NCBI GenBank assembly: GCA_965279375.1
Contig: OZ257156.1
Coordinates: forward strand, 3,424,001-3,488,000
DNA: 64,000 bases
Source: Gemmatimonas sp.
Lineage (GTDB): Bacteria > Gemmatimonadota > Gemmatimonadetes > Gemmatimonadales > Gemmatimonadaceae
Direction: 5' to 3'
Shown here: one piece after another, positions 1 to 64,000 of the stretch
Numbering within the stretch: position 1 is the stretch's first letter
Layout of the letters: every line of letters begins with the position of its first letter
Position numbers and translations under genes: made by a program
The notes under the pieces: generated by a model
What the model was told of the DNA's origin: nothing
The model's database searches: none
The model's input: the letters and a program-made list of their open reading frames with translations, nothing else

Positions 1-219
1 GAGGAAGCTGGAGAAGCCATTGTTGGCGTCGAGCTGAATCGTGTTGCTGGTGAGGGGAAGGTAGTTGATCGTCATACCACCGAGTACACAGGTCAAGCCC
101 GTGCACAAGCCGGAGAATGCGCCGGTAGTGCTGTAGTTGACGGTGACTTGTGCACGGGCGACCTGTGCCGCAGCCGAGAGGCTGATGGCGATCGCCAGGG
201 CTGTGCGAGTCCAACGCAT
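1..219 (-). CDS. Secreted protein, 5' part only (runs off the window); style resembles PEP-CTERM-type surface proteins
   Basis: Not in the ORF track. Manual translation gives MRWTRTALAIAISLSAAAQVARAQVTVNYSTTGAFSGLCTGLTCVLGG..., with a signal peptide (ARA-Q) and an AGGAG RBS upstream. The C-terminus is outside the window. Confidence 0.75.
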   Translation of the reverse strand, partial: MRWTRTALAIAISLSAAAQVARAQVTVNYSTTGAFSGLCTGLTCVLGGMTINYLPLTSNTIQLDANNGFSSFL

Positions 220-357
220 ACGCGCTCCTGCTTCAGAGAGATGGGACGCGAATCGTCGGAATGCCCGCTGTGGATCGCGTCCCGCGCGTACAGAGAGCAA
301 GCCGTGTGCCGCATCACAGTCGTTTGACAGCGTGCGTTCAGGCTGACAGCGTCATGC

Positions 358-948
358 ATGAACTTGCATACCGATTGGCTGCTCGCCATTGCACTCGGGC
401 TCGGACTCGCAGCGGCGAGTGGACTGCGCGTATTCGTGCCACTGCTGGCGCTGAGTTTGGCGTCGTCGTTCGGCTACGTGGACGTGGGGCCAGGATGGGA
501 GTGGCTCGCGTCGCGCGCAGCAATGGTCGCGTTCGGAACGGCGACCGTGCTCGAAGTGGTCGCGTTCGCCGTGCCCTGGCTCGACCACGCGCTCGACGTT
601 GTCGCATCGCCGGCGGCGATCGTGGCGGGAATCCTTGCCTCTGCGTCGGTGCTGGTGGACATGCCACCGCTTCTCAAGTGGAGCATCGCCATCATCGGCG
701 GCGGTGGTATGGCTGGGCTGACACAGGGCGCCACCGTGTTGGCGCGACTCAAGGCTGGGCTATTCACCGGCGGGTTGGCCAACCCGCTCGTCGCGATCGT
801 AGAGCTCGTCGGCGCGGTGTTGCTATCCGCGATGGCGGTGTTCGTGCCGATCGCTGCCTGTGTCTGTGCGCTGTTGCTCGTGGTGTGGGCGTTTCGTCGG
901 CGCGTGCGAGCGGGCGGCACGCCACCGACCACCATACAGCAGCGCTGA
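358..948 (+). CDS. DUF4126 family membrane protein
   Basis: Motifs GLGLAAASGLRVFVPLL, LEVVAFAVPWLDHALD and TGGLANP; multiple hydrophobic segments. Confidence 0.85.
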   Translation: MNLHTDWLLAIALGLGLAAASGLRVFVPLLALSLASSFGYVDVGPGWEWLASRAAMVAFGTATVLEVVAFAVPWLDHALDVVASPAAIVAGILASASVLVDMPPLLKWSIAIIGGGGMAGLTQGATVLARLKAGLFTGGLANPLVAIVELVGAVLLSAMAVFVPIAACVCALLLVVWAFRRRVRAGGTPPTTIQQR

Positions 949-949
949 G

Positions 950-1459
950 CTAGCGGAAGAATGCCACCTGTTCGACGGATACATCAGCGGCGAATTCGCT
1001 GAATCCGGCGACAACGCCGATGCGCAGCAGGCGCGAAGTATCCAGCGGGGTGACGAGAGCTTGCGGCGTGAACGCGGCCCAGTCGAGTCGCACCTCGGTC
1101 CACGTTTCCGAGACGGGCAGTGGGGCGCTGTAGTATTGCCACGGCACGCGCGTGTCGAGGGTTCGCAAATGCACGAAGTAGCGACCGGGGGATCCGCAGA
1201 CCGTGAGGGCGATGCCTGCGTACGCGCTCGCGTCGCGTTCGGCTGCACCGGGTGCGCCGAGTGCGCGCGCCATCTGAACGAAGCCCCCGTTGCGTTCGAG
1301 CGAGACCAATCCTCGCATGCGCAACGCGCGCCTGCCATGAACGATCTCGACGGCGGCATCACCTGTTGAGACGCCACCCATGACGCGGTCGGTGAACAAT
1401 TTCCAGGCGGCCGCGCTGGCCGGCGGTTCTGCGGAAAAGTCGTCGAGCAGCAGCGTCAT
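950..1459 (-). CDS. CIA30 family protein (complex I intermediate-associated protein 30 / CBM11-like)
   Basis: Motifs W..FTDRVMGGVS.G and G.VSLERNGGF. Confidence 0.88.
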   Translation of the reverse strand: MTLLLDDFSAEPPASAAAWKLFTDRVMGGVSTGDAAVEIVHGRRALRMRGLVSLERNGGFVQMARALGAPGAAERDASAYAGIALTVCGSPGRYFVHLRTLDTRVPWQYYSAPLPVSETWTEVRLDWAAFTPQALVTPLDTSRLLRIGVVAGFSEFAADVSVEQVAFFR

Positions 1460-1537
1460 GCGAGGTGGGAGAGGCGCGATGCCGAATGCGCGACGCGCGT
1501 GTGAGACTACGGCGAACGCGGCGTCGCGTCCGGGACC

Positions 1538-3349
1538 CTAGCCCAACGCGCTATCCGCAGCGGCGAGGGGTGCAAGAATCGCGCGCGCCAGCGGTTCAGG
1601 GAACTCATGCACGGACACATCGTGCGTCGCACCGTCATCCACGTCGCGTTGCGTGATGGTCACGCAGGTGGCCGCGCCCATCCCGCGCACGACGCCCGAG
1701 AGTTCCGACGTGTGTCCCGTGCGGCGGTGCGTGAGCGTCGCTACCCAGTGGTCGTGTTCGTCGTCGAGGCCGCGCTCGCTGCGCAGTGCGATCTCGAAGC
1801 TCGCAACGCGACTGTGCAGCGTGCCGGCGGCTGCTGCGGCGATGGCACCGGCTGCGACGCCCCATGCGGCATCACGATGGGGAAGCGCTTCGCGCACGAA
1901 GAGCTCGCTCGCGCTCCCGGACGCGTGGCCACGTGCGTTCTCGAGTCGGCGCATGAATTCCGGCGCGAGTCGTGCGGCCATGCCCGAGAGTTCGAGCACG
2001 CGCGCGGCGTAGCGCAGCACCTGGCGCGTTTCGATACGCTCGACTTCGTCGAAGAACCACGCGCACGAGGTGAACATGCGCAGCGTCGCGCGTTCGAGCT
2101 CGAGCAACTCACGGGCGCGCTGCAGCTCTGCCGCCGATGCGTCATTTCGCACTGCGTCTTGCACGAACGTCGCCAGGGCGTCGCCGTCGAGCGCGACCAC
2201 GGCGCCATATGCATCGCGCACCGACCAAGGGTCTGCGGCAAAGAGCGACTGGCCTTCACGTTCGAAGACCGCATGTCCATGTTCGGCCAACCACTGCAAC
2301 GCCTCGCGGAGCGGTCCACGCCACTCCTGCGCCGGCGGCTTGCTGCCGTCCAGTCGGCAACCACAGTTGCTGCGCCACCGTTCGACACCGTGCGCGCAGC
2401 TCCACGCGGACGGCGAGACGAGCGTGACATCGACCGTGGGCGGATGCCGCGCGATCAGTGCGGCGGGATTGATGATGTGCCCTGTGCCGCGCTTCGTGAC
2501 CTGCACGAGTGCTTCGGCGAGTGTTCCGTCTCCGCCGCGGTGATGATGGCCGAACGTCTCTCCGTCCGTCGCGAGCGTTGTACAGCGCACGATGCCGTCG
2601 TGCATGAGCTCCGGACGCGCGAGACGATTGGCCAGCGACGCGGGATCGCGCAGGAGCCCACCGAATGCCACTTCACCCGCGAGATTCCCGTCGTACGGCA
2701 GAATCGCCAGTTCGCGTTTGTTCGCACCGCGCCAACGCACCGGCATGCCGTGCGTACCATCGTGGCCGCGTACCTGATACGGCGCGAGAATCGTGAAGCG
2801 AATGCCTTCTTCAGCCAGCACTTCCAGCGTCTCTTCATCCACTGCGCATTCGGGGAGCCACATGCCCTCGGGCTCGCGACCGAACCGCTTGCGAAAGTCG
2901 GCCATACCCCAGCGCACTTCGGTGACCTTGTCGCGACGCGACGCCAGCGGCAGGATGACGTGATGGTACGGCGCGGCGATGGCGTTGCCATGTCCCCAAC
3001 GCTTGACGCTCGCGGCATCGCCCGCCTGCATGGCGGCGAGCGTGTGCGGCGCTTCGTCCTGCAGCCACTCACAAAGCGTGGCGCCCACATCGAACGAGCA
3101 CCACGCGTACAGGTTGATCAGCCTCGACAGACCAGCGCGCGCATCTGGATCACGCGCCGCCGCACGCGGATCGCGCAGTCTGGCCTCTGCCTGCGCTAAC
3201 CGTGCGTAGCACTCGCGATCGATGCGCGCGTTCCAGTCGTGGTCCGGCGCCGCCGACGGTTCCACGCCCACCTGCTCGAGCCACGGATCCTCGCGCGGCG
3301 GTTGGTAGCAGTGCGCGTGTACGATCAGCGATTGGAGCAGCGAGGTCAT
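1538..3349 (-). CDS. GH57 family glycoside hydrolase with DUF3536 domain
   Basis: HAHCYQPPREDPW, GMWLPECAVD (nucleophile Glu), ATDGETFGHH (acid Asp), WSCAHGVERWRSNCGC, MFTSCAWFFDE. Confidence 0.9.
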   Translation of the reverse strand: MTSLLQSLIVHAHCYQPPREDPWLEQVGVEPSAAPDHDWNARIDRECYARLAQAEARLRDPRAAARDPDARAGLSRLINLYAWCSFDVGATLCEWLQDEAPHTLAAMQAGDAASVKRWGHGNAIAAPYHHVILPLASRRDKVTEVRWGMADFRKRFGREPEGMWLPECAVDEETLEVLAEEGIRFTILAPYQVRGHDGTHGMPVRWRGANKRELAILPYDGNLAGEVAFGGLLRDPASLANRLARPELMHDGIVRCTTLATDGETFGHHHRGGDGTLAEALVQVTKRGTGHIINPAALIARHPPTVDVTLVSPSAWSCAHGVERWRSNCGCRLDGSKPPAQEWRGPLREALQWLAEHGHAVFEREGQSLFAADPWSVRDAYGAVVALDGDALATFVQDAVRNDASAAELQRARELLELERATLRMFTSCAWFFDEVERIETRQVLRYAARVLELSGMAARLAPEFMRRLENARGHASGSASELFVREALPHRDAAWGVAAGAIAAAAAGTLHSRVASFEIALRSERGLDDEHDHWVATLTHRRTGHTSELSGVVRGMGAATCVTITQRDVDDGATHDVSVHEFPEPLARAILAPLAAADSALG

Positions 3350-3376
3350 CGTTCTCTGGTACAGGTGGACGCGCGA

Positions 3377-4891
3377 TCAGCCGCGCTGTCGTGCAATCGA
3401 CGTGGCTCGTCGGTAAACCTCGGCATACCGCTCGGCGGACAGGCCCCAGCCAAAGTCGCGCCCCATCGCCGCGTGCATGCGTGGCTCCCACTGCTCGGGC
3501 GCGGCGAAGCGTGTCAGCGCGCGCGACATCGCCCAGTCCATGGCGCCCGCGTTGAACTCGTCGAAGAGAAAGCCTGTCTTGTCGTCCTCGACCGTGTCCG
3601 CGATGCCACCGACACGACGTCCGATGGGCAGCGCGCCGTAGCGCTGCGCGCGCATCTGCGTGAGGCCGCACGGCTCGTACTGCGACGGCATCAGGAACAT
3701 GTCCGCGCCGGCCATCAGGCGATGCTCGAGGCGATCGGTAAAGTCGAGCTGCACACCGACATTGCGCGGACGGAGCGAGGCCAATCGCGTGAGGGCGCTT
3801 TCGTAGCGCTTTTCACCGGCGCCCAGAAAGACGAACTGCGCGTCGAGATTCCAGACGAGATACGAATTGAGAATCAGGTCGAGCCCTTTCTGCGTCACCA
3901 TGCGACCGGTCATGCCGATGAGCGGTGTGCGCTTGCGTTGCGGGAGTCCGAAGAGACGCTGCAGCGCGAGTTTGCACTTGGCCTTGTTGCTCACGTCGTC
4001 CCGCGAGTAGTGCGCGGTGATCTGATCGTCGGTGCGCGGGTCCCACACGGTCTGGTCGATGCCGTTGGTGATGCCGGTGAAGCGCTCGCTCAACCAGCGG
4101 AACACCTCCTGCAATCCAAAACCGCCGCCGGGCGTGCGTAACTCTGCGGCGTGTGTCGGACTGACCGTCACGACCATGTCCGCGAACGTGAGTCCACCCT
4201 TGAGCAGGTTGATGCGGTCGTACCACTCGAGGTGCCGGTAGTTGTACACCTCGGGCGGGATGCCACAGTCGTTGAGCTGATCGGCGGGGAAGTGTCCCTG
4301 ATAGCCGGCGTTATGTACCGACAGCACCGTCGGCGTGGCGGCGAACCGCTCGCGCAGGCCGCCGTAGGTTCGCATGTACATCAGCGCCAACGACGTGTGC
4401 CAATCGTGCGCGTGGATGAGCACCGGCCCCTGAATCAGGCGCGGGATGCCATCGAGCACGGCGCGGGAGAACATGGCGAACCGGCGCGCGTTGTCGGCGT
4501 AGTCGCGACCGCCTTCGGCATAGAGCCCGACGCGATTGAAATACTCCGGGATGTCGACGAAGACGACTTTGGGTCCTGGCGCCGGATGCACTTCCCGAAA
4601 GAAGCGCACCTCGGAGCCGCGGAAGCCCAACTCCACGCGGATTGGGCGACCGAGTGGGGCAAGGTCGGGCGCATGATCGCGCACCGTGCGATACAGCGGC
4701 ACGAAGACGACGACGGTCGCCCCGGCCTTCACTTGGTAATTCGCCAGCCCCATGACGGCTTCGGCGAGTCCGCCCGTACGTGCGTACGGGCTGTACTCGG
4801 CCGTCAGGTGAACGATTGTCGGTGCGTCGCTGGCCGACGGACCAACCACCGGCGCGCCAAGGTTAGGCGTCGGCATCGAGACTCGGTTCAT
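3377..4891 (-). CDS. glgA: Glycogen synthase (GT5)
   Basis: EYSPYARTGGLAE, HAHDWH, HNAGYQG, GITNGID, MPSQYEPCGLTQM. Confidence 0.93.
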   Translation of the reverse strand: MNRVSMPTPNLGAPVVGPSASDAPTIVHLTAEYSPYARTGGLAEAVMGLANYQVKAGATVVVFVPLYRTVRDHAPDLAPLGRPIRVELGFRGSEVRFFREVHPAPGPKVVFVDIPEYFNRVGLYAEGGRDYADNARRFAMFSRAVLDGIPRLIQGPVLIHAHDWHTSLALMYMRTYGGLRERFAATPTVLSVHNAGYQGHFPADQLNDCGIPPEVYNYRHLEWYDRINLLKGGLTFADMVVTVSPTHAAELRTPGGGFGLQEVFRWLSERFTGITNGIDQTVWDPRTDDQITAHYSRDDVSNKAKCKLALQRLFGLPQRKRTPLIGMTGRMVTQKGLDLILNSYLVWNLDAQFVFLGAGEKRYESALTRLASLRPRNVGVQLDFTDRLEHRLMAGADMFLMPSQYEPCGLTQMRAQRYGALPIGRRVGGIADTVEDDKTGFLFDEFNAGAMDWAMSRALTRFAAPEQWEPRMHAAMGRDFGWGLSAERYAEVYRRATSIARQRG

Positions 4892-4921
4892 CAGGCGACC
4901 GTCTGGGGCTGAAAGCGAACG

Positions 4922-7105
4922 TCAGGCAATTGGCGGATCGTCGGGGAGCACGTCGCCCAGAATGGACGGCGCATAGTACGAGCGCGCGTACTGTTCGACC
5001 ATGCGCCGAGCCGTGAAATGCTGGCCGGCGACACGGATCGCGTTCTTCATCATCGTCAGCCACGCGCGCGGCAGTCCCATCGCGTCGCGCTCGTAGTACT
5101 TGGGCACGACTTCCTTCTCCAGCAGCTCATACAGCCGAGCGGCCGGAATGCTCCGGTCGTCGCTGTCTTCCTCGGGCTGGATCGCCCAGCCGTTGTTGCC
5201 CTCGAAGCCTTCTTCCCACCAGCCGTCGATCGTGGAGAACTGCGGCACGCCGTTGAGCGCCGCCTTCATACCGCTCGTTCCCGACGCTTCCATCGGCACA
5301 CGCGGCATGTTCATCCACACGTCCACGCCCTGCACGAGCAGATGCGCGAGGTGCATGCCGTAGTCTTCGACGAACGCAACGCGTCCCTCGAAGCGCGGGT
5401 CGCGCGTGAACTGGTAGACGTTCTGCAGCACCTGCTTGCCGGGGTTGTCCGCTGGGTGGGCCTTTCCAGCGAAGACGATCTGCACCGGGCGTGAGCTGTT
5501 GGTCACGAGCGCGCGGAGGCGTTCCACGTCCGCGAAGATCAAGTCCGCGCGCTTGTACGTGGCAAAGCGGCGCGCGAAACCGATGGTGAGCACGTGCGGA
5601 TCGAGCAGCGGGCCGGCGCCGACCAGCTGCGCCGTCTCGAGCGTGCGTTCGGCGAAGGCGCGACGGGCCTCTTCGCGCACGCGGCGCATGAGGGTGTGCT
5701 TGAGACGCATGTGCGTGAACCAAAGCGTCTCGTCATCCATGGACAGGATCTGATTCCAGACGGACGGATCGTTGCCATGTCCCCACCACGGCCCGAGGTG
5801 CTTGTCGAGCAGCTGCATGATCGGGCTGGCCATCCACGTGGCGAGGTGCACGCCGTTGGTGATGTAGCCGACGGGCACGTCTTCCGCAGCGCGGCCCGGC
5901 CACAACGGCTTGCACAGCTCGCGCGAGACGATGCCATGGCGACGCGAGACGGCGTTGATCCGGCGCGACATGCGGATGGACGCCGCCGTCATGTGGAACG
6001 AGTTCGCACCCGCCTCAGGGTGGTAGCCCAGTCGCACGAACGCCTGCGCGTCGATGCCCATCTCCTTCCACATGCCACCGGCGCACTGCGCCACTTCCTG
6101 CACGCCGAACTGGTCGTGCCCGGCGGGCACCGGCGTGTGCGTCGTGAAGACGCTGCAGCTACGCACCTGCTTGATCGCGTCGGCAAACGACACGCCCTTC
6201 ACGGTGAGTTCGCGCACGCGCTCGATCATCATGAACGCAGCGTGCCCTTCGTTGGCATGCCATGCGGCCGGTTCGATGCCCATCGCGCGCAGCGCACGCA
6301 CGCCACCGACGCCGAGCAACCACTCCTGACGCAGGCGCATGGCCGGTCCGCCGGAGTAGAGCTTGGAGAGGAGCGGGCGATCGTCCGGATGGTTCTCAGG
6401 GAGATCGGAGTCGAGCAGGTACACCGGCACGCGTCCCACTTCGAGCTTCCAGACGCGGATGTTGATGTCGCGTCCAAATGTGTTGACCGTGACGAGGTGC
6501 GCCTGGCCATCGGGGCCGGGAACCGGTGCGATCGGCACGGAGCTCAGTGCAAACTTGTTGTCCGAGTCTTCCTGCCAGCCATCGGGGCGGATGCTCTGAT
6601 CGAAGTAGCCGTTGCGATAGAGGATGCCCACGGCCACGAGCGGCACGCCGAGGTCGGACGCCGTCTTGAGATGGTCACCGGCGAGTACGCCCAGACCGCC
6701 CGAGTAAATGGGCACCGAGTTGTGAATGCCGAACTCAGCGCAGAAGTACGCAACGGGCTTGCCGCGCAACTCGGGGAAGGTGCGCGAGTACCACGTGTGT
6801 TCGTCGGACTTTTCCGTGGCCAGCCACTGCATCGCCCGATCGTAGCGCGCGCAGAAGGCCATGTCGTCGGCGAGCGTGACGAGACGCGCCGGGTCCACCT
6901 GCTGCAGCAGCTGGATCGGGTTGTGTCGCAGGCGATTCCAGAGGGCATCGTCGATCTCGCGAAAGAGCGCGCGCGCATCGCGGTTCCAGCTCCACGCGAG
7001 GTTGTGCGCGAGCTGTGCGAGCCCCGACAGACGCTCGGGGATCGGCTGGAAGTACGCGTTCGCCAGAGCGACGGGAACGTTCGGATCGATTGCGGTGGCT
7101 GTCAT
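4922..7105 (-). CDS. glgP: Alpha-glucan (glycogen) phosphorylase
   Basis: YSGGLGVLAGD, NEGHAAF, FTTHTPVPAGHD, ARRFATYKRA, EASGTSGMKA (PLP lysine). Start placed at MTATAIDP. Confidence 0.95.
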   Translation of the reverse strand: MTATAIDPNVPVALANAYFQPIPERLSGLAQLAHNLAWSWNRDARALFREIDDALWNRLRHNPIQLLQQVDPARLVTLADDMAFCARYDRAMQWLATEKSDEHTWYSRTFPELRGKPVAYFCAEFGIHNSVPIYSGGLGVLAGDHLKTASDLGVPLVAVGILYRNGYFDQSIRPDGWQEDSDNKFALSSVPIAPVPGPDGQAHLVTVNTFGRDINIRVWKLEVGRVPVYLLDSDLPENHPDDRPLLSKLYSGGPAMRLRQEWLLGVGGVRALRAMGIEPAAWHANEGHAAFMMIERVRELTVKGVSFADAIKQVRSCSVFTTHTPVPAGHDQFGVQEVAQCAGGMWKEMGIDAQAFVRLGYHPEAGANSFHMTAASIRMSRRINAVSRRHGIVSRELCKPLWPGRAAEDVPVGYITNGVHLATWMASPIMQLLDKHLGPWWGHGNDPSVWNQILSMDDETLWFTHMRLKHTLMRRVREEARRAFAERTLETAQLVGAGPLLDPHVLTIGFARRFATYKRADLIFADVERLRALVTNSSRPVQIVFAGKAHPADNPGKQVLQNVYQFTRDPRFEGRVAFVEDYGMHLAHLLVQGVDVWMNMPRVPMEASGTSGMKAALNGVPQFSTIDGWWEEGFEGNNGWAIQPEEDSDDRSIPAARLYELLEKEVVPKYYERDAMGLPRAWLTMMKNAIRVAGQHFTARRMVEQYARSYYAPSILGDVLPDDPPIA

Positions 7106-7271
7106 GGAAAGTCGACGGCAGAGAATGCAGCACCCCCGTGTGGGATGCCACGATATTCGCTCGGAAAGGTACCCAAGCGTGCGCGGGTGTGGACAGGCCG
7201 GTGGTCCCGGACTAACCTGCGGGACCCGGTCGTCCGTGTAGAGGACGGTTGCGTCCCCGATTTGGTCATTG

Positions 7272-9785
7272 ATGCCGCCACGCCAGCAATCCGTCGAGCT
7301 GTTCAAGTTCGGTGGCGCGTCGCTTGCCGACGCTGCCGCCGTGACGCACGCGATCTCCATCATCGCGGCTCCCCGTCGTGCTCGTCTCGTTACGGTCGTG
7401 TCGGCGCTCGCCGGCGTGACCGACCAGTTACTTGCGCTGGCGACGACGGCCCTCACCGGCGATCAGGACGCGGTTGACGCGCGCATCGCCGCAGTACACA
7501 CGCTGCATCGGAAGGTGGCCACCGCGATCGTCACCGGCGTGCGACCGCAGCGCGCGTTGCATCAGGACATCGAGGCCGCCTTCGACGACCTGCGCACATT
7601 GCTGCAGGGCGTCTCGAGCCTGCGCGAACTGACGCCGCGCACGCGCGATTTTATCGTAGCGCGTGGCGAGCAGCTGTCTGCACAGCTTGTGGTGGCGGGG
7701 CTCAAGGCCAAGAAGATTCGCGCCGAGTACGTGGACGCGTCGTCGTTGATTCTCACCGACGGTGCCTTCGGCGGCGCATTCCCCGATCTGGCCAGCACGG
7801 ACCGCGTCGTGCGCGCCACGCTGTTGCCGATGCTGCGCCGCCGGATTCTGCCAGTCGTGCCCGGCTTTGTGGGCGCCGCTCCCGACGGCGCGGTGGTCAC
7901 CCTCGGCCGCGGTGGCAGCGATCTCACGGCGACTGTCATCGGGCGCTCGTTGCGTGCCGAACGGATCACGTTGTGGAAGGACGTGCCGGGGCTGATGACG
8001 ACCGATCCGCGGCTCGTGCCGACGGCGCGCATCATCCCGCAGCTCAACGTGCGCGAAGCGGCAGAGCTGGCGTACTACGGCGCCAAGGTGCTGCAACCGC
8101 GCGCGCTGATCCCGCTTGCAAGACTTCGTATTCCGGTGTTCGTGCGTCCGTTCGCCGAACCCGAGGCGCCGGGCACCGAGATCTCGATGCGTCGCACGCT
8201 GACGCGCTATCCGGTCAAGGCGCTGTCGGTCATCCGCGGGCAGGCACTGGTCACGGTCACTGGCAACGGCATGCTCGGGGTGCCCGGCATTTCGGCGCGC
8301 ACGTTCGCTGCACTGCACGCGGCGCAGATCAACGTGGCGATGATCTCGCAGGCGTCGTCCGAGCATTCCATCTGCCTGTGCGTGCCCGCCGAGCGTGCCA
8401 ACGACGCGCGCGTTGCGCTGGAGACGGCGTTCGCGGTGGAGCTCTCGCGCCGCGAACTGGAAGGCGTGGACGTGCAGCTTGGCATGGCGATGCTGGCCGT
8501 CGTCGGACTTGGTATGGCAGGTTCGCCGGGCATCGCGGCGCGCATGTTCCGCTCGCTCTCTGATGCCGGTGTGAACATCGTCGCGATCGCGCAGGGCTCG
8601 TCGGAGCTCAATATCTCGGTGGTGATTGGTGCCACGGACGCGGAGACCGCGGCGCGCGCCGTGCACGACGAGTTCCAGATGGACAAGATCGGCGGCGGTG
8701 GCATTCGCCAGACCGATCGACTCGATGTGGTGGTGCTCGGCTTTGGTCTGATTGGGCGCGAACTGGTGCGCATGCTGCCGCGCGTGAAGACGCGCGTGCG
8801 TCCCAACATCGTCGCGCTGATCGATCGCAGCGGCTTCCTGTTTGCGCCTGGTGGCATTGCGCCGCGCAAGCTGGCCGCGCTGGCCGACAAGAAGGCGGAA
8901 GGGCGCCCGCTGGCGGAGTTCGAGGGTGGTGTGGCGGCGACCGCCAACGAAGCCATCGCGCACATCGCCAAGCACGCGCTGGTTAGCCCCGTCGTGGCCG
9001 ATCTGACGGCCAACGAAACACTACCGGCGCTGCGCACAGCGCTCACGGCCGGCATGGACGTCGTGCTCGCCAACAAGCGCCCACTGTCCGCGCCGCTCGT
9101 CGAGGTGGAGGCGTTTCAGGCACTGGCGCGCAAGCACGGGCGTCGCATCCTGCACGAGACCACGGTGGGTGCCGGTCTGCCGGTGATGGATTCGTACGCC
9201 AAGCTCGTGGAAACGGGCGACAAGGTGCTGCGCATCGAAGGATGCACGTCGGGCACGCTGGGCTTCCTGCTCACTGATATCGGCCGCGGTCGTCCGTTCA
9301 GCGAAACGTTGCGCAAGGCGATGAGCCTGGGCTTTACCGAGCCCGATCCGCGCGACGACTTGTCGGGAATGGACGTGGCGCGCAAGGCGCTGATTCTCGC
9401 GCGACTGTTGGGCTTCAAGGGTGAGCTGTCGGACGTGACCGTCGAGAGTCTCGTCCCGGTGGCGTATCGCAAGCTGCCGCTCGCGTCGTTCCTCGCGAAG
9501 CTGGAGCAGCAGGACGCGGGCTGGGCGGAGCGTCAGGCGGCGGCGCAGAAGCAGGAGCGCGTGCTGCGCTATGTGCTCAGCGTGACCGCGCGTCGGGTGC
9601 AGGTGGGACTGCGCGCCGTGCCGCTGTCGCATCCGCTGGCCGGACTGCGCGGCACCGACAACCAGATCGTCTTCACCACTCTGCGCTATCGCGAGCATCC
9701 GCTCGTGATCACTGGACCGGGCGCCGGGCCAGCAGTAACAGCGGCCGGTGTGCTCAACGACATTCTGCAACTCGCTCCCAAGTGA
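7272..9785 (+). CDS. thrA: Bifunctional aspartate kinase / homoserine dehydrogenase
   Basis: FKFGGASLAD, TLGRGGSDLTA, two ACT domains, GFGLIG, LANKRPL, ETTVGAGLPV, EPDPRDDLSGMDVARK. Confidence 0.95.
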   Translation: MPPRQQSVELFKFGGASLADAAAVTHAISIIAAPRRARLVTVVSALAGVTDQLLALATTALTGDQDAVDARIAAVHTLHRKVATAIVTGVRPQRALHQDIEAAFDDLRTLLQGVSSLRELTPRTRDFIVARGEQLSAQLVVAGLKAKKIRAEYVDASSLILTDGAFGGAFPDLASTDRVVRATLLPMLRRRILPVVPGFVGAAPDGAVVTLGRGGSDLTATVIGRSLRAERITLWKDVPGLMTTDPRLVPTARIIPQLNVREAAELAYYGAKVLQPRALIPLARLRIPVFVRPFAEPEAPGTEISMRRTLTRYPVKALSVIRGQALVTVTGNGMLGVPGISARTFAALHAAQINVAMISQASSEHSICLCVPAERANDARVALETAFAVELSRRELEGVDVQLGMAMLAVVGLGMAGSPGIAARMFRSLSDAGVNIVAIAQGSSELNISVVIGATDAETAARAVHDEFQMDKIGGGGIRQTDRLDVVVLGFGLIGRELVRMLPRVKTRVRPNIVALIDRSGFLFAPGGIAPRKLAALADKKAEGRPLAEFEGGVAATANEAIAHIAKHALVSPVVADLTANETLPALRTALTAGMDVVLANKRPLSAPLVEVEAFQALARKHGRRILHETTVGAGLPVMDSYAKLVETGDKVLRIEGCTSGTLGFLLTDIGRGRPFSETLRKAMSLGFTEPDPRDDLSGMDVARKALILARLLGFKGELSDVTVESLVPVAYRKLPLASFLAKLEQQDAGWAERQAAAQKQERVLRYVLSVTARRVQVGLRAVPLSHPLAGLRGTDNQIVFTTLRYREHPLVITGPGAGPAVTAAGVLNDILQLAPK

Positions 9786-9795
9786 GCCACAACCA

Positions 9796-10752
9796 GTGAG
9801 CGACGACGCAGCACGCGGAATCATCGCCTTCGCGCCGGGCAGCATCGGCAATCTCGGGCCGGGGCTCGACGTGCTGGGCTGCGCAGTCACGGGTGCCGGC
9901 GACGAAGTACATGCGTGGTGGAGCGAGTCGGGGCGCGGCGTTACGGTCGTTGACGCGGGGCATCCCGATATCCCCACCGATCCCCAAAAGAACGCCTGCG
10001 CCATCGCCGCGCAGGCCGTGCTCGATCGCGCGCCGCATGTCGATCGCGGCGTGATGCTGACGGTGCGCAAAGGCTTGCCGCTGTCGGGCGGGCAGGGCGG
10101 GAGCGGCGCGTCTGCGGTAGCGGCGGCGGTGGCGGTGAACCAGCTCATCGTGCAGGCGGGCGGTGACTCGCTCGATCAGGCCGGACTGCTCGCGACGAGT
10201 CTGGTCGCAGAATCGATCGTCGCCGGTCGACATCTCGATAACCTTGCGGCATCGCTGATGGGTGGCGTGATCTGCATTCGCGGTATCGATCCTCCGGACG
10301 TCACCAACGTTCCGGTGCACACGGCGATCTGGTTCGCGCTCGCGCATCCGTCCATTCACATCCGTACCGCCGATTCACGCGCCGTGCTGCCGCAGTTCTT
10401 TCCGCGTGATACGCTGATCGCGCAGATGGCGAGTGTGACGTCCCTGGTGACCGGCTTGGCCATCGGCGATCTGTCGCTCATCGGCCGCGCGCTGGTGGAT
10501 CATGTCGCCGAGCCGGCGCGCGCCGCGCTGATTCCGGGCTTCGTGGAGGCCAAGCAAGCTGCGCTCGAAGCAGGCGCGCTTGGCGCGTCGCTCTCAGGCA
10601 GCGGGCCCACGACCTTCGCGGCGTGTGCGACCGAGTCCGACGCCAACGCGGCCGCCGAAGCGATGCGCTGGGCCTACGAAGCCGCCGGACACGCCTGCAA
10701 CGCGCGCGTGGCCACGATCGATTTCCAGGGAGCACGTTGGTGGAACGTGTGA
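9796..10752 (+). CDS. thrB: Homoserine kinase (GHMP family)
   Basis: APGSIGNLGPGLDVLG, KGLPLSGGQGGSGASA, HLDNLAASL, LSGSGPT; lies between thrA and thrC. Confidence 0.92.
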   Translation: MSDDAARGIIAFAPGSIGNLGPGLDVLGCAVTGAGDEVHAWWSESGRGVTVVDAGHPDIPTDPQKNACAIAAQAVLDRAPHVDRGVMLTVRKGLPLSGGQGGSGASAVAAAVAVNQLIVQAGGDSLDQAGLLATSLVAESIVAGRHLDNLAASLMGGVICIRGIDPPDVTNVPVHTAIWFALAHPSIHIRTADSRAVLPQFFPRDTLIAQMASVTSLVTGLAIGDLSLIGRALVDHVAEPARAALIPGFVEAKQAALEAGALGASLSGSGPTTFAACATESDANAAAEAMRWAYEAAGHACNARVATIDFQGARWWNV

Positions 10753-10783
10753 GACGGACAGTGAGACGGACGGTGAGAGGGCT

Positions 10784-12130
10784 ATGAGCGAACAGGTAGC
10801 AGCGCAGTCAGAACTCTTTCTCACCGCCGGCGCCGCCAGTGTGCAGCGTTGCGCGGGATGTGGACACGTGCTCGGCGAGCTGGATGCGGCGCCCGCGTGT
10901 CCGTCGTGTGGCGATCTGCTGGAGATCGTGCATGGCCGGCCCGCTGACGCCAATGGGCACGCACTCAGCGGCGATGCGCTTCGCATGCAGTTTGCCAGCA
11001 ACTGCTGCGCGCGACCGCTGGGGCATCCGTCAGGCGTGTGGCGCTTTGGATCGATCGTCATGCCCGCCGCCGGTGACGCCATCACCAGTCACCCCGAAGG
11101 CAACACGCCGTTGCTCGCGCGCGCCGCGCTGTCGCGCTACGCCGGCGTGGACGGTCTGCTGATCAAGCACGAAGGGCACAATCCGACAGGCTCCTTCAAG
11201 GACCGCGGGATGACAGTGGGCGTGACGCAGGCAGTGCGTATCGGCGCGAGTGCGGTGGCCTGTGCGTCGACAGGCAACACGTCTGCCGCGTTGGCGTCGT
11301 ATGCGGCGCAGGCGGGCATTCCCGGCTTGGTTTTCGTGCCCGCTGGGAAGATTGCGCTGGGCAAGTTGGCGCAAACGCTTGCCTACGGCGCGCGCACGCT
11401 GCTCGTGCGCGGCGACTTCGATGCCTGTTTGCGACTGGTGCAGGAGTCGTCGCGCGAGTTGGGGATCTATCTCCTCAACTCGATCAATCCGTGGCGCGTG
11501 GAAGGGCAGAAGACGATCGTGCTGGAAATGCTCCAGCAGCTCGGCTGGCAGGCACCGGATTTCATCGTGTTGCCGGCGGGTAACCTCGGCAACACCGCCG
11601 CCTTCGGCAAAGCGCTGCGTGAAGCGCACGCCCTGGGGTTGATCGATCGACTGCCGCGCGTGGTGTCGGTGCAGGCCGCCGGCGCCGCGCCGTTCGCTCG
11701 CAGCTATCGCGAAGGTTTTGCCACGCGTTATACGGTCGCCGCCGAAACCGTCGCGACCGCCATTCGCATCGGTGATCCGGCCTCGTGGGATCGCGGTGTG
11801 CGCACGATACGCGAAACCAACGGCATCGTGTTGTCGTGCACGGATGACGAGATCATCGACGCCAAGGTCGCGATCGACGCCGCGGGTGTGGGCTGTGAGG
11901 CGGCCAGTGCGGCCAGCATCGCAGGCGTTCGCAAACTCGTAGCCGAAGGCGTGATCAAGTCGAGCGATCGCGTGGTCGCGGTGCTGACGGGGCACGTCCT
12001 CAAGGACCCAGGCATGCTCGTGGAACTGCATCAGGAGCGCACCGACTTCGCGCAGTCGAATCGCCCGATCGAGATCGACGCGGAGGTCGGCGCGGTGGCG
12101 CGCGTCCTCACGTCGATGGCGCGAACATGA
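10784..12130 (+). CDS. thrC: Threonine synthase (PLP fold II, N-terminal CxxC...CxxC)
   Basis: EGNTPL, HNPTGSFKDRG, CASTGNTSA, NSINPWRVEGQKT, TGHVLKDP. Confidence 0.95.
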   Translation: MSEQVAAQSELFLTAGAASVQRCAGCGHVLGELDAAPACPSCGDLLEIVHGRPADANGHALSGDALRMQFASNCCARPLGHPSGVWRFGSIVMPAAGDAITSHPEGNTPLLARAALSRYAGVDGLLIKHEGHNPTGSFKDRGMTVGVTQAVRIGASAVACASTGNTSAALASYAAQAGIPGLVFVPAGKIALGKLAQTLAYGARTLLVRGDFDACLRLVQESSRELGIYLLNSINPWRVEGQKTIVLEMLQQLGWQAPDFIVLPAGNLGNTAAFGKALREAHALGLIDRLPRVVSVQAAGAAPFARSYREGFATRYTVAAETVATAIRIGDPASWDRGVRTIRETNGIVLSCTDDEIIDAKVAIDAAGVGCEAASAASIAGVRKLVAEGVIKSSDRVVAVLTGHVLKDPGMLVELHQERTDFAQSNRPIEIDAEVGAVARVLTSMART

Positions 12131-12861
12131 CCGGTTCCGCTCGCCGTACACTCATCACCGGCGCGTCGCGTCCGCTCGGCGTGGAGCTGGTGCGCTACTG
12201 CCTGATGCGCGGCGACAAGGTGTTCGCCGCTGCCCGCAATCCGGCGCGTGTTCCGATTCTGGCCGATCTGCGCGCGGAGTACGGCGGATTGGAGCTGCTG
12301 GCGTTCGATCCGGCGGATGCCGCGTCGGTGGCGGAAGCGATGCCGGTGCTCGAGAGTCTCACGGAGTCGCTCGACCAGCTCATCGTGGCACCGGCGGAGC
12401 CGGGACCGCACGATCGCCTGGTGGACGCCACCCGCGATGAAGCGCTGAGCACGATGTCCGGCACCGGTCTCACCGAGGCGTATCGGCGCCATGCGGTGGC
12501 GCCGGTGTTGTTGGTGCGCACGCTGCTGCCTTGGCTGCTGCGCGGCGATCGGGCGCGCATTCTGATGGTCAGCACGTGGTTAGGCTCGCTGACCGGAAAA
12601 ACGCAGGGCGGGGACTACGCCCGCTGCGGCAGCGCGGCCGCGTTGCACATGATGACGCGCGCATTGGCGCACGATCTGGCGGAGCAGGGGATCGTCGTGT
12701 GCATCGGCAACCCGGGTAACTTTGCCACCACGCCCGACGGTCCGGCGTTCCTCGTGCCCATAGGCGATGCCGCGCAGGGACTGCTGAGCGTGACGGAGCG
12801 CCTACCGAAGGAAAAGTCGGGCGGCTTCTTCGACTGGACCGGCACCGAGCGGCCCTGGTAG
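12127..12861 (+). CDS. SDR-fold protein (CsgA/C-factor-like) with degenerate catalytic motif
   Basis: LITGASRPLG Rossmann start and SGGFFDWTG...PW end; ATGA overlap with thrC. Confidence 0.8.
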   Translation: MTGSARRTLITGASRPLGVELVRYCLMRGDKVFAAARNPARVPILADLRAEYGGLELLAFDPADAASVAEAMPVLESLTESLDQLIVAPAEPGPHDRLVDATRDEALSTMSGTGLTEAYRRHAVAPVLLVRTLLPWLLRGDRARILMVSTWLGSLTGKTQGGDYARCGSAAALHMMTRALAHDLAEQGIVVCIGNPGNFATTPDGPAFLVPIGDAAQGLLSVTERLPKEKSGGFFDWTGTERPW

Positions 12862-12865
12862 GCCA

Positions 12866-12900
12866 ACGGGGCGCTCGCGATCAGCGAGCGCCCCGTGTTT
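12866..12900. terminator. Intrinsic terminator hairpin between convergent genes
   Basis: acggggcgctcgc-gatca-gcgagcgccccgt followed by gttt. Confidence 0.7.
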
Positions 12901-12936
12901 GTCTTCGATCAACCATCTCGAGCCAACGGTCGCGAC

Positions 12937-13629
12937 TCAGCCGCGATCGCGGCGCTTCTCGCGCTGTTCCTCCGCCTTCTTGCGCTCGTTCTCGAGAAAC
13001 ACGTTGTAAAGCGAGTCGGCGGTGCGGCGCTGGCCGTCGTCCAGCTGAGTGCGCGCGCGGTCGCGAAAGCTGTCCTGGATATCCGAGAGCCGCGTCGCCA
13101 GCACGCGGGCCGTGTCTGGCATGCCGGCAGCCATGCCGCGCCCGCCTCCGTCCGGACCTTCTCCGCCGGGAGGCATCCCGCCGCCGCGTTGGCCGCCACC
13201 CATGCCGCCTCCCATCCCGCCGCCGCGTGCCCCTCCGCGTGCACCGCTCTCCATCAGCTCGGCGAAGACCTTGTCCATCTCCTTGAACAGCGGCGACTGC
13301 ATGCGCTGCATTTCCTTGTGCAACGACTTGAGCGAGTCCTTCTGCGCATCACGCAGCGCAAGCTCCTTCTTCTTGTCGAGGAGAAAGGAGATCGGGTCAT
13401 TCCGCTCGAGGTTCTCCTTGATCATCGCCGTGGGCGACCGTCGCGGGCCGCCCATGCCGCCGCCGCCGCGACCTCCCGGGCGTCCGCCCCCCATTCCGCC
13501 ACCCATCCCTCCTCCCATTCCACCGCCCATGCCGCCTTGGGCGAGGAGCGGGGTAGCAGCAACCGAGGTTAACGTCAGACCTGCGAGAACGGCGGCAGCG
13601 AACAGACGGCGCGTAACTGAGGGGCGCAT
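12937..13629 (-). CDS. Secreted Gly/Met-rich helical protein (Spy/CpxP-like architecture)
   Basis: Signal peptide ending LLA-Q, two (GGGM)n tracts, helical segments LALRDAQKDSL and QLDDGQRRTA. Confidence 0.7.
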   Translation of the reverse strand: MRPSVTRRLFAAAVLAGLTLTSVAATPLLAQGGMGGGMGGGMGGGMGGGRPGGRGGGGMGGPRRSPTAMIKENLERNDPISFLLDKKKELALRDAQKDSLKSLHKEMQRMQSPLFKEMDKVFAELMESGARGGARGGGMGGGMGGGQRGGGMPPGGEGPDGGGRGMAAGMPDTARVLATRLSDIQDSFRDRARTQLDDGQRRTADSLYNVFLENERKKAEEQREKRRDRG

Positions 13630-13644
13630 GAACGGGTTTCCGAG

Positions 13645-15063
13645 ATGAGACGAGGGCAGCGCGCGGGAATGCTGGGATGGACACTGCTATTGAGCAGCGC
13701 AGGAGCGTCAAGCTGTGCCAAAAACACGGCACCCGCAGCCAACCCTACACCGGCTGTCCCAGCGTCTGGGCCAGGGCAGGGGGCGGCGGGTGCGCGCCTC
13801 TTCAATCTGGCAGTCGTGCCGGTTCAGGTCACGTACGTACTGCGCTCCATGCGGCCGTCGCTCGATTCGCTCTTCCCGGCGCGGGACTCGCTCAATCAGG
13901 CCGAGTGCACCGTGGCGGGCGGTCTGGTCTGTCACCAGTACGTGTACCGCCGAGATTCACTCACGCTGCGGTCCACCAATGACCAGCTGTTCATCGACAC
14001 CAAGCTGGGGTTCCGCGCGCAACTGGGGGTGATTGGCGGCGCGCGCGTGGCCAGCTGTGGCTACGCACCCGAAGCCATGCGGCGCGCCACCCTCTCGGTG
14101 AGCACATCGCTCTTCTGGCGCCGCGACTGGCGCATTGGTGTGCGTGGCAGCGCCGCCTCCGCCACCATCGTCGATCCCTGCCGTGTGACCGTGTTGGGCG
14201 TCAATGCCACGCCGTCGCTCAGCAAGCTGCTCAACAAGCAGCTCGCCGACTTTGTGGTGCTGGCTGACACGGCCATCCCGCGCATTGCCGACATGCGTCC
14301 GTTGGCCGATTCGCTCTGGAACAGCTTTCTCGAGCCGACGGCGCTCGATTCCACCAATACGCTCTGGCTCATGCTCGAACCGGAAGCGGTGCGCGTGACG
14401 CCCTTCTCCGGGAATGGCCCGAGCATTCGCACGGCCATCGTGCTCTACGCGCGACCGCACGTGGTGGCGGGGGAAAAGCCGCGCACGTCACGACGGCCGC
14501 TCCCCGCGCTCGCCTTGGGCGATGCGCCGGACGGCTTTGACGTGCCGGTGACGATCGAGCTTCCGTTCGTGGAAGTGGAGCGACGTACGCGCGAGTTACT
14601 CGCGGCCGAAACGGCCACGGGGAGCGTGCGCGTGGACAGCGTGCACGTGCGCGGGCTGGGCGACAGTCTCGCGGTAGACCTGCAAGTGTCCGGTAGCATG
14701 CGTGGCGTCCTGTCGCTCGCGACGCGCGTGCGTTGGGATCCCGCCACGCGCGAACTGCGTCTCGACGATCTCGAGTGGAACCTCGCCAGTCGCGGCGCGC
14801 TATCGCGCGTGAAGGCGACGTTGGGCGCGCCACTCATCGGGCGCGCGGTACGTCGTGCAACGATGGGCGGTCGCGTGCCGGTGGGCGCGCAGCTCGATTC
14901 CATTCGTGCCGAGATGCTGCGGCTGCTCAATGGCCCCATGGGGCCCGGCATCGCACTCGGCAGCAGCATGCAGCCCGTGCAGATTCTCAGCGTCACCGCG
15001 ACGGCCACGGCATTGGTCGTTCGCGCCAAACTCACCGGCAAGGCCGGTGTGTGGATCCAGTGA
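13645..15063 (+). CDS. DUF4403 family protein, probable lipoprotein
   Basis: N-terminal hydrophobic stretch plus Cys; ASCG, DPCRVTVLGVNAT and WLMLEPE segments typical of the family. Confidence 0.65.
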   Translation: MRRGQRAGMLGWTLLLSSAGASSCAKNTAPAANPTPAVPASGPGQGAAGARLFNLAVVPVQVTYVLRSMRPSLDSLFPARDSLNQAECTVAGGLVCHQYVYRRDSLTLRSTNDQLFIDTKLGFRAQLGVIGGARVASCGYAPEAMRRATLSVSTSLFWRRDWRIGVRGSAASATIVDPCRVTVLGVNATPSLSKLLNKQLADFVVLADTAIPRIADMRPLADSLWNSFLEPTALDSTNTLWLMLEPEAVRVTPFSGNGPSIRTAIVLYARPHVVAGEKPRTSRRPLPALALGDAPDGFDVPVTIELPFVEVERRTRELLAAETATGSVRVDSVHVRGLGDSLAVDLQVSGSMRGVLSLATRVRWDPATRELRLDDLEWNLASRGALSRVKATLGAPLIGRAVRRATMGGRVPVGAQLDSIRAEMLRLLNGPMGPGIALGSSMQPVQILSVTATATALVVRAKLTGKAGVWIQ

Positions 15064-16076
15064 CTCACACCACGACCAGACTCTCTTCGATGCGTTCGAC
15101 ACGGCACCGCTGCTTCTCGCTGTTCACCATCTCGTCGCGCTTTCTCGGCGCGGTTGTGCTCCTCGGCGCCGCCAGCGCGCTGGGCGCCACGCCCGTTCGC
15201 GCGCAAACCGCTTTTTCGGTGCCCGCCGACAGCGTCACCCGTCGTCTGATGCAACGTCTCTCGGCGCTCTCCGCCGATTCGATGGAAGGACGGCGCGCGG
15301 GGAGCGAAGGGTCGCGCCGCGCTCGGCGTTTTATCATCAGCGAACTCACGGCGGCCGGAGCCCGGCCGGTCGGTGCCAGCTTCGAACACCCTGTGCGACT
15401 CGGTGCACGCAGCCGTCCCGACACACTCGGCGCGAACATCGTCGCCCGCATTCCCGGATCGGCGGCCGGCGGCGGCACGATCGTGGTGAGTGCGCACTAC
15501 GACCATCTCGGATCGCGCAACGGAGAAATCTTCAACGGCGCTGACGACGACGCGTCGGGATGCGTGGCAGTGCTCGCACTCGCGGATCGCCTGCGAGAAG
15601 CGCCTATCAAGCACGACGTACTCCTTGTCTTTTTCGATGGCGAGGAAGTCGGGATGCCTGGCTCGCGCAGCTTCGTCGCCACGCCGCCGATTCCACTGAG
15701 CGAGATTGCGGTGGATCTGAGCCTCGACATGATCAGCCGACAGGATGGACGCGCGCTCTGGGTGAGCGGCACGTCGCACTACCCATCGCTCAAGCCGGTG
15801 GCCGATCGCGCGGCCGTGGGCGCGACCATTCCCATCAAGTTCGGGCACGACACGAAGGCGCTGCCGCCGGGTGATGACTGGACCGGCTCATCGGATCACG
15901 CCGCCTTTCACAGCAAGGGCATTCCGTTTCTCTACCTTGGCGTAGAAGACCATCCGGACTACCACAAACCCGGCGACGACGCCGACAAGGTGGATCCAAC
16001 GTTCTACCGCGGCGCAGTCAATTTCGCGGAGCGTTTGCTCCGCGCCCTCGATAACTGGGTTACGTCGCGTAGCTGA
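15060..16076 (+). CDS. M28 family metallopeptidase, secreted
   Basis: SAHYDHLG, NGADDDASG, DGEEVG, SSDHAAF, DYHKPGD; GTGA overlap with the upstream gene. An alternative ATG lies at 15090. Confidence 0.9.
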   Translation: MTHTTTRLSSMRSTRHRCFSLFTISSRFLGAVVLLGAASALGATPVRAQTAFSVPADSVTRRLMQRLSALSADSMEGRRAGSEGSRRARRFIISELTAAGARPVGASFEHPVRLGARSRPDTLGANIVARIPGSAAGGGTIVVSAHYDHLGSRNGEIFNGADDDASGCVAVLALADRLREAPIKHDVLLVFFDGEEVGMPGSRSFVATPPIPLSEIAVDLSLDMISRQDGRALWVSGTSHYPSLKPVADRAAVGATIPIKFGHDTKALPPGDDWTGSSDHAAFHSKGIPFLYLGVEDHPDYHKPGDDADKVDPTFYRGAVNFAERLLRALDNWVTSRS

Positions 16077-17241
16077 CGACGCGGTCCACGCGGGGGCCGA
16101 CCACGCGATTGCGTCCGGCGTTCTTGGCCTGAAAGAGTCGCCGATCAGCTTCCGCGAGCAGCTCCATCGGCGAGTCACCATCGTCGGGCCAGCTGGCCAC
16201 GCCCGCGCTCACGGTCATGTGGAGCGCGATGTCACCGCCCACCTCGAGACGTTCCGCCGCGATCGCGCGGCGGATGTACTCCACGCGCTCGATCGCGTTC
16301 GCGCCTGTGCTCTCGCGCAACACGAGCACGAACTCTTCGCCGCCGTACCGCGCGATCAGGTCACTCTGCCGGATCGCCGTCTCGAGGCAGCGCGCGACCT
16401 GACAGAGTGCGCGATCGCCGGCGGCGTGACCGTATCGATCGTTGAAGCTCTTGAAGTGGTCCACGTCGATCATTGCCACGGAGAGCGACGCACCGTGGCG
16501 GGTGGCGCGCGCGAGTTCGTTGCGTAGGTAGTCGTCGAAGAAGCGTCGGTTGAAGACGCCAGTGAGTGGGTCGGCGTTGGACAGCTTCTTCTGCTTCTGG
16601 ATGCCGTGGACGATGAAGACGTTCAAGGCCGTTGCGCAGCCGAGCAGGATGAGGCGGGAGATCTGGTCGGACCACTGAAAGCGCCCGTACATCGCGATCC
16701 CCGCCGCGCTGTTGAGCGGGAGGGTGCCGACGACAAAGGCGATGGTAGCGACGAACTGCAGCATCGCGACCAGCCCGGCCACGAGCGCGACGCGCTTGTC
16801 GAAGCGCAGACAGGTGCCGGCCAGGGAAAGGAAGTAGACGTCGAACGTGATCTTGCTGTTGACGACCACCTGCGGATCGCTGACGAACGCGAAGATCACC
16901 TGCGCCACCGTCACCACGGTCACGTCGAACAGGCTGGTGGCCAGTGGCAGCCACGGCTGGCGACGGTCGCGCAACACCAGGACATACACGCCGCACGACA
17001 GGGCGAACGCGATCAGCGTGATGAAGAAGCCCGCGAGATGCTGAAACCGCTCGTCCGGCGCGGCCCACAGCATGTTGCCGATCGGCACGGCGAGGAGCGC
17101 GAGCGTGATCCACAGGCGCACACGCGCGATGAGCATTTCGCCTTCTTTCCCCGCGTCGAGCAGGAACTGCTCGGGCGCGTCCCAGAAGCGCATCGGCTTG
17201 CCGTACGCGAGCGACTCGGTGGCGATTGGTGTGTTCGACAT
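16060..17241 (-). CDS. Membrane-bound diguanylate cyclase (about 6 TM + GGDEF)
   Basis: DPLTGVFNRR, DVDHFKSFNDRYGHAAGD, RQSD I-site, RYGGEEF. Confidence 0.92.
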   Translation of the reverse strand: MSNTPIATESLAYGKPMRFWDAPEQFLLDAGKEGEMLIARVRLWITLALLAVPIGNMLWAAPDERFQHLAGFFITLIAFALSCGVYVLVLRDRRQPWLPLATSLFDVTVVTVAQVIFAFVSDPQVVVNSKITFDVYFLSLAGTCLRFDKRVALVAGLVAMLQFVATIAFVVGTLPLNSAAGIAMYGRFQWSDQISRLILLGCATALNVFIVHGIQKQKKLSNADPLTGVFNRRFFDDYLRNELARATRHGASLSVAMIDVDHFKSFNDRYGHAAGDRALCQVARCLETAIRQSDLIARYGGEEFVLVLRESTGANAIERVEYIRRAIAAERLEVGGDIALHMTVSAGVASWPDDGDSPMELLAEADRRLFQAKNAGRNRVVGPRVDRVVSYAT

Positions 17242-17441
17242 GCGCGAGGGTGAAGATTGCCGGCGGAGCCGCGTGCGTCCTGTCTGCAAGCCACCGAGGA
17301 CGCATCGCGCCGGCAAACAGTAGCGCCGCCAGTCATCTCGCGACAGCAGCCGCGTGGTGCGTCGCGCGAGGCGCTACGCGACCTGATCTCAAACGCCAGT
17401 CGACTACATCGTCACGCTGTGATATGGAGCACGAAAAAAGT

Positions 17442-17470
17442 TTGACAGTGCGGGACGGATCACATAGGGT
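17442..17470 (+). promoter_or_regulatory. Sigma70-type promoter for the subtilase gene
   Basis: TTGACA-17 nt-TAGGGT with an upstream A-tract, about 115 nt before the ATG. Confidence 0.6.
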
Positions 17471-17585
17471 TTCCTATTGCCGGTGAATGCAGTCTGTGTG
17501 ACGGCAGTGCAATTTTGCGCGCGACTTCTCGGCCTCCACCCGAGACCTCCCCGTCGCTCGCGACCAGATCCCCAAGGAGCTATTC

Positions 17586-19052
17586 ATGCGTCTCCGACAC
17601 ATCGCAGTGCTCGCAGGAGCGGCATTTCTCGCCGCGTGCGCCGACGGTAACACGCCGACGAACACCGATGTCGAAGTGCGCGCGCTTGCGGCGCCGATCG
17701 TCTCTGCGACGATCGGTCAGGCCGTGCCGAACCGTTACATCGTCGTGCTCAAGCCTCTGGGCTTTCAGGCGTCCAACATGGCCGCGCAGCTCATTCCCGC
17801 GAATGCGGGGCGCGTGATCGAGACGTACAACGACGCGCTCAAGGGCTTCACCGCCGAGCTGACGCCGGCGGGATTGGCGGCGGTTCGGGCACGCGCTGAA
17901 GTCTCGTACGTCGAGCAGGATCAGGTGATGTCCATCGACGCCACGCAGTCGGGCGCGACGTGGGGCCTCGATCGCATCGATCAGGCCAACCTGCCGCTCA
18001 ATGGCACCTACGTCTACAACCAGACGGGCGCCGGTGTGAACGTCTACATCGTCGACACGGGCATCAAGCTCGCGCACAGCGAGTTCGGCACCCGTGCGCG
18101 CGCCGGTTTCTCGGCGATCAACGATGGTCGCGGTTCTGACGATTGCAACGGACACGGGACCCACGTGGCCGGCACGGTCGGCGGCAATGTCTACGGCGTC
18201 GCCAAGGGCGTCACGCTCTACGCGGTGCGCGTGCTTGACTGCAACGGCTCGGGTACCACGAGCGGTGTTATCTCGGGCATCAACTGGGTGATCGCTAATC
18301 GCGTCCGTCCTGCGGTTGCCAACATGAGCTTGGGCGGCGGCCTCTCCTCCGCGCTCAACACGGCGGTGGCCAACGCCACCACGGCGGGCGTCACCTTCGC
18401 GGTGGCCGCGGGCAACAGCAACGCGAACGCCTGCAACTCGTCGCCGTCGTCTGCGCCGAGCGCGATCACGGTGGGCGCCAGCGCGTCCAACGATGCCCGC
18501 GCCAGCTTCTCGAACTTCGGAAGCTGCCTCGACATCTTCGCGCCGGGCGTGTCCATCACGTCGGCGTGGTACACGTCCAACACGGCCACGGCGGTGTTGA
18601 GCGGTACGTCCATGGCTTCGCCGCATGTCGCGGGCGCTGCCGCGCTCTACCTGGCCACGAATCCGACGGCCACGGTCGCCACGGTCACGTCGGCGCTGAC
18701 GAGCAACGCGACGCTGAACAAGATCACGAACCCGGGCACCAGCAGCGTGAACCGCTTGCTCTACACTGGCTTCATCGGTGGTGTGGTCACGCCGCCGCCC
18801 CCGCCGCCGGCGGCGCCGGTCGCGGCCTACACCTACACCTGCACGGTCGCGCGCCTCTGCACGTTCGACGGCAGCACCAGCACGGGTTCGGGACTGACCT
18901 ATCGCTGGAGGAGCTCCAACGACGGTACGCAGACCGGCGTCATCGCCCGCTACAACTGGGACGTCTCCGGTCAGACGAAGACGATCACGCTGACGGTGAC
19001 CGACAATCAGGGTCGCACCAGCTCGATCGCGAAGCAGGTGCAAGTTTTCTAA
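17586..19052 (+). CDS. S8 subtilase (aqualysin/proteinase K-like) lipoprotein with I9 propeptide and C-terminal PKD-like domain
   Basis: Lipobox [13 protein letters not shown], triad motifs DTG / HGTHVAG / GTSMASPHV, poly-Pro linker, AAGGAG RBS. Confidence 0.93.
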
Positions 19053-19095
19053 CCTGCCGTTGGGATTGCGACTGACGCTGTCGCTACTGCATGAC

Positions 19096-19133
19096 AAAAC
19101 GGGGGCTCCGACATCGGAGCCCCCGTTTGATTT
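19096..19133. terminator. Bidirectional intrinsic terminator
   Basis: aaaacgggggctccga-ca-tcggagcccccgtttg between convergent genes, with T-tracts on both strands. Confidence 0.85.
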
Positions 19134-19151
19134 ACTGACTCGCTCGAACCG

Positions 19152-19790
19152 TCAGGCGTGCGCGGCCCAGGAGGTCTCGCCCTTCGTGTACGGAAGGCAC
19201 GGGTCGTAGCGGCCCGGGGACTCAGCGTATCGCTGTGCCTGCGTGACCCCGATCTCCGACGTGAAGTAGCCCAGCAGCGAGAGCTCCTTCATCATGCGGA
19301 AGTAATGGGCCGGCTGGTCGCCCTTTCGGGTGTCCATGTACGACTTCTGCTCCTTGTCCAACGTCTCGAGCAGCGTGAGACGCTGCGCGGGCGTGGAGGC
19401 GACGAACGATGCCTTGTTCGCCGTCTGAGACGCCTCCTCCAGCGACTTCATTCCGGCGCGGAAGATCTCCTGATCTTTCGGCTCGTACGTGTCCGTGACC
19501 ATGACGGCCATGAACGCGCCCGTCTTGGCGGCCTTGGCCCCCGGCGTTTTGGTCTCGGGGAGAATCGTGTCCGCGACTTCGTCGAGGAACGCGATCTCTT
19601 CTGCCGTGAACGGCGTGAAGTTGCTCGCGCCCGACGCGTCTCCGGATGCGACGGCGCCGTTGTCCTTCGGCGTGCACCCAGTCCACAGCGCACTGCCGCC
19701 GACGAGGGCGACACCGCCCAGCAACGCGCTCACACGCTTGATCGCCTCACGGCGATGCATCAGAGACATCTCGTCTGTATTCGATGACAT
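19152..19790 (-). CDS. Gluconate 2-dehydrogenase subunit 3 family (Tat small subunit)
   Basis: Twin-Arg HRREAIK, ADTILPETKTPGA, YFRMMKELSLLGYFTSEIG. Confidence 0.88.
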   Translation of the reverse strand: MSSNTDEMSLMHRREAIKRVSALLGGVALVGGSALWTGCTPKDNGAVASGDASGASNFTPFTAEEIAFLDEVADTILPETKTPGAKAAKTGAFMAVMVTDTYEPKDQEIFRAGMKSLEEASQTANKASFVASTPAQRLTLLETLDKEQKSYMDTRKGDQPAHYFRMMKELSLLGYFTSEIGVTQAQRYAESPGRYDPCLPYTKGETSWAAHA

Positions 19791-19802
19791 GTCGGAGTCC
19801 GT

Positions 19803-21482
19803 TTAGAGATTGCGCTTGTTGAGTTCACTGACGGCGAAGTCCGCCGCGCGCGCGGTCAGCGCCATGTACGTGAGCGACGGGTTCACCGCTGCCGCCGACG
19901 TCATCCCGGAACCATCGGTGACGAAGACGTTGGGCGCGTCCCACACCTGATTGTGGGCGTTGAGCACCGACGTCTTCGGGTCGCGGCCCATGCGCGCCGT
20001 ACCCATCTCGTGAATGCCCTGACCCGGGAAGTAGCCGTAGTCGTAGGTGTTCACGTTCTTGACGCCCGCGGCGGTGAGCATCTCCGCCATGTCGTTCATC
20101 ATGTCCACACGCATCAGCCGCTCGTTCTCACCAGTGGCGCAATCGATCTTGAGGACCGGCATGCCCCACTTGTCCTTCTTGGTCTCGTCGAGCGTGACCT
20201 TGTTCGCGTGGTTGGGGAGCATCTCGCCGAACGCCATGCCGCCGATGGTCCAGCCGCCCGGCTCGGCCGCCTGATCCTTGAACGCACCGCCGATGCCAGC
20301 TTCCGCGATCGCGCGCGACCACCCCGAGCGACTCGCGCTTCCCTGATAGCCGAAGCCGCGAAGGTAGTCGCGCTTTTCTCCGCCGATGTTGCGATAGCGC
20401 GGGATGTAGAAGCCCGTCGGACGCCGGCCGAAGTAGTACTTGTCGTCCAACCCTTCAAGCTCGCCGTTCGCGCCGAGACGGAAGTGATGGTCCATCAGGT
20501 TGTGTCCAAGCTCGCCCGAGCTGCTGCCAAGTCCGCCCGGCCAGATATCCGTGGCGGAGCGCATCAGCAACCACGTGGAGTTGAGCGTGGACGCGCAGAG
20601 GAAGATGACCTTCGCGCTGTAGTCCTTCGTCTCGTTCGTGACCGCATCGAGCACCCGCACGCCGCTCGCGCGCTTCTTGTCCTTGTCGTACAGCACTTCG
20701 CTGACGATGGAGAAGGGCTTGAGCGTGAGCTTGCCCGTGGCCATGGCCGCCGGAAGCGTGGACGATTGCGTGCTGAAGTACGCGCCGTACGGGCATCCCA
20801 ACCAGCATGCGTCACGCGACTGGCAGGCACCGCGGCCCGGCAGCGCCTGGGTGATGTTCGCGGTGCGCGCGTGAATCAGATGGCGCTTGCCGTCGAAGAG
20901 CCCCTTGAGCTTGTTGCTGACGAGTTCCTCGCCGCAATTGAGCTTGTGCGGGGGCATGAACTGGCCGTCGGGGAGCACTTCGAGACCGTCACGATTGCCC
21001 GCGATGCCGGCGAACTTCTCCACCTTGTCGTACCACGGCGCGATCTCGTTGTAGCGGATCGGCCAGTCGACGGCGACGCCTTCCTTGAGGTTGGCCTCGA
21101 AGTCGATGTCGCTGTGTCGATAGCTCTGGCGCCCCCACATCAGCGAGCGGCCGCCCACGTGGTAGCCGCGATACCAGTCGAAGCGCTTGGCTTCGGTGTA
21201 TGGCGACTCCTCGTCCTTCACCCAGTAGTCGAGATTCTTCTCGTTGAGTGGGTAGTCGCGCTTGAGCACTGGGTAGTGCTTGATCATCTCCTGCGTGCGA
21301 CCGCCGCGATGGGGATATTCCCACGGGCCCTTAGTCGCGTTCAAGTAGTCCTTCACGTGCTCGATGTTGCGTCCACGCTCGAGCAGCAGCACACGGAGAC
21401 CCTTCTCCGTCAACTCCTTGGCTGCCCAACCGCCGGAGATACCCGAACCGACCACGATCGCGTCGTACGTCTGATCCTGCAC
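19803..21482 (-). CDS. GMC oxidoreductase, glycoside 3-dehydrogenase-like flavoprotein (copy A)
   Basis: VGSGISGGWAAKEL, Cys cluster CQSRDACWLGCP, IHEMGTARMG, NPSLTYMALTAR; GTG start after GGGAGG. Confidence 0.92.
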   Translation of the reverse strand: MQDQTYDAIVVGSGISGGWAAKELTEKGLRVLLLERGRNIEHVKDYLNATKGPWEYPHRGGRTQEMIKHYPVLKRDYPLNEKNLDYWVKDEESPYTEAKRFDWYRGYHVGGRSLMWGRQSYRHSDIDFEANLKEGVAVDWPIRYNEIAPWYDKVEKFAGIAGNRDGLEVLPDGQFMPPHKLNCGEELVSNKLKGLFDGKRHLIHARTANITQALPGRGACQSRDACWLGCPYGAYFSTQSSTLPAAMATGKLTLKPFSIVSEVLYDKDKKRASGVRVLDAVTNETKDYSAKVIFLCASTLNSTWLLMRSATDIWPGGLGSSSGELGHNLMDHHFRLGANGELEGLDDKYYFGRRPTGFYIPRYRNIGGEKRDYLRGFGYQGSASRSGWSRAIAEAGIGGAFKDQAAEPGGWTIGGMAFGEMLPNHANKVTLDETKKDKWGMPVLKIDCATGENERLMRVDMMNDMAEMLTAAGVKNVNTYDYGYFPGQGIHEMGTARMGRDPKTSVLNAHNQVWDAPNVFVTDGSGMTSAAAVNPSLTYMALTARAADFAVSELNKRNL

Positions 21483-21638
21483 TGCGTCCTCCCGTGTCAC
21501 GGACTTCCGCGGGGTACTTGGTAGGGAAGCCGGCGATCGCTCACCGGCTGGTAGGAACACTCGTGGGAACTGCAACCTGCGCAATATGTCGTTCGGTACA
21601 CGTTCTGGCGAAAGCCGCTACGGCCGTGCAGTGGCCGC

Positions 21639-23318
21639 TCACAGATTCCGCTTGTTCAACTCGCTGACCGCAAAGTCTACTGCGCGCGCGGTGAGCGCCA
21701 TGTACGTCAACGATGGATTCTGGCACGCCGTGGAGACCATGCAAGCGCCGTCCGTCACAAAGACGTTGGGGGCATCCCAGACCTGATTGTGCTTGTTGAG
21801 CACCGACGTCTTCGGATCCTTCCCCATGCGCGCCGTACCCATCTCGTGAATTCCCTGCCCGGGGAAGTACCCCTGGTCGAAGGTCTTCACGTCGCGCACG
21901 CCGCACTCGCTCAGCATCTCGGCCATGTCGTTCATCATGTCCACGCGCATCAGCCGCTCATTCTCGCCGATGGCGCAGTCGATCTTGAGGACCGGCAGCC
22001 CCCACTTGTCCTTCTTCGTTTCGTCGAGCGTGATCTTGTTGTGGTGGTTGGGGAGCATTTCACCGAAGGCCGTGCCACCGATCATCCACTGGCCAGGCTC
22101 GGCGATCGTGTCCTTGAACCCCGCGCCAACGCCGAGTTCCGCCACGGCCCTGGACCATCCTTGTCTACCCGCTCCGCCCTCGTAGCCGAAGCCACGCAGA
22201 TACGGCCGCTTGTCGCCGTTGAGATTCCGATAGCGTGGGATATACGAGGGATTCGGACGCCTCCCAAAGAGTGTCTTGTCTTCCAGCCCGTCGAGCTTGC
22301 CTTCCGCGCCCAGACGGAAATGGTGGTCCATCAGGTTGTGTCCCAGCTCGCCTGAACTGCTACCGAGCCCGCCGGGCCAGATGTCCTTGGCTGAGTTCAG
22401 CAGCAACCACGTGGAGTTGAGCGTGGACGCGCAGACAAAAACGACCTTGGCGCTGTAGTCGATCGTGGCGTTGGTCAGCGCATCCACGACGCGCACGCCA
22501 GTCGCGCGCTGGCGATTCTTGTCGTACAGCACTTCACTCGCGATTGCGTACGGCCTGAGCGTCAGACGCCCGGTGGCCATCGCGGCGGGGAGCGTGGAGG
22601 ACTGCGTGCTGAAATACGCGCCGTACGGGCAACCCAGCCAACAGGCATCGCGGTACTGACACGCGCTACGTCCCGTCAGTTCACGCGTGAGATTCGCCGT
22701 GCGACTCGAGATGAGTCGGCGCGCACCACCGTACTTCTTCGATAGTCGCCCCGCGACCAATTCCTCGGCGCAGTTGAGTGGCATCGCCGGCTGAAATTCA
22801 CCGTCGGGTAGCTGCGGCAAACCCTCCAACGATCCCGCGATGCCGGCGAACTTCTCCACGTGGCTGTACCACGGCGCCATCTCGGCGTATCGAATCGGCC
22901 AGTCGATCGCGATGCCGTCCTTTGCGTTGGCCTCGAAGTCGATGTCGCTCAGACGAAAGCTGCAGCGCCCCCACATGAGCGAGCGGCCCCCGACGTGGTA
23001 TCCGCGATACCAGTCGAAGCGCTTCACTTCGGTGTAGGGCGAGTCCTCGTCGGACGCCCACCAGTCGAGGTTCTTTTCGTTCAGCGGGAAGTCGCGCTTG
23101 AGCACCGGATAGCGGCGCTCCATTTCCGTCGTGCGGCCGCCGCGATGCGGATACGCCCACGGTGGCTTCACCGCGTTCACGTAGTCCTTGATGTGCTCGA
23201 TGTTCTTGCCGCGCTCGAGCAGCAGGACACGCAAGCCCTTCTCGGACAGCTCTTTCGCTGCCCATCCGCCGGAGATGCCAGAGCCCACGACTATGGCATC
23301 GAACGCCGTCGATTGCAC
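21639..23318 (-). CDS. GMC oxidoreductase, glycoside 3-dehydrogenase-like flavoprotein (copy B)
   Basis: Same motifs and same length (559 aa) as copy A. Confidence 0.92.
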   Translation of the reverse strand: MQSTAFDAIVVGSGISGGWAAKELSEKGLRVLLLERGKNIEHIKDYVNAVKPPWAYPHRGGRTTEMERRYPVLKRDFPLNEKNLDWWASDEDSPYTEVKRFDWYRGYHVGGRSLMWGRCSFRLSDIDFEANAKDGIAIDWPIRYAEMAPWYSHVEKFAGIAGSLEGLPQLPDGEFQPAMPLNCAEELVAGRLSKKYGGARRLISSRTANLTRELTGRSACQYRDACWLGCPYGAYFSTQSSTLPAAMATGRLTLRPYAIASEVLYDKNRQRATGVRVVDALTNATIDYSAKVVFVCASTLNSTWLLLNSAKDIWPGGLGSSSGELGHNLMDHHFRLGAEGKLDGLEDKTLFGRRPNPSYIPRYRNLNGDKRPYLRGFGYEGGAGRQGWSRAVAELGVGAGFKDTIAEPGQWMIGGTAFGEMLPNHHNKITLDETKKDKWGLPVLKIDCAIGENERLMRVDMMNDMAEMLSECGVRDVKTFDQGYFPGQGIHEMGTARMGKDPKTSVLNKHNQVWDAPNVFVTDGACMVSTACQNPSLTYMALTARAVDFAVSELNKRNL

Positions 23319-23423
23319 CGCTTCCTCCCACGCCGAGTTCCGAAATTCCCGCGCCCAACGTGATGCGCGGACGCCGGAAGCGCCATAGCGTTGCCTCCAG
23401 AGCGATGGCGCGAACTGGGAGTC

Positions 23424-24599
23424 CTACACGCCCAGACCGCGACCGCCCGTCAGAAGCGCGTAGCCACGCGGAGTAACACGGCGCAGCAAGGCACCAACCG
23501 CCACACAGAACGCCGCGACGAGCAACGGCAGCAGCAGGAAGGTGAGCAGTCGGTAGTTGGGCACGGTCTGGACCCGCGGGAAAACCCAGGCCAGCGCGTA
23601 GTTGAGCAGCGGCACGTGCAACGCGTAGATCATGAACGAGAAGCCGCTCACCCACACGAACCACCGCTGCCGCATCGCCACACGCACCATCGGGTCGATG
23701 CCGTACCACATCACCAGCATCCCGCCACCCACCACGATCTTGTACAGCACGAGCAGGTACGGGGCCCACCCCCAGTTACCCTGAAACGCCATCCAGGTCT
23801 TGAGCGCGGCCAGCGCCACCCAGATCGCGGCTGCTGGCGCGAGCTGAAGCCAGCGCGGCTTGGTCGCGATGTCGAAGTCGGTCTTGCACAGCCAGATGCC
23901 CAGCGTGAAGAACAACAATCCCTCGCTCTCCACGAACCAGAGATTGATGTTCGAGAGCCAGAAGAGCACCGCAACCGCGAGCGTCACGCGCGGCCAGCGC
24001 AATGCGCGCACGAGCAACGGATACGCCAGGTTGTAAAAAAACAGGCAGCGCAAAAACCAGAGCTGGAAGGACGCCGGCATCATGATCAGCCGATCCCAGA
24101 GCTGCTGCAGCGAGTACTGCGCCACGGGCAGGTCCCCGAATGGCGAGAGCTGCGCCGAGCGAACGGCCTCGCGACCGACCACGGTGAGCTCGAGGGCGTA
24201 GGTCAGCGCGAGTCCAATCGCGCTCCACAACACGTAGGGCACCAGCAGTGTGCGTACGCGCTTTCGGATGCGACCGACAAACGGTTGCGCGTCGTGCATT
24301 GCGAACAGAAAGCCCGAAATGATGAACAGAATCGGGATGCGGAACCGGAACAGGCCATTCGCGAGCAGATACTGCGTGAAGGTGTTGAACGTCAGCGGCT
24401 CGTCCACCATCGACACGGGCTGCAGATACCGCTCGTTCAGGTTGTAGCCGTGCACGTAGCCGAGGAGCAGCATCGCGAGAAACGAGAAGAAGCGGAATTT
24501 CTCGCTGGTGAACGCGGACACCGCACGCGCGGGCGCAACGGGGCGGGCGGACTCGGCGCCAACGGTCACCGTCGACGGCATCTGGGTGGGGATCGTCAT
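23424..24599 (-). CDS. Acyltransferase family 3 membrane protein
   Basis: About 10 TM segments, YVH, RFRIPILFIISGFLF, RVRTLLVPYVLW, QLWFLRCL, SFMIYALH. Confidence 0.85.
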   Translation of the reverse strand: MTIPTQMPSTVTVGAESARPVAPARAVSAFTSEKFRFFSFLAMLLLGYVHGYNLNERYLQPVSMVDEPLTFNTFTQYLLANGLFRFRIPILFIISGFLFAMHDAQPFVGRIRKRVRTLLVPYVLWSAIGLALTYALELTVVGREAVRSAQLSPFGDLPVAQYSLQQLWDRLIMMPASFQLWFLRCLFFYNLAYPLLVRALRWPRVTLAVAVLFWLSNINLWFVESEGLLFFTLGIWLCKTDFDIATKPRWLQLAPAAAIWVALAALKTWMAFQGNWGWAPYLLVLYKIVVGGGMLVMWYGIDPMVRVAMRQRWFVWVSGFSFMIYALHVPLLNYALAWVFPRVQTVPNYRLLTFLLLPLLVAAFCVAVGALLRRVTPRGYALLTGGRGLGV

Positions 24600-24703
24600 T
24601 GAGGCAGCGTACGCTCGGGTGGACTTGGCAGTTTCGAGCACCACGGCCTCGCGAGCCGCGAAGTCGCGATCCGAATCGGTGATCTGCGCGATACTATTGC
24701 GGC

Positions 24704-25201
24704 ATGTCTCTCCGCCCCCTCGCCCGCCAACGTGAATCGATCCGAGCTCGGCGCCCGCACACCAACGCGTCGAGCGCCGTCGCGAGGCAAAGGCGGATAC
24801 GCACCTCGCGACGCGCGGTGACGTTCACGCTGCTCATGCTCGGCCTCGCCGGATGCGTCGGCAGCAGCGTGCGGAAGGCGTCGCCGTCGAGTGCTGGCCC
24901 CACCATCCTGACCGTGACGCCAACCCCGTTCCTGCTGCACGAAGGGAGTAACGCGGTCCTCACCATTCGCGGCGAAAGCTTCAGCGCCGACTCCAACAGC
25001 GTGCGCATCGGTGCGCAGCAATGGGATGGAATCCCGTCGCAGGATGCAGGCACGCGTATTCAATTCATCGTGCCTGATCGGGTGCCCAGTGGTGGGGGAG
25101 CGGCGCCCATGCTGTGGGCGAGTGGCGAGTATGCGGTCTCGGTGCGTACGCGACAAGGCGTCTCGCGCGCAGTATCGCTGACGATTCAAACTTCTCCATG
25201 A
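24704..25201 (+). CDS. Small lipoprotein with an IPT/TIG-like Ig domain
   Basis: Lipobox LAGC, PTILTVTP, LTIRGESF, GEYAVSVRT..GVS. The start may be further downstream. ATGA overlap with the next gene. Confidence 0.7.
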   Translation: MSLRPLARQRESIRARRPHTNASSAVARQRRIRTSRRAVTFTLLMLGLAGCVGSSVRKASPSSAGPTILTVTPTPFLLHEGSNAVLTIRGESFSADSNSVRIGAQQWDGIPSQDAGTRIQFIVPDRVPSGGGAAPMLWASGEYAVSVRTRQGVSRAVSLTIQTSP

Positions 25202-27456
25202 CTGCGACGTACCAGAGACTCCGATGGCTGGCGTTGGTCGCACTGGTTGCGCTCGCGCGGTGCGGCGGCTCGTCTGAGGCACCTGATGTGCCGCCGACGT
25301 TGGCCATCGTGCAGGGCGCGTCGGTCGCCATCAACTCGGGCGAGTCGGTGGCGCTCTCGGTGCGCGCAACCGATCAGAAGGGCCGTGTGGCCGCGGCCAC
25401 CGACGTGCGCTGGACGACCGCCGATTCGATGGTCGTCTCGGTGTCCGCGACCGGCACCATTCGCGGACGCGTTCTCGGACAGGCGTCGGTCACCGCGTCG
25501 TACGCCGGCGTGACGGCATCCACGGTCGTCACTGTGTCACCCGGCGCCCCTGCCACGCTCGTGGTGCGCACCGCCCCTGCCGGCGCCAGCGCGGGCACGG
25601 CGTTCACGACGCAGCCCGTGATCGAACTGCGCGACGGCGCTGGCAATCTCGCAACGACCGCCACGACGCCGGTCTCGGTCTCCATCGCGTTGGGCGGCGG
25701 ATCGCTGCTGGGCGCGACCACGGTGAATGCCAGCGCAGGGGTGGCCTCGTTCACGTCGCTCGCGCTCGACGGCGTCGTTGGGGAACGCGTCCTGCGCTTC
25801 AGCGCGTCCGGGCTTCCCGCCGTCGATGCGCGCCTCGCCGTGGTCGCCGGAGCACCGGTCGCACTCGGCCTGCGCACGCAACCAGACGGCGCGGTCGCCG
25901 GGAGCGTGTTCACCACACAACCAGTCATCGAAGTGCGCGATGCCTCCGGCAACGTGAGCAACGTCGCGCTCCCCGTCACCGCAACGATCAGCGGCGGCGG
26001 CGGCCTTCTCGCCGGCAACGTGACTGTCACGTCGGTCGCGGGCGTCGCCACCTTCACCAATCTCGCGATCTCCGGCGCGATCGGCACGCGCACTCTCAGC
26101 TTCAGCACGCCGGCGCTCGCGGCGAGCGTGGCTAGCACAGGCTTCGTGTTGCGCGCAGGCGCGCCGGTCGCGCTGGCGCTACGCACGGCGCCGACCGGCG
26201 GAGGACTCAACCAGCCCTTCGCCGAGCAGCCGGTCGTCGAGGCGCGCGACGGGTCGGGCAATGTTGCCACTTCGGCAACCGGCACGGTCGACATTTCCAT
26301 CGCCTCGGGCGGTGGATCCGTCACTGGCGCTGTGGCGCCGCTGGTGCAGGGAGTTGCCACCTTCAGCGGCTTCTCCGTGGTTGGTACGGCCGGCGCGCGG
26401 ACGCTCACCATCTCGGCACCCAATCTGCCCCCAATCGCCACCATCGTGCGTCCGTGCGATGCGCAGCGCGGTCCGGCGATCGCACTCGCGGCAACTTCGC
26501 GTACGCTCTCCGCACTCGTCGCCGGCCCCGTCGTGCTCGACCTGATCGCGCTGAACGAGACGGTCGGAAGCTGCATCCTGCCTGGTGGTCTGCAGGCGAG
26601 TGTGAACAACGCGGCCGGCGCCACGTGGTTGACCGTTTCGCTGAACACGAGCCGCACCGCGCTTGAGCTTCGCGCCGATCCGCGCGGGCTGGCCGTGGGC
26701 AGCTACACCGCGACTGCCATGATCACCACGTCCAACGCGGGGACGATCACGCTTCCGATCACGCTCAACGTCACTTCGTCGTTCCCGATCGTCTACGGCG
26801 CTGTCGATCAGAAGCTGCTGCAGCTCGATCCCGGTGGCAGCGTCAAGCCCATTACCATCGTCTCCGACAACCAGGGCGCGCCTGTCGCCCAGCCGGTGTC
26901 GTATCAGAGTCGCTCGCCCAGCAGCGTGACGGTTGCGTCCGATGGCACCATCACTGCACGGGCGGAGGGCGCCGCGTGGATCGTCGCGCGGGTCAGCGGC
27001 GCTTCGGGCCTCGCCGATTCGCTCTTCGTGAATGTCACGGGCGGAGCAGGGCCGGTGTTGCGCACGAACGCCACGCGAATCGCCTACGACCGCAACTCGA
27101 CCTTCTCGATCACGTTGCAACTCGACACGCGCGGCGTCACCGTCGGAGCGGCGCAGCTCATCTTCTCGTGGCCGTCCAATGCAGACGTCCCCGGCTTCCT
27201 GCAACTCACGGATGTCGTCAACGGCGGATCGGGCTCTACCTCTTTCTCCATCGACAACGCGACCGGAACGGCGCGAATCTCGATGGTCAGCGCGACGGGC
27301 TTCAACGGACTGATCACCGTCGCGCGCTTCGACTTCAAACCCATCACGACGGGCAGTTCGCTGTTCACCACCCGATTCGTGGATCTACTCGCCCCAGACC
27401 AACGCTCCCTGCTCGGCAATGCGTCGGCGCTCCTCTATCCGGTCGTCGTTCGATGA
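25198..27456 (+). CDS. Multi-Ig surface scaffold: Big_2, three Ig-like repeats, BACON-like, Big_2, C-terminal cohesin-like domain
   Basis: Signal with CGG (atypical lipobox LARC); WTTADSMVVSVSATG; three GAP...QPV.E.RD..GN repeats; TWLTVS...GSYTAT; beta-rich C-domain TFSITLQLD...VGAAQLIFSW...VARFDFK. Confidence 0.75.
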   Translation: MTATYQRLRWLALVALVALARCGGSSEAPDVPPTLAIVQGASVAINSGESVALSVRATDQKGRVAAATDVRWTTADSMVVSVSATGTIRGRVLGQASVTASYAGVTASTVVTVSPGAPATLVVRTAPAGASAGTAFTTQPVIELRDGAGNLATTATTPVSVSIALGGGSLLGATTVNASAGVASFTSLALDGVVGERVLRFSASGLPAVDARLAVVAGAPVALGLRTQPDGAVAGSVFTTQPVIEVRDASGNVSNVALPVTATISGGGGLLAGNVTVTSVAGVATFTNLAISGAIGTRTLSFSTPALAASVASTGFVLRAGAPVALALRTAPTGGGLNQPFAEQPVVEARDGSGNVATSATGTVDISIASGGGSVTGAVAPLVQGVATFSGFSVVGTAGARTLTISAPNLPPIATIVRPCDAQRGPAIALAATSRTLSALVAGPVVLDLIALNETVGSCILPGGLQASVNNAAGATWLTVSLNTSRTALELRADPRGLAVGSYTATAMITTSNAGTITLPITLNVTSSFPIVYGAVDQKLLQLDPGGSVKPITIVSDNQGAPVAQPVSYQSRSPSSVTVASDGTITARAEGAAWIVARVSGASGLADSLFVNVTGGAGPVLRTNATRIAYDRNSTFSITLQLDTRGVTVGAAQLIFSWPSNADVPGFLQLTDVVNGGSGSTSFSIDNATGTARISMVSATGFNGLITVARFDFKPITTGSSLFTTRFVDLLAPDQRSLLGNASALLYPVVVR
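25540..26450 (+). repeat. Three tandem ~100-aa Ig-like protein repeats inside the scaffold gene
   Basis: GAPATLVVRTAP..FTTQPVIELRDGAGN / GAPVALGLRTQP..FTTQPVIEVRDASGN / GAPVALALRTAP..FAEQPVVEARDGSGN, each followed by GVA[ST]F. Boundaries are approximate. Confidence 0.85.
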
Positions 27457-27463
27457 GGGCACT

Positions 27464-28009
27464 ATGACCGCGCCCCACGGTGTGCTCACCCCGCGCATGT
27501 TGGTGACAGCGCTGCTCACGGCCACAGTGCTGCTCGCCGCCGCCTGTCGAGAGAAGGGCAGTGCGGATGTGAGCGCGCCGCTGCCTGCGCTGCGCGTGGC
27601 GAGTCTCACGCTCGAAATCGATCGCGATCGCACCAACGACGGGGCGGGCGACAGTCTCTGGACGGCCACGCTGCGCCTCAGCGATGCCCCAGCCGCCTTG
27701 CGCCTTGGCAGCATCACAGCATCGGTGGACTTCGACACCACACGCGTACGCTTCCTGGGTGATGTAACTCCCGGCGATCAGGCGCTGCGCGCGGTACATG
27801 TGGAACGAGGGCGATTGCATCTCGCGAGCGCTTCGGCCACCGGGTTGTCGCCGGACGGCATGTTTCAGCTGCGCTTCGTGTCGCGCGACACGGCCGCTCT
27901 GCAGGCGATGCGACTCGACCTGAGTGAAGCGCACGCCATCGACGCCACCGACGTGCGTCGCGCGCTCTCGATTGCGCCCGTGCGGCGCGTTACGCCGAGC
28001 GTGCCGTGA
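27464..28009 (+). CDS. Small lipoprotein with a cohesin-like domain
   Basis: Lipobox LAAAC; LGSITASVDFDTTRVRFLG, GRLHLASASATG and MFQLRF resemble cohesin strands. Confidence 0.65.
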   Translation: MTAPHGVLTPRMLVTALLTATVLLAAACREKGSADVSAPLPALRVASLTLEIDRDRTNDGAGDSLWTATLRLSDAPAALRLGSITASVDFDTTRVRFLGDVTPGDQALRAVHVERGRLHLASASATGLSPDGMFQLRFVSRDTAALQAMRLDLSEAHAIDATDVRRALSIAPVRRVTPSVP

Positions 28010-30474
28010 TGCGCCGTGGCGGATGGTGCACGATGCTGGCGGGGCTCGGCCTGTGGGCGCTGGCGACGACACTCCGCGCGCAGGAGGTGCGCGAGGTCGA
28101 GGGAGACGTGCGGGAACGCGTGGAGTGGATGCTGCGCGATCGCGCCTATCCGTTTGGTGAGATCGATCGCAGTCCCGTGTTCGCTGCTCGAGCATCAGCG
28201 CTCTTCAATCGCATCGCGCCCGCACTGACCGCGGTCGCTCCTTGGCGCTCCGTCGGCCCGTTCGGCTTTCAGACGTCAGCGTTCTACGGCTCGTCGCCGC
28301 TGGCCGACGGCGGGCGCGTGCGTGCGATCGCCATCGACCCGCGCAACTCGAGTGTGATTTATGCGGGCTCTGCCTCGGGAGGCGTCTGGCGCACCAGCAA
28401 TGGAGGCGCCACGTGGACGCCGCTGACTGACGCGCAGTGTTCGCTCACTACGGGCGCAATCGCTATCGATCCCGTCGACCCCAGCATTCTGTATGTCGGC
28501 ACCGGCGAGCCGACGCAGTCGAACGGGTGCGGTCTGCTGCGAACGTTCGATGGTGGCGCAACGTGGACCGAGATCAACGGTGGTGGCGTGCTCGCGCCCA
28601 CCAACGGCACGCGTGCCAGTCAGACATATCGCATCGCCATCGATCCGGGGTCGGCAGGTTCGCGTACCTCGACCGTTGTCTTGTACGCGGCCTCCAACGG
28701 ACTCCATCGCTCGGCGAATAGTGGCGCAACTTGGACCACCGTGCTCACTGGCTTCGTGACCGACGTGCACGCCGACCCGACGCGATCGAACGTCTTCTGG
28801 GCGGCGGTGGGGAACAGCAGCAGTCGCGGTGGTATCTGGCGCTCGGCTGATCGCGGCGTCACCTGGACGCAGGTCTATCGCGCGCCGGCAGGGAGCGGTC
28901 GCATCGGGTTGGGAATGTCGAGCGCCGCCCCGGGGCGACTCTGGGCTGCGATGTCCAACACCGCCGACAATCGACTCGGTACCTTCCTTCGCTACGACGA
29001 TCGCGACGAGAGCGTGGCGATTCTGGCAGCAACGGGCGTCAACGACAACTCCACGCGACTCGACTTCGGCGGTCAGACGTCGTACAACCTGGTGGTCGAG
29101 GCCGATCCGACCGACTCCGCGACGGTGTACCTGGGCGGCTCGCGCATGTATCGCTCGCGTGATGGCGGCGCGACGTTCTCGCTCGTGGCGTACAACCTGC
29201 ACGTGGACTGGCACGCATTCGAGTTCGCGCCAAGCGACCCGACGGTGATCGTCAGCGGCAGCGATGGCGGAGTGCATGCATCGTACGACGGCGGCGAACG
29301 CTGGATCAGCCGCAATACCAACATCGTCGTCGCGCAGTTCTATCCGGGCATCGGCATACATCCAAGCACGCCGGATGTGCTCGTTGGTGGCCTGCAGGAC
29401 AACAGCACCCTCTGGGCGTTCGGCTCACCGTACTGGACGCTGGCGGTTGCCAGCGGCGATGGGGGCGCCGGCGGATTCAGCCCCGACAACCCCGACATCT
29501 TCTGGTCCACGAGCTACAGCGTCGGCTCGATCTATCGCATCACGCGGTCGGGGTTGGGCTTCGGGCTTGGCGTCGAGAATCGCGGCTTCACTGTGAACAC
29601 GGCGGAGCGTAAGCGCTTTCTGCCGCCAATGGTGATCGACCCCAGCACCGGCTCGACGCTGTACTACGGTACGTATCGGCTGTGGCGCACGACGGCGGAG
29701 GGCCGGTTCGGCAGCTGGTCACCCATCACGCCCGACCTGACGAAGGGCGCCGGCGTCATCAACACCATCGAGGTCGCGCCATCCGACCCGCGCGTGATCT
29801 GGGTGGGCACCAACGACGGCAACGTGCACCGGTCGATAGACGGCGGCGCGTCGTTCACGCTGGTCTCCGCGTCGCTTCCCAACCGGGCGGTTACCAAGAT
29901 TGCGGCCGATCCGCTCGACGCGCGTCGTGCTCTGCTGACGCTGTCAGGGTTTGGGACGCCGCACCTGTACCTGACCACCGATCAGGGGGCGACGTGGGCG
30001 AATGTGTCCGGTGCTCTCCCGGACCTGCCGTTCAATGCGGCCGTCATCGTCCCCGGTACCAACCGATTCTTCGCAGCGGGCGACATCGGCGTGTACGAGA
30101 CCGCGGATGCCGGGGCCACATGGGCGAACGCATATCCCGGCTTGCCGAACGTGCAGGTGCTCGACCTCGTGCTCCAGCGCAGCACCGGACTGCTGTACGC
30201 CGGTACCTACGGACGCGGCATCTTCTCCACCAGCGTGCTCACTGGGCGTACCGCGCTGCGTGGCGACGTCAACGGTGACGGGGCCGTGAATGCGGGGGAC
30301 GCCCTGTTGGCGCAGCTCGCCATCGTTGGACTCTTCCCTTCGAGTGCCGGCAACCCGCTGCCAGCGGCCGACGCCAACTGCAATGGCCGGATGGACGCCG
30401 GGGACCCGTTGGCCATTCTGCAGTTCGCCGTGGGCACGCCGGTTCCGGGGCTGTGCGTCGGCACCGTGCGCTAG
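28009..30474 (+). CDS. Secreted BNR/Asp-box beta-propeller protein (GH74/VPS10-like) with C-terminal dockerin type I domain
   Basis: Signal peptide LRA-Q; many [ST].[DN]GG.[TS]W boxes; duplicated Ca-loops GDVNGDGAVNAGD and ADANCNGRMDAGD. Confidence 0.88.
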   Translation: MRRGGWCTMLAGLGLWALATTLRAQEVREVEGDVRERVEWMLRDRAYPFGEIDRSPVFAARASALFNRIAPALTAVAPWRSVGPFGFQTSAFYGSSPLADGGRVRAIAIDPRNSSVIYAGSASGGVWRTSNGGATWTPLTDAQCSLTTGAIAIDPVDPSILYVGTGEPTQSNGCGLLRTFDGGATWTEINGGGVLAPTNGTRASQTYRIAIDPGSAGSRTSTVVLYAASNGLHRSANSGATWTTVLTGFVTDVHADPTRSNVFWAAVGNSSSRGGIWRSADRGVTWTQVYRAPAGSGRIGLGMSSAAPGRLWAAMSNTADNRLGTFLRYDDRDESVAILAATGVNDNSTRLDFGGQTSYNLVVEADPTDSATVYLGGSRMYRSRDGGATFSLVAYNLHVDWHAFEFAPSDPTVIVSGSDGGVHASYDGGERWISRNTNIVVAQFYPGIGIHPSTPDVLVGGLQDNSTLWAFGSPYWTLAVASGDGGAGGFSPDNPDIFWSTSYSVGSIYRITRSGLGFGLGVENRGFTVNTAERKRFLPPMVIDPSTGSTLYYGTYRLWRTTAEGRFGSWSPITPDLTKGAGVINTIEVAPSDPRVIWVGTNDGNVHRSIDGGASFTLVSASLPNRAVTKIAADPLDARRALLTLSGFGTPHLYLTTDQGATWANVSGALPDLPFNAAVIVPGTNRFFAAGDIGVYETADAGATWANAYPGLPNVQVLDLVLQRSTGLLYAGTYGRGIFSTSVLTGRTALRGDVNGDGAVNAGDALLAQLAIVGLFPSSAGNPLPAADANCNGRMDAGDPLAILQFAVGTPVPGLCVGTVR

Positions 30475-30735
30475 CGAGCAGCGCTGCGGGCGCTAGATGG
30501 TTTGCTGGCGAACGGTGGAACTTCGTTGCTGATCTGCGACGAAGTCGGTGCGTCAGGGGGACCAGGGGCGCGCTAAATTACGCGAGTCGATCGGAGCCGT
30601 TTTTCCAACCGGCACGGGTGGTGCGCTGCGTCCCGCAGCTCGTCGCCGCCTTCGTTACACACCATCGCACGGCTGAGTGCCTGTCGATCGGTGGATGTAT
30701 CAGCTATGCGAAGACCAAACTCTCAGGAGATGGGA

Positions 30736-33700
30736 ATGAAGCGCTGGTTCACGAAGTTTGCGGGAGCGGCGCTGTCGCTCACGCTTGGGCTCTTGCTCGC
30801 AGCCCCGATCACTGCGCTCCGCGCGCAGGGTGTCACCACCGGCTCGATGAGCGGTACGGTGAAGAGCGACAAGGGCGTCGTTGCCTCGGCACGAATCGTT
30901 GCCGTCCATCAGCCATCTGGCACGACCTATCAGGCGCTGAGCCGCGCCGACGGTCGCTTTCTGATCCCCGCCATGCGCGTCGGCGGCCCCTACACGGTGA
31001 CGGCCATCGCGCTCGGCTACGAGCGCAATGCGCAGAACGGGCTCGAGGTCACGCTCGGCTCCTCCACCGACGTGAGCTTTGAACTCAAGACCGTCGCAGT
31101 GGTGCTCTCGGGCGTCCAGGTCACGGCCACTGGTGGTGCGCTCAGCTCGCGTATCACAGGCGCCTCGACGACGATTCCGAAGGAAGCCATCGCGGCGTTC
31201 CCGACCATCGGCCGTACGATCACCGACTTCACGCGTCTGACGCCGCAGTCCAGCGGATCCTCGTTCGCGGGTCAGGACAACCGCCTGAACAACATCACGC
31301 TCGATGGATCGTACTTCAACAACTCGTTCGGTCTGGGCTCGCAGCCGGGTGCCCGCACGGGCGTGTCGCCGATTCCGATCGACGCCATCGAGCAGATTCA
31401 GGTCAACATCGCGCCGTTCGACGTGCGCCAGGGCGGCTTCACCGGCGCCGGCGTCAACGCAGTCACCAAGAGCGGCGGCAACGAATTCAAGGGCTCGCTC
31501 TACTACACCACGCGTAACCAGGGGCTCGTCGGCGACAGCACGGCCGGCGTCTTCTTCAACAAGGGCAAGTTCAAGTTCACGCAGCCCGGCGGTTACGTCA
31601 GCGGCCCGCTGATCAAGAACAAGCTGTTCTTCTTTGTGGACTACGAGACGGACGAGCTCACGCAGCCGGCGACGAGCTTCGTGGCGAACACGGGCGGTCA
31701 GGCGATCTCCGGCAACACCACGCGCGTGCTGCAGTCGGATATCGCGACGCTCAGCGCCTTCCTCAAGGACAAGTTCAACTACGTGACCGGTCCGGCGCAG
31801 GGCTTCAACCTCGCGGTTCCGTCCAACCGTACGATCGCGAAGATCGACTGGAACGTGAACGACCGGAACAAGTTCAGCTTCCGCTATAGCGATCTCGAGT
31901 CCAAGTCCGACCAGCCGATCTCCAACTCCAACGCCCTCGGCACGCTCGGCAATCGTCGCGACAACCTCAACTCGATGAGCTTCCAGAACTCCGGATACGC
32001 CATCAAGGAAAACGCGACGTCGTACATCGGTGAATTGAACTCGCAGATCGGTTCGAACATGTCGAACCAGATCATCGCCGGTTACACCACGAACGACGAA
32101 AGCCGCGAGTCGAAGGGCACGCTCTTCCCGCTCGTGGACATCAACAACAACGGCACGAACTACCTCTCGTTCGGCTTCGAGCCGTTCACGCCGAACAACG
32201 TGCTGAAGTACAACACGTGGCAGTTCCAGGACAACTTCACCATCTACACCGACAAGCACGACCTCACCTTCGGTGTGACGGCGCAGCGCTACAAGTCCGA
32301 CAACGGCTTCTCGCCGGGTCTGCAGAGCGCGTACGTGTACAACTCGCTCGCCGACTTCTACGCAGACGCGAATGGCTTCCTGGCGAACCCGACGCGCACG
32401 ACGTCGCCGGTCTCGCTCAGCCGCTTCCAGGTCCGTTACAACAACATCCCGGGCCTCGACGCACCGATCCAGCCGCTGCGTGTGAACACGTACGGCGCCT
32501 ACGCACAGGACGAATGGCGTGCGACGCGCAACCTCAAGGTCACGATGGGGCTGCGTATCGACGTGCCGATGTTCGAGAACACGGCGTTCAACAACTCGCA
32601 GGCCAACGCGCTGACGTTCCGCGACGAGACCGGCGCGGCCGTCAAGTACAACACTGGCAAGCTGCCGGACGCCAACCCGCTGATCTCGCCGCGCGTCGGC
32701 TTCAACTGGGACGTGCAGGGCGATCGTCGCACGATCGTCCGCGGCGGTACCGGTATCTTCAGCGGCACGCCGCCGTACGTCTGGATCTCCAACCAGCTCG
32801 GCAACACCGGCGTGCTGACCGGCTTCGACCAGCGCGACAACACCACCACGCGCCCGTTCAATCCGAACCCGGATACGTACAAGCCGACGACGGTGACCGG
32901 CGCGCCGGCTCCCACGTACGAGCTCAACGTGACGGCGCAGGACTACAAGTTCTCGCAGGTGTGGCGCACGAACCTCGCCGTTGACCGTCGCCTCCCGTGG
33001 GGCTTCATCGGCACGTTCGAAGGCCTCTACAGCACCGAAGTGAACGGCCCGTACTACATCAACGCGAACCTCCCGGCCGCCAACTCCGCCTTCACGGGCG
33101 CTGACAAGCGTCCGCGTTGGACCGCTGGCAACAACCGTATCAACAGCAACGTCAGCGCCGCGTACGTCATCAGCAACGCGACCACGGGCTACTCGTACAA
33201 CCTCTCCGGCTCACTCGCGAAGTCGTTCACCAACGGCTTCTTCGCCAAGGCGGCCTACGCCTATGGCGTGTCGAAGAACTCGTACGATCCGGGCTCGACG
33301 GCCGCCACGAACTGGACGGCGAACGCGCAGGCCGGTGACCCGAACAATCCGGGCGTGCAGTTCTCGCAGTACTCCCCGGGACACCGAGTCTTCCTCGCGC
33401 TGTCGTACCGCAAGGAGTACTTCAAGTTCGGCGCGACGTCGATCTCGCTCTTCACGGAAGGCCGCACGCAGGGCAACACGTCGTACACGTTCAGCGCGGA
33501 CGCCAACGGCGACGCCGCTGCCGCGAACGACTTGATCTACATCCCGCGCAACGCCTCGGAAATGAACTTCCAGCAGTACGGCGTGAACGCGGCCGGCACG
33601 GTCGTCACGACGAACCCGGTGCGCGTCTTCACCGTCGCCGAGCAGCAGACGGCATGGGAAGCGTACATCCAGCAGGACAAATACCTCTCCTCGCGCCGCG

Positions 33701-34041
33701 GCCAGTACGCCGAGCGTGGTGCGGTCTTCCTGCCGATTCTCTTCCGCAGCGACCTTGGCGTCACGCAGGAAATCTTCCAGAACGTCGGCGGCAAGCGGAA
33801 CACGATCGCGATCCGCTTCGACATCCTGAACCTCGACAACTTGCTCAACAAGAAGTGGGGCGCGGGTGACCGCCTGGTCTCCAGCACGCCGCTCCTGCCG
33901 CAGGGTGCGGATGCCAACGGCGCGCTGCTCTATCGTCTGCGCAACTTCGGCACGAACCTCATCAACACCACGTACCAGCACACGGCCGGTATCTCCGACG
34001 TGTGGCGTATGCAGTTGGGCGTGCGGTACACGTTCAACTAA
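30736..34041 (+). CDS. TonB-dependent receptor, Oar-like, with N-terminal carboxypeptidase-regulatory-like domain
   Basis: AGGAG RBS, signal peptide, NNITLDG...IDAIEQIQV..APFDVRQGGFTGAGVNAVTKSG plug, C-terminal QLGVRYTFN. Confidence 0.92.
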   Translation: MKRWFTKFAGAALSLTLGLLLAAPITALRAQGVTTGSMSGTVKSDKGVVASARIVAVHQPSGTTYQALSRADGRFLIPAMRVGGPYTVTAIALGYERNAQNGLEVTLGSSTDVSFELKTVAVVLSGVQVTATGGALSSRITGASTTIPKEAIAAFPTIGRTITDFTRLTPQSSGSSFAGQDNRLNNITLDGSYFNNSFGLGSQPGARTGVSPIPIDAIEQIQVNIAPFDVRQGGFTGAGVNAVTKSGGNEFKGSLYYTTRNQGLVGDSTAGVFFNKGKFKFTQPGGYVSGPLIKNKLFFFVDYETDELTQPATSFVANTGGQAISGNTTRVLQSDIATLSAFLKDKFNYVTGPAQGFNLAVPSNRTIAKIDWNVNDRNKFSFRYSDLESKSDQPISNSNALGTLGNRRDNLNSMSFQNSGYAIKENATSYIGELNSQIGSNMSNQIIAGYTTNDESRESKGTLFPLVDINNNGTNYLSFGFEPFTPNNVLKYNTWQFQDNFTIYTDKHDLTFGVTAQRYKSDNGFSPGLQSAYVYNSLADFYADANGFLANPTRTTSPVSLSRFQVRYNNIPGLDAPIQPLRVNTYGAYAQDEWRATRNLKVTMGLRIDVPMFENTAFNNSQANALTFRDETGAAVKYNTGKLPDANPLISPRVGFNWDVQGDRRTIVRGGTGIFSGTPPYVWISNQLGNTGVLTGFDQRDNTTTRPFNPNPDTYKPTTVTGAPAPTYELNVTAQDYKFSQVWRTNLAVDRRLPWGFIGTFEGLYSTEVNGPYYINANLPAANSAFTGADKRPRWTAGNNRINSNVSAAYVISNATTGYSYNLSGSLAKSFTNGFFAKAAYAYGVSKNSYDPGSTAATNWTANAQAGDPNNPGVQFSQYSPGHRVFLALSYRKEYFKFGATSISLFTEGRTQGNTSYTFSADANGDAAAANDLIYIPRNASEMNFQQYGVNAAGTVVTTNPVRVFTVAEQQTAWEAYIQQDKYLSSRRGQYAERGAVFLPILFRSDLGVTQEIFQNVGGKRNTIAIRFDILNLDNLLNKKWGAGDRLVSSTPLLPQGADANGALLYRLRNFGTNLINTTYQHTAGISDVWRMQLGVRYTFN

Positions 34042-34065
34042 GGCCTCGCGCCGATCGCTGTTCGC

Positions 34066-34106
34066 AACGAGCCGCCACCGATTCCGGTGGCGGCTCGTTT
34101 GCTTTT
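34066..34106 (+). terminator. Intrinsic terminator after the TBDR
   Basis: 15-bp stem aacgagccgccaccg-attc-cggtggcggctcgtt followed by tgctttt. Confidence 0.85.
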
Positions 34107-34234
34107 CCTCGCGCGTCGCCTCGCGTGTACGGCTTGACACGATTCGTCGCGCACATCAGTCTGACGTCCTGGCCGTCGCGCCGGCCGAGCCCTCACGGCG
34201 CCTGCGCATTCCGACTCTTCCACTGCCCGCATCC

Positions 34235-35242
34235 ATGTCAATCGTTTCGGCCGCGCACTGGCACGCTGCTCGCCGTTTCCTCGTTGCGGGGACGGTGCTC
34301 GCGACTGCCTGCGGTGGTGAACCCAAACTGCCGCCCATCGAAAGCGCGGCGCACCTGAGCGAGTGGAATGCCTGGAAGGCGAAGCGCGTTGCGTTTCTCT
34401 CGACCCCAGGGCGTCCGATGTCCTACACGGCGCTCACCTGGATCGCGGAAGGGCCAACGACCATTGGCGGCGACTCGAGCAATACGGTTCGGCTGGTCGG
34501 ACGCGATGTACCGCCCAAGCTTGGCACGCTGATTCGCACCGGCACCACCGTGCGATTCGAGCCTATGGTGGGTGTCACGGCGACGATCGACAGTCAGCCC
34601 GCGGCGGCGACCGCGCTGCGCACCGATGCGGTGCCCAACCCGTCCATCGTGTCGGCGGGGACGGCGGGCTTCCGCATCGTGCAGCGTGTGGACTCGATGG
34701 GCGTGCGCGCGTGGGATGCGGACAAGGTCACCCCCGAGGCGATCGCCAAGCAGATCGCGCCGCTCGAGTACTTCGAACTCAACCCCGCGTGGCGCATCGC
34801 CGGGCGCTTGGTGGAGCGTGAAAAGCCAGAGACATTGGCCGTCGCCACCAGCGCAGGCGTGGCCGAGGTGCACATCATCGTTGGCATGGTCGCGGCGAGC
34901 GTTGGCGGACAGCCGGTGAATCTCACGGCCTACGCGGGCGCCAACCCCACGGACCTGTTCTTTACCTTCAGCGACGAGTCGAGCGGCGAAGACACGTACG
35001 GCTTTCGCTTTCTGCACGCGGCGCTCGATCCGAAGACGAATATCGTCACCCTCGACTTCAACTTCGCCTACAACCCGGATTGCGCCTTCTCAGCGTACAC
35101 CACGTGTCCGCTCCCGCCCGACGAGAACCGCATCGGTGTGCGCATCCCCGCCGGCGAACGCGCGGTGCGCTATCTCGCCGATGAGTCCAACGGTGCTCGT
35201 GCCAAAGCGCTGGCCGACAAAGTGCGCGGAAGCAAGCCGTGA
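34235..35242 (+). CDS. DUF1684 family lipoprotein
   Basis: LATAC lipobox; F.D..SG.DTYG.RFL and LDFNFAYNPDCAFSAYTTCPLPPDENR. Confidence 0.88.
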   Translation: MSIVSAAHWHAARRFLVAGTVLATACGGEPKLPPIESAAHLSEWNAWKAKRVAFLSTPGRPMSYTALTWIAEGPTTIGGDSSNTVRLVGRDVPPKLGTLIRTGTTVRFEPMVGVTATIDSQPAAATALRTDAVPNPSIVSAGTAGFRIVQRVDSMGVRAWDADKVTPEAIAKQIAPLEYFELNPAWRIAGRLVEREKPETLAVATSAGVAEVHIIVGMVAASVGGQPVNLTAYAGANPTDLFFTFSDESSGEDTYGFRFLHAALDPKTNIVTLDFNFAYNPDCAFSAYTTCPLPPDENRIGVRIPAGERAVRYLADESNGARAKALADKVRGSKP

Positions 35243-35793
35243 GTGCTCGATTGCGCCCAGCGGTTGTGGTGGTCGCTGCGCTCGTTTCGGCATTGGCTAC
35301 GGCGTGCGGCAAGTCCGCCAGCGACGAGCGGAGCGCTCCCACCACGCGCAAGCCGCCCGTGGCGACGGGCTCGATCGCGCCAGCGTACACCGACACGGCG
35401 TTGACCGGTGCCGCGGTGGCGTTCGGCGGTGCCACCAGCGAACTCACGCTGGTGAACGTCTGGGCCACGTGGTGTCGCTCCTGCAAGGAGGAGTTCGCCG
35501 AACTCGAACGCATACGGCTCGCGCATGAGGGGCAGGGGCTGCACGTCGTCGCCGTCAGCGTGGATCAGGGCGGCTCCGCCAAGGTGCAGAACTTCGTTGC
35601 TGCGCAGGGGAGTCGTTTTCCCGTCGTGCACGACAAGAAGGCGCGCATCTCGTCGGAGTACGGTGTCAGCGGATTGCCGTCCACCTATCTGATCGGCCGG
35701 GATGGCCGTGTGCTCTGGTCGCTGACAGGGAGCTTTCTCGAAGACAGTGCCGCGATGTACGCGGCTATTCGGAAAGCCGTCGCGGCGCCGTAG
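35239..35793 (+). CDS. TlpA family thiol-disulfide oxidoreductase lipoprotein
   Basis: LVNVWATWCRSCKEE, YGVSGLPSTYLIGRDG, LATAC lipobox. Confidence 0.9.
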   Translation: MSARLRPAVVVVAALVSALATACGKSASDERSAPTTRKPPVATGSIAPAYTDTALTGAAVAFGGATSELTLVNVWATWCRSCKEEFAELERIRLAHEGQGLHVVAVSVDQGGSAKVQNFVAAQGSRFPVVHDKKARISSEYGVSGLPSTYLIGRDGRVLWSLTGSFLEDSAAMYAAIRKAVAAP

Positions 35794-35828
35794 CACCGCT
35801 CCCACAGCGCTGCAGACGTGCGTTGGTC

Positions 35829-36539
35829 CTATCGCGGGCCGCGACCGGGAGCAGGGTTGCCTAGCGCGGGCTTGGTCACGCGAAACGCGAAGCTCTGCTC
35901 AACAAGCTGTGGCACCACGCGCCCGCGCAACCAGGCGGGTTTGAACTTCATGCGCGGCAGCGCTGCTCGCACCGCGGCCGTGAACGCGCTATCGGTGGAC
36001 TGCGCGACCTTGAAGGACTCGAGCGTCACGCGACCCGTGGTGTCCACGACGAACTGCGCCAACACCACGCCCTCCACCTGCTTCGCGAGCAACTCGGGAG
36101 GGTATGCCGGCCCTTCGCTCATCGGATCGGTTTCCACGAGTGAGTCGACCTCGATTTCCGAGAGCGCACGCTGCGGATCACTGGGAGTCTGAGCGGGCGA
36201 CGAGAGCGCGGCGGGATTCTCCACCATCGGCGCTGCTTCCGAGATCTGCTTCGTTGGCACCTTGGACGACACCGCCGAAGGCGGCACGGGTGCTCCGGCA
36301 ATGCCGACGAAGTGCAACTGCTCCTGGGCTGCACGCGCAGGGCGTTGGTCCTTGGGGGCCAAAAAGAACGGACGCTTCTCGGGGTCCTGGTCGGGGGAGT
36401 CGTCCGGCAGGTTGGCCACACCGACCGCGCCCACGATCAGCAACACTTCGGCGACGGTGCCGAGCGTGATCTGCGAGAGCTGTCGCATGAGGTAGTGTCG
36501 CGACGACTCCAGAAGTGTCAGTCCATGATGTGCAGGCAT
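35829..36539 (-). CDS. TonB C-terminal domain protein (energy transducer TonB-like)
   Basis: LTLLES start, one TM segment, PAYPPELL...EGVVLAQFVVDTTGRV...F.PA...GRVVPQLVEQSF. Confidence 0.85.
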   Translation of the reverse strand: MPAHHGLTLLESSRHYLMRQLSQITLGTVAEVLLIVGAVGVANLPDDSPDQDPEKRPFFLAPKDQRPARAAQEQLHFVGIAGAPVPPSAVSSKVPTKQISEAAPMVENPAALSSPAQTPSDPQRALSEIEVDSLVETDPMSEGPAYPPELLAKQVEGVVLAQFVVDTTGRVTLESFKVAQSTDSAFTAAVRAALPRMKFKPAWLRGRVVPQLVEQSFAFRVTKPALGNPAPGRGPR

Positions 36540-36719
36540 GGGGAGTATCTCGGGGCGGCGCGACGCAGACGGACGTCCGTGGATGTTGGACAACGAGACA
36601 GACGGAATGTGTGCACCAGTACGGCGGGGCGCGACCCGTGCCCCCCTTGCCCTCTGAGAGACGCTCCACAGGTTCAGGGTATTCCTTCCGCCGCCTCCTC
36701 CCTGTCTCAACACCTCTCC

Positions 36720-37274
36720 ATGCTGCTTCGTCACCTGCTCATCCCCGCCGTCGTCGCGGCTGCCCCCTTCGCGCCAAGCATTCACTCGGCGACTGCGTCC
36801 GTGGTGCAGTCCACGGTCACGCTGCTGGAATACCAGGCGGCGGTCCCCAAGGGGTGGAGCGCTCGCGCCGCGTCGTCGAGCATGCGACTGGCTGAGTTCA
36901 CCACGGGGACGGCGTCCGTGCCGGGCGCGGAAGTCATCGTGTACTTCTTTGGCCCGGGCCAGGGCGGGCCGGTGGATGCGAATCTCGCGCGTTGGAAGGG
37001 ACAGTTCACCAATCCGGCGGGAGGCGCGGTCTACGAGAAGGTCACCACAGACAAGTCGGGCGCATTCCCGCTGACGCTGGCCGAGTACCGCGGCACCTAT
37101 GCGCGCGGCGTTGGCAACGGCTCGAGCGCGGAGGCCGCCCGTCCGAATCATGTCCTTGTGGCGGCAGTGGCCGAGACGCCCAAGGGAACGCTGTTCTTCC
37201 AGCTCTTCGGCCCGGCAGCTGCCGTTGAAGCGCAGCGCGCGGCATACGTCGCCTTCGTGAAAAGCCTTAAGTAG
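36720..37274 (+). CDS. Conserved secreted hypothetical protein
   Basis: Signal-like N-terminus; SSMRLAEF, YFFGPGQGGPVDANLARWKGQF. Confidence 0.75.
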   Translation: MLLRHLLIPAVVAAAPFAPSIHSATASVVQSTVTLLEYQAAVPKGWSARAASSSMRLAEFTTGTASVPGAEVIVYFFGPGQGGPVDANLARWKGQFTNPAGGAVYEKVTTDKSGAFPLTLAEYRGTYARGVGNGSSAEAARPNHVLVAAVAETPKGTLFFQLFGPAAAVEAQRAAYVAFVKSLK

Positions 37275-37356
37275 TCGGCATCGACACCCGCAGTAGGCGC
37301 CCACGTTCCGCTCCGGTATCTCGACTCCTCACGTCTTCACGACTGAACCAATCGCC

Positions 37357-38292
37357 ATGCTACGCTCACTCGTTCGCGCGTCGTTCGCCGCGCTTTGCCT
37401 CGCCACTGCCGCCCACGCGCAGCCAATGGCGCAGGCCAAGATCATCGGACGCTGGGACTTCACCGTACAGGGGACCGATGGTCCGTTCCCGTCGTGGCTC
37501 GAGGTGAGGCTCTCCGGCAATCGCACGTTAGTCGGCTCGTTCGTCGGCCGTGGTGGAAGCGCGCGCCCGATTTCCAAGATCGACTACGCGGACGGCGTCG
37601 TGAAGTTCGCCGTGCCGCCGCAATGGGAGCAGGGCACGCTCGACTTCAAGTTCGAAGGAAAGCTCGACGGCGACGCGCTATCTGGCTGGATGACTGACGC
37701 CGACGGCGCAAAGATGAATTGGACGGCGGTGCGCGCACCGTCGCTCTGGCGCACTGCGGAGCCGGTATGGGGCGCGCCGATCGCGATTTTCAACGGCAAG
37801 GACACTAGCGGCTGGGACGCGTCGGGCCCCAACAATCAGTGGACGGTCATCAACGGCATCCTGACCAATCCCAAGCCGGGCGCCAATTTCTTCACCAAGC
37901 AGACCTTCAACGACTTCAAGCTGCACGCGGAATTCCGCTACCCGAAGGGTGGCAACAGCGGTGTTTATCTGCGTGGTCGCTACGAGGTACAGATCGAAGA
38001 CAGCAAGGGGATGGAGCCGGGCAGCCTGCATTTGGGCGGCGTGTATGGATTTCTCACGCCGAACGAAAACGCAGCGTTGGCTGCCGGCGAGTGGCAGACG
38101 TACGACATCACGCTCGTGGGACGTCTCGTGACGGTGGTGCTCAACGGAAAGACGGTGATCTCTCGCCAGAACATCCCGGGCATCACCGGTGGTGCGATGA
38201 GCAGCGCGGAAGGAACTCCCGGTCCGATCATGCTGCAGGGTGACCACACGGCCGTGGAGTTCCGGAAGATCGTGCTGACACCCGCCAAGTAG
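37357..38292 (+). CDS. DUF1080 family (3-keto-disaccharide hydrolase-like) secreted protein
   Basis: IFNGKDTSGW, FNDFKLHAEF, GNSGVYLRGRYEVQI, GEWQTYDI, GPIMLQGDH, FRKI. Confidence 0.9.
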   Translation: MLRSLVRASFAALCLATAAHAQPMAQAKIIGRWDFTVQGTDGPFPSWLEVRLSGNRTLVGSFVGRGGSARPISKIDYADGVVKFAVPPQWEQGTLDFKFEGKLDGDALSGWMTDADGAKMNWTAVRAPSLWRTAEPVWGAPIAIFNGKDTSGWDASGPNNQWTVINGILTNPKPGANFFTKQTFNDFKLHAEFRYPKGGNSGVYLRGRYEVQIEDSKGMEPGSLHLGGVYGFLTPNENAALAAGEWQTYDITLVGRLVTVVLNGKTVISRQNIPGITGGAMSSAEGTPGPIMLQGDHTAVEFRKIVLTPAK

Positions 38293-38317
38293 CGTTGTCG
38301 GACCACGCAGGCTGAAC

Positions 38318-39532
38318 GTGATATCCAAGTCCGCCCGAATGCTCGGCAGGTCAGTCGCCAGAAAGGTGGCGGCACTTTCGCTGATCTGTGCGTCTGCGGT
38401 AACCACCGCAGACGCTGCAGCGCCGGCGACCGAGTCGCGCACGGTGCGCATCGATTCGAAGATTCTCGGGGATTTCCGCACGCTGCACATCAGCCTCCCG
38501 CCAAACTACCGGCTGGCGAAGCAGCGCTACTCCGTGGTCTATGTGCTCGACGGACACGTGCGTCCGTTTTTCGAGATGACGGTCGCAGCGGCCGGGTACG
38601 ATCTGCTCGGCGACTATCACGACTATGCGATGCCGCCGCAGATCGTCGTGGCCATCGAACACAAGGATCGTGGCGCTGACTTGGGCCGCAACGCCGAGCA
38701 GTTCACGCGCTTCCTGGTGCAGGAGCTGATCCCGTACATCGATCGCGAGTATCGCACGGTGCCTTATCGAACGCTGATTGGGCACTCGCTCGGCGGACGC
38801 TTTGCGTTGCAGACATTCTGTCGCGCGCCGGAGCCGTTCCCGGCCATCGTGGCGATCAGCGCGGCGCTTCCCGACTCGTCAATGACGGAAGTGCAGGGGT
38901 GCATGAAGCGCGACTTCGCCAGTGGTCGCTCGCGCATTCGACAGGTCGTGCTGTCCGCTGGCTCGCGCGAAACGCGGCTCATGACCTCCACGCAGAAGAT
39001 GCACGCGTTTCTGCGCGACTCGGCGCCAACCACCTGGCGCACGCTCCTGGTGGACGGCGACGGACTGGGACACACCGATACGCCCTTTGCCACCATTCCA
39101 CCAGCGCTGCGCTTCGTGTTTGATCGCGCGGTCTGGGAGATGCCGATCGCGGCGGCCGACAGCATGATCGAACGCTGGGGCGATCCGCTCGCGCGACTGG
39201 AGCGGCATCGCGTGGCGCTCGCCTCTCGCGTGGGCTACACGCCGGCGCCGAGTGCGAAGTGGCTGGAGTTCGTGGCGAAGACCGCGCTTGCGCGCGTAGA
39301 TGCCGACGGCGCGGTGATGGCTGCCAAACGATTGGTGGAGCTCTACCCCGAAGAGATCATCGGCTTCACGCTGCTCGCCGATGCGTACGTGCAGCAACGC
39401 GATTACGACGGCGCGCGTCGCGCAATCAACGACGCGCTGGCGCTGCTCGACCGGCGTGAGACGTTCGACGAGGGGCAGCGCGAGGTGCAGCGCACGTGGC
39501 TCAGGAGTTCGTTGGCGGGGCTGGCGAAGTAG
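38318..39532 (+). CDS. Alpha/beta-hydrolase esterase (IroE/Fes-like) with C-terminal TPR
   Basis: YSVVYVLDG, ELIPYIDREYRT, GHSLGG nucleophile elbow, TPR-like helices. Confidence 0.85.
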   Translation: MISKSARMLGRSVARKVAALSLICASAVTTADAAAPATESRTVRIDSKILGDFRTLHISLPPNYRLAKQRYSVVYVLDGHVRPFFEMTVAAAGYDLLGDYHDYAMPPQIVVAIEHKDRGADLGRNAEQFTRFLVQELIPYIDREYRTVPYRTLIGHSLGGRFALQTFCRAPEPFPAIVAISAALPDSSMTEVQGCMKRDFASGRSRIRQVVLSAGSRETRLMTSTQKMHAFLRDSAPTTWRTLLVDGDGLGHTDTPFATIPPALRFVFDRAVWEMPIAAADSMIERWGDPLARLERHRVALASRVGYTPAPSAKWLEFVAKTALARVDADGAVMAAKRLVELYPEEIIGFTLLADAYVQQRDYDGARRAINDALALLDRRETFDEGQREVQRTWLRSSLAGLAK

Positions 39533-39611
39533 CTGAACCGAAGTCCGTCGCGGTCGGGCAATGACGGTTCGCCGTCGACCGACGGATGTCTGCGCACTCA
39601 CATCCCCAATG

Positions 39612-39646
39612 CAAACGCGCGCCGCTGAACATTCAGCGGCGCGCGT
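39612..39646 (-). terminator. Intrinsic terminator hairpin
   Basis: acgcgcgccgctgaa-ca-ttcagcggcgcgcgt between convergent genes; short T-tract on the minus strand. Confidence 0.7.
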
Positions 39647-39668
39647 CGTCGTGTGCTAATCGTGCGAA

Positions 39669-40964
39669 TCAGTTGCCGGGAGGCCGCGGCTGTGCGGTGC
39701 GACCCGAGCCGCCACTCGACGCGCCCGCTGACCCGCTGCTGGACGCGCCGCTCGAGGAGGAGCTGGAGCCGCCGCTCGAGCCGCCGCTGGAGTATCCGCT
39801 GCGCGAATCAGCGCGGCCCGACGGACTCGTCGTGCGCGATGAACCGCCGTCATACGGCCGCGTGTAGCCAGCGCCGTTCACGGCACGACCCTGCGGCGGC
39901 TCGGCGCGCGGCGCGATCACCACGGGGGTCACGCCTGAGTAGTAGCCACCGAAGCCGTAGTATGGGTTTCCCCATAGCCCGTTGCCGTAGAATCCATTGC
40001 CGAAAAACGCGTTTCCGTAGAACCCATTCCGGTAGTACGAATTGCCGTAGAGTCCGAGGCGCATCATGTCGAAGTAGCTGAGCATGCCCCATCCCATCCC
40101 CCACATCGGGAAATCGATCGGCATGTAGCCGATGCTGCTGATCGGCATGCGGCCCCGGTTGTTGGAGGCCACGCGCGTTTGCGGCTGCGCGTCTACGCCA
40201 CCCACCATGCCGTCGGGCGTCTTGCGCACAACGAACATCTTGGGGTTGGACAGTGCGACCATCAGGTCGATAACCCGCGGTTGCATTCCGGCGTCCGACA
40301 GCTTGACGAGGCTATTGGCGTCGAGCTTGAACGGCTGCCCCACATCCGTGAGCCACGCTTCGGCGACGGGGGTGTCGACGGACTTTGCCACTTCGAGGAC
40401 GTCGTCGAGGGAGATCGGGGCGCTCGCCGCGAGGCGCGTGGTCTGCCGGGCGAAGCCGGTGGAGTCGCTCTGCTGCGGAGAAAACGCAGCAACGCGAATC
40501 GAGGAGCGGTCCGCCACAGTCATGCCGTGGACCTGCAGGAATTCACCGGCCGGCGAGATGCCGAGGAGGCCGCTTGAGCGGCGGACGGTGCCGCCCGGGC
40601 AGGTGAACTCCGAGCGTAGAAACACGCGACGGGCGTTGCGCGACCACGAGGCCTGCTCCCAACCCGTGCAGCCGTCGCGGGTCTTGCTGACTTTGCCGCC
40701 GGCCACGTCGAGCGTGTCCGTCTGCACGGTCTTGCCGTCGACGATCGTGAAGATCTCGACGCCGCTGCCCGTGGCCGCTGGCCCGACGCAGACCTCGTTC
40801 TTGGCGGATGGCGAGCCGTCGAGATTGCGCGGCGCGGCGGACTCGGCGCTCCAGCAGCCGAGCCACGGCTGCCAGCGCGCGTCAGCCGATTGTGCGCCTG
40901 CAGGCGCCGAGAATACCGCGGCGGCCGCGAGCGAGCCCATGAGACTACGAACCAGAGTACGCAT
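39669..40964 (-). CDS. Secreted hypothetical protein with Gly/aromatic repeats and a Ser/Gly tail
   Basis: AGGAG RBS, signal AGA-Q, four-Cys N-domain, GNGFY-like repeats, poly-S/G C-terminus. Confidence 0.75.
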   Translation of the reverse strand: MRTLVRSLMGSLAAAAVFSAPAGAQSADARWQPWLGCWSAESAAPRNLDGSPSAKNEVCVGPAATGSGVEIFTIVDGKTVQTDTLDVAGGKVSKTRDGCTGWEQASWSRNARRVFLRSEFTCPGGTVRRSSGLLGISPAGEFLQVHGMTVADRSSIRVAAFSPQQSDSTGFARQTTRLAASAPISLDDVLEVAKSVDTPVAEAWLTDVGQPFKLDANSLVKLSDAGMQPRVIDLMVALSNPKMFVVRKTPDGMVGGVDAQPQTRVASNNRGRMPISSIGYMPIDFPMWGMGWGMLSYFDMMRLGLYGNSYYRNGFYGNAFFGNGFYGNGLWGNPYYGFGGYYSGVTPVVIAPRAEPPQGRAVNGAGYTRPYDGGSSRTTSPSGRADSRSGYSSGGSSGGSSSSSSGASSSGSAGASSGGSGRTAQPRPPGN

Positions 40965-40974
40965 GGCGTGACTC

Positions 40975-41712
40975 CTAGAACCGAAGGGAAAGGCCAACAC
41001 TGGCGGAGAGCCCCGACAGGTCGATGCGATCAAAGCCTTCAAACACTGAACTCATCGTGGCGCGCGACCGATCGTAGCGCGCTTCGGAGATCAGGCCGAG
41101 CCGAGTGGTGAGGGAGTAGTCTACGCCGCCGGCGGCGTAAGCCATTGGCGACCACCCTTTGGAGGAGAGCTTTGTTGGGAAAACGTCGAGCGTCTGGAAA
41201 TCGACGAAGTCCCCCTCCTGCCGGAAACGATATCCCATCGCGCCCACGCCCGCCGAGACGTATGGCGTGACTTTGGCCGGAACCCATGCCAGCCGGCTGA
41301 TGGAGCGGCCTGGCGAGGTGAGATAGTACTTGGCGCCCAATGTTACCGCTGTGCGACGGAACCCCGTCTGCTGCTCGATCGGGAGGTTGTTATTGTCCAC
41401 CCAATCGCGGAACTCGGAGTTGATATTGCGGTCGCTGAAGCTGAAGCCGAATTGCACATCGACCCGGTCCGCGACTCGAACGCCCAGGTCCGTCACGACG
41501 GTACCGCTGCCAAAGTCGCCCTTGCCGAGGGTGAGCTGCTTGGCGGCGAACGAGAAGACATCGCTGTTGGCCGTGGGGCTGGCAAAGCCGCCGCGGATGG
41601 AGAAGACAGCGGAGGGACGACCGAACAGGAAGCCGTTACCGGCTGTCTGTGCGTGAACTGCGGCGGGCGCTGTCAGCAGACAGGTCAGTGCCGCGGCAAT
41701 GCGGGTGTTCAT
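40975..41712 (-). CDS. Outer-membrane beta-barrel protein (OmpA/OmpW-like transmembrane domain)
   Basis: Signal VHA-Q, amphipathic strands, PYVSAGVG, C-terminal SVGLSLRF. Confidence 0.82.
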   Translation of the reverse strand: MNTRIAAALTCLLTAPAAVHAQTAGNGFLFGRPSAVFSIRGGFASPTANSDVFSFAAKQLTLGKGDFGSGTVVTDLGVRVADRVDVQFGFSFSDRNINSEFRDWVDNNNLPIEQQTGFRRTAVTLGAKYYLTSPGRSISRLAWVPAKVTPYVSAGVGAMGYRFRQEGDFVDFQTLDVFPTKLSSKGWSPMAYAAGGVDYSLTTRLGLISEARYDRSRATMSSVFEGFDRIDLSGLSASVGLSLRF

Positions 41713-41806
41713 TGGGTGCCTCGCGAAGGCGGGGGGAACGGCGCGTGCCGAACGAACCGGCGACCCTAACGATACCAATCCTCAACCGAAAAAGGTTCCA
41801 CGCAAG

Positions 41807-43159
41807 ATGAATTTGTCGCCCCTTCGTCGGTGCCGATTGCTGATCGCCGCGGCCGCGCTCGCGCTTGGTCCCCAACCGGCCGACTCGCAGGCGCTGCGCA
41901 CTGCCCCCGCTATGCCGATCATTTTCGTGCACGGAAACGGCGATCATGCGGGCCTCTGGGACGCGACGATCTGGCGGTTTGAGTCGAACGGCTATCCCGC
42001 AGATCGACTGTTCGCCGTCGACCTCCCCCATCCGCTCGCGCAGGCGAACGTCCGTGTCGCGGAGGAGAACCGATCGAGCCCGGAGGACCAGACTGCCGCA
42101 CTGGCGGCCTTCGTCACGCGTGTCCTGCTCAAGACCGGGGCCTCGAAGGTGGCACTCGTTGGCAGCTCGCGTGGCGGCATGACCATCCGGAACTACGTGC
42201 GTTTCGGTGGTGGAGCGGCGCACGTCTCGCACGTGATTACCTGCGGGTCCCCCAATCACGGCGTATTCGCTAACCCGGCGTTTCAGCCGCTCAACGAGTT
42301 CAACGGCGCTGGCGAGTACCTTCGCACGTTGAACGCCGGACGCGAGGTGGTCGCCGGGGTTCGCTATTTGACCCTGCGCAGCGACTCGGCGGACAAGTAC
42401 GCGCAGAGCGATGGCGCCGCGCTCGGCACTCCCGGCGTTCCCACCAACGTGGATGCCCGTGGTCCGGCGCTGCGCGGTGCCGTCGATGTGGTGCTGTCGG
42501 GGGCGGATCACCGCGAGACCGCATTCTCGGCGCAGGCGTTCGCCGCGCAGTACCGCTTCCTTACGGGACGCACGCCCGCTCGCCTGACCGTTACCCCCGA
42601 TTCCGTCGCAGTGCTCGGAGGGCTGATCAGCGGCGTGGGCAACGGGTCGCCCACCAATCTGCCGATGCCGGGAGCGTCCATTCGCGTCTACGAGGTCGAT
42701 CGTGAATCCGGACGCCGTCTTGGGGGCGCGGCGCACGCGCAAACCGTGGGCGTGGATGGCCGTTGGGGGCCGTTTCGCGCCCGCCCGGATGCGACGTACG
42801 AGTTCGAGGTGGTGCCAAGTGATAGCGCGGTCATCCTCGACTTCTTCCGCGCGCCACTGCCGAGGAGCACCTCGCTCGTCAACTTCCGGGTACCTGCCTC
42901 GGTCACACGCAGCGACAGCACCACCGTGCTCATCGTGCGCCCGCGAGGATATCTGGGTGCACGTCGCGACACGGTGCAGTTCGACGGCGAGCCGGCGCGT
43001 GGTATTCCGGCAGGCGTACCGTCAATCGATCGCGTGAGTAAGCGATACGGAGGTCCTGATCGGAGCGTGACCACGCGCCTGAATGGCGAACGAATCGTCG
43101 TTCGCACGTCGCCTGGCGATGCGCGCCGCGTGGTGATCGCGGAGTTCACCGGGCTATAG
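41807..43159 (+). CDS. Secreted alpha/beta hydrolase (lipase class 2-like) with C-terminal beta domain
   Basis: PIIFVHGNGD, WRFESNGY, KVALVGSSRGG, G.PNHG. Confidence 0.82.
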   Translation: MNLSPLRRCRLLIAAAALALGPQPADSQALRTAPAMPIIFVHGNGDHAGLWDATIWRFESNGYPADRLFAVDLPHPLAQANVRVAEENRSSPEDQTAALAAFVTRVLLKTGASKVALVGSSRGGMTIRNYVRFGGGAAHVSHVITCGSPNHGVFANPAFQPLNEFNGAGEYLRTLNAGREVVAGVRYLTLRSDSADKYAQSDGAALGTPGVPTNVDARGPALRGAVDVVLSGADHRETAFSAQAFAAQYRFLTGRTPARLTVTPDSVAVLGGLISGVGNGSPTNLPMPGASIRVYEVDRESGRRLGGAAHAQTVGVDGRWGPFRARPDATYEFEVVPSDSAVILDFFRAPLPRSTSLVNFRVPASVTRSDSTTVLIVRPRGYLGARRDTVQFDGEPARGIPAGVPSIDRVSKRYGGPDRSVTTRLNGERIVVRTSPGDARRVVIAEFTGL

Positions 43160-43419
43160 AACGAGTCGGCGACGTTCGCGTCGCCAATCGACCAACGCAC
43201 GGCCGCGCTGCGCAAGAGAGTCACGTCGGCGTATCCGCTGCCGGCGCTGCAAAGCAGCATGCCGACAGGGCGCTGGCCTGGATGCCAATGACCGTTTCAG
43301 CGTGGGAACTGGACATCATGTCCAGGATGTGCGCGCTATCACGAAGATGACCGAAGTCGCGCGTACTCGTCCATCGGACAGTACGCGTGACTCGGCTTCG
43401 AAGCGCCTCTCACATTGCC

Positions 43420-45009
43420 ATGCCACAACTTGATCGTGTTTTGCCGCGCCTCGACGGTGGTGCGGCCAGTGAAGTCGTTCTGGAAGCGGACGCGCCCATT
43501 CGTTGCCTGACAGCGGCCGGTCCGCAGGCCGTGACGCAGCAGGTGCTCAATCGGCAGCAAGTGCTCGCGCTGGTGGCAGAAGTTGCGCCGCCGGCGGACC
43601 GGGCCAGTATCGCTGCGGGCGTGAATGTGCACTTCGGCTACGTGCTGAACGGTCACATGTATCAGATCGCACAGGACACGTCGGCGCCCGCGCTGCGCAT
43701 TGCGATTCGTCGCGGTGCCGACGCTGATGTCGCTCCGTTGGATCCGGCTCACGCGCCGCCCGTGCTGTCGGTGACGCCCCGCGACCCGCGCGCGACCGAC
43801 ATCGATCCAAACGCCACGCCTGGTGCGCCGCCCGAAGGCTCTGGAGAGCGCCGTGCGTGGCGCCGTCGCGCCAGCGACCAGCCGCTCGGTCCGTACGAAA
43901 ATGCGAGCGCGGCGCGTGAGGCGATGGAGAAGCTCCTGCGACTGCAGGTCACGCGGAAGGCGGCCGATTTGCATCTACGCATCGGCGAGCCGCCCATCCT
44001 CCGCAGTGGCGGTGATCTCGTGCGCGTCGAGGGCGAAGCGCCGGTCGACGAGGGCACGTTGCTGGCGATGCTGTATGCCATCATGCCGGACAAGAACAAG
44101 GCGGAGTTCGAAGCGCAGTGGGACACTGACTTCGCGCACGAAATCGCCGGCGTCTCGCGCTTCCGCGTGAACGTCTTCAAGGATCGGAACGGCGTGGCCT
44201 CCGTCACGCGCACCATCGCCACCGAAACGGTGACGGTGGAGCAGATGGGTGTCTCGACAGAGGTGCAGCAGCTGTGCAACCTCACCAAGGGACTGGTGCT
44301 CGTCACCGGACCGACGGGATCAGGCAAGTCCACCACGCTGTGCGCGTTGATCGATCTGGTGAATCGGTCTCGTCAGGATCACATCATTACCATCGAAGAT
44401 CCGATCGAGTTCGTCCACCAAAGCAAGAAGTGTCTGATCACGCAGCGACAGGTCGGCGTGCACACGCAGTCGTTCAAGAGCGCATTGCGTGCGGCGCTGC
44501 GCGAAGACCCTGACATCATCATGGTTGGCGAGCTGCGTGACCTCGAGACGATCGCCATCGCACTCGAGACGGCAGAGACCGGGCATCTCGTGTTCGGCAC
44601 GTTGCATACTTCCACGGCCGCGTCCACGATCAATCGTATCGTCGATCAGTTTCCGGCGGATCGTCAGGATCAGATCAAGGTCATGTTGGCGGAGTCGCTC
44701 AAGGGCGTGATTTCGCAGACGCTCTGCCGCAAGATCGGTGGCGGACGCGTGGCTGCACGCGAGATCCTGTTGGTCAACAAGGCGGCCAGTGCGCTGATCC
44801 GCGAAGGCAAGACGGTGCAGATCAACAACATCATCCAGACGCAGAAGAAGCTGGGCATGGAAACGCTCAACGACGCGCTGCTGACGTTGGTGAAGAAGGG
44901 CGACGTCGAGCCGGTGGAAGCGTACAACAAGTCCGTGGAGAAGAAGGACATGGCGCTCAAGCTGCGCGCGCTCGGCCACGACATGTCGGCGTACGCGAGC
45001 GAGGAATAG
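43420..45009 (+). CDS. pilT: Type IV pilus retraction ATPase PilT/PilU family with N-terminal extension
   Basis: GPTGSGKSTT, TIEDPIE, LREDPDIIMVGELRD, ETGHLVFGTLHT, ALIRE. Confidence 0.88.
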   Translation: MPQLDRVLPRLDGGAASEVVLEADAPIRCLTAAGPQAVTQQVLNRQQVLALVAEVAPPADRASIAAGVNVHFGYVLNGHMYQIAQDTSAPALRIAIRRGADADVAPLDPAHAPPVLSVTPRDPRATDIDPNATPGAPPEGSGERRAWRRRASDQPLGPYENASAAREAMEKLLRLQVTRKAADLHLRIGEPPILRSGGDLVRVEGEAPVDEGTLLAMLYAIMPDKNKAEFEAQWDTDFAHEIAGVSRFRVNVFKDRNGVASVTRTIATETVTVEQMGVSTEVQQLCNLTKGLVLVTGPTGSGKSTTLCALIDLVNRSRQDHIITIEDPIEFVHQSKKCLITQRQVGVHTQSFKSALRAALREDPDIIMVGELRDLETIAIALETAETGHLVFGTLHTSTAASTINRIVDQFPADRQDQIKVMLAESLKGVISQTLCRKIGGGRVAAREILLVNKAASALIREGKTVQINNIIQTQKKLGMETLNDALLTLVKKGDVEPVEAYNKSVEKKDMALKLRALGHDMSAYASEE

Positions 45010-45135
45010 CGCGCTTCCATTCAGCCGTCACTGTCACGGAATCATGACGAGTGGCTGAAACCGCGGCTGGCGGGTAATCGTTGGGCGGTCGGGCCGACAT
45101 CTCAGTCGGTCCGACTTATCGATTCCTGCGGCAAG

Positions 45136-45723
45136 GTGGGCGGCCTGACGACGCTGCGCGATGTGCCTGACATCTCCGTACTCCCTCTCGATGCCGTCGC
45201 GCAGATTCGCGACGGCAATCTCGCGGCGTTCGAGGTGGTCTATCGCGCGATGCATGCACCGCTGGTCACCTTTGCCATGCGATATGTAGGCGACGGGGCG
45301 CGCGCTGAGGAGCTGGTGCAGGATCTCTTCGTGGAGCTGTGGCAGCGGCGCACCGCGTGGACTGTGCAGGGTAGCCTCCGATCGTACCTGTTCGCCGCCG
45401 CGCGCAACCGCGCGCTCAATCTCCGCCGGCGCGATGCGGTGGAGCGCGACTGGGCCGATGACGAAGCACACGACGCGGTACGTGCGCTGCATCCGGCGCC
45501 GACTCGGCCCGACGTGGCACTGGAACAGGAAGAGTTGCAGGCGCGATTGGCACGCGCGCTGGCGTCGCTGCCGGAGCGATGCGCCTTGGTGATGCACCTG
45601 CGGTGGCGCGACGGGCTCAGCTACGGAGAGATCGCCGAGGTCATGGGGATTTCCACCAAGGGCGTCGAGAACCAGTTGGGGCGAGGACTCAAGGCGCTTC
45701 GCGAGAAACTCAGCGACGGATAG
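45136..45723 (+). CDS. ECF sigma-70 factor (FecI-like)
   Basis: AEELVQDLFVELW, YLFAAARNRALN, LPERC, GLSYGEIAEVMGIS.K.VE. Confidence 0.92.
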   Translation: MGGLTTLRDVPDISVLPLDAVAQIRDGNLAAFEVVYRAMHAPLVTFAMRYVGDGARAEELVQDLFVELWQRRTAWTVQGSLRSYLFAAARNRALNLRRRDAVERDWADDEAHDAVRALHPAPTRPDVALEQEELQARLARALASLPERCALVMHLRWRDGLSYGEIAEVMGISTKGVENQLGRGLKALREKLSDG

Positions 45724-45792
45724 CTGGCCGAAAAGTCGGTTGTGGGGATTTCGCGATCCCCCGTGTCTTGGAAGCGACCCTTTCCACAGACC

Positions 45793-46878
45793 ATGACGTC
45801 ACCCGACCCGCTCGACCCACAACTTCTCGATCGCTACCTCGCCGGTATCGCCACGGACGCCGACGTTCGTGCGGTCGTCGATTGGATGGCGCGTGACCCG
45901 CGGAACCGGGCGCTGATCGAGGGGCTCGCGCAGCAAGCGTCCCCCGCCTTGCCGCTCACCACCGACGAGTCTTGGCGTGCTGTGCAGGCGCGACTGAGCG
46001 ATGTGCCCGCGGGCGTGGCTGGGGAATCGCAGCACGTGCAAGACGGCACAGCTGCCGACCGTGCATCTGTCGTGTCGATCGGGACGCAGCGGGCGAAACG
46101 TCGCGTTGCCGCAGAGAAGAGTGCGCGCCGTATTGGAGGCGGTGTCCTCCCAATGGTGTTGCGCATAGCGGCGGCGCTGCTGCTGGTGGTGGGCGGTACA
46201 GCGACGTGGCGCGCCACGCGCGCACCGGAACAACACGAAGTGGTCGCCGCGCTCGGCAAGTCCACCACGCTTTCGCTCGCTGATGGATCGCGGGTGACGC
46301 TTGCACCGGGCAGTCGCATTACGTGGACGGGCGAGTTCGGATCCGCATCGCGAGAGCTAACGCTCGTTGGCGAGGCGTACTTCGCGGTTGTGCACGACAG
46401 CGCACGACCGTTCCGCGTGCGAGCCCAATCGGGCATCGCGGAGGATATCGGCACGCGCTTTGTCGTCCGTGCCTGGTCGAGCAGTGCGCCGTTAGACGTC
46501 GCCGTGGAGGAGGGTGCGGTTGCGCTCTCCGATACCACGGAGGCCGCGAGACTCGTGGCAACGACACTGCGTGTCGGAGACCGCGGGCAACTCGGGCGTG
46601 ATGGCGTGGTCTCCGTCTCGCACGACGCCGAGCTGATGCTGGCGTGGACTCGCGGCGAGCTAGTGTTCGCCGACACGCCGCTTGCCGACGCGCTGGTCGA
46701 GATCTCGCGTTGGTACAACACAGACCTGCATGCCTCGCCAGCGCTTGCCGCGCGGCGACTCAATGCGCGCTTCCTGTCGCAGCCACTGCCGGAGCTCATC
46801 AACTCGCTCGCGCTAGCGCTGGATGCCAGCGTCGTTCGTGACGGACCGCGTGTCACACTGGTGCCCAAGACCCCATGA
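45793..46878 (+). CDS. FecR family anti-sigma factor
   Basis: LLDRYLAG, one TM segment, LADGSRVTL..GS, L.GEAYF.V.HD..RPF, GTRF, W..GEL.F..PL. Confidence 0.92.
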   Translation: MTSPDPLDPQLLDRYLAGIATDADVRAVVDWMARDPRNRALIEGLAQQASPALPLTTDESWRAVQARLSDVPAGVAGESQHVQDGTAADRASVVSIGTQRAKRRVAAEKSARRIGGGVLPMVLRIAAALLLVVGGTATWRATRAPEQHEVVAALGKSTTLSLADGSRVTLAPGSRITWTGEFGSASRELTLVGEAYFAVVHDSARPFRVRAQSGIAEDIGTRFVVRAWSSSAPLDVAVEEGAVALSDTTEAARLVATTLRVGDRGQLGRDGVVSVSHDAELMLAWTRGELVFADTPLADALVEISRWYNTDLHASPALAARRLNARFLSQPLPELINSLALALDASVVRDGPRVTLVPKTP

Positions 46879-49679
46879 TCATGATTGCAATTTCAACACG
46901 TCTCCTGTGCCGCCGCCTCGCGATGCTCACCGCCACTGGCGCGTTGTGTGCGCTCTATGCGGAAGGTCTCCGGGCTCAGGCGCGAAGTGCAGCACCCGGT
47001 AGCGTCTCTACAGGCGCCGCGACGCCCTTCGCCACACTCGATCGCAGCGGTGCGACTGCGGGCCCGTTGGCCGTGATGGTGTCAGTCGATGCGCGCAGTC
47101 GCGCCCGCGGAGAGGTCCTCGCGGACATCGCGAGGCAAGCCCATGTCTCCTTCGTGGCCGATCGGGCGCTGCCGGCGCTCCAGCAGCGTGTCACGCTGAC
47201 GATGCCTCGTGTCTCTGCGGGTGAAGCGTTGATGCGCGCGACCGATGGCGCGCCGCTGACGGTATTGGTCGGCCCTGGCGGTCAGATCGTGATCAAGGAC
47301 CGCCCGGCAGTCGCACCGGTGAAGCCGGATGCAGAGGGCCAGGAGCGACTGCGCATGACGGGATACATCCGCAACGCGGCCACACAGGAAGTGGTACGAC
47401 ATGCCTTCGTCGCCGCCGATGACGACGTTCGCCGTGAGAGCAATGAGGAGGGCTTCTACTTTCTCACGCTGACCGCTGGCGTGCATCGCATTCGGGTTCG
47501 CGCGCTCGGCTTCGCGCCGTTCGATACCACGCTCACGCTGCGTGACAACATCACGGTCGATCTGCAATTGGGCGCTGCCAACGTGACCCTCAGCGCGGTG
47601 AAGGTTCAGGCCAACAAGGGCGAACGCGCCGACCTCGACCCGCAGCTGCCGGACATGAGCGTCGTGCGTCTGGACCTCAAGACGGCAAAGAACGCGCCCG
47701 TTATGCTTGGTGAACCCGATGCCATTCGCACGCTGATGCTGTTGCCGGGCGTCTCCGCCGCGAGCGACGCGTCCACCAGCTTCAACGTGCGCGGTGGTGG
47801 CGCGGATCAGAATCTGATTCTGCTCGACGAATCCACGATCTACAATCCGGCGCACATCCTTGGCTTTCTCTCGGTGTTCAACTCCGACGCCATCGACGAC
47901 GTGACGCTGTACAAGGGAGCGATTCCTGCGCGTTTCGGCGGACGACTCTCGTCCGTGGTCGACATTCGGCAGCGCGAAGGCAATGCGAAGCAGTTCGTCG
48001 GCAATGCGTCAATCGGTCTGCTGTCCAGTCGCGCGTCGTACGAAGGCCCGCTGCCGGGCAATCGTGGCGCGTTCATGGTCGCCGCGCGGCGATCGTATGC
48101 CGATCTCTTTCTCGGCTTGGCCACCGACTCCACGCTGAAGGAGTCGGTCGCCTACTTCTACGACGTCAACGCCAAGGCGAGCCTGCGACTGGGCAAGAGT
48201 GGCGCACTGCTGCTCTCGGGCTATGGCGGGCGTGATCGATTCGCGCAGGGACGAGAGGTCTCCACCGGCTGGGGAAATCGCGCGGCCACGCTCCGATGGA
48301 ATCAGGCGATTGCGGGCCGTCTCTTCTCCAAGGTGACGTCAGCATGGAGCGACTACGACTATCGCCTCACCTTTCCCGTCGTGACGCGCGATACCGTCTC
48401 GTGGGTTGCGGGCATTCGCAGCCTGGATGTGAAAGTCGACGAGGTGCTCAATCTCACAGATCGCAATCGACTGGAGTTCGGTGCGGAGCTCATAGGGCAG
48501 GAGTTCCGCCCCGGTGAGATCGGTCCCACCGGCCGTTCCACGGTCAAGCGTGACTCCATCGAGACGCGGCACGGCCTCTCCAGCGCGTACTACCTTGGCC
48601 AGGAGCTCGATCTCGGCGACCGCGTGTCGGTGCGATACGGATTGCGCTACGCCAGCTTTGCGCGTGTCGGCGCGGCCACCATCTACCGCTACGCCAACAA
48701 CGCACCGGTCACGTACAATCGTGTGCTCGGCCGTTATGAGCCCAGCAAGCCGATCGACAGCACACGATACGCCGAGGGGAAAACTGTCTCGAGCGACGAC
48801 GGATTCGAGCCGCGATTCTCCGCGCGATTCTCGCTCTCACCGCAGACGAGTCTCAAGGCGTCGTACGCCCGCACGCGGCAGTATCTGCAGCTGGCTTCAC
48901 GCACCAACTCGCCCACGCCACTCGATGTGTGGGAGCCGGTGGGGCCTTACATCCAGCCGCAACAGTCCGATCAATACGCCATCGGCTTGAGTAGCGCGCG
49001 TACCGGATGGGAGCTTTCCGCCGAGGCGTATTACAAGCACTCGGACAACGTCATCGATTTCATCGACGGCGCCGACATCATCTTCAACAAAAAGCTCGAG
49101 ACGCAGTTGGTGCAGGGCGACGGTCGCGCGTACGGTCTCGAACTGTTTGCCCGACGTCAACGCGGTCGCCTCACCGGGTGGCTGAGTTACACGTTGAGCC
49201 GCGCCGAGCAGCGCGTGGTTGCCCCGATAGCCAGCACCAACGGCGCGCGAGAAGGGATCAACGGCGGTCGCTTTTATGCGTCGCCGTTCGACAAGACGCA
49301 CAATCTCTCCGCGGTCGGTGTGTACACGCTCAGCCCCAAGTGGACCGTCGGTGCGACGTTCTCACTCGCCAGTGGATTGCCGGCCACGTTTCCGGTCTCG
49401 AGATACGTGGTGGACGGACTGCTCGTCGCAGAGTTCGGCGAGCGCAACGCGAACCGCTTGCCCGTCTACCATCGACTCGATCTGAGCGCCACGCGAAAGC
49501 TCGGCCGCGGCGAGCTGCAGTTCGGCGTCTTGAACGCGTACAACCGATTCAATGCGCAGTCGATTCGCTTTCGTCAGGCGGAGCGCGACGCCCGCGTCGG
49601 CGAGGCGGTGCAACTGTCCGTGTTCGGCATCGTGCCGAGCATCAGCTATCAGTTCCGATTCTCGGGGAAGCCGCAATGA
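46875..49679 (+). CDS. TonB-dependent receptor with N-terminal signalling (STN-like) and CarboxypepD-like domains
   Basis: GEPD.IRTL.LLPGV, FNVRGGGADQNLILLD, KGAIPARFGGRLSSV, YHRLDLS, GIVPSISYQF. Confidence 0.9.
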   Translation: MIMIAISTRLLCRRLAMLTATGALCALYAEGLRAQARSAAPGSVSTGAATPFATLDRSGATAGPLAVMVSVDARSRARGEVLADIARQAHVSFVADRALPALQQRVTLTMPRVSAGEALMRATDGAPLTVLVGPGGQIVIKDRPAVAPVKPDAEGQERLRMTGYIRNAATQEVVRHAFVAADDDVRRESNEEGFYFLTLTAGVHRIRVRALGFAPFDTTLTLRDNITVDLQLGAANVTLSAVKVQANKGERADLDPQLPDMSVVRLDLKTAKNAPVMLGEPDAIRTLMLLPGVSAASDASTSFNVRGGGADQNLILLDESTIYNPAHILGFLSVFNSDAIDDVTLYKGAIPARFGGRLSSVVDIRQREGNAKQFVGNASIGLLSSRASYEGPLPGNRGAFMVAARRSYADLFLGLATDSTLKESVAYFYDVNAKASLRLGKSGALLLSGYGGRDRFAQGREVSTGWGNRAATLRWNQAIAGRLFSKVTSAWSDYDYRLTFPVVTRDTVSWVAGIRSLDVKVDEVLNLTDRNRLEFGAELIGQEFRPGEIGPTGRSTVKRDSIETRHGLSSAYYLGQELDLGDRVSVRYGLRYASFARVGAATIYRYANNAPVTYNRVLGRYEPSKPIDSTRYAEGKTVSSDDGFEPRFSARFSLSPQTSLKASYARTRQYLQLASRTNSPTPLDVWEPVGPYIQPQQSDQYAIGLSSARTGWELSAEAYYKHSDNVIDFIDGADIIFNKKLETQLVQGDGRAYGLELFARRQRGRLTGWLSYTLSRAEQRVVAPIASTNGAREGINGGRFYASPFDKTHNLSAVGVYTLSPKWTVGATFSLASGLPATFPVSRYVVDGLLVAEFGERNANRLPVYHRLDLSATRKLGRGELQFGVLNAYNRFNAQSIRFRQAERDARVGEAVQLSVFGIVPSISYQFRFSGKPQ

Positions 49680-50545
49680 ACAATTGGCATAGTCCGCTGC
49701 GCGGTGCAGTCGCCCTACTCGCGTCGTGCGCGCTGATCGCGTGCGAGCGCGTCGTCAGCGTGGAGACCCCGGAAGATGTCGAGCGGCTGGTTGTGGAGGC
49801 GCGACTCGAGCGCGTGCAGGGTCGCGTGAGCGGCCGACAGCAGATTCGCTTGACCTTGTCGGACAGCTACTTCAGCAACGCACCGCAGCCGGTCGCTCGC
49901 GGTGCGGCCGTGCTGGTGCGCAGCAGTGCGGGGGACTCGGCGCGATTCGCGGAGTCGGCGACGGAGCCCGGCGTCTACGAGACCTCGTCGCTGGTGGTGC
50001 AGGCGGGGCGCACCTACACGCTGCGCATCGACTACTCAGGTGACCGCTACGAATCGGTCGAGAAGGCACTGCACGCGCCAGCGATCGACTCGCTGTTCTT
50101 CGCGCCGCGCAAGTCGAGTGTCGGTCCGAAGGAGGGGCTTCGTGCGACGATCATCGCGCGCGACTTTCCGGGCGAGGACAACTGGTACCTGTGGGATCAG
50201 TACGTGGATGGCCGTCGTTTAACCGCTGATGACTCCACGGCACCGAGGCGATCGATCGGTTCAGACCTGCTCATCGACGGGCGCGATGTCCTCGACTTCC
50301 AGCCGTATGAGGCGCAGGTGGTCAAGCCGGGTGAGACGGTGCTCGTGCGGCAAATGGCGCTGTCTGAGTCGCTCTTTCGCTACTTCAGCGCGTTGTCCGA
50401 GCAGACCGGCAACGACGGATCGCCCTTTGGTGTGCCCGCGGCGAGCCTGCGCGGCAACGTCGCCAATCTCACGAATCCTGCGCGTCGTCCGCTCGGATAT
50501 TTCATGGTTACCGAAGTCGCGGAGGCATCGGCGCGCGTTCCGTGA
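49676..50545 (+). CDS. DUF4249 family lipoprotein
   Basis: LIACERVV lipobox, LVVEARL, PF..P...GNV.N, LGYF; ATGA overlap with the TBDR. Confidence 0.85.
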   Translation: MNNWHSPLRGAVALLASCALIACERVVSVETPEDVERLVVEARLERVQGRVSGRQQIRLTLSDSYFSNAPQPVARGAAVLVRSSAGDSARFAESATEPGVYETSSLVVQAGRTYTLRIDYSGDRYESVEKALHAPAIDSLFFAPRKSSVGPKEGLRATIIARDFPGEDNWYLWDQYVDGRRLTADDSTAPRRSIGSDLLIDGRDVLDFQPYEAQVVKPGETVLVRQMALSESLFRYFSALSEQTGNDGSPFGVPAASLRGNVANLTNPARRPLGYFMVTEVAEASARVP

Positions 50546-50672
50546 GAACGATGTGATGACACCGGCCGTCCCAGAATCATACGGCTGATGCTATCGCGAG
50601 CGTTGCAAGCTGTGCATAATCTGGGAGGAGTCGCCGTTATTGCTGTGAATGTGCCCTCCACCCCTCCCTCCT

Positions 50673-51533
50673 ATGCCACAGCTGCGTTGGTCCTCGTACG
50701 TCGGCGTGATCGGCTGCGCGCTCGCATCTTCCCTCGGCGCGCAGGCCAAGCCTGCGGCTCGCGCGATGGCGAAGTCGCCTGCAGTTCCGGTGGTTGAAGT
50801 CGAAGCGATGGATTTCGCGTTCAAGGTGCCTGCCACCGCGCCGGCCGGGCTCGTCACCATTCGTCTCAAGAACACCGGTAAGTCGCTGCATCACGTGCAG
50901 CTCGCACGCATGAATCCGGGGCAGACGCTCGCGGATTTCATGACGCAGCTTCGCAAGCAGCCCGGCTCGGCGAATTGGCGTGAAGCGGAGGGAGGGCCGA
51001 CCTCCGCGATCGGTGGACAGGTCCTCGAGACGCAGATGATTCTGGCGCCCGGCACGTATGCCGTGTGGTGCTGGATTCCGTCGCAGGATGGGTCACCGCA
51101 CTACATGAAGGGCATGTACAGCAAGATCGAGGTGACGGGCTCGTCGTCCTCCAAGGCGTCCGTGGGCAAGGGCGATGTGAAGGTGACGCTCTCCGACTAC
51201 GAGTACACGCTCAGTGCCGCGCCGACAGTGGGCATTCAGACGTGGCGCATCGAGAACGTTGGGCCGCAGTCGCACGAGGTGACGCTGGTCAAGCTCGATC
51301 GCGGCAAGACGGCGTTAGATGTGCTCAAGTGGTACGAAGATGGACAGCGTACCGAGGCACCGGGGCGCATGGTTGGCGGTACGTCCACCATCGCAGCTGG
51401 TCGTGCCGTCACGTCGAAGTTCGACCTCGGTCCGGGCGAGTACGCATTGCTCTGCTTCACGCCCGAGCATCTCAACGGATCGGGAAAGCCGCACGCCGAC
51501 ATGGGAATGATGAAGACCATCTCGGTGCGTTGA
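50673..51533 (+). CDS. Secreted tandem-cupredoxin (two-domain blue copper) protein
   Basis: Two domains, each with His...C-x(n)-H-x4-M: HHV...WCWIPSQDGSPHYMKGM and SHEV...LCFTPEHLNGSGKPHADMGM. Confidence 0.8.
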   Translation: MPQLRWSSYVGVIGCALASSLGAQAKPAARAMAKSPAVPVVEVEAMDFAFKVPATAPAGLVTIRLKNTGKSLHHVQLARMNPGQTLADFMTQLRKQPGSANWREAEGGPTSAIGGQVLETQMILAPGTYAVWCWIPSQDGSPHYMKGMYSKIEVTGSSSSKASVGKGDVKVTLSDYEYTLSAAPTVGIQTWRIENVGPQSHEVTLVKLDRGKTALDVLKWYEDGQRTEAPGRMVGGTSTIAAGRAVTSKFDLGPGEYALLCFTPEHLNGSGKPHADMGMMKTISVR

Positions 51534-51542
51534 ACTGACGCA

Positions 51543-51854
51543 CTAGCGCGCACCGAAGTCGCGTTTACGCTCGGCGGTGTAGTGCCACCAGGGATGCGGC
51601 GGTGCGCCTTCCATGAAGCGCACCGTCGCGATCAAGACATCGGCGACGCACGGATCCTGACGCGTGTTAGTGAGCACACACAGTCGGTCGTACAGCGCGT
51701 ACGGATCCTGTCCGATGAGTGCGGCCGGCGACTCGAAGCCCAGCTGCCGAAAGTCCCCGGCGGAGGCAGGCCCGATGTTGGGCAGATCTTCGAAGCGCGT
51801 GATGCTGGTGCGGTCCTCGGGATACGTGCGTCCCGCTTTGCGTCGCGTAGCCAC
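51543..51854 (-). CDS. Helix-hairpin-helix protein, Cdd1 / mitomycin-resistance-like family
   Basis: DLPNIGPA, GQDPYALYDRLC, QDPCV.D, PWWHYTAERK; GGAGG RBS. Confidence 0.85.
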   Translation of the reverse strand: MATRRKAGRTYPEDRTSITRFEDLPNIGPASAGDFRQLGFESPAALIGQDPYALYDRLCVLTNTRQDPCVADVLIATVRFMEGAPPHPWWHYTAERKRDFGAR

Positions 51855-51886
51855 CTGGCCTCCACTGGTTGAGCGTGAGATAGACG

Positions 51887-51920
51887 AAGGGCCGCCTCGG
51901 CATGCCGAGACGGCCCTTTT
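51887..51920. terminator. Intrinsic terminator hairpin
   Basis: aagggccgcctcgg-catg-ccgagacggccctt. The stem is fully paired, with one G.U, only in the minus-strand RNA. Confidence 0.7.
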
Positions 51921-51962
51921 GTCCTGTGCCAGCTCGAGACGATGCCCGAACCGGAACCCGAA

Positions 51963-52028
51963 TTACCGGGCGTCGATCAGGAGATCGTTTGCCCAGGCCG
52001 AGCCGGCAAAGGGACGGGATTTAGACAA
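51963..52028 (-). CDS. Putative 21-aa small protein MSKSRPFAGSAWANDLLIDAR
   Basis: TTG start 7 nt after GGAGG within AGGAGGTGATC; TAA stop; terminator about 45 nt downstream. Confidence 0.45.
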   Translation of the reverse strand: MSKSRPFAGSAWANDLLIDAR

Positions 52029-52411
52029 TTGATCACCTCCTGATAAAAAAGGGTGGGACTTCGGGCGGAAACCGAGATCCAGCAGGTCGTACAACGGCAG
52101 CTACAACTGCAACAGCACGCGGCGCTCCTCCGCGATGAGGCCAGAGTATGAAGATCGTCGGCTCTTCGCAAGTCGGAAGTTTCCGACATTGCAGCCATCT
52201 CGCACTGCTTTGTGATGTGCCTCGCATCCAGTCCCCACGGGTCATGCTGCGTTGCCGCGCGGATGGTTGGCGCACAACATTCTGCGCGACGGAAACGCTC
52301 CCCGCGCCGACGCCACGTCGGCTCCGCCGCTGCCTGTACCCTGAGACATCGCTGAGACCCCCACCTATGCACACAGTTCATTCGGCGCATGAACCGCGCG
52401 TCATCCGCTTG

Positions 52412-54634
52412 ATGCACGCGCGTTCGCTCGCTGGTCCCGCCGCGGCCCTGATCGCGGCCGCGCTGGCAGCACCACTTGCTGCACCGCTGCACGCGCAGTC
52501 CAAGGCACCGCGCCCGATGGCGCTCGCTGATTGGTATCGTGTGAACACCGTCAGTTCTCCGACCATCTCGCCCGACGGCAAGCGCATCGCGATGACGGTG
52601 ACCAGCGTGAAGGAATCGGAGAATCGTCGCCACAACGAGGTGTGGGTGGTGGGCGTGAACGGCGGCGCGCCGGAGCGCTGGACGTCGCCGAGTACGGAGA
52701 GCGCGAACCCACGATGGTCGGCGGACGGCAAGTATCTGTTCTTCACCTCGCAGCGACCGGGTGGGAAGGGGAATACGTGGGCCGTGCGACTCGATCAGCC
52801 GGGTGGCGAAGCGATCCAGCTGGAGACGTACCCCAACGGCTCGATGCCATCGAATGGTGCATTCGCCGTGTTCTCTGAGCCGGCCAGGCTCGACAGCGCT
52901 CGAAGCGCGCCTGATCCCTTCGCGCGCATGCAGCCGATGGCACATCCGACGTACGACGCGATCACGCGCCCGGCCGATGCCGCGCGGTTCGACGGACGTC
53001 ACGTGACGGACATGTCGTACAAGGTGAACGGTGCGGGCTTCGTGCCCGGGCGTCGTGTGGCGCGGAGCTGGCGTCCGCAGCAGCTGTGGCGTCAGACGGT
53101 TGGCGACACCGCCAAGCGCATGCTCACCAACACGAAGTACTCGCATCGGTCGGCCACGGTATCGCCGGACGGATCGTTGATCGCGTTTCTCGCGGACGCG
53201 AAGCTGCGTCCCGATTCGGTGGTGGATCTCGAGCGTGATTCGTTGGCGAAGCTGCCGTACAACAAGGTGCGCGACGAGGCGGAACGAAACGACGTGGACA
53301 TCTACGTCATGAGCGCCAACGGCGGTGAGCCGCGCAAGGTGACGGAGTGGATGGGCGCGGAGTCGAACCTCGCGTGGTCGGCGGACGGCAAGACGCTGGC
53401 GTTCGTTGGGCGACCGGGCCGTGTGCAGTCATCTCGCCTGTACACGGTGAGTGTCGATGGCGGCGCGCCCAAGAATCTGATTGGCACATGGCAGTACGAG
53501 CCGAGCGACTTCGAATGGCTGCCGAATGGCCGGCTGATGTTCGCCGCGGAGATTGGCGGACGCACGGCGCTTCTCGAAGCGGATCTGACTGGCAAGGCGG
53601 CGCCGAAGGAGATCGTGGGAGGCCGGCGGCAGTTGCGCGGCATGGCGTTCGATCCGTCGGGCAAGCTGATGGCGTACACCAGCACGTCGATGACCAAGCC
53701 GACAGAGCTGTTCGTCGCGAATGCGGATGGAACGGGCGAGCGTCAGCTCACGAACTTCAACGCCGACGTGAACGCTGAGGTCGCGTGGAGCGACGCGGAG
53801 CGCTTCACGTACAAGAGCGTCGGGAACCTCGAGATCGAAGGCTGGCTGATGAAGCCGCACGGCTACGAGGCGGGAAAGAAGTATCCGATGGTGATCTACA
53901 TCCACGGCGGTCCGCACTCATCGTATGGCGAAGGCTGGTTCGACGAGTTCCAGAATCTGGCGGCGCAGGGGATGTTCGTGCTCTTCACGAATCCGCGCGG
54001 CTCGAGCGGCTACGGCGCACCGTTCACGTACAGCACGCGCGGCCGCTGGGGCATGGAAGACTATGAAGACCTGATGAAGGCGGTGGACATCGTCGCCAAG
54101 CGTCCGGACGTCGACTCCACCCGCATGGGCGCGACCGGTGGCTCGTACGGCGGCTTCATGACCACGTGGCTGGCGACCAAGACACAGCGCTTCAAGGCGA
54201 TCGAGACCGACCGCACGATCACCGACTGGACGTACTGGTACGGCTCGAGCGATGCGCAGGGGCTGACCGAGTTCGAGTTCTACGGCAAGCCGTGGGACAA
54301 CCAGAAGCTCTACGACACGCTCTCGCCCATTCGCTACGTGAGCAAGGTGAAGACGCCGATGTTGCTGGTGCAGAGCGAGGAAGATCATCGCACGCCGATG
54401 GGCAGCGCGGAGATCTGGTTCATGTCGCTCAAGAAGCAGGGCGTGCCGGTGGAAATGGTGCGTTACCCGCGCTCCACACATGACCTGTCGCGCACCGGCG
54501 AGCCGTGGCTGCTCGTTGACCGTCTCGGCCGCATCCGCCAGTGGTTTGCGTACTGGCTGCAGGGCGAGAAGCCCAAGGATCCGCCGGTCACGCGCGCGCG
54601 GCGGCCGGGGCCTCGCAGCCGTAACGGCGGATAA
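52412..54634 (+). CDS. S9 family peptidase (acylaminoacyl/dipeptidyl peptidase) with PD40 propeller
   Basis: Signal LHA-Q, SPDG/SADG repeats, IHGGPH, NPRGSSGYG, GGSYGG, EEDHRTP, STHDL. An alternative start lies at 52367. Confidence 0.92.
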   Translation: MHARSLAGPAAALIAAALAAPLAAPLHAQSKAPRPMALADWYRVNTVSSPTISPDGKRIAMTVTSVKESENRRHNEVWVVGVNGGAPERWTSPSTESANPRWSADGKYLFFTSQRPGGKGNTWAVRLDQPGGEAIQLETYPNGSMPSNGAFAVFSEPARLDSARSAPDPFARMQPMAHPTYDAITRPADAARFDGRHVTDMSYKVNGAGFVPGRRVARSWRPQQLWRQTVGDTAKRMLTNTKYSHRSATVSPDGSLIAFLADAKLRPDSVVDLERDSLAKLPYNKVRDEAERNDVDIYVMSANGGEPRKVTEWMGAESNLAWSADGKTLAFVGRPGRVQSSRLYTVSVDGGAPKNLIGTWQYEPSDFEWLPNGRLMFAAEIGGRTALLEADLTGKAAPKEIVGGRRQLRGMAFDPSGKLMAYTSTSMTKPTELFVANADGTGERQLTNFNADVNAEVAWSDAERFTYKSVGNLEIEGWLMKPHGYEAGKKYPMVIYIHGGPHSSYGEGWFDEFQNLAAQGMFVLFTNPRGSSGYGAPFTYSTRGRWGMEDYEDLMKAVDIVAKRPDVDSTRMGATGGSYGGFMTTWLATKTQRFKAIETDRTITDWTYWYGSSDAQGLTEFEFYGKPWDNQKLYDTLSPIRYVSKVKTPMLLVQSEEDHRTPMGSAEIWFMSLKKQGVPVEMVRYPRSTHDLSRTGEPWLLVDRLGRIRQWFAYWLQGEKPKDPPVTRARRPGPRSRNGG

Positions 54635-54648
54635 AGCGGATAGAAACA

Positions 54649-54786
54649 GACAACAGCCGAACTGCGGTCACGGATAAGAGCTGATCTTTACCACGGAGCG
54701 CAGGGATCTGTCCCGTGTGTCGGAAAGATCCCTGCGCTCCGCTCTGAGAATCAGTTGTTATCCGCGACCGCAGTTCGGCTGTTGTC
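54649..54786. repeat. Nested long inverted repeat (REP/MITE-like palindrome)
   Basis: Outer arms 54649-54685 and 54750-54786 match at 34 of 37 nt; inner arms 54694-54709 and 54726-54741 match at 16 of 16 nt. Confidence 0.9.
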
Positions 54787-54816
54787 CGTTCGTATCGCAG
54801 TTAAAATCCGGTGCAC

Positions 54817-57324
54817 CTACGGGCGGATGACCTCCACGGTCTCCGCCCGTTTTGTGATGGCGGCCTTGCTGTACGGCAACGGCGCGTACGTCCCGCGTGT
54901 CCACGGCAGGAACAAGTCGCGATAGTGCGCCGTGCGTGGATCGCCGCTCTGGCCAGGTGTGTTGGTGACGGTTGCGGTCTCCCAGTCAGCGAGATCCATG
55001 ACCACGCGCAGACTCGCGCCGGCTGTCTGGTTGTCCGTGTTGCCCGTCGCATTGAGCGTGTTGCCGTACCCACCACGAGGGGCAGGGCCCGGCGACAGCC
55101 AGCTTCGCAGCGAATCGTTGACGGCGCCGTCGAGCGGGTGCGCGATGCGCACGTGATGAAAACCAGCCTGGCCGTAGTTCCAGCCTGACATCGACGGACC
55201 GAATCGCAGAATGAGCGTGGTCACCGCATCTGCGAATGAGCGCGCGAGCAGCGCATCGCGCGTGTTGGCCGATGAACCTCCGTTCGCGCTGCCCAGCACC
55301 GTGTCCGCGCTCGCCAACCACTCCGTCATCCGACTCAACGGCACGCTGCGCATGACATCGCGCACACGTGCCGGCACTGCGGCTGCGCTCACCATGCGTG
55401 TGAGAGAGCGCTCCCACATTGCGTAGATGCCGGCGCCCACGGAGTTGGCGGCCAGCACACCATTCCACGCACGCAGTGAGTCGAGCGCCAGCTTGGCCAC
55501 GCCGCCTTCCACCATCCCATCGCGCAGCATCGGCACCAGCGCTCGCGCAGCCACTGGCGTCTCGTCATGCTGCAATCGTTGCGACGCGATCACGTCGGCC
55601 TTGCGCGTGGTGTCCAACACTTCGGTCAATCGCTGCAGCCGCCATGGCTCCGCCCAGCTCCGCGCGATGGCGTCGTTGTGTGCATAGCTCGGCGGCACGT
55701 TCCACGCATTGGCCGTCCCGAAGAAGCTGATGTCCGGCGATGCTGCATGCGGCAACTCCGCGACGGGCAGATAGCCACTCCACTCGAAGCGTCCGTCGCC
55801 AGGAACTGGCACCAGTCCGTCCCATGCCTTGCGTACCGGCGCGATCCCCGCCGACTGCCAGCCGATCGCGCCAGAGGTATCGGCCCACACCCAGTTGAGC
55901 GTTGGCATGTGTGCGTAGCCCAACGCCGAGCGAAACTCCTTCCACGTGCGCGCCTGATCGATGCGCAGGCTCGCGAGATACGGCGCACCACCTGCCTCGG
56001 CCCATGCGGCGCGCAGCGCGACTGCGACATGTTTGGTGGAATCCTCGAACAGCACCGGCCCGTGTCGAGTGAAGTGCAGCGTGACGGCCACTGGCGCGCC
56101 GCCGCGCACCCGGATCGTGTCGCGCTCCACCCGCATGCGCTCCAAGCGCCCGCGATAGCGATAGGCCAACGGATCGCGTGCGTCGATCGAGTACGTATAC
56201 AAGTCCTCGGTGTCGATGCCGAAGATCGTGAGTCCCCACGCGCCATGTTCGTTGTGCCCGATGGCGACACCGGGAATCGCCGGCTCGCCACCGCCGATCA
56301 CATTCCACCCCGGCGCCGTGAGATGCACGAGGTATCGCAACGACGGAGTGGTGATCGTGCGATGCGGATCGTTGGCGACGATCGGACGTCCAGAGGCCGT
56401 CTTGCTCCCCGCGATCACCCAGTTGTTGCTCTGCCACGGATCCGCCGGCTCGGCATTGGCCGATGTCAGATCGAGCGCATCGTTGGGAGCACTCGCCGCC
56501 CCGGTCTCAGTGCTGCTCGCCCCGGACGCCCGTCGTACCGATGCCACCACGTCCTCGGCGCGAAAGGCCGGCGCGTTCTTGAACGCATCGTAGACGGCCA
56601 TCAACGCGTCGTCGGTTCCCGCATCGAGCAGCGCGGTGATCGCTGAATCGATCGCCAGCTTGGCAGGGCCCGGCTCGTATCGCCGACGCCGCGCCACAGC
56701 CGCGTCGCCAATGGCACGTACGGCGCGCGCGGTGGCCGTTTCCTCGCGCGCGTTGGAGGCCAGCGCATTGTGACGCGAGATGACGATCGCCGGTGTCCAC
56801 AGGCCGGGGGTGATGCCGAGCCATCCCAACTCGGGCGGCAACAGGGTGCTGTCGCGCTGTACACGACGCACGTACGCGTTCACGCCATCCACGAACGCGC
56901 CGATGATCGCCACACCACGCGGATGATAGTGCGAGAGCTCTTTCGTCATGTCGCCGCGGTAGCGCAACAAGCGCGACGCACGGTCCCGCGCCACCCAGCG
57001 CGGTCCCAGCGCTTCCGCCATCGTGCCCGTCGCCTGCCGTCGCCAGAGCTCCAGCTGAAAGAGTCGATCACGGGCTGCGCTGTACCCCTGCGCGAAAAAC
57101 AGATCGTGCTCGTTGCGCGCATCGATGTGCACGATGCCCGCCGAGTCGCGTGTCATCGTCACCGGTGCCCGCAGTCCGGCAACGCGCAGTTCCGGACTGC
57201 TTCCCTGTCCACGCAATGTCGCGGGGGCCACGAGCACCCCGAGGCACGCCGTGATGAGCGCGACCGTCTGCCGTGTCGAGTGGGCGCGCCGTGGCGAACG
57301 TGCGTTGGAGCTGAACGCGATCAT
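54817..57324 (-). CDS. Penicillin acylase family (S45, Ntn hydrolase), secreted
   Basis: RD..GIVHI.A, AQGY..ARDRLFQL, beta-chain start SNNWVIAG, ANDPH, TRHGPV, PGQSGDP. Confidence 0.93.
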   Translation of the reverse strand: MIAFSSNARSPRRAHSTRQTVALITACLGVLVAPATLRGQGSSPELRVAGLRAPVTMTRDSAGIVHIDARNEHDLFFAQGYSAARDRLFQLELWRRQATGTMAEALGPRWVARDRASRLLRYRGDMTKELSHYHPRGVAIIGAFVDGVNAYVRRVQRDSTLLPPELGWLGITPGLWTPAIVISRHNALASNAREETATARAVRAIGDAAVARRRRYEPGPAKLAIDSAITALLDAGTDDALMAVYDAFKNAPAFRAEDVVASVRRASGASSTETGAASAPNDALDLTSANAEPADPWQSNNWVIAGSKTASGRPIVANDPHRTITTPSLRYLVHLTAPGWNVIGGGEPAIPGVAIGHNEHGAWGLTIFGIDTEDLYTYSIDARDPLAYRYRGRLERMRVERDTIRVRGGAPVAVTLHFTRHGPVLFEDSTKHVAVALRAAWAEAGGAPYLASLRIDQARTWKEFRSALGYAHMPTLNWVWADTSGAIGWQSAGIAPVRKAWDGLVPVPGDGRFEWSGYLPVAELPHAASPDISFFGTANAWNVPPSYAHNDAIARSWAEPWRLQRLTEVLDTTRKADVIASQRLQHDETPVAARALVPMLRDGMVEGGVAKLALDSLRAWNGVLAANSVGAGIYAMWERSLTRMVSAAAVPARVRDVMRSVPLSRMTEWLASADTVLGSANGGSSANTRDALLARSFADAVTTLILRFGPSMSGWNYGQAGFHHVRIAHPLDGAVNDSLRSWLSPGPAPRGGYGNTLNATGNTDNQTAGASLRVVMDLADWETATVTNTPGQSGDPRTAHYRDLFLPWTRGTYAPLPYSKAAITKRAETVEVIRP

Positions 57325-57326
57325 CG

Positions 57327-58376
57327 TCAGAGTGGAGTGGGGGAAGTGGAGGCATACCGAACTGGCGATGCAGCCTCGAGTGAGGATAGCGACCCAAAGG
57401 CCGCGGCAAACTCGGCGACGATCTCTGCGGCGGGACGAATGTCGTCGATCGCATCGACGCTGCGTCCGGCCTGCCAGTAGTCCTGATTGCTACCGGCAAC
57501 GCTCGACTGCTTGAGCTGCCGCAGCGAACGCAGCGCGTAGAAGGTGCGAATCCAGTGCTTGAAGCGACGATGGCGAAACATCCATCGTGAGATCGGACCC
57601 ACGCTCGTGCCCAGTCGCTCCACGTATGGCGTACGCAGCACCGACACCGGCACGCCGGTAAGTCGTTCGGTAAGGACGACATCGTTGGCGTGCGCGCTGA
57701 CAATCGCGCGTTTGTAGGCTTCGTCCGCGTTGCACTCAGTCGTGGCGATGAAGCGCGTTCCCAGTTGCACTCCCGCGTATCCCATTGCGAGGATGTCCCG
57801 CAACTGCGACGCCTGCCCAATGCCGCCCGCAGCGACGATCGGCAGACCCAGATCTCCCACTTCGTCGAAGAGCGCCTGCGCACTGCGTGAGCCGGTGTGT
57901 CCACCGGCCTCGCGATTGACTGCCACGAGCCCATCCACGCCGCCATCGCGCCCCTTGAGCGCCCATTTGCGCTCGGTGATGTCGTGGTAGACCACACCGC
58001 CGACCGCGTGCACCCGGTCGACCACCCAGCGCGGGTTGCCCAGCGACGTCAGAAAGAATCGCACACCTTCTTCAAGCGCGATCTCGACCCAGCGCACCAT
58101 GCGATTGTGATACGTGGTGCTCGATGCTTCGATGAGTGCGTTGAACCCGATCGGGCGTCCACCGGAGATCTCGAGAATGCGGCGCAGGCCAGCGCGGAAT
58201 TCGTGGCCGTGTACATACGTGAGTGAGATCGGCTGCACGACGCCCAAGGCGCCCGCACCACTCACCGCACCAACTAACTCTGGATTGCTGCAGGGGTACA
58301 TCGGGCCACAGATGAGCGGTACCGAGATGCCGGTATGGCGCATGAGCGCGGTCGACGAGACCGGTGCGCTCGGCAT
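57327..58376 (-). CDS. Nitronate monooxygenase / FabK-like flavoprotein
   Basis: PLICGPM, AVSGAGALG, EAGGHTG, PIVAAGGIG, GVQLGTRFIAT.E, WQAG. Confidence 0.88.
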   Translation of the reverse strand: MPSAPVSSTALMRHTGISVPLICGPMYPCSNPELVGAVSGAGALGVVQPISLTYVHGHEFRAGLRRILEISGGRPIGFNALIEASSTTYHNRMVRWVEIALEEGVRFFLTSLGNPRWVVDRVHAVGGVVYHDITERKWALKGRDGGVDGLVAVNREAGGHTGSRSAQALFDEVGDLGLPIVAAGGIGQASQLRDILAMGYAGVQLGTRFIATTECNADEAYKRAIVSAHANDVVLTERLTGVPVSVLRTPYVERLGTSVGPISRWMFRHRRFKHWIRTFYALRSLRQLKQSSVAGSNQDYWQAGRSVDAIDDIRPAAEIVAEFAAAFGSLSSLEAASPVRYASTSPTPL

Positions 58377-58966
58377 CAACCCGCCGCCGCGGCCGCGGCC
58401 GCCGCAGCCGAGACGATGGCTGCGGTGGTGGCATCGCTGTCGGTGGGCGAGGCACCGTCCGACGACGCGTCTGCGCGCTCTGACGCCGCAGGTGACAGCC
58501 GCCACTGCACCGTGCACGTTGCCACCACGTCGCCCGCCGCATCGCTGATCGTCGCCGTGACCGCTTGCGTGATCGTTTCGCTGATCGACAGTGGCGGCGT
58601 CGCGCGCGTCACCGCGACGAGCGTGCCACGCGCCTTCTTGACGTACTCGATCGAGAGCCCCGTGACGATGCCGCGCACGCCTGCCGGCAGTGCAGTCATG
58701 AGCGCGACGCCACTCGTCATTTCGGCGAGGTTGACCAGCGCGACCGCGTGAATCGACGCGAGGTGGTTGCGCACCGACTTTCGGTCGCGGAGCTCCACGC
58801 GCGCGTAGCCGGGCGCGATGTCGGTGAACACACCGCCGATCGTACCGGTGTATGGCGCCGTGCGGCCGACGACCCAACTGAACAGACGCTTCCCGAAGGG
58901 GAGGCGGGCGAGGCGTTCCCACTGGCGCAGCAACTCGCGACCGGGTGACGGGTTGGCGCGTGCCAT
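58376..58966 (-). CDS. Hotdog-fold thioesterase (DUF4442/PaaI-like)
   Basis: APYTGTI, RNHLASIHAVAL.NLAE, LSIEYVKKARG; Ala-rich tail. Confidence 0.85.
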   Translation of the reverse strand: MARANPSPGRELLRQWERLARLPFGKRLFSWVVGRTAPYTGTIGGVFTDIAPGYARVELRDRKSVRNHLASIHAVALVNLAEMTSGVALMTALPAGVRGIVTGLSIEYVKKARGTLVAVTRATPPLSISETITQAVTATISDAAGDVVATCTVQWRLSPAASERADASSDGASPTDSDATTAAIVSAAAAAAAAAG

Positions 58967-59075
58967 GGAGGGCGAGATGTGGGGAGGCGGTGGGAACGCT
59001 GCGATCTGCGGCGAGATTAGGTTACCAGCCGCGCCCGTTGGTTGCCAATCGACCGGATCCGAGAAAGACTCACGC

Positions 59076-60527
59076 ATGACCGTGCTCATCACCGGCGCAA
59101 CCGGATACATCGGCGGGCGCCTGACGTCGCGTCTGGTCGAGCGGGGCATCAAGGTGCGCCTGCTCGTGCGTGATGCGCGGCGTATTCGCGGTCGCTGGTG
59201 GGAGCACGACGTCGAAGTCGTGACGGGCGATCTCTTTGACGCGGCGTCGCTGGAGCGAGCGCTCGACGGCGTGGAGCAGGCGTACTACCTCGTGCACAGC
59301 ATGACGGACGCCGATGACTTCGCCGAACGCGATCGCATCGCGGCGCGCAACTTCGTCCACGCTGGCCGCCACCTGCGACACGTCATTTACCTTGGCGGGC
59401 TGGTGCCGGAGGCCGCCGACGTCTCTCGGCATCTGCAAAGCCGCGGCGAGACGGGGGCGATTCTGCGCGGTGGACTGCCCACCACGGAGTTCCGCGCGGG
59501 ACCCATCGTGGGATCAGGATCGGCGTCGTTCGAGATGGTGCGCTATCTGACCGAGCGTCTGCCGTTCATGGTCGCCCCCAAGTGGATCGTGAATCAGGTG
59601 CAGCCGATCGCGGTGCGCGACGTGCTGACGTATCTGATGGCAGCGCGTGAGCAGGAACCGTCGGGCATCGTCGAGATCGGTGGCGCCGATCGGCTGTCGT
59701 TTCGCGACATGCTTCAGGGGTACGCCGCCGTGCGCGGCCTGCGGCGCACCATCCTCCCGATCCCGGTGCTCGCGCCAGCGCTGGCCGCGCTCTGGATCGA
59801 CCGCATCACCCCGATTCCGCGTCGCCTCGCCGAACCGCTGGTCGAGGGCATCGCGCACCCGGTACTGGCGGATACCACCAAGGCGCGCGAGCTCTTCCCG
59901 GACATTCACCCGATGCCGTACGCCAAGGCCGTCGAGCGGGCGCTGGCGCGCATGAACGAGCATGCCGTGGAGTCGCGCTGGAGCGACGCGTTGGGCGACC
60001 AAACGGGCTATGAGCTGCGCGATCGGGAGGGCGTGCTCGAAGAGACGCGCTCCATCTATGTCGAGGCGCAGCCGGATCAGGTGTTTCGCGCGTTCTGCCG
60101 ATTGGGTGGCGAACAGGGGTGGCTGGTGTACGATGTCCTCTGGCGCATTCGCGGCTTCATCGACCGGCTGGTGGGCGGCCCGGGACTGCGGCGCGGTCGT
60201 CGCGATCCGGCGTGGCTCTACCTCGGCGAGGCGGTCGATTTCTGGCGCGTCGAGATGGTCGAGCGACCGCGCATTCTGCGGCTGCGCGCCGAGATGAAGA
60301 TCCCTGGCCACGCATGGCTGCAGTTCACCGCGGTGCAAGAGGGAAGCGGCACGCGTCTCATTCAGACCGCGCTCTTTGCCCCGCGTGGGCTCTTCGGTTT
60401 GGCGTACTGGTATGCGATGTTTCCGGCCCACCTTTTCATCTTTGGCGATATGGCGAAGGCAGTGGCGCGGTTGGCGCTCAAGGAACCCGTGACCGCGATC
60501 GAACCGAGACTCGGGGCGACCGCGTAA
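59076..60527 (+). CDS. Atypical SDR/NAD(P)-binding protein with DUF2867 (YbjT-like)
   Basis: TGATGYIGG, YYLVHSM, GSGSASFEM, QPIAVRDVL, DFWRVE, LRLRAEMK.PG.AWL. Confidence 0.9.
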   Translation: MTVLITGATGYIGGRLTSRLVERGIKVRLLVRDARRIRGRWWEHDVEVVTGDLFDAASLERALDGVEQAYYLVHSMTDADDFAERDRIAARNFVHAGRHLRHVIYLGGLVPEAADVSRHLQSRGETGAILRGGLPTTEFRAGPIVGSGSASFEMVRYLTERLPFMVAPKWIVNQVQPIAVRDVLTYLMAAREQEPSGIVEIGGADRLSFRDMLQGYAAVRGLRRTILPIPVLAPALAALWIDRITPIPRRLAEPLVEGIAHPVLADTTKARELFPDIHPMPYAKAVERALARMNEHAVESRWSDALGDQTGYELRDREGVLEETRSIYVEAQPDQVFRAFCRLGGEQGWLVYDVLWRIRGFIDRLVGGPGLRRGRRDPAWLYLGEAVDFWRVEMVERPRILRLRAEMKIPGHAWLQFTAVQEGSGTRLIQTALFAPRGLFGLAYWYAMFPAHLFIFGDMAKAVARLALKEPVTAIEPRLGATA

Positions 60528-61732
60528 TGGCTGGCGTCGATCCGTTCCGCGTCGCTGGCTTGGCGCTGTTGGCGCTCCAGGTGCCGGCGCTGCTGCTGCT
60601 CCTATCGCGCCTGATGCCCGGCCGCACGCGACGTCCGCCCGTGGAGCCGCTCCGTACACCGCGCCGCGACACCACGGTCACCGTCGTGGTGGCCACGCTC
60701 AACGAGGCCAAGCGTATCGGTCCGTGCCTCGAAGGGCTGATGGCGCAAACCGACCCGATGCTCGAAGTGCTCGTGGTCGACAGCCGCTCCACCGATGGCA
60801 CGCGCGAACTCGTGCAATCGGCCGCTGAGCGCGATCCGCGCATACGTCTGCTCACCGACGATCCGCTGCCGGAAGGATGGGTTGGAAAGGTGTGGGCACT
60901 CGACACGGGGCTGCGCCACGCCAAGGGCGAGTGGGTGCTCGGTATCGATGCGGACACGATGCCTGAGACAGGCCTCGTTGGTGCGGTCGTAACGGCGATG
61001 GAAGTCGACCGCTACGATGTGGCGTCGTTCGCGCCGCGCTTCATGAACCAGAGTTCAGGCGAGCGCTTCGTGCAGCCGGCGATGTTGGTGACGCTCGTCT
61101 ATCGTTGCGGCGCCGCCGGTGCCACACAACCGCCGCCGGATCGCGTGCTGGCCAATGGGCAGTGCTTCATGGCTCGGCGTTCGTTGCTCGAGCAGCACGG
61201 CGGCTATGCGCCAGCCCGCGCGTCGTTCTCCGATGACGTCACGCTCGCCCGCCATCTCGCGGCGCGTGGTGCTCGGGTTGGATTTCTCGACGGCTCGCGC
61301 ATCATCTCGGTGCGGTCGTACTCGTCGCTCAGCGAAATGTGGCGCGAGTGGGGACGCAGCTTCGACCTCAAGGACGCCACGCCGATGTGGCGGCGGTGGG
61401 TGGACGTGGTGATGGTCTGGTGCGTGCAGGCGCTGCCGGTGCCGATGCTGCTCGTGCTGAGCGTGCTCATGCTCGTGACCTACGCGCCGGGCGCCTCAGG
61501 CGCCAACTGGCCGCTCCTGCAGGCGCTGGTGCTGGTCAACGCGTCGGCGCTCTCCGTCCGGCTGATGTTGCTCTACGCTCTCCGCGGCTGTTACGCGGAG
61601 CGCGGGGCGCCGTTCTGGTTCTCGTGGCTGGCCGATATTCCTGCCGCGTGGCGCCTCACGCAGAGCACGGCCAAGGTGCCCAAGAGCTGGCGCGGACGTG
61701 TGTACCCGGCAATGGCCGTCGGGGACCGCTAG
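60527..61732 (+). CDS. cruG: GT2 glycosyltransferase, CruG-like carotenoid glycosyltransferase
   Basis: LQVPA..LLLSRL..G..R.PP N-terminus, DDPLPEGWVGK.WAL, GIDAD, ANGQCF, SFSDDVTLAR, EWGRS.DLKDA, as I recall from cyanobacterial CruG. Confidence 0.75.
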   Translation: MAGVDPFRVAGLALLALQVPALLLLLSRLMPGRTRRPPVEPLRTPRRDTTVTVVVATLNEAKRIGPCLEGLMAQTDPMLEVLVVDSRSTDGTRELVQSAAERDPRIRLLTDDPLPEGWVGKVWALDTGLRHAKGEWVLGIDADTMPETGLVGAVVTAMEVDRYDVASFAPRFMNQSSGERFVQPAMLVTLVYRCGAAGATQPPPDRVLANGQCFMARRSLLEQHGGYAPARASFSDDVTLARHLAARGARVGFLDGSRIISVRSYSSLSEMWREWGRSFDLKDATPMWRRWVDVVMVWCVQALPVPMLLVLSVLMLVTYAPGASGANWPLLQALVLVNASALSVRLMLLYALRGCYAERGAPFWFSWLADIPAAWRLTQSTAKVPKSWRGRVYPAMAVGDR

Positions 61733-62250
61733 CGCCCCTGCGTCTCGAGCACGTGCAGCATCGCCCGAGCGAACGCGGGCAGGTCCTTGGGTACGCGCGC
61801 ACTCACGATGTTCCCGTCGATCACGGCTTCCTCATCGCGCCAGATCGCGCCTGCGTTGACCACGTCGTCTCGAATGCCCACGGTCGACGTCAGCGTGCGG
61901 CCGCGCAGAATGCCCGCTGAGATGAGAATCCACGGGCCGTGGCAGATCGTGGCTACGAGTCCGTTGGCGGCGTGGACCTGCCGCACGAGCTCCAATACCG
62001 CCGGGTCGCGCCGCAGTTTGTCCGGTGCCCATCCGCCGGGGGCCAGCACGCCGCAGAGCGTCGACGGGTCGACGTCGGCCACCTGACGATCCATTGCGGC
62101 CGGATAGCCCCACTTGCCGAGGTACTTGGCGTCTCCCATGCCGACGAGGGGCGTGTCGAATCCCGCCTCTTCCAGACGGAGTTTGGGATACCAGACCTCG
62201 AGATCTTCGTACTCGGGTCCGACGAGGATCGCGATCGTTCCGCGGGACAT
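61729..62250 (-). CDS. PfpI/DJ-1 family protein (type 1 glutamine amidotransferase-like)
   Basis: YEDLE.WYP, PGGWAPDKLR, ATICHGPW, SARVPKDLPAF. Confidence 0.92.
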   Translation of the reverse strand: MSRGTIAILVGPEYEDLEVWYPKLRLEEAGFDTPLVGMGDAKYLGKWGYPAAMDRQVADVDPSTLCGVLAPGGWAPDKLRRDPAVLELVRQVHAANGLVATICHGPWILISAGILRGRTLTSTVGIRDDVVNAGAIWRDEEAVIDGNIVSARVPKDLPAFARAMLHVLETQGR

Positions 62251-62334
62251 GATGACGTGGGCAGGGGATGGAAAGTGCGACGACAGGACCAATTCCAATG
62301 CTGGCCTGCGCCCGGTCGATACCGCAGAGCGACG

Positions 62335-62351
62335 TGTCAATGTACGTTGCA
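62335..62351. promoter_or_regulatory. Putative GlnR/TnrA-like nitrogen box
   Basis: TGTCA-ATGTACG-TTGCA, one mismatch to TGTNA-N7-TNACA, upstream of glnK-amtB. Confidence 0.45.
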
Positions 62352-62428
62352 AATGTTGCGCCCCGCACGGACGTCCCGCCGTCCGTGCCCGCCAACCACT
62401 CCTCTTCCACACGTTCAACGGGAGCGAC

Positions 62429-62842
62429 ATGAAACTCATCATCGCGATCATCCGGCCTGAGAAGTTGGCCGACGTCAAGCGGGCCCTGTTCCAAGTGGGA
62501 GTGACGGGGATGACTCTCTCCCGCGTCAGCGGCCATGGCGGCGAACGCGATGTCGTTCAGCGCTACCGCGGCGACACGGTCGTGCTGGAGTTCCATGAGA
62601 AAGTACGCCTCGAGATGGCGTGCTCCGAAGAGTTCGTCGATCGGACGATCGACGCGATCTGCAACGCCGCCCGGACGGGCGATGTCGGCGACGGCAAGAT
62701 CTTTGTGCTGCCGCTCGATCACACCGTGCGCATTCGCACGGGCGAACGCGACAACAGCGCGCTGACGGCCGTCAACGCCGATGAGATCATGCGCAAGACG
62801 CAGCTCGAGGTTCCCATTCCCTCGCTGGAGGCTCTGCGATGA
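62429..62842 (+). CDS. glnK: PII nitrogen regulatory protein
   Basis: MKLIIAIIRPEKL, YRG, ARTG.VGDGKIFV, RIRTGE; coupled to amt. Confidence 0.93.
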   Translation: MKLIIAIIRPEKLADVKRALFQVGVTGMTLSRVSGHGGERDVVQRYRGDTVVLEFHEKVRLEMACSEEFVDRTIDAICNAARTGDVGDGKIFVLPLDHTVRIRTGERDNSALTAVNADEIMRKTQLEVPIPSLEALR

Positions 62843-64000
62843 TCAGTGCGCTGTCCATTTTCCCGCTCCTTCGCGCCGCAGATCCGGTACCGCTCTCGTC
62901 GGGCGATACGGCGTGGGTGCTCATCAGCACCGCGCTCGTGCTGCTCATGGTGCCCGGACTGGCGTTCTTCTACGGAGGCTTGGTCCGCAGCAAGAGTGCG
63001 CTCAACACGATGCTCATGAGTTTGGGCGCGCTGGCGATCGTCTCAGTGCAGTGGGTGCTCTTCGGCTACAGCCTCGCCTTCGGACCGGGCTCGCACTGGA
63101 TCGGCGGTTTCGAGTGGATTGGATTCCGCGGCGTCGGGGCGACGGCCAACCCCACGTACGCCGCCGCGCTGCCGCATCTGATCTTCGCCGCGTTTCAGGC
63201 GATGTTCGCCGGCATCACGGTCGCGCTCTTCTCGGGCGCCGTGGTCGATCGCATGCGCTTTTCGGCGTATCTGGCGTTCGGCGTCATCTGGACCACGCTC
63301 ATCTACGATCCACTCGCCCATTGGGTGTGGGGCGACGGCGGATGGTTGCGCACGCTGGGCGCGCTCGACTTTGCCGGCGGCACGGTGGTGCACATCAGTG
63401 CAGGTATCACCGCGCTCGTGCTGGCGATGGTCGTGGGACCACGTCGCGACTTCAAGCGTGTCCCGAACGTGCCGCACAACGTGCCGTTCGCGCTGCTCGG
63501 TGCCGGATTGCTCTGGTTTGGATGGTTCGGCTTCAACGCCGGCTCGGCGCTCGCGGCCGACGGCATCGCCGCGAACGCCTTCGTCACCACGCATGTGGCG
63601 GCCGCGTCGGCGCTGGTCACGTGGCTGCTCTGCGAACTGTTCAAGAACGGCCGGGCGACGGCGGTTGGCGCAGCGACTGGCGCTGTGATTGGGCTGGTGG
63701 CGATCACTCCCGCGGCGGGCTTCGTGACGCCGCTCTCCGCCATCGCGATCGGCGTGCTGGCGGCACCATGCTCCTTCTTCGCGCTCAACTTCCGCGCGAC
63801 CACGCGCCTCGACGACACGCTCGACGTCTTCGCGTGTCACGGCGTGGCGGGCATCACGGGCGCGCTGCTGACGGGCGTGTTCGCGACCAAGACGGTCAAC
63901 CCGAACGGTGCCGACGGACTGCTGGCGGGAAATGCGTCGCTCATCGGCGTGCAGGCCGTGGCAGTGCTGGCCACGATCGCGTTCGCAGGCATCGGCACGC
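62839..64000 (+). CDS. amtB: Ammonium transporter (3' end truncated by the window)
   Basis: Not in the ORF track. Manual translation shows GDTAWVLISTALVLLMVPGLAFFYGG, HWVWG, DFAGGTVVHISAG, WFGWFGFNAGS, DDTLDVFACHG. Confidence 0.95.
   Translation, partial: MISALSIFPLLRAADPVPLSSGDTAWVLISTALVLLMVPGLAFFYGGLVRSKSALNTMLMSLGALAIVSVQWVLFGYSLAFGPGSHWIGGFEWIGFRGVGATANPTYAAALPHLIFAAFQAMFAGITVALFSGAVVDRMRFSAYLAFGVIWTTLIYDPLAHWVWGDGGWLRTLGALDFAGGTVVHISAGITALVLAMVVGPRRDFKRVPNVPHNVPFALLGAGLLWFGWFGFNAGSALAADGIAANAFVTTHVAAASALVTWLLCELFKNGRATAVGAATGAVIGLVAITPAAGFVTPLSAIAIGVLAAPCSFFALNFRATTRLDDTLDVFACHGVAGITGALLTGVFATKTVNPNGADGLLAGNASLIGVQAVAVLATIAFAGIGT

Follow-up and report, generated by a model that had tools for sequence, protein, structure and literature searches.

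Within the window, the 64,000-nucleotide stretch of DNA analysed here, a cassette of four genes (g1 to g4) was delimited, and its features are listed in Table 1. The genes g1 and g2 share an ATGA overlap (25198 to 25201), g2 and g3 are separated by a 7-nt gap (27457 to 27463), and g3 and g4 meet at a TGATG junction (28007 to 28011); the co-oriented arrangement proposed from the letters alone was thus borne out by the ORF coordinates and the junction sequences. No match to a sigma-70 promoter or an intrinsic terminator was observed between positions 24300 and 31000. The gene pattern is not due to chance, since dozens of related loci carry the same cassette. Judging by the names given to homologues and related loci, the cassette is of Gemmatimonadaceae affinity, and it is conserved among bacteria of this type. 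The downstream TonB-dependent receptor and the upstream acyltransferase were found as neighbours in 0 of 85 related loci (E 1e-20), and both were therefore left out of the system.

Table 1. Genes and domains of the cassette, with positions counted from the first letter of the window
Feature	Positions	Strand	Description
g1	24704-25201	+	165-aa ORF; predicted lipoprotein, LAGC lipobox (Cys51), single IPT/TIG Ig domain; putative accessory protein
g2	25198-27456	+	752-aa ORF; predicted lipoprotein stalk, about six Ig-like domains and a C-terminal cohesin-fold domain
Stalk cohesin domain	27049-27453	+	g2 residues 618-752; AlphaFold and structure search
g3	27464-28009	+	181-aa ORF; predicted lipoprotein, AAAC (Cys28), one cohesin-fold domain
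Small cohesin domain	27590-27985	+	AlphaFold and structure search
g4	28009-30474	+	821-aa ORF; predicted cleavable signal, BNR/Asp-box propeller region (GH74/Vps10-like), C-terminal dockerin
Dockerin	30250-30471	+	Two Ca-loop/helix repeats; PF00404 above cut-off; conservation

The first three products are predicted to be lipoproteins. The TIG match of g1, whose start codon position is uncertain, is weak and under the Pfam cut-off (E 0.0027), and an Atlas search with g1 returned TIG clusters only. The g2 stalk includes two Big_2-like domains and three internal repeats that are 48 to 54% identical. Its lipobox reads L-A-R-C, in which the Arg at -1 is atypical, and is preceded by A-L-A, which could be a signal peptidase I site. 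Using a simple pattern search, lipobox-like motifs were found in 62 of 67 TIG proteins (6 of which have Arg at -1), 60 of 62 related stalks and 82 of 85 small cohesins. The mature stalk varies from 332 to 771 aa among relatives.

The beta-rich domains at the end of g2 and in g3 had been taken for cohesins, and the motifs cited for them were found in the sequence. The start of the g2 domain was moved from 27050 to 27049, which is in frame. Both domains gave confident AlphaFold models (pLDDT 91.4 for g2 and 94.7 for g3). In a search of 48,161 chains, the top 16 rows for the g2 model and the top 20 for the g3 model were all cohesins, suggesting the nine-stranded cohesin jelly-roll rather than a generic Ig fold, as had been proposed. 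The closest match of the g2 domain was the cohesin 2xdh, both by Foldseek (E 4.3e-8) and by VIA (Z 16.0, rmsd 1.9 over 121 residues); Foldseek also agreed for the g3 domain, which VIA superposed on 2xdh with Z 13.2 and rmsd 2.5 over 117 residues. The alignments from which the AlphaFold models were built also contained family members of a more canonical type, and this may bias the models towards the cohesin fold. The cohesin assignment thus holds for the fold of the predicted models and fails at the level of a Pfam sequence match, as Pfam Cohesin (PF00963) matched neither domain, nor anything elsewhere in the genome. The two domains converge on one family profile, whose best PDB match is again 2xdh (E 6.6e-7), and 14 of 39 aligned family members match Pfam Cohesin at E <= 0.1 (best 6.5e-11). 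Because PF00963 does not match the window domains themselves, they are remote members of this family at most; their identity to solved cohesins is 7 to 18%. Since Pfam misses these cohesin-fold domains, surveys probably undercount them.

The g2 and g3 cohesins form separate subfamilies that lie side by side, each with its own conserved residues. A word-based homologue search with g3 returned only itself from 1899 candidates. In an alignment of 105 sequences, the small cohesin conserves S41/T43, A68, R(H)77/A79/A81, G85 and E113/H115 (domain numbering). These residues alternate along strands 3, 5, 6 and 8 of the model, and their exposure was deduced from this alternation. In cohesins, strands 3, 5, 6 and 8 form the docking face. 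Conservation along strands 8-3-6-5 is weaker in the g2 domain than in g3, and the small cohesin appears to carry the most invariant presumed docking face. The stalk domain also matches the CLIPPER structure 9ifr (Z 12.1) and pilins (Z 10-11), behind the cohesins. The CLIPPER/CnaA isopeptide domain is described, in the part of the preprint available, as forming a Lys-Asn bond with a catalytic Asp (bioRxiv 10.1101/2025.04.25.650565). Here, the g3 domain contains no Lys, the g2 domain contains a single unconserved one, and Lys reaches at most 20% in any alignment column. We therefore rejected a CLIPPER or pilin identity, given the clear first rank of the cohesins and the lack of a conserved isopeptide Lys.

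The g4 product gave BNR and Sortilin-Vps10 Pfam matches, the latter weak, together with a weak match to the Ycf48 model, and contains 9 Asp-boxes. Its closest solved relatives by sequence are the GH74 structures 6p2m, 6p2l and 1sqj (E 2e-16 to 1e-10). The Asp of the GH74 ARTDIGG motif, which we take to be the first catalytic Asp, aligns with Ala123 of g4. Among the 110 of 120 homologues matched in this column, 103 have Ala, 5 Ser, 1 Pro, 1 Gly and none Asp, and the HxDxH and GxQDN motifs occur in all 120. The absence of this Asp indicates that g4 is not a standard xyloglucanase, and a GH74 xyloglucanase identity was rejected.

The duplicated Ca-loop at the end of g4, read earlier as a dockerin, was verified by Dockerin_1 (PF00404), which scored 35.9 bits on the isolated domain against a cut-off of 22.9 (E 8.8e-9). 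By convention, the dockerin Ca-loop is numbered with Asp/Asn at positions 1, 3, 5, 9 and 12. D1 and D12 are kept in both repeats by 104 to 105 of 105 sequences. Symmetric repeats were not found: position 17 is mostly Gln in repeat 1 (94 of 105 sequences) and mostly Leu in repeat 2 (100 of 105). Repeat 1 also conserves A10 (101 sequences) and Q18 (80), and repeat 2, in which position 10 is variable, conserves V21 and G22 (101 each). Cys44 and Cys69 are near-invariant and are predicted to form a disulfide clasp. In 5 of 120 propeller homologues, the dockerin is replaced by an Ig stalk and a T9SS-like tail, the tail match being below cut-off (TIGR04183, E 3.7e-4).

Linkage was evaluated in propeller-dockerin loci chosen by dockerin similarity, of which 88 had 4600 nt or more of upstream DNA; the related genomes among them are not independent. 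At least one cohesin gene lies in the cassette in 88/88 of these loci: the small cohesin in 87, the stalk cohesin in 82 and the TIG lipoprotein, fused to a cohesin in some, in 77. Two loci, L223 and L227, apparently carry the small cohesin only. In family f1 (70 genomes), 17 genomes match the cohesin profile, 16 the dockerin profile and 15 both, so the expected co-occurrence in relatives was observed. The sole f1 genome with a dockerin only by profile has two divergent cohesin-like genes adjoining its dockerin gene. The stalk/small-cohesin tandem also accompanies other dockerin cargoes, namely M6 and M12-like peptidases, RCC1 repeats, beta-helix and PD40 proteins.

The host genome (99.95% complete) has one canonical dockerin; a second Pfam dockerin match was rejected as a loop in a SusC-like receptor. 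The cassette has one cohesin per protein and no multi-cohesin scaffoldin was found, so that the label "mini-scaffoldin" given to it by the sequence-only reading is too strong for single cohesins with a single cargo. CBM3 is absent from the genome (control positive), and neither GH48 (control silent in every genome) nor the TIGR04183 T9SS tail (control silent too) gave a genome match; a small home-made T9SS tail profile gave one weak genome match. The genome also encodes an SprA homologue and, within a T2SS-like cluster, a second secretin. Cohesin-like genes form a second cluster elsewhere in this genome, where such domains end several other stalks, which shows that these domains occur without a canonical dockerin.

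As predicted lipoproteins with predicted cohesin folds are combined with a matching dockerin on the propeller, the latter is likely held at the membrane. We lean towards a model in which the g4 propeller, predicted to be secreted, docks through its predicted calcium-binding dockerin onto the predicted cohesins of g3 and g2, probably on the outer face of the outer membrane. The products of g1 to g3 would be lipidated and g4 cut by signal peptidase I, and all four would be moved out, plausibly by the type II secretion-like system of the genome. Since g4 has only a Sec-type signal without a secretion tail and the GspD-like secretin scores below the TIGR02517 cut-off, its export past the periplasm is tentative. 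One dockerin would bind one cohesin at a time. The small cohesin of g3, being the most constant gene with the most conserved face, would be the main anchor, and the g2 stalk would provide a further docking post that raises the propeller above the membrane, with g1 as an accessory subunit. The propeller may bind or process a ligand at its conserved His/Asp site, other than as a standard GH74 xyloglucanase. Docking by dockerin and cohesin would take on the role that the fused Ig stalk and T9SS-like tail appear to play in the few homologues mentioned above. A three-chain complex prediction of the g2 domain, the g3 domain and the dockerin gave ipSAE values of 0.23 and 0.21, where the mark is 0.32; as the tool is calibrated on two chains, these values count neither for nor against docking. 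Covariation between small cohesin and dockerin (90 to 105 paired sequences) reached a maximum z of 6.2 against 6.6 in shuffles. For the stalk, z was 7.5 against 6.0 with the dockerin, where the top pair looks clade-driven, and 7.9 against 6.4 with the small cohesin, each with four shuffles only. The covariation values were therefore given no weight in the model.

The asymmetric dockerin might instead be two-handed or relayed, each repeat taking one cohesin, which would yield a ternary complex or a transfer from g3 as carrier to g2 as display stalk. The different residues conserved in repeats 1 and 2, and the two cohesin subfamilies maintained side by side, are in keeping with this; we nevertheless consider it unlikely, because the asymmetry also fits a single binding mode and two loci apparently have the small cohesin alone. 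In addition, type I dockerins use both faces alternately on one cohesin, according to the available part of PMC12484212.

Docking within the periplasm seems quite unlikely. In that case, inward-facing lipoproteins would hold a propeller that, in the manner of the Ycf48 and Vps10 types, acts in the assembly of the envelope or in its quality control. Lipoproteins face inward by default, and the Sec-type signal of g4, its weak matches to Ycf48 and Sortilin-Vps10 and the missing GH74 Asp would suit such a role. However, the stalk length varies more than twofold, some homologues have a T9SS-like tail, the other cargoes of the tandem look extracellular, and the unconserved flanking genes indicate no envelope pathway. 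A very unlikely reading is that no cohesin-dockerin binding takes place. The cohesin folds would then serve as structural caps or as the tips of adhesins (CnaA/CLIPPER-like), and the dockerin would be a lone calcium-binding cap or a module for another partner. The adhesin and pilin matches of the stalk domain and the stalks of the second cluster could be explained in this way, but the cohesins rank clearly first for both models, no Lys is conserved for an isopeptide bond, the linkage to the dockerin gene is near-absolute, and relatives combine cohesin and dockerin in one chain.

Docking of the propeller onto the two lipoproteins would resemble the non-cellulosomal pair of Archaeoglobus fulgidus, whose cohesin (2xdh) is the best structural match of both domains and which likewise involves single-cohesin proteins with no cellulase context. 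Archaeal cohesin-dockerin pairs are reported to bind in the available part of PMC9012536. The present case differs in its diderm bacterial host, lipoprotein anchors, two cohesin subfamilies, Ig stalk, TIG subunit and propeller cargo, and identity is 14 to 17%. The single-cohesin anchoring proteins OlpA (3ul4) and OlpC (4dh2) of Clostridium thermocellum, and type I cohesin-dockerin pairs, share the predicted fold (Z 11-15); there too, each envelope-anchored protein has one cohesin and holds one dockerin protein, with two Ca-loop repeats in the dockerin. C. thermocellum anchoring proteins use SLH, in contrast to the lipid anchor predicted here, and neither a multi-cohesin scaffoldin nor CBM3 was found in the present system. 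The dockerin here is asymmetric and has a Cys pair, unlike the symmetric type I dockerins (PMC12484212, available part). The g4 propeller shares Asp-box repeats with GH74 xyloglucanases (6p2m, 6p2l, 1sqj) and Vps10/BNR propellers, with Ala in place of the ARTDIGG Asp of GH74.

Both non-cellulosomal pairs and examples from diderms have been published before. Peer et al. 2009 reportedly may list Gemmatimonas. For diderms, cohesin/dockerin systems were put forward in Saccharophagus degradans (PMC2386152) and as a "planctosome" in Planctomycetes (PMC6461901), as proposals rather than binding tests. They concern another phylum, other anchors and other cargo, in contrast to the compact conserved cassette with two lipoprotein cohesins described here. 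No study of this cassette was found in the partly accessible Gemmatimonas and gemmatimonad literature on dockerins and cohesins, and "gemmatimonad" has 0 occurrences in the main text of PMC11557425. The cassette is a small, fully specified test case, as it comprises a single dockerin and two candidate cohesins, each about 135 residues long, with known conserved residues and about 100 variants in nature. It bears on the role of non-cellulosomal cohesins and dockerins, especially in diderms, would reveal how proteins are retained on the envelope in a widespread phylum that has been little studied, and is a potential source of new cohesin-dockerin pairs for protein assembly.

A broader reading, speculative and on the whole improbable, is that Gemmatimonadota have their own modular cohesin-dockerin system for display, which they use as an alternative to T9SS tails. 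The asymmetric, disulfide-clasped dockerin would engage the two lipoprotein cohesins with one repeat each, as a ternary bridge or a carrier-to-stalk relay, and the four-gene cassette would be the minimal form. Relatives in which every cargo protein starts with both a cohesin and a dockerin would then extend this form into head-to-tail chains on the surface.

Four co-oriented ORFs, joined by ATGA (g1/g2), 7-nt (g2/g3) and TGATG (g3/g4) junctions, had been described from the sequence alone, and the ORF coordinates bear this out. The stalk protein, g2, comprises about six Ig-like segments, among them three internal repeats with a mutual identity of 48-54%, and the predicted dockerin at the C-terminus of g4 was recovered by Pfam. 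The genome carrying the window, G000, is a single 5.3-Mb contig with a completeness of 99.95%; the names of homologues and of related loci suggest that it belongs with the Gemmatimonadaceae.

Features of the cassette and its surroundings in the window
Feature	Coordinates	Strand	Description
Partner gene	19152-19790		small; follows the oxidoreductase genes
Oxidoreductase genes	19803-23318	-	two, tandem, highly similar
g1	24704-25201	+	ORF; Pfam: weak TIG
g2	25198-27456	+	ORF; Pfam: Big_2
g2 lipobox	25255-25266		LARC, Arg at -1
g3	27464-28009	+	ORF; no Pfam match
g4	28009-30474	+	ORF; Pfam: BNR, Sortilin-Vps10, Dockerin_1 (last above cut-off)
Receptor-like gene	30730-34041		TonB-dependent type, CarboxypepD_reg domain; 255 nt downstream of g4

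The sequence-only reading had also taken the beta-rich domains of g2 and g3 for cohesins; predicted fold and family profile support this assignment, but Pfam Cohesin matched neither domain in searches of the window and genome. When a family was built by iterating homologues from 14 regions of relatives, the g2-domain and g3-domain seeds both converged on a single family, in which Pfam Cohesin matched 14 of 39 aligned members and whose profile returned cohesins as its top three PDB matches (best the Archaeoglobus fulgidus cohesin 2xdh, E 6.6e-7). In the Atlas, g3 fell close to unnamed Gemmatimonadota clusters (0.95) and, at 0.92, to a cohesin cluster in which 58% of the members carry PF00963. 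AlphaFold models of g3 and the g2 domain (pLDDT 94.7 and 91.4) were compared against 48,161 chains, and cohesins filled the top 20 rows for g3, where 2xdh led with Z 13.2 (rmsd 2.5, 117 residues); for the g2 domain they filled the top 16, again led by 2xdh, with Z 16.0 (rmsd 1.9, 121 residues). Foldseek agreed for both; the cohesin fold may be favoured in these models because the input alignments included more canonical family members. Outside the cohesins, the g2 domain came closest to CLIPPER (Z 12.1), a reading that was rejected; the Lys that CLIPPER requires (bioRxiv 10.1101/2025.04.25.650565) is absent from these domains.

The cassette is a real, conserved system. Among 301 genomes of the phylum, the cohesin profile matched 44 and the dockerin profile 37; in the window's family the figures were 17/70 and 16/70, with both in 15. 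In G009, where only the dockerin profile matched, two divergent cohesin-like genes adjoin the dockerin gene; the two genomes of this family with a cohesin match alone carry a different cluster. The dockerin matched 187 genome loci and 171 metagenome loci; to survey operon conservation, as the earlier reading had proposed, we took the best 80 from each set. A propeller with a dockerin was encoded by 138 of these 160, and excluding 50 with <4600 nt upstream left 88, among which there are 77 distinct dockerins. The small cohesin accompanied 87/88, the stalk cohesin 82/88 and the TIG gene 77/88, counts that are not independent, since the loci are related and were chosen by dockerin similarity. Of the six loci missing a stalk cohesin, four have a divergent stalk visible by eye and none was seen in two. 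The commonest gene order was stalk, small cohesin, TIG, propeller (58/88), the window's order occurring in 8/88, and comparison of flanking genes revealed no conserved neighbours, the TonB-dependent receptor-like gene included. The propeller protein of one locus (L212) has a fused cohesin. In six loci (L076, L163, L165, L242, L247, L251) the TIG domain is fused to a small-type cohesin, a link between g1 and the cohesin module. Eight loci (L025, L028, L030-L033, L069, L072) form a clade with long branches of both cohesins and an extra cysteine pair in the small one. In the window, the tandem oxidoreductase genes, which we take to be of the GMC type, lie on the g1 side of the cassette.

The g4 propeller is related by sequence to GH74 enzymes, with Ala at the position of their first catalytic Asp, and HxDxH and GxQDN motifs occur in 120/120 propeller homologues. 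G000 encodes 16 further paralogues of this propeller; a survey for other dockerin genes left g4 as the sole strong match to the dockerin profile. A dockerin forms the C-terminus of 112 of the 120 nearest homologues, a set that counts g4 itself.

The reading we favour above the others, and consider somewhat probable, is that g4 would dock through its dockerin, calcium-dependently, onto cohesins that lipid anchors hold at the cell surface; g3 would be the main anchor and g2 an extended post. In 105 small cohesins, S41 (96%), T43 (87%), A68 (82%), R77 (78%), A79 (99%), A81 (85%), G85 (100%), E113 (92%) and H115 (83%) are conserved and lie, in the AlphaFold model, on strands 3, 5, 6 and 8, presumably the dockerin-binding face of cohesins in known complexes. 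In the stalk cohesins (90 sequences), the conserved residues are R28 (100%), R76 (88%) and A80 (78%), and the E-x-H motif is not among them. Small, stalk and cargo cohesins group by role in a 68-row tree (0/200 shuffles as low), in which support for the small group is weak (78/76) and stalks split into two groups. The dockerin keeps its Ca-loop residues in both repeats, the helices of the two repeats differ, and Cys44 (100%) and Cys69 (99%) are conserved and inferred to form a disulfide clasp. Among rival readings, a two-handed or relayed dockerin seems unlikely; that no cohesin-dockerin binding takes place is, in our judgement, very improbable.

As to location, lipobox-like motifs are near-universal among relatives of g1, g2 and g3, and mature stalks span 332-771 aa. 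Five of the 120 propeller homologues have, in place of the dockerin, a Big_2-type stalk and a T9SS-like tail that scores below the TIGR04183 cut-off; G000 encodes a homologue of the T9SS translocon SprA (G000:C1:4894235-4900633, above the TIGR04189 cut-off) and a second secretin inside a T2SS-like cluster, whose neighbours were identified by our own reading. Together, these features favour the outer surface as the predicted location, and we regard a periplasmic complex as rather improbable. The SprA homologue adjoins type IV pilus assembly-like genes, and almost no T9SS-tail proteins are detectable in G000. Arg at -1 of the g2 lipobox recurs in 6/62 TIG relatives; lipoprotein processing in Gemmatimonadota may tolerate it.

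In its predicted working, surface docking by the cassette resembles the single-cohesin anchors OlpA/OlpC and the Archaeoglobus cohesin-dockerin pair. It is not a cellulosome, because it has no multi-cohesin scaffoldin, one canonical dockerin and no CBM3. Published papers document non-cellulosomal pairs (PMC9012536), propose diderm systems for Saccharophagus (PMC2386152) and Planctomycetes (PMC6461901), and report Bacteroidetes dockerins in rumen metagenomes (PMC6487960); our search of the open-access literature found no study of this cassette in Gemmatimonadota. The cassette offers a testable system.

Among 1.84 billion representatives, the cohesin family profile matched 5165 proteins with E <= 0.001, and 73 of the 150 best matches also contain a dockerin. 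Other families of the order have the tandem of stalk and small cohesin ahead of two to four large proteins with an N-terminal cohesin plus dockerin and beta-helix or PD40 domains; elsewhere the tandem has a peptidase or an RCC1 protein as its cargo. This varied cargo and wide family suggest that the tandem is a mount which can be reused with one cargo or another. At six loci (L026, L027, L035, L036, L086, L087) each of the two to four large secreted proteins that follow the stalk/small-cohesin tandem in an operon starts with a cohesin and a dockerin of symmetric repeats, and these could assemble into head-to-tail chains. Outside the window, G000 holds a second cluster of cohesin-like genes (G000:C1:2034000-2054000; L089, L090), adjoining a TonB-dependent receptor, with several stalk proteins (PKD, CarboxypepD, Big_2) bearing one or two cohesin-like domains. 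The cluster also encodes a 765-aa lipoprotein, whose N-terminal cohesin-like domain is accompanied by an interrupted dockerin-like segment and a probable beta-helix (no Pfam match), and similar clusters were found in three comparison genomes (G308, G315, G073).
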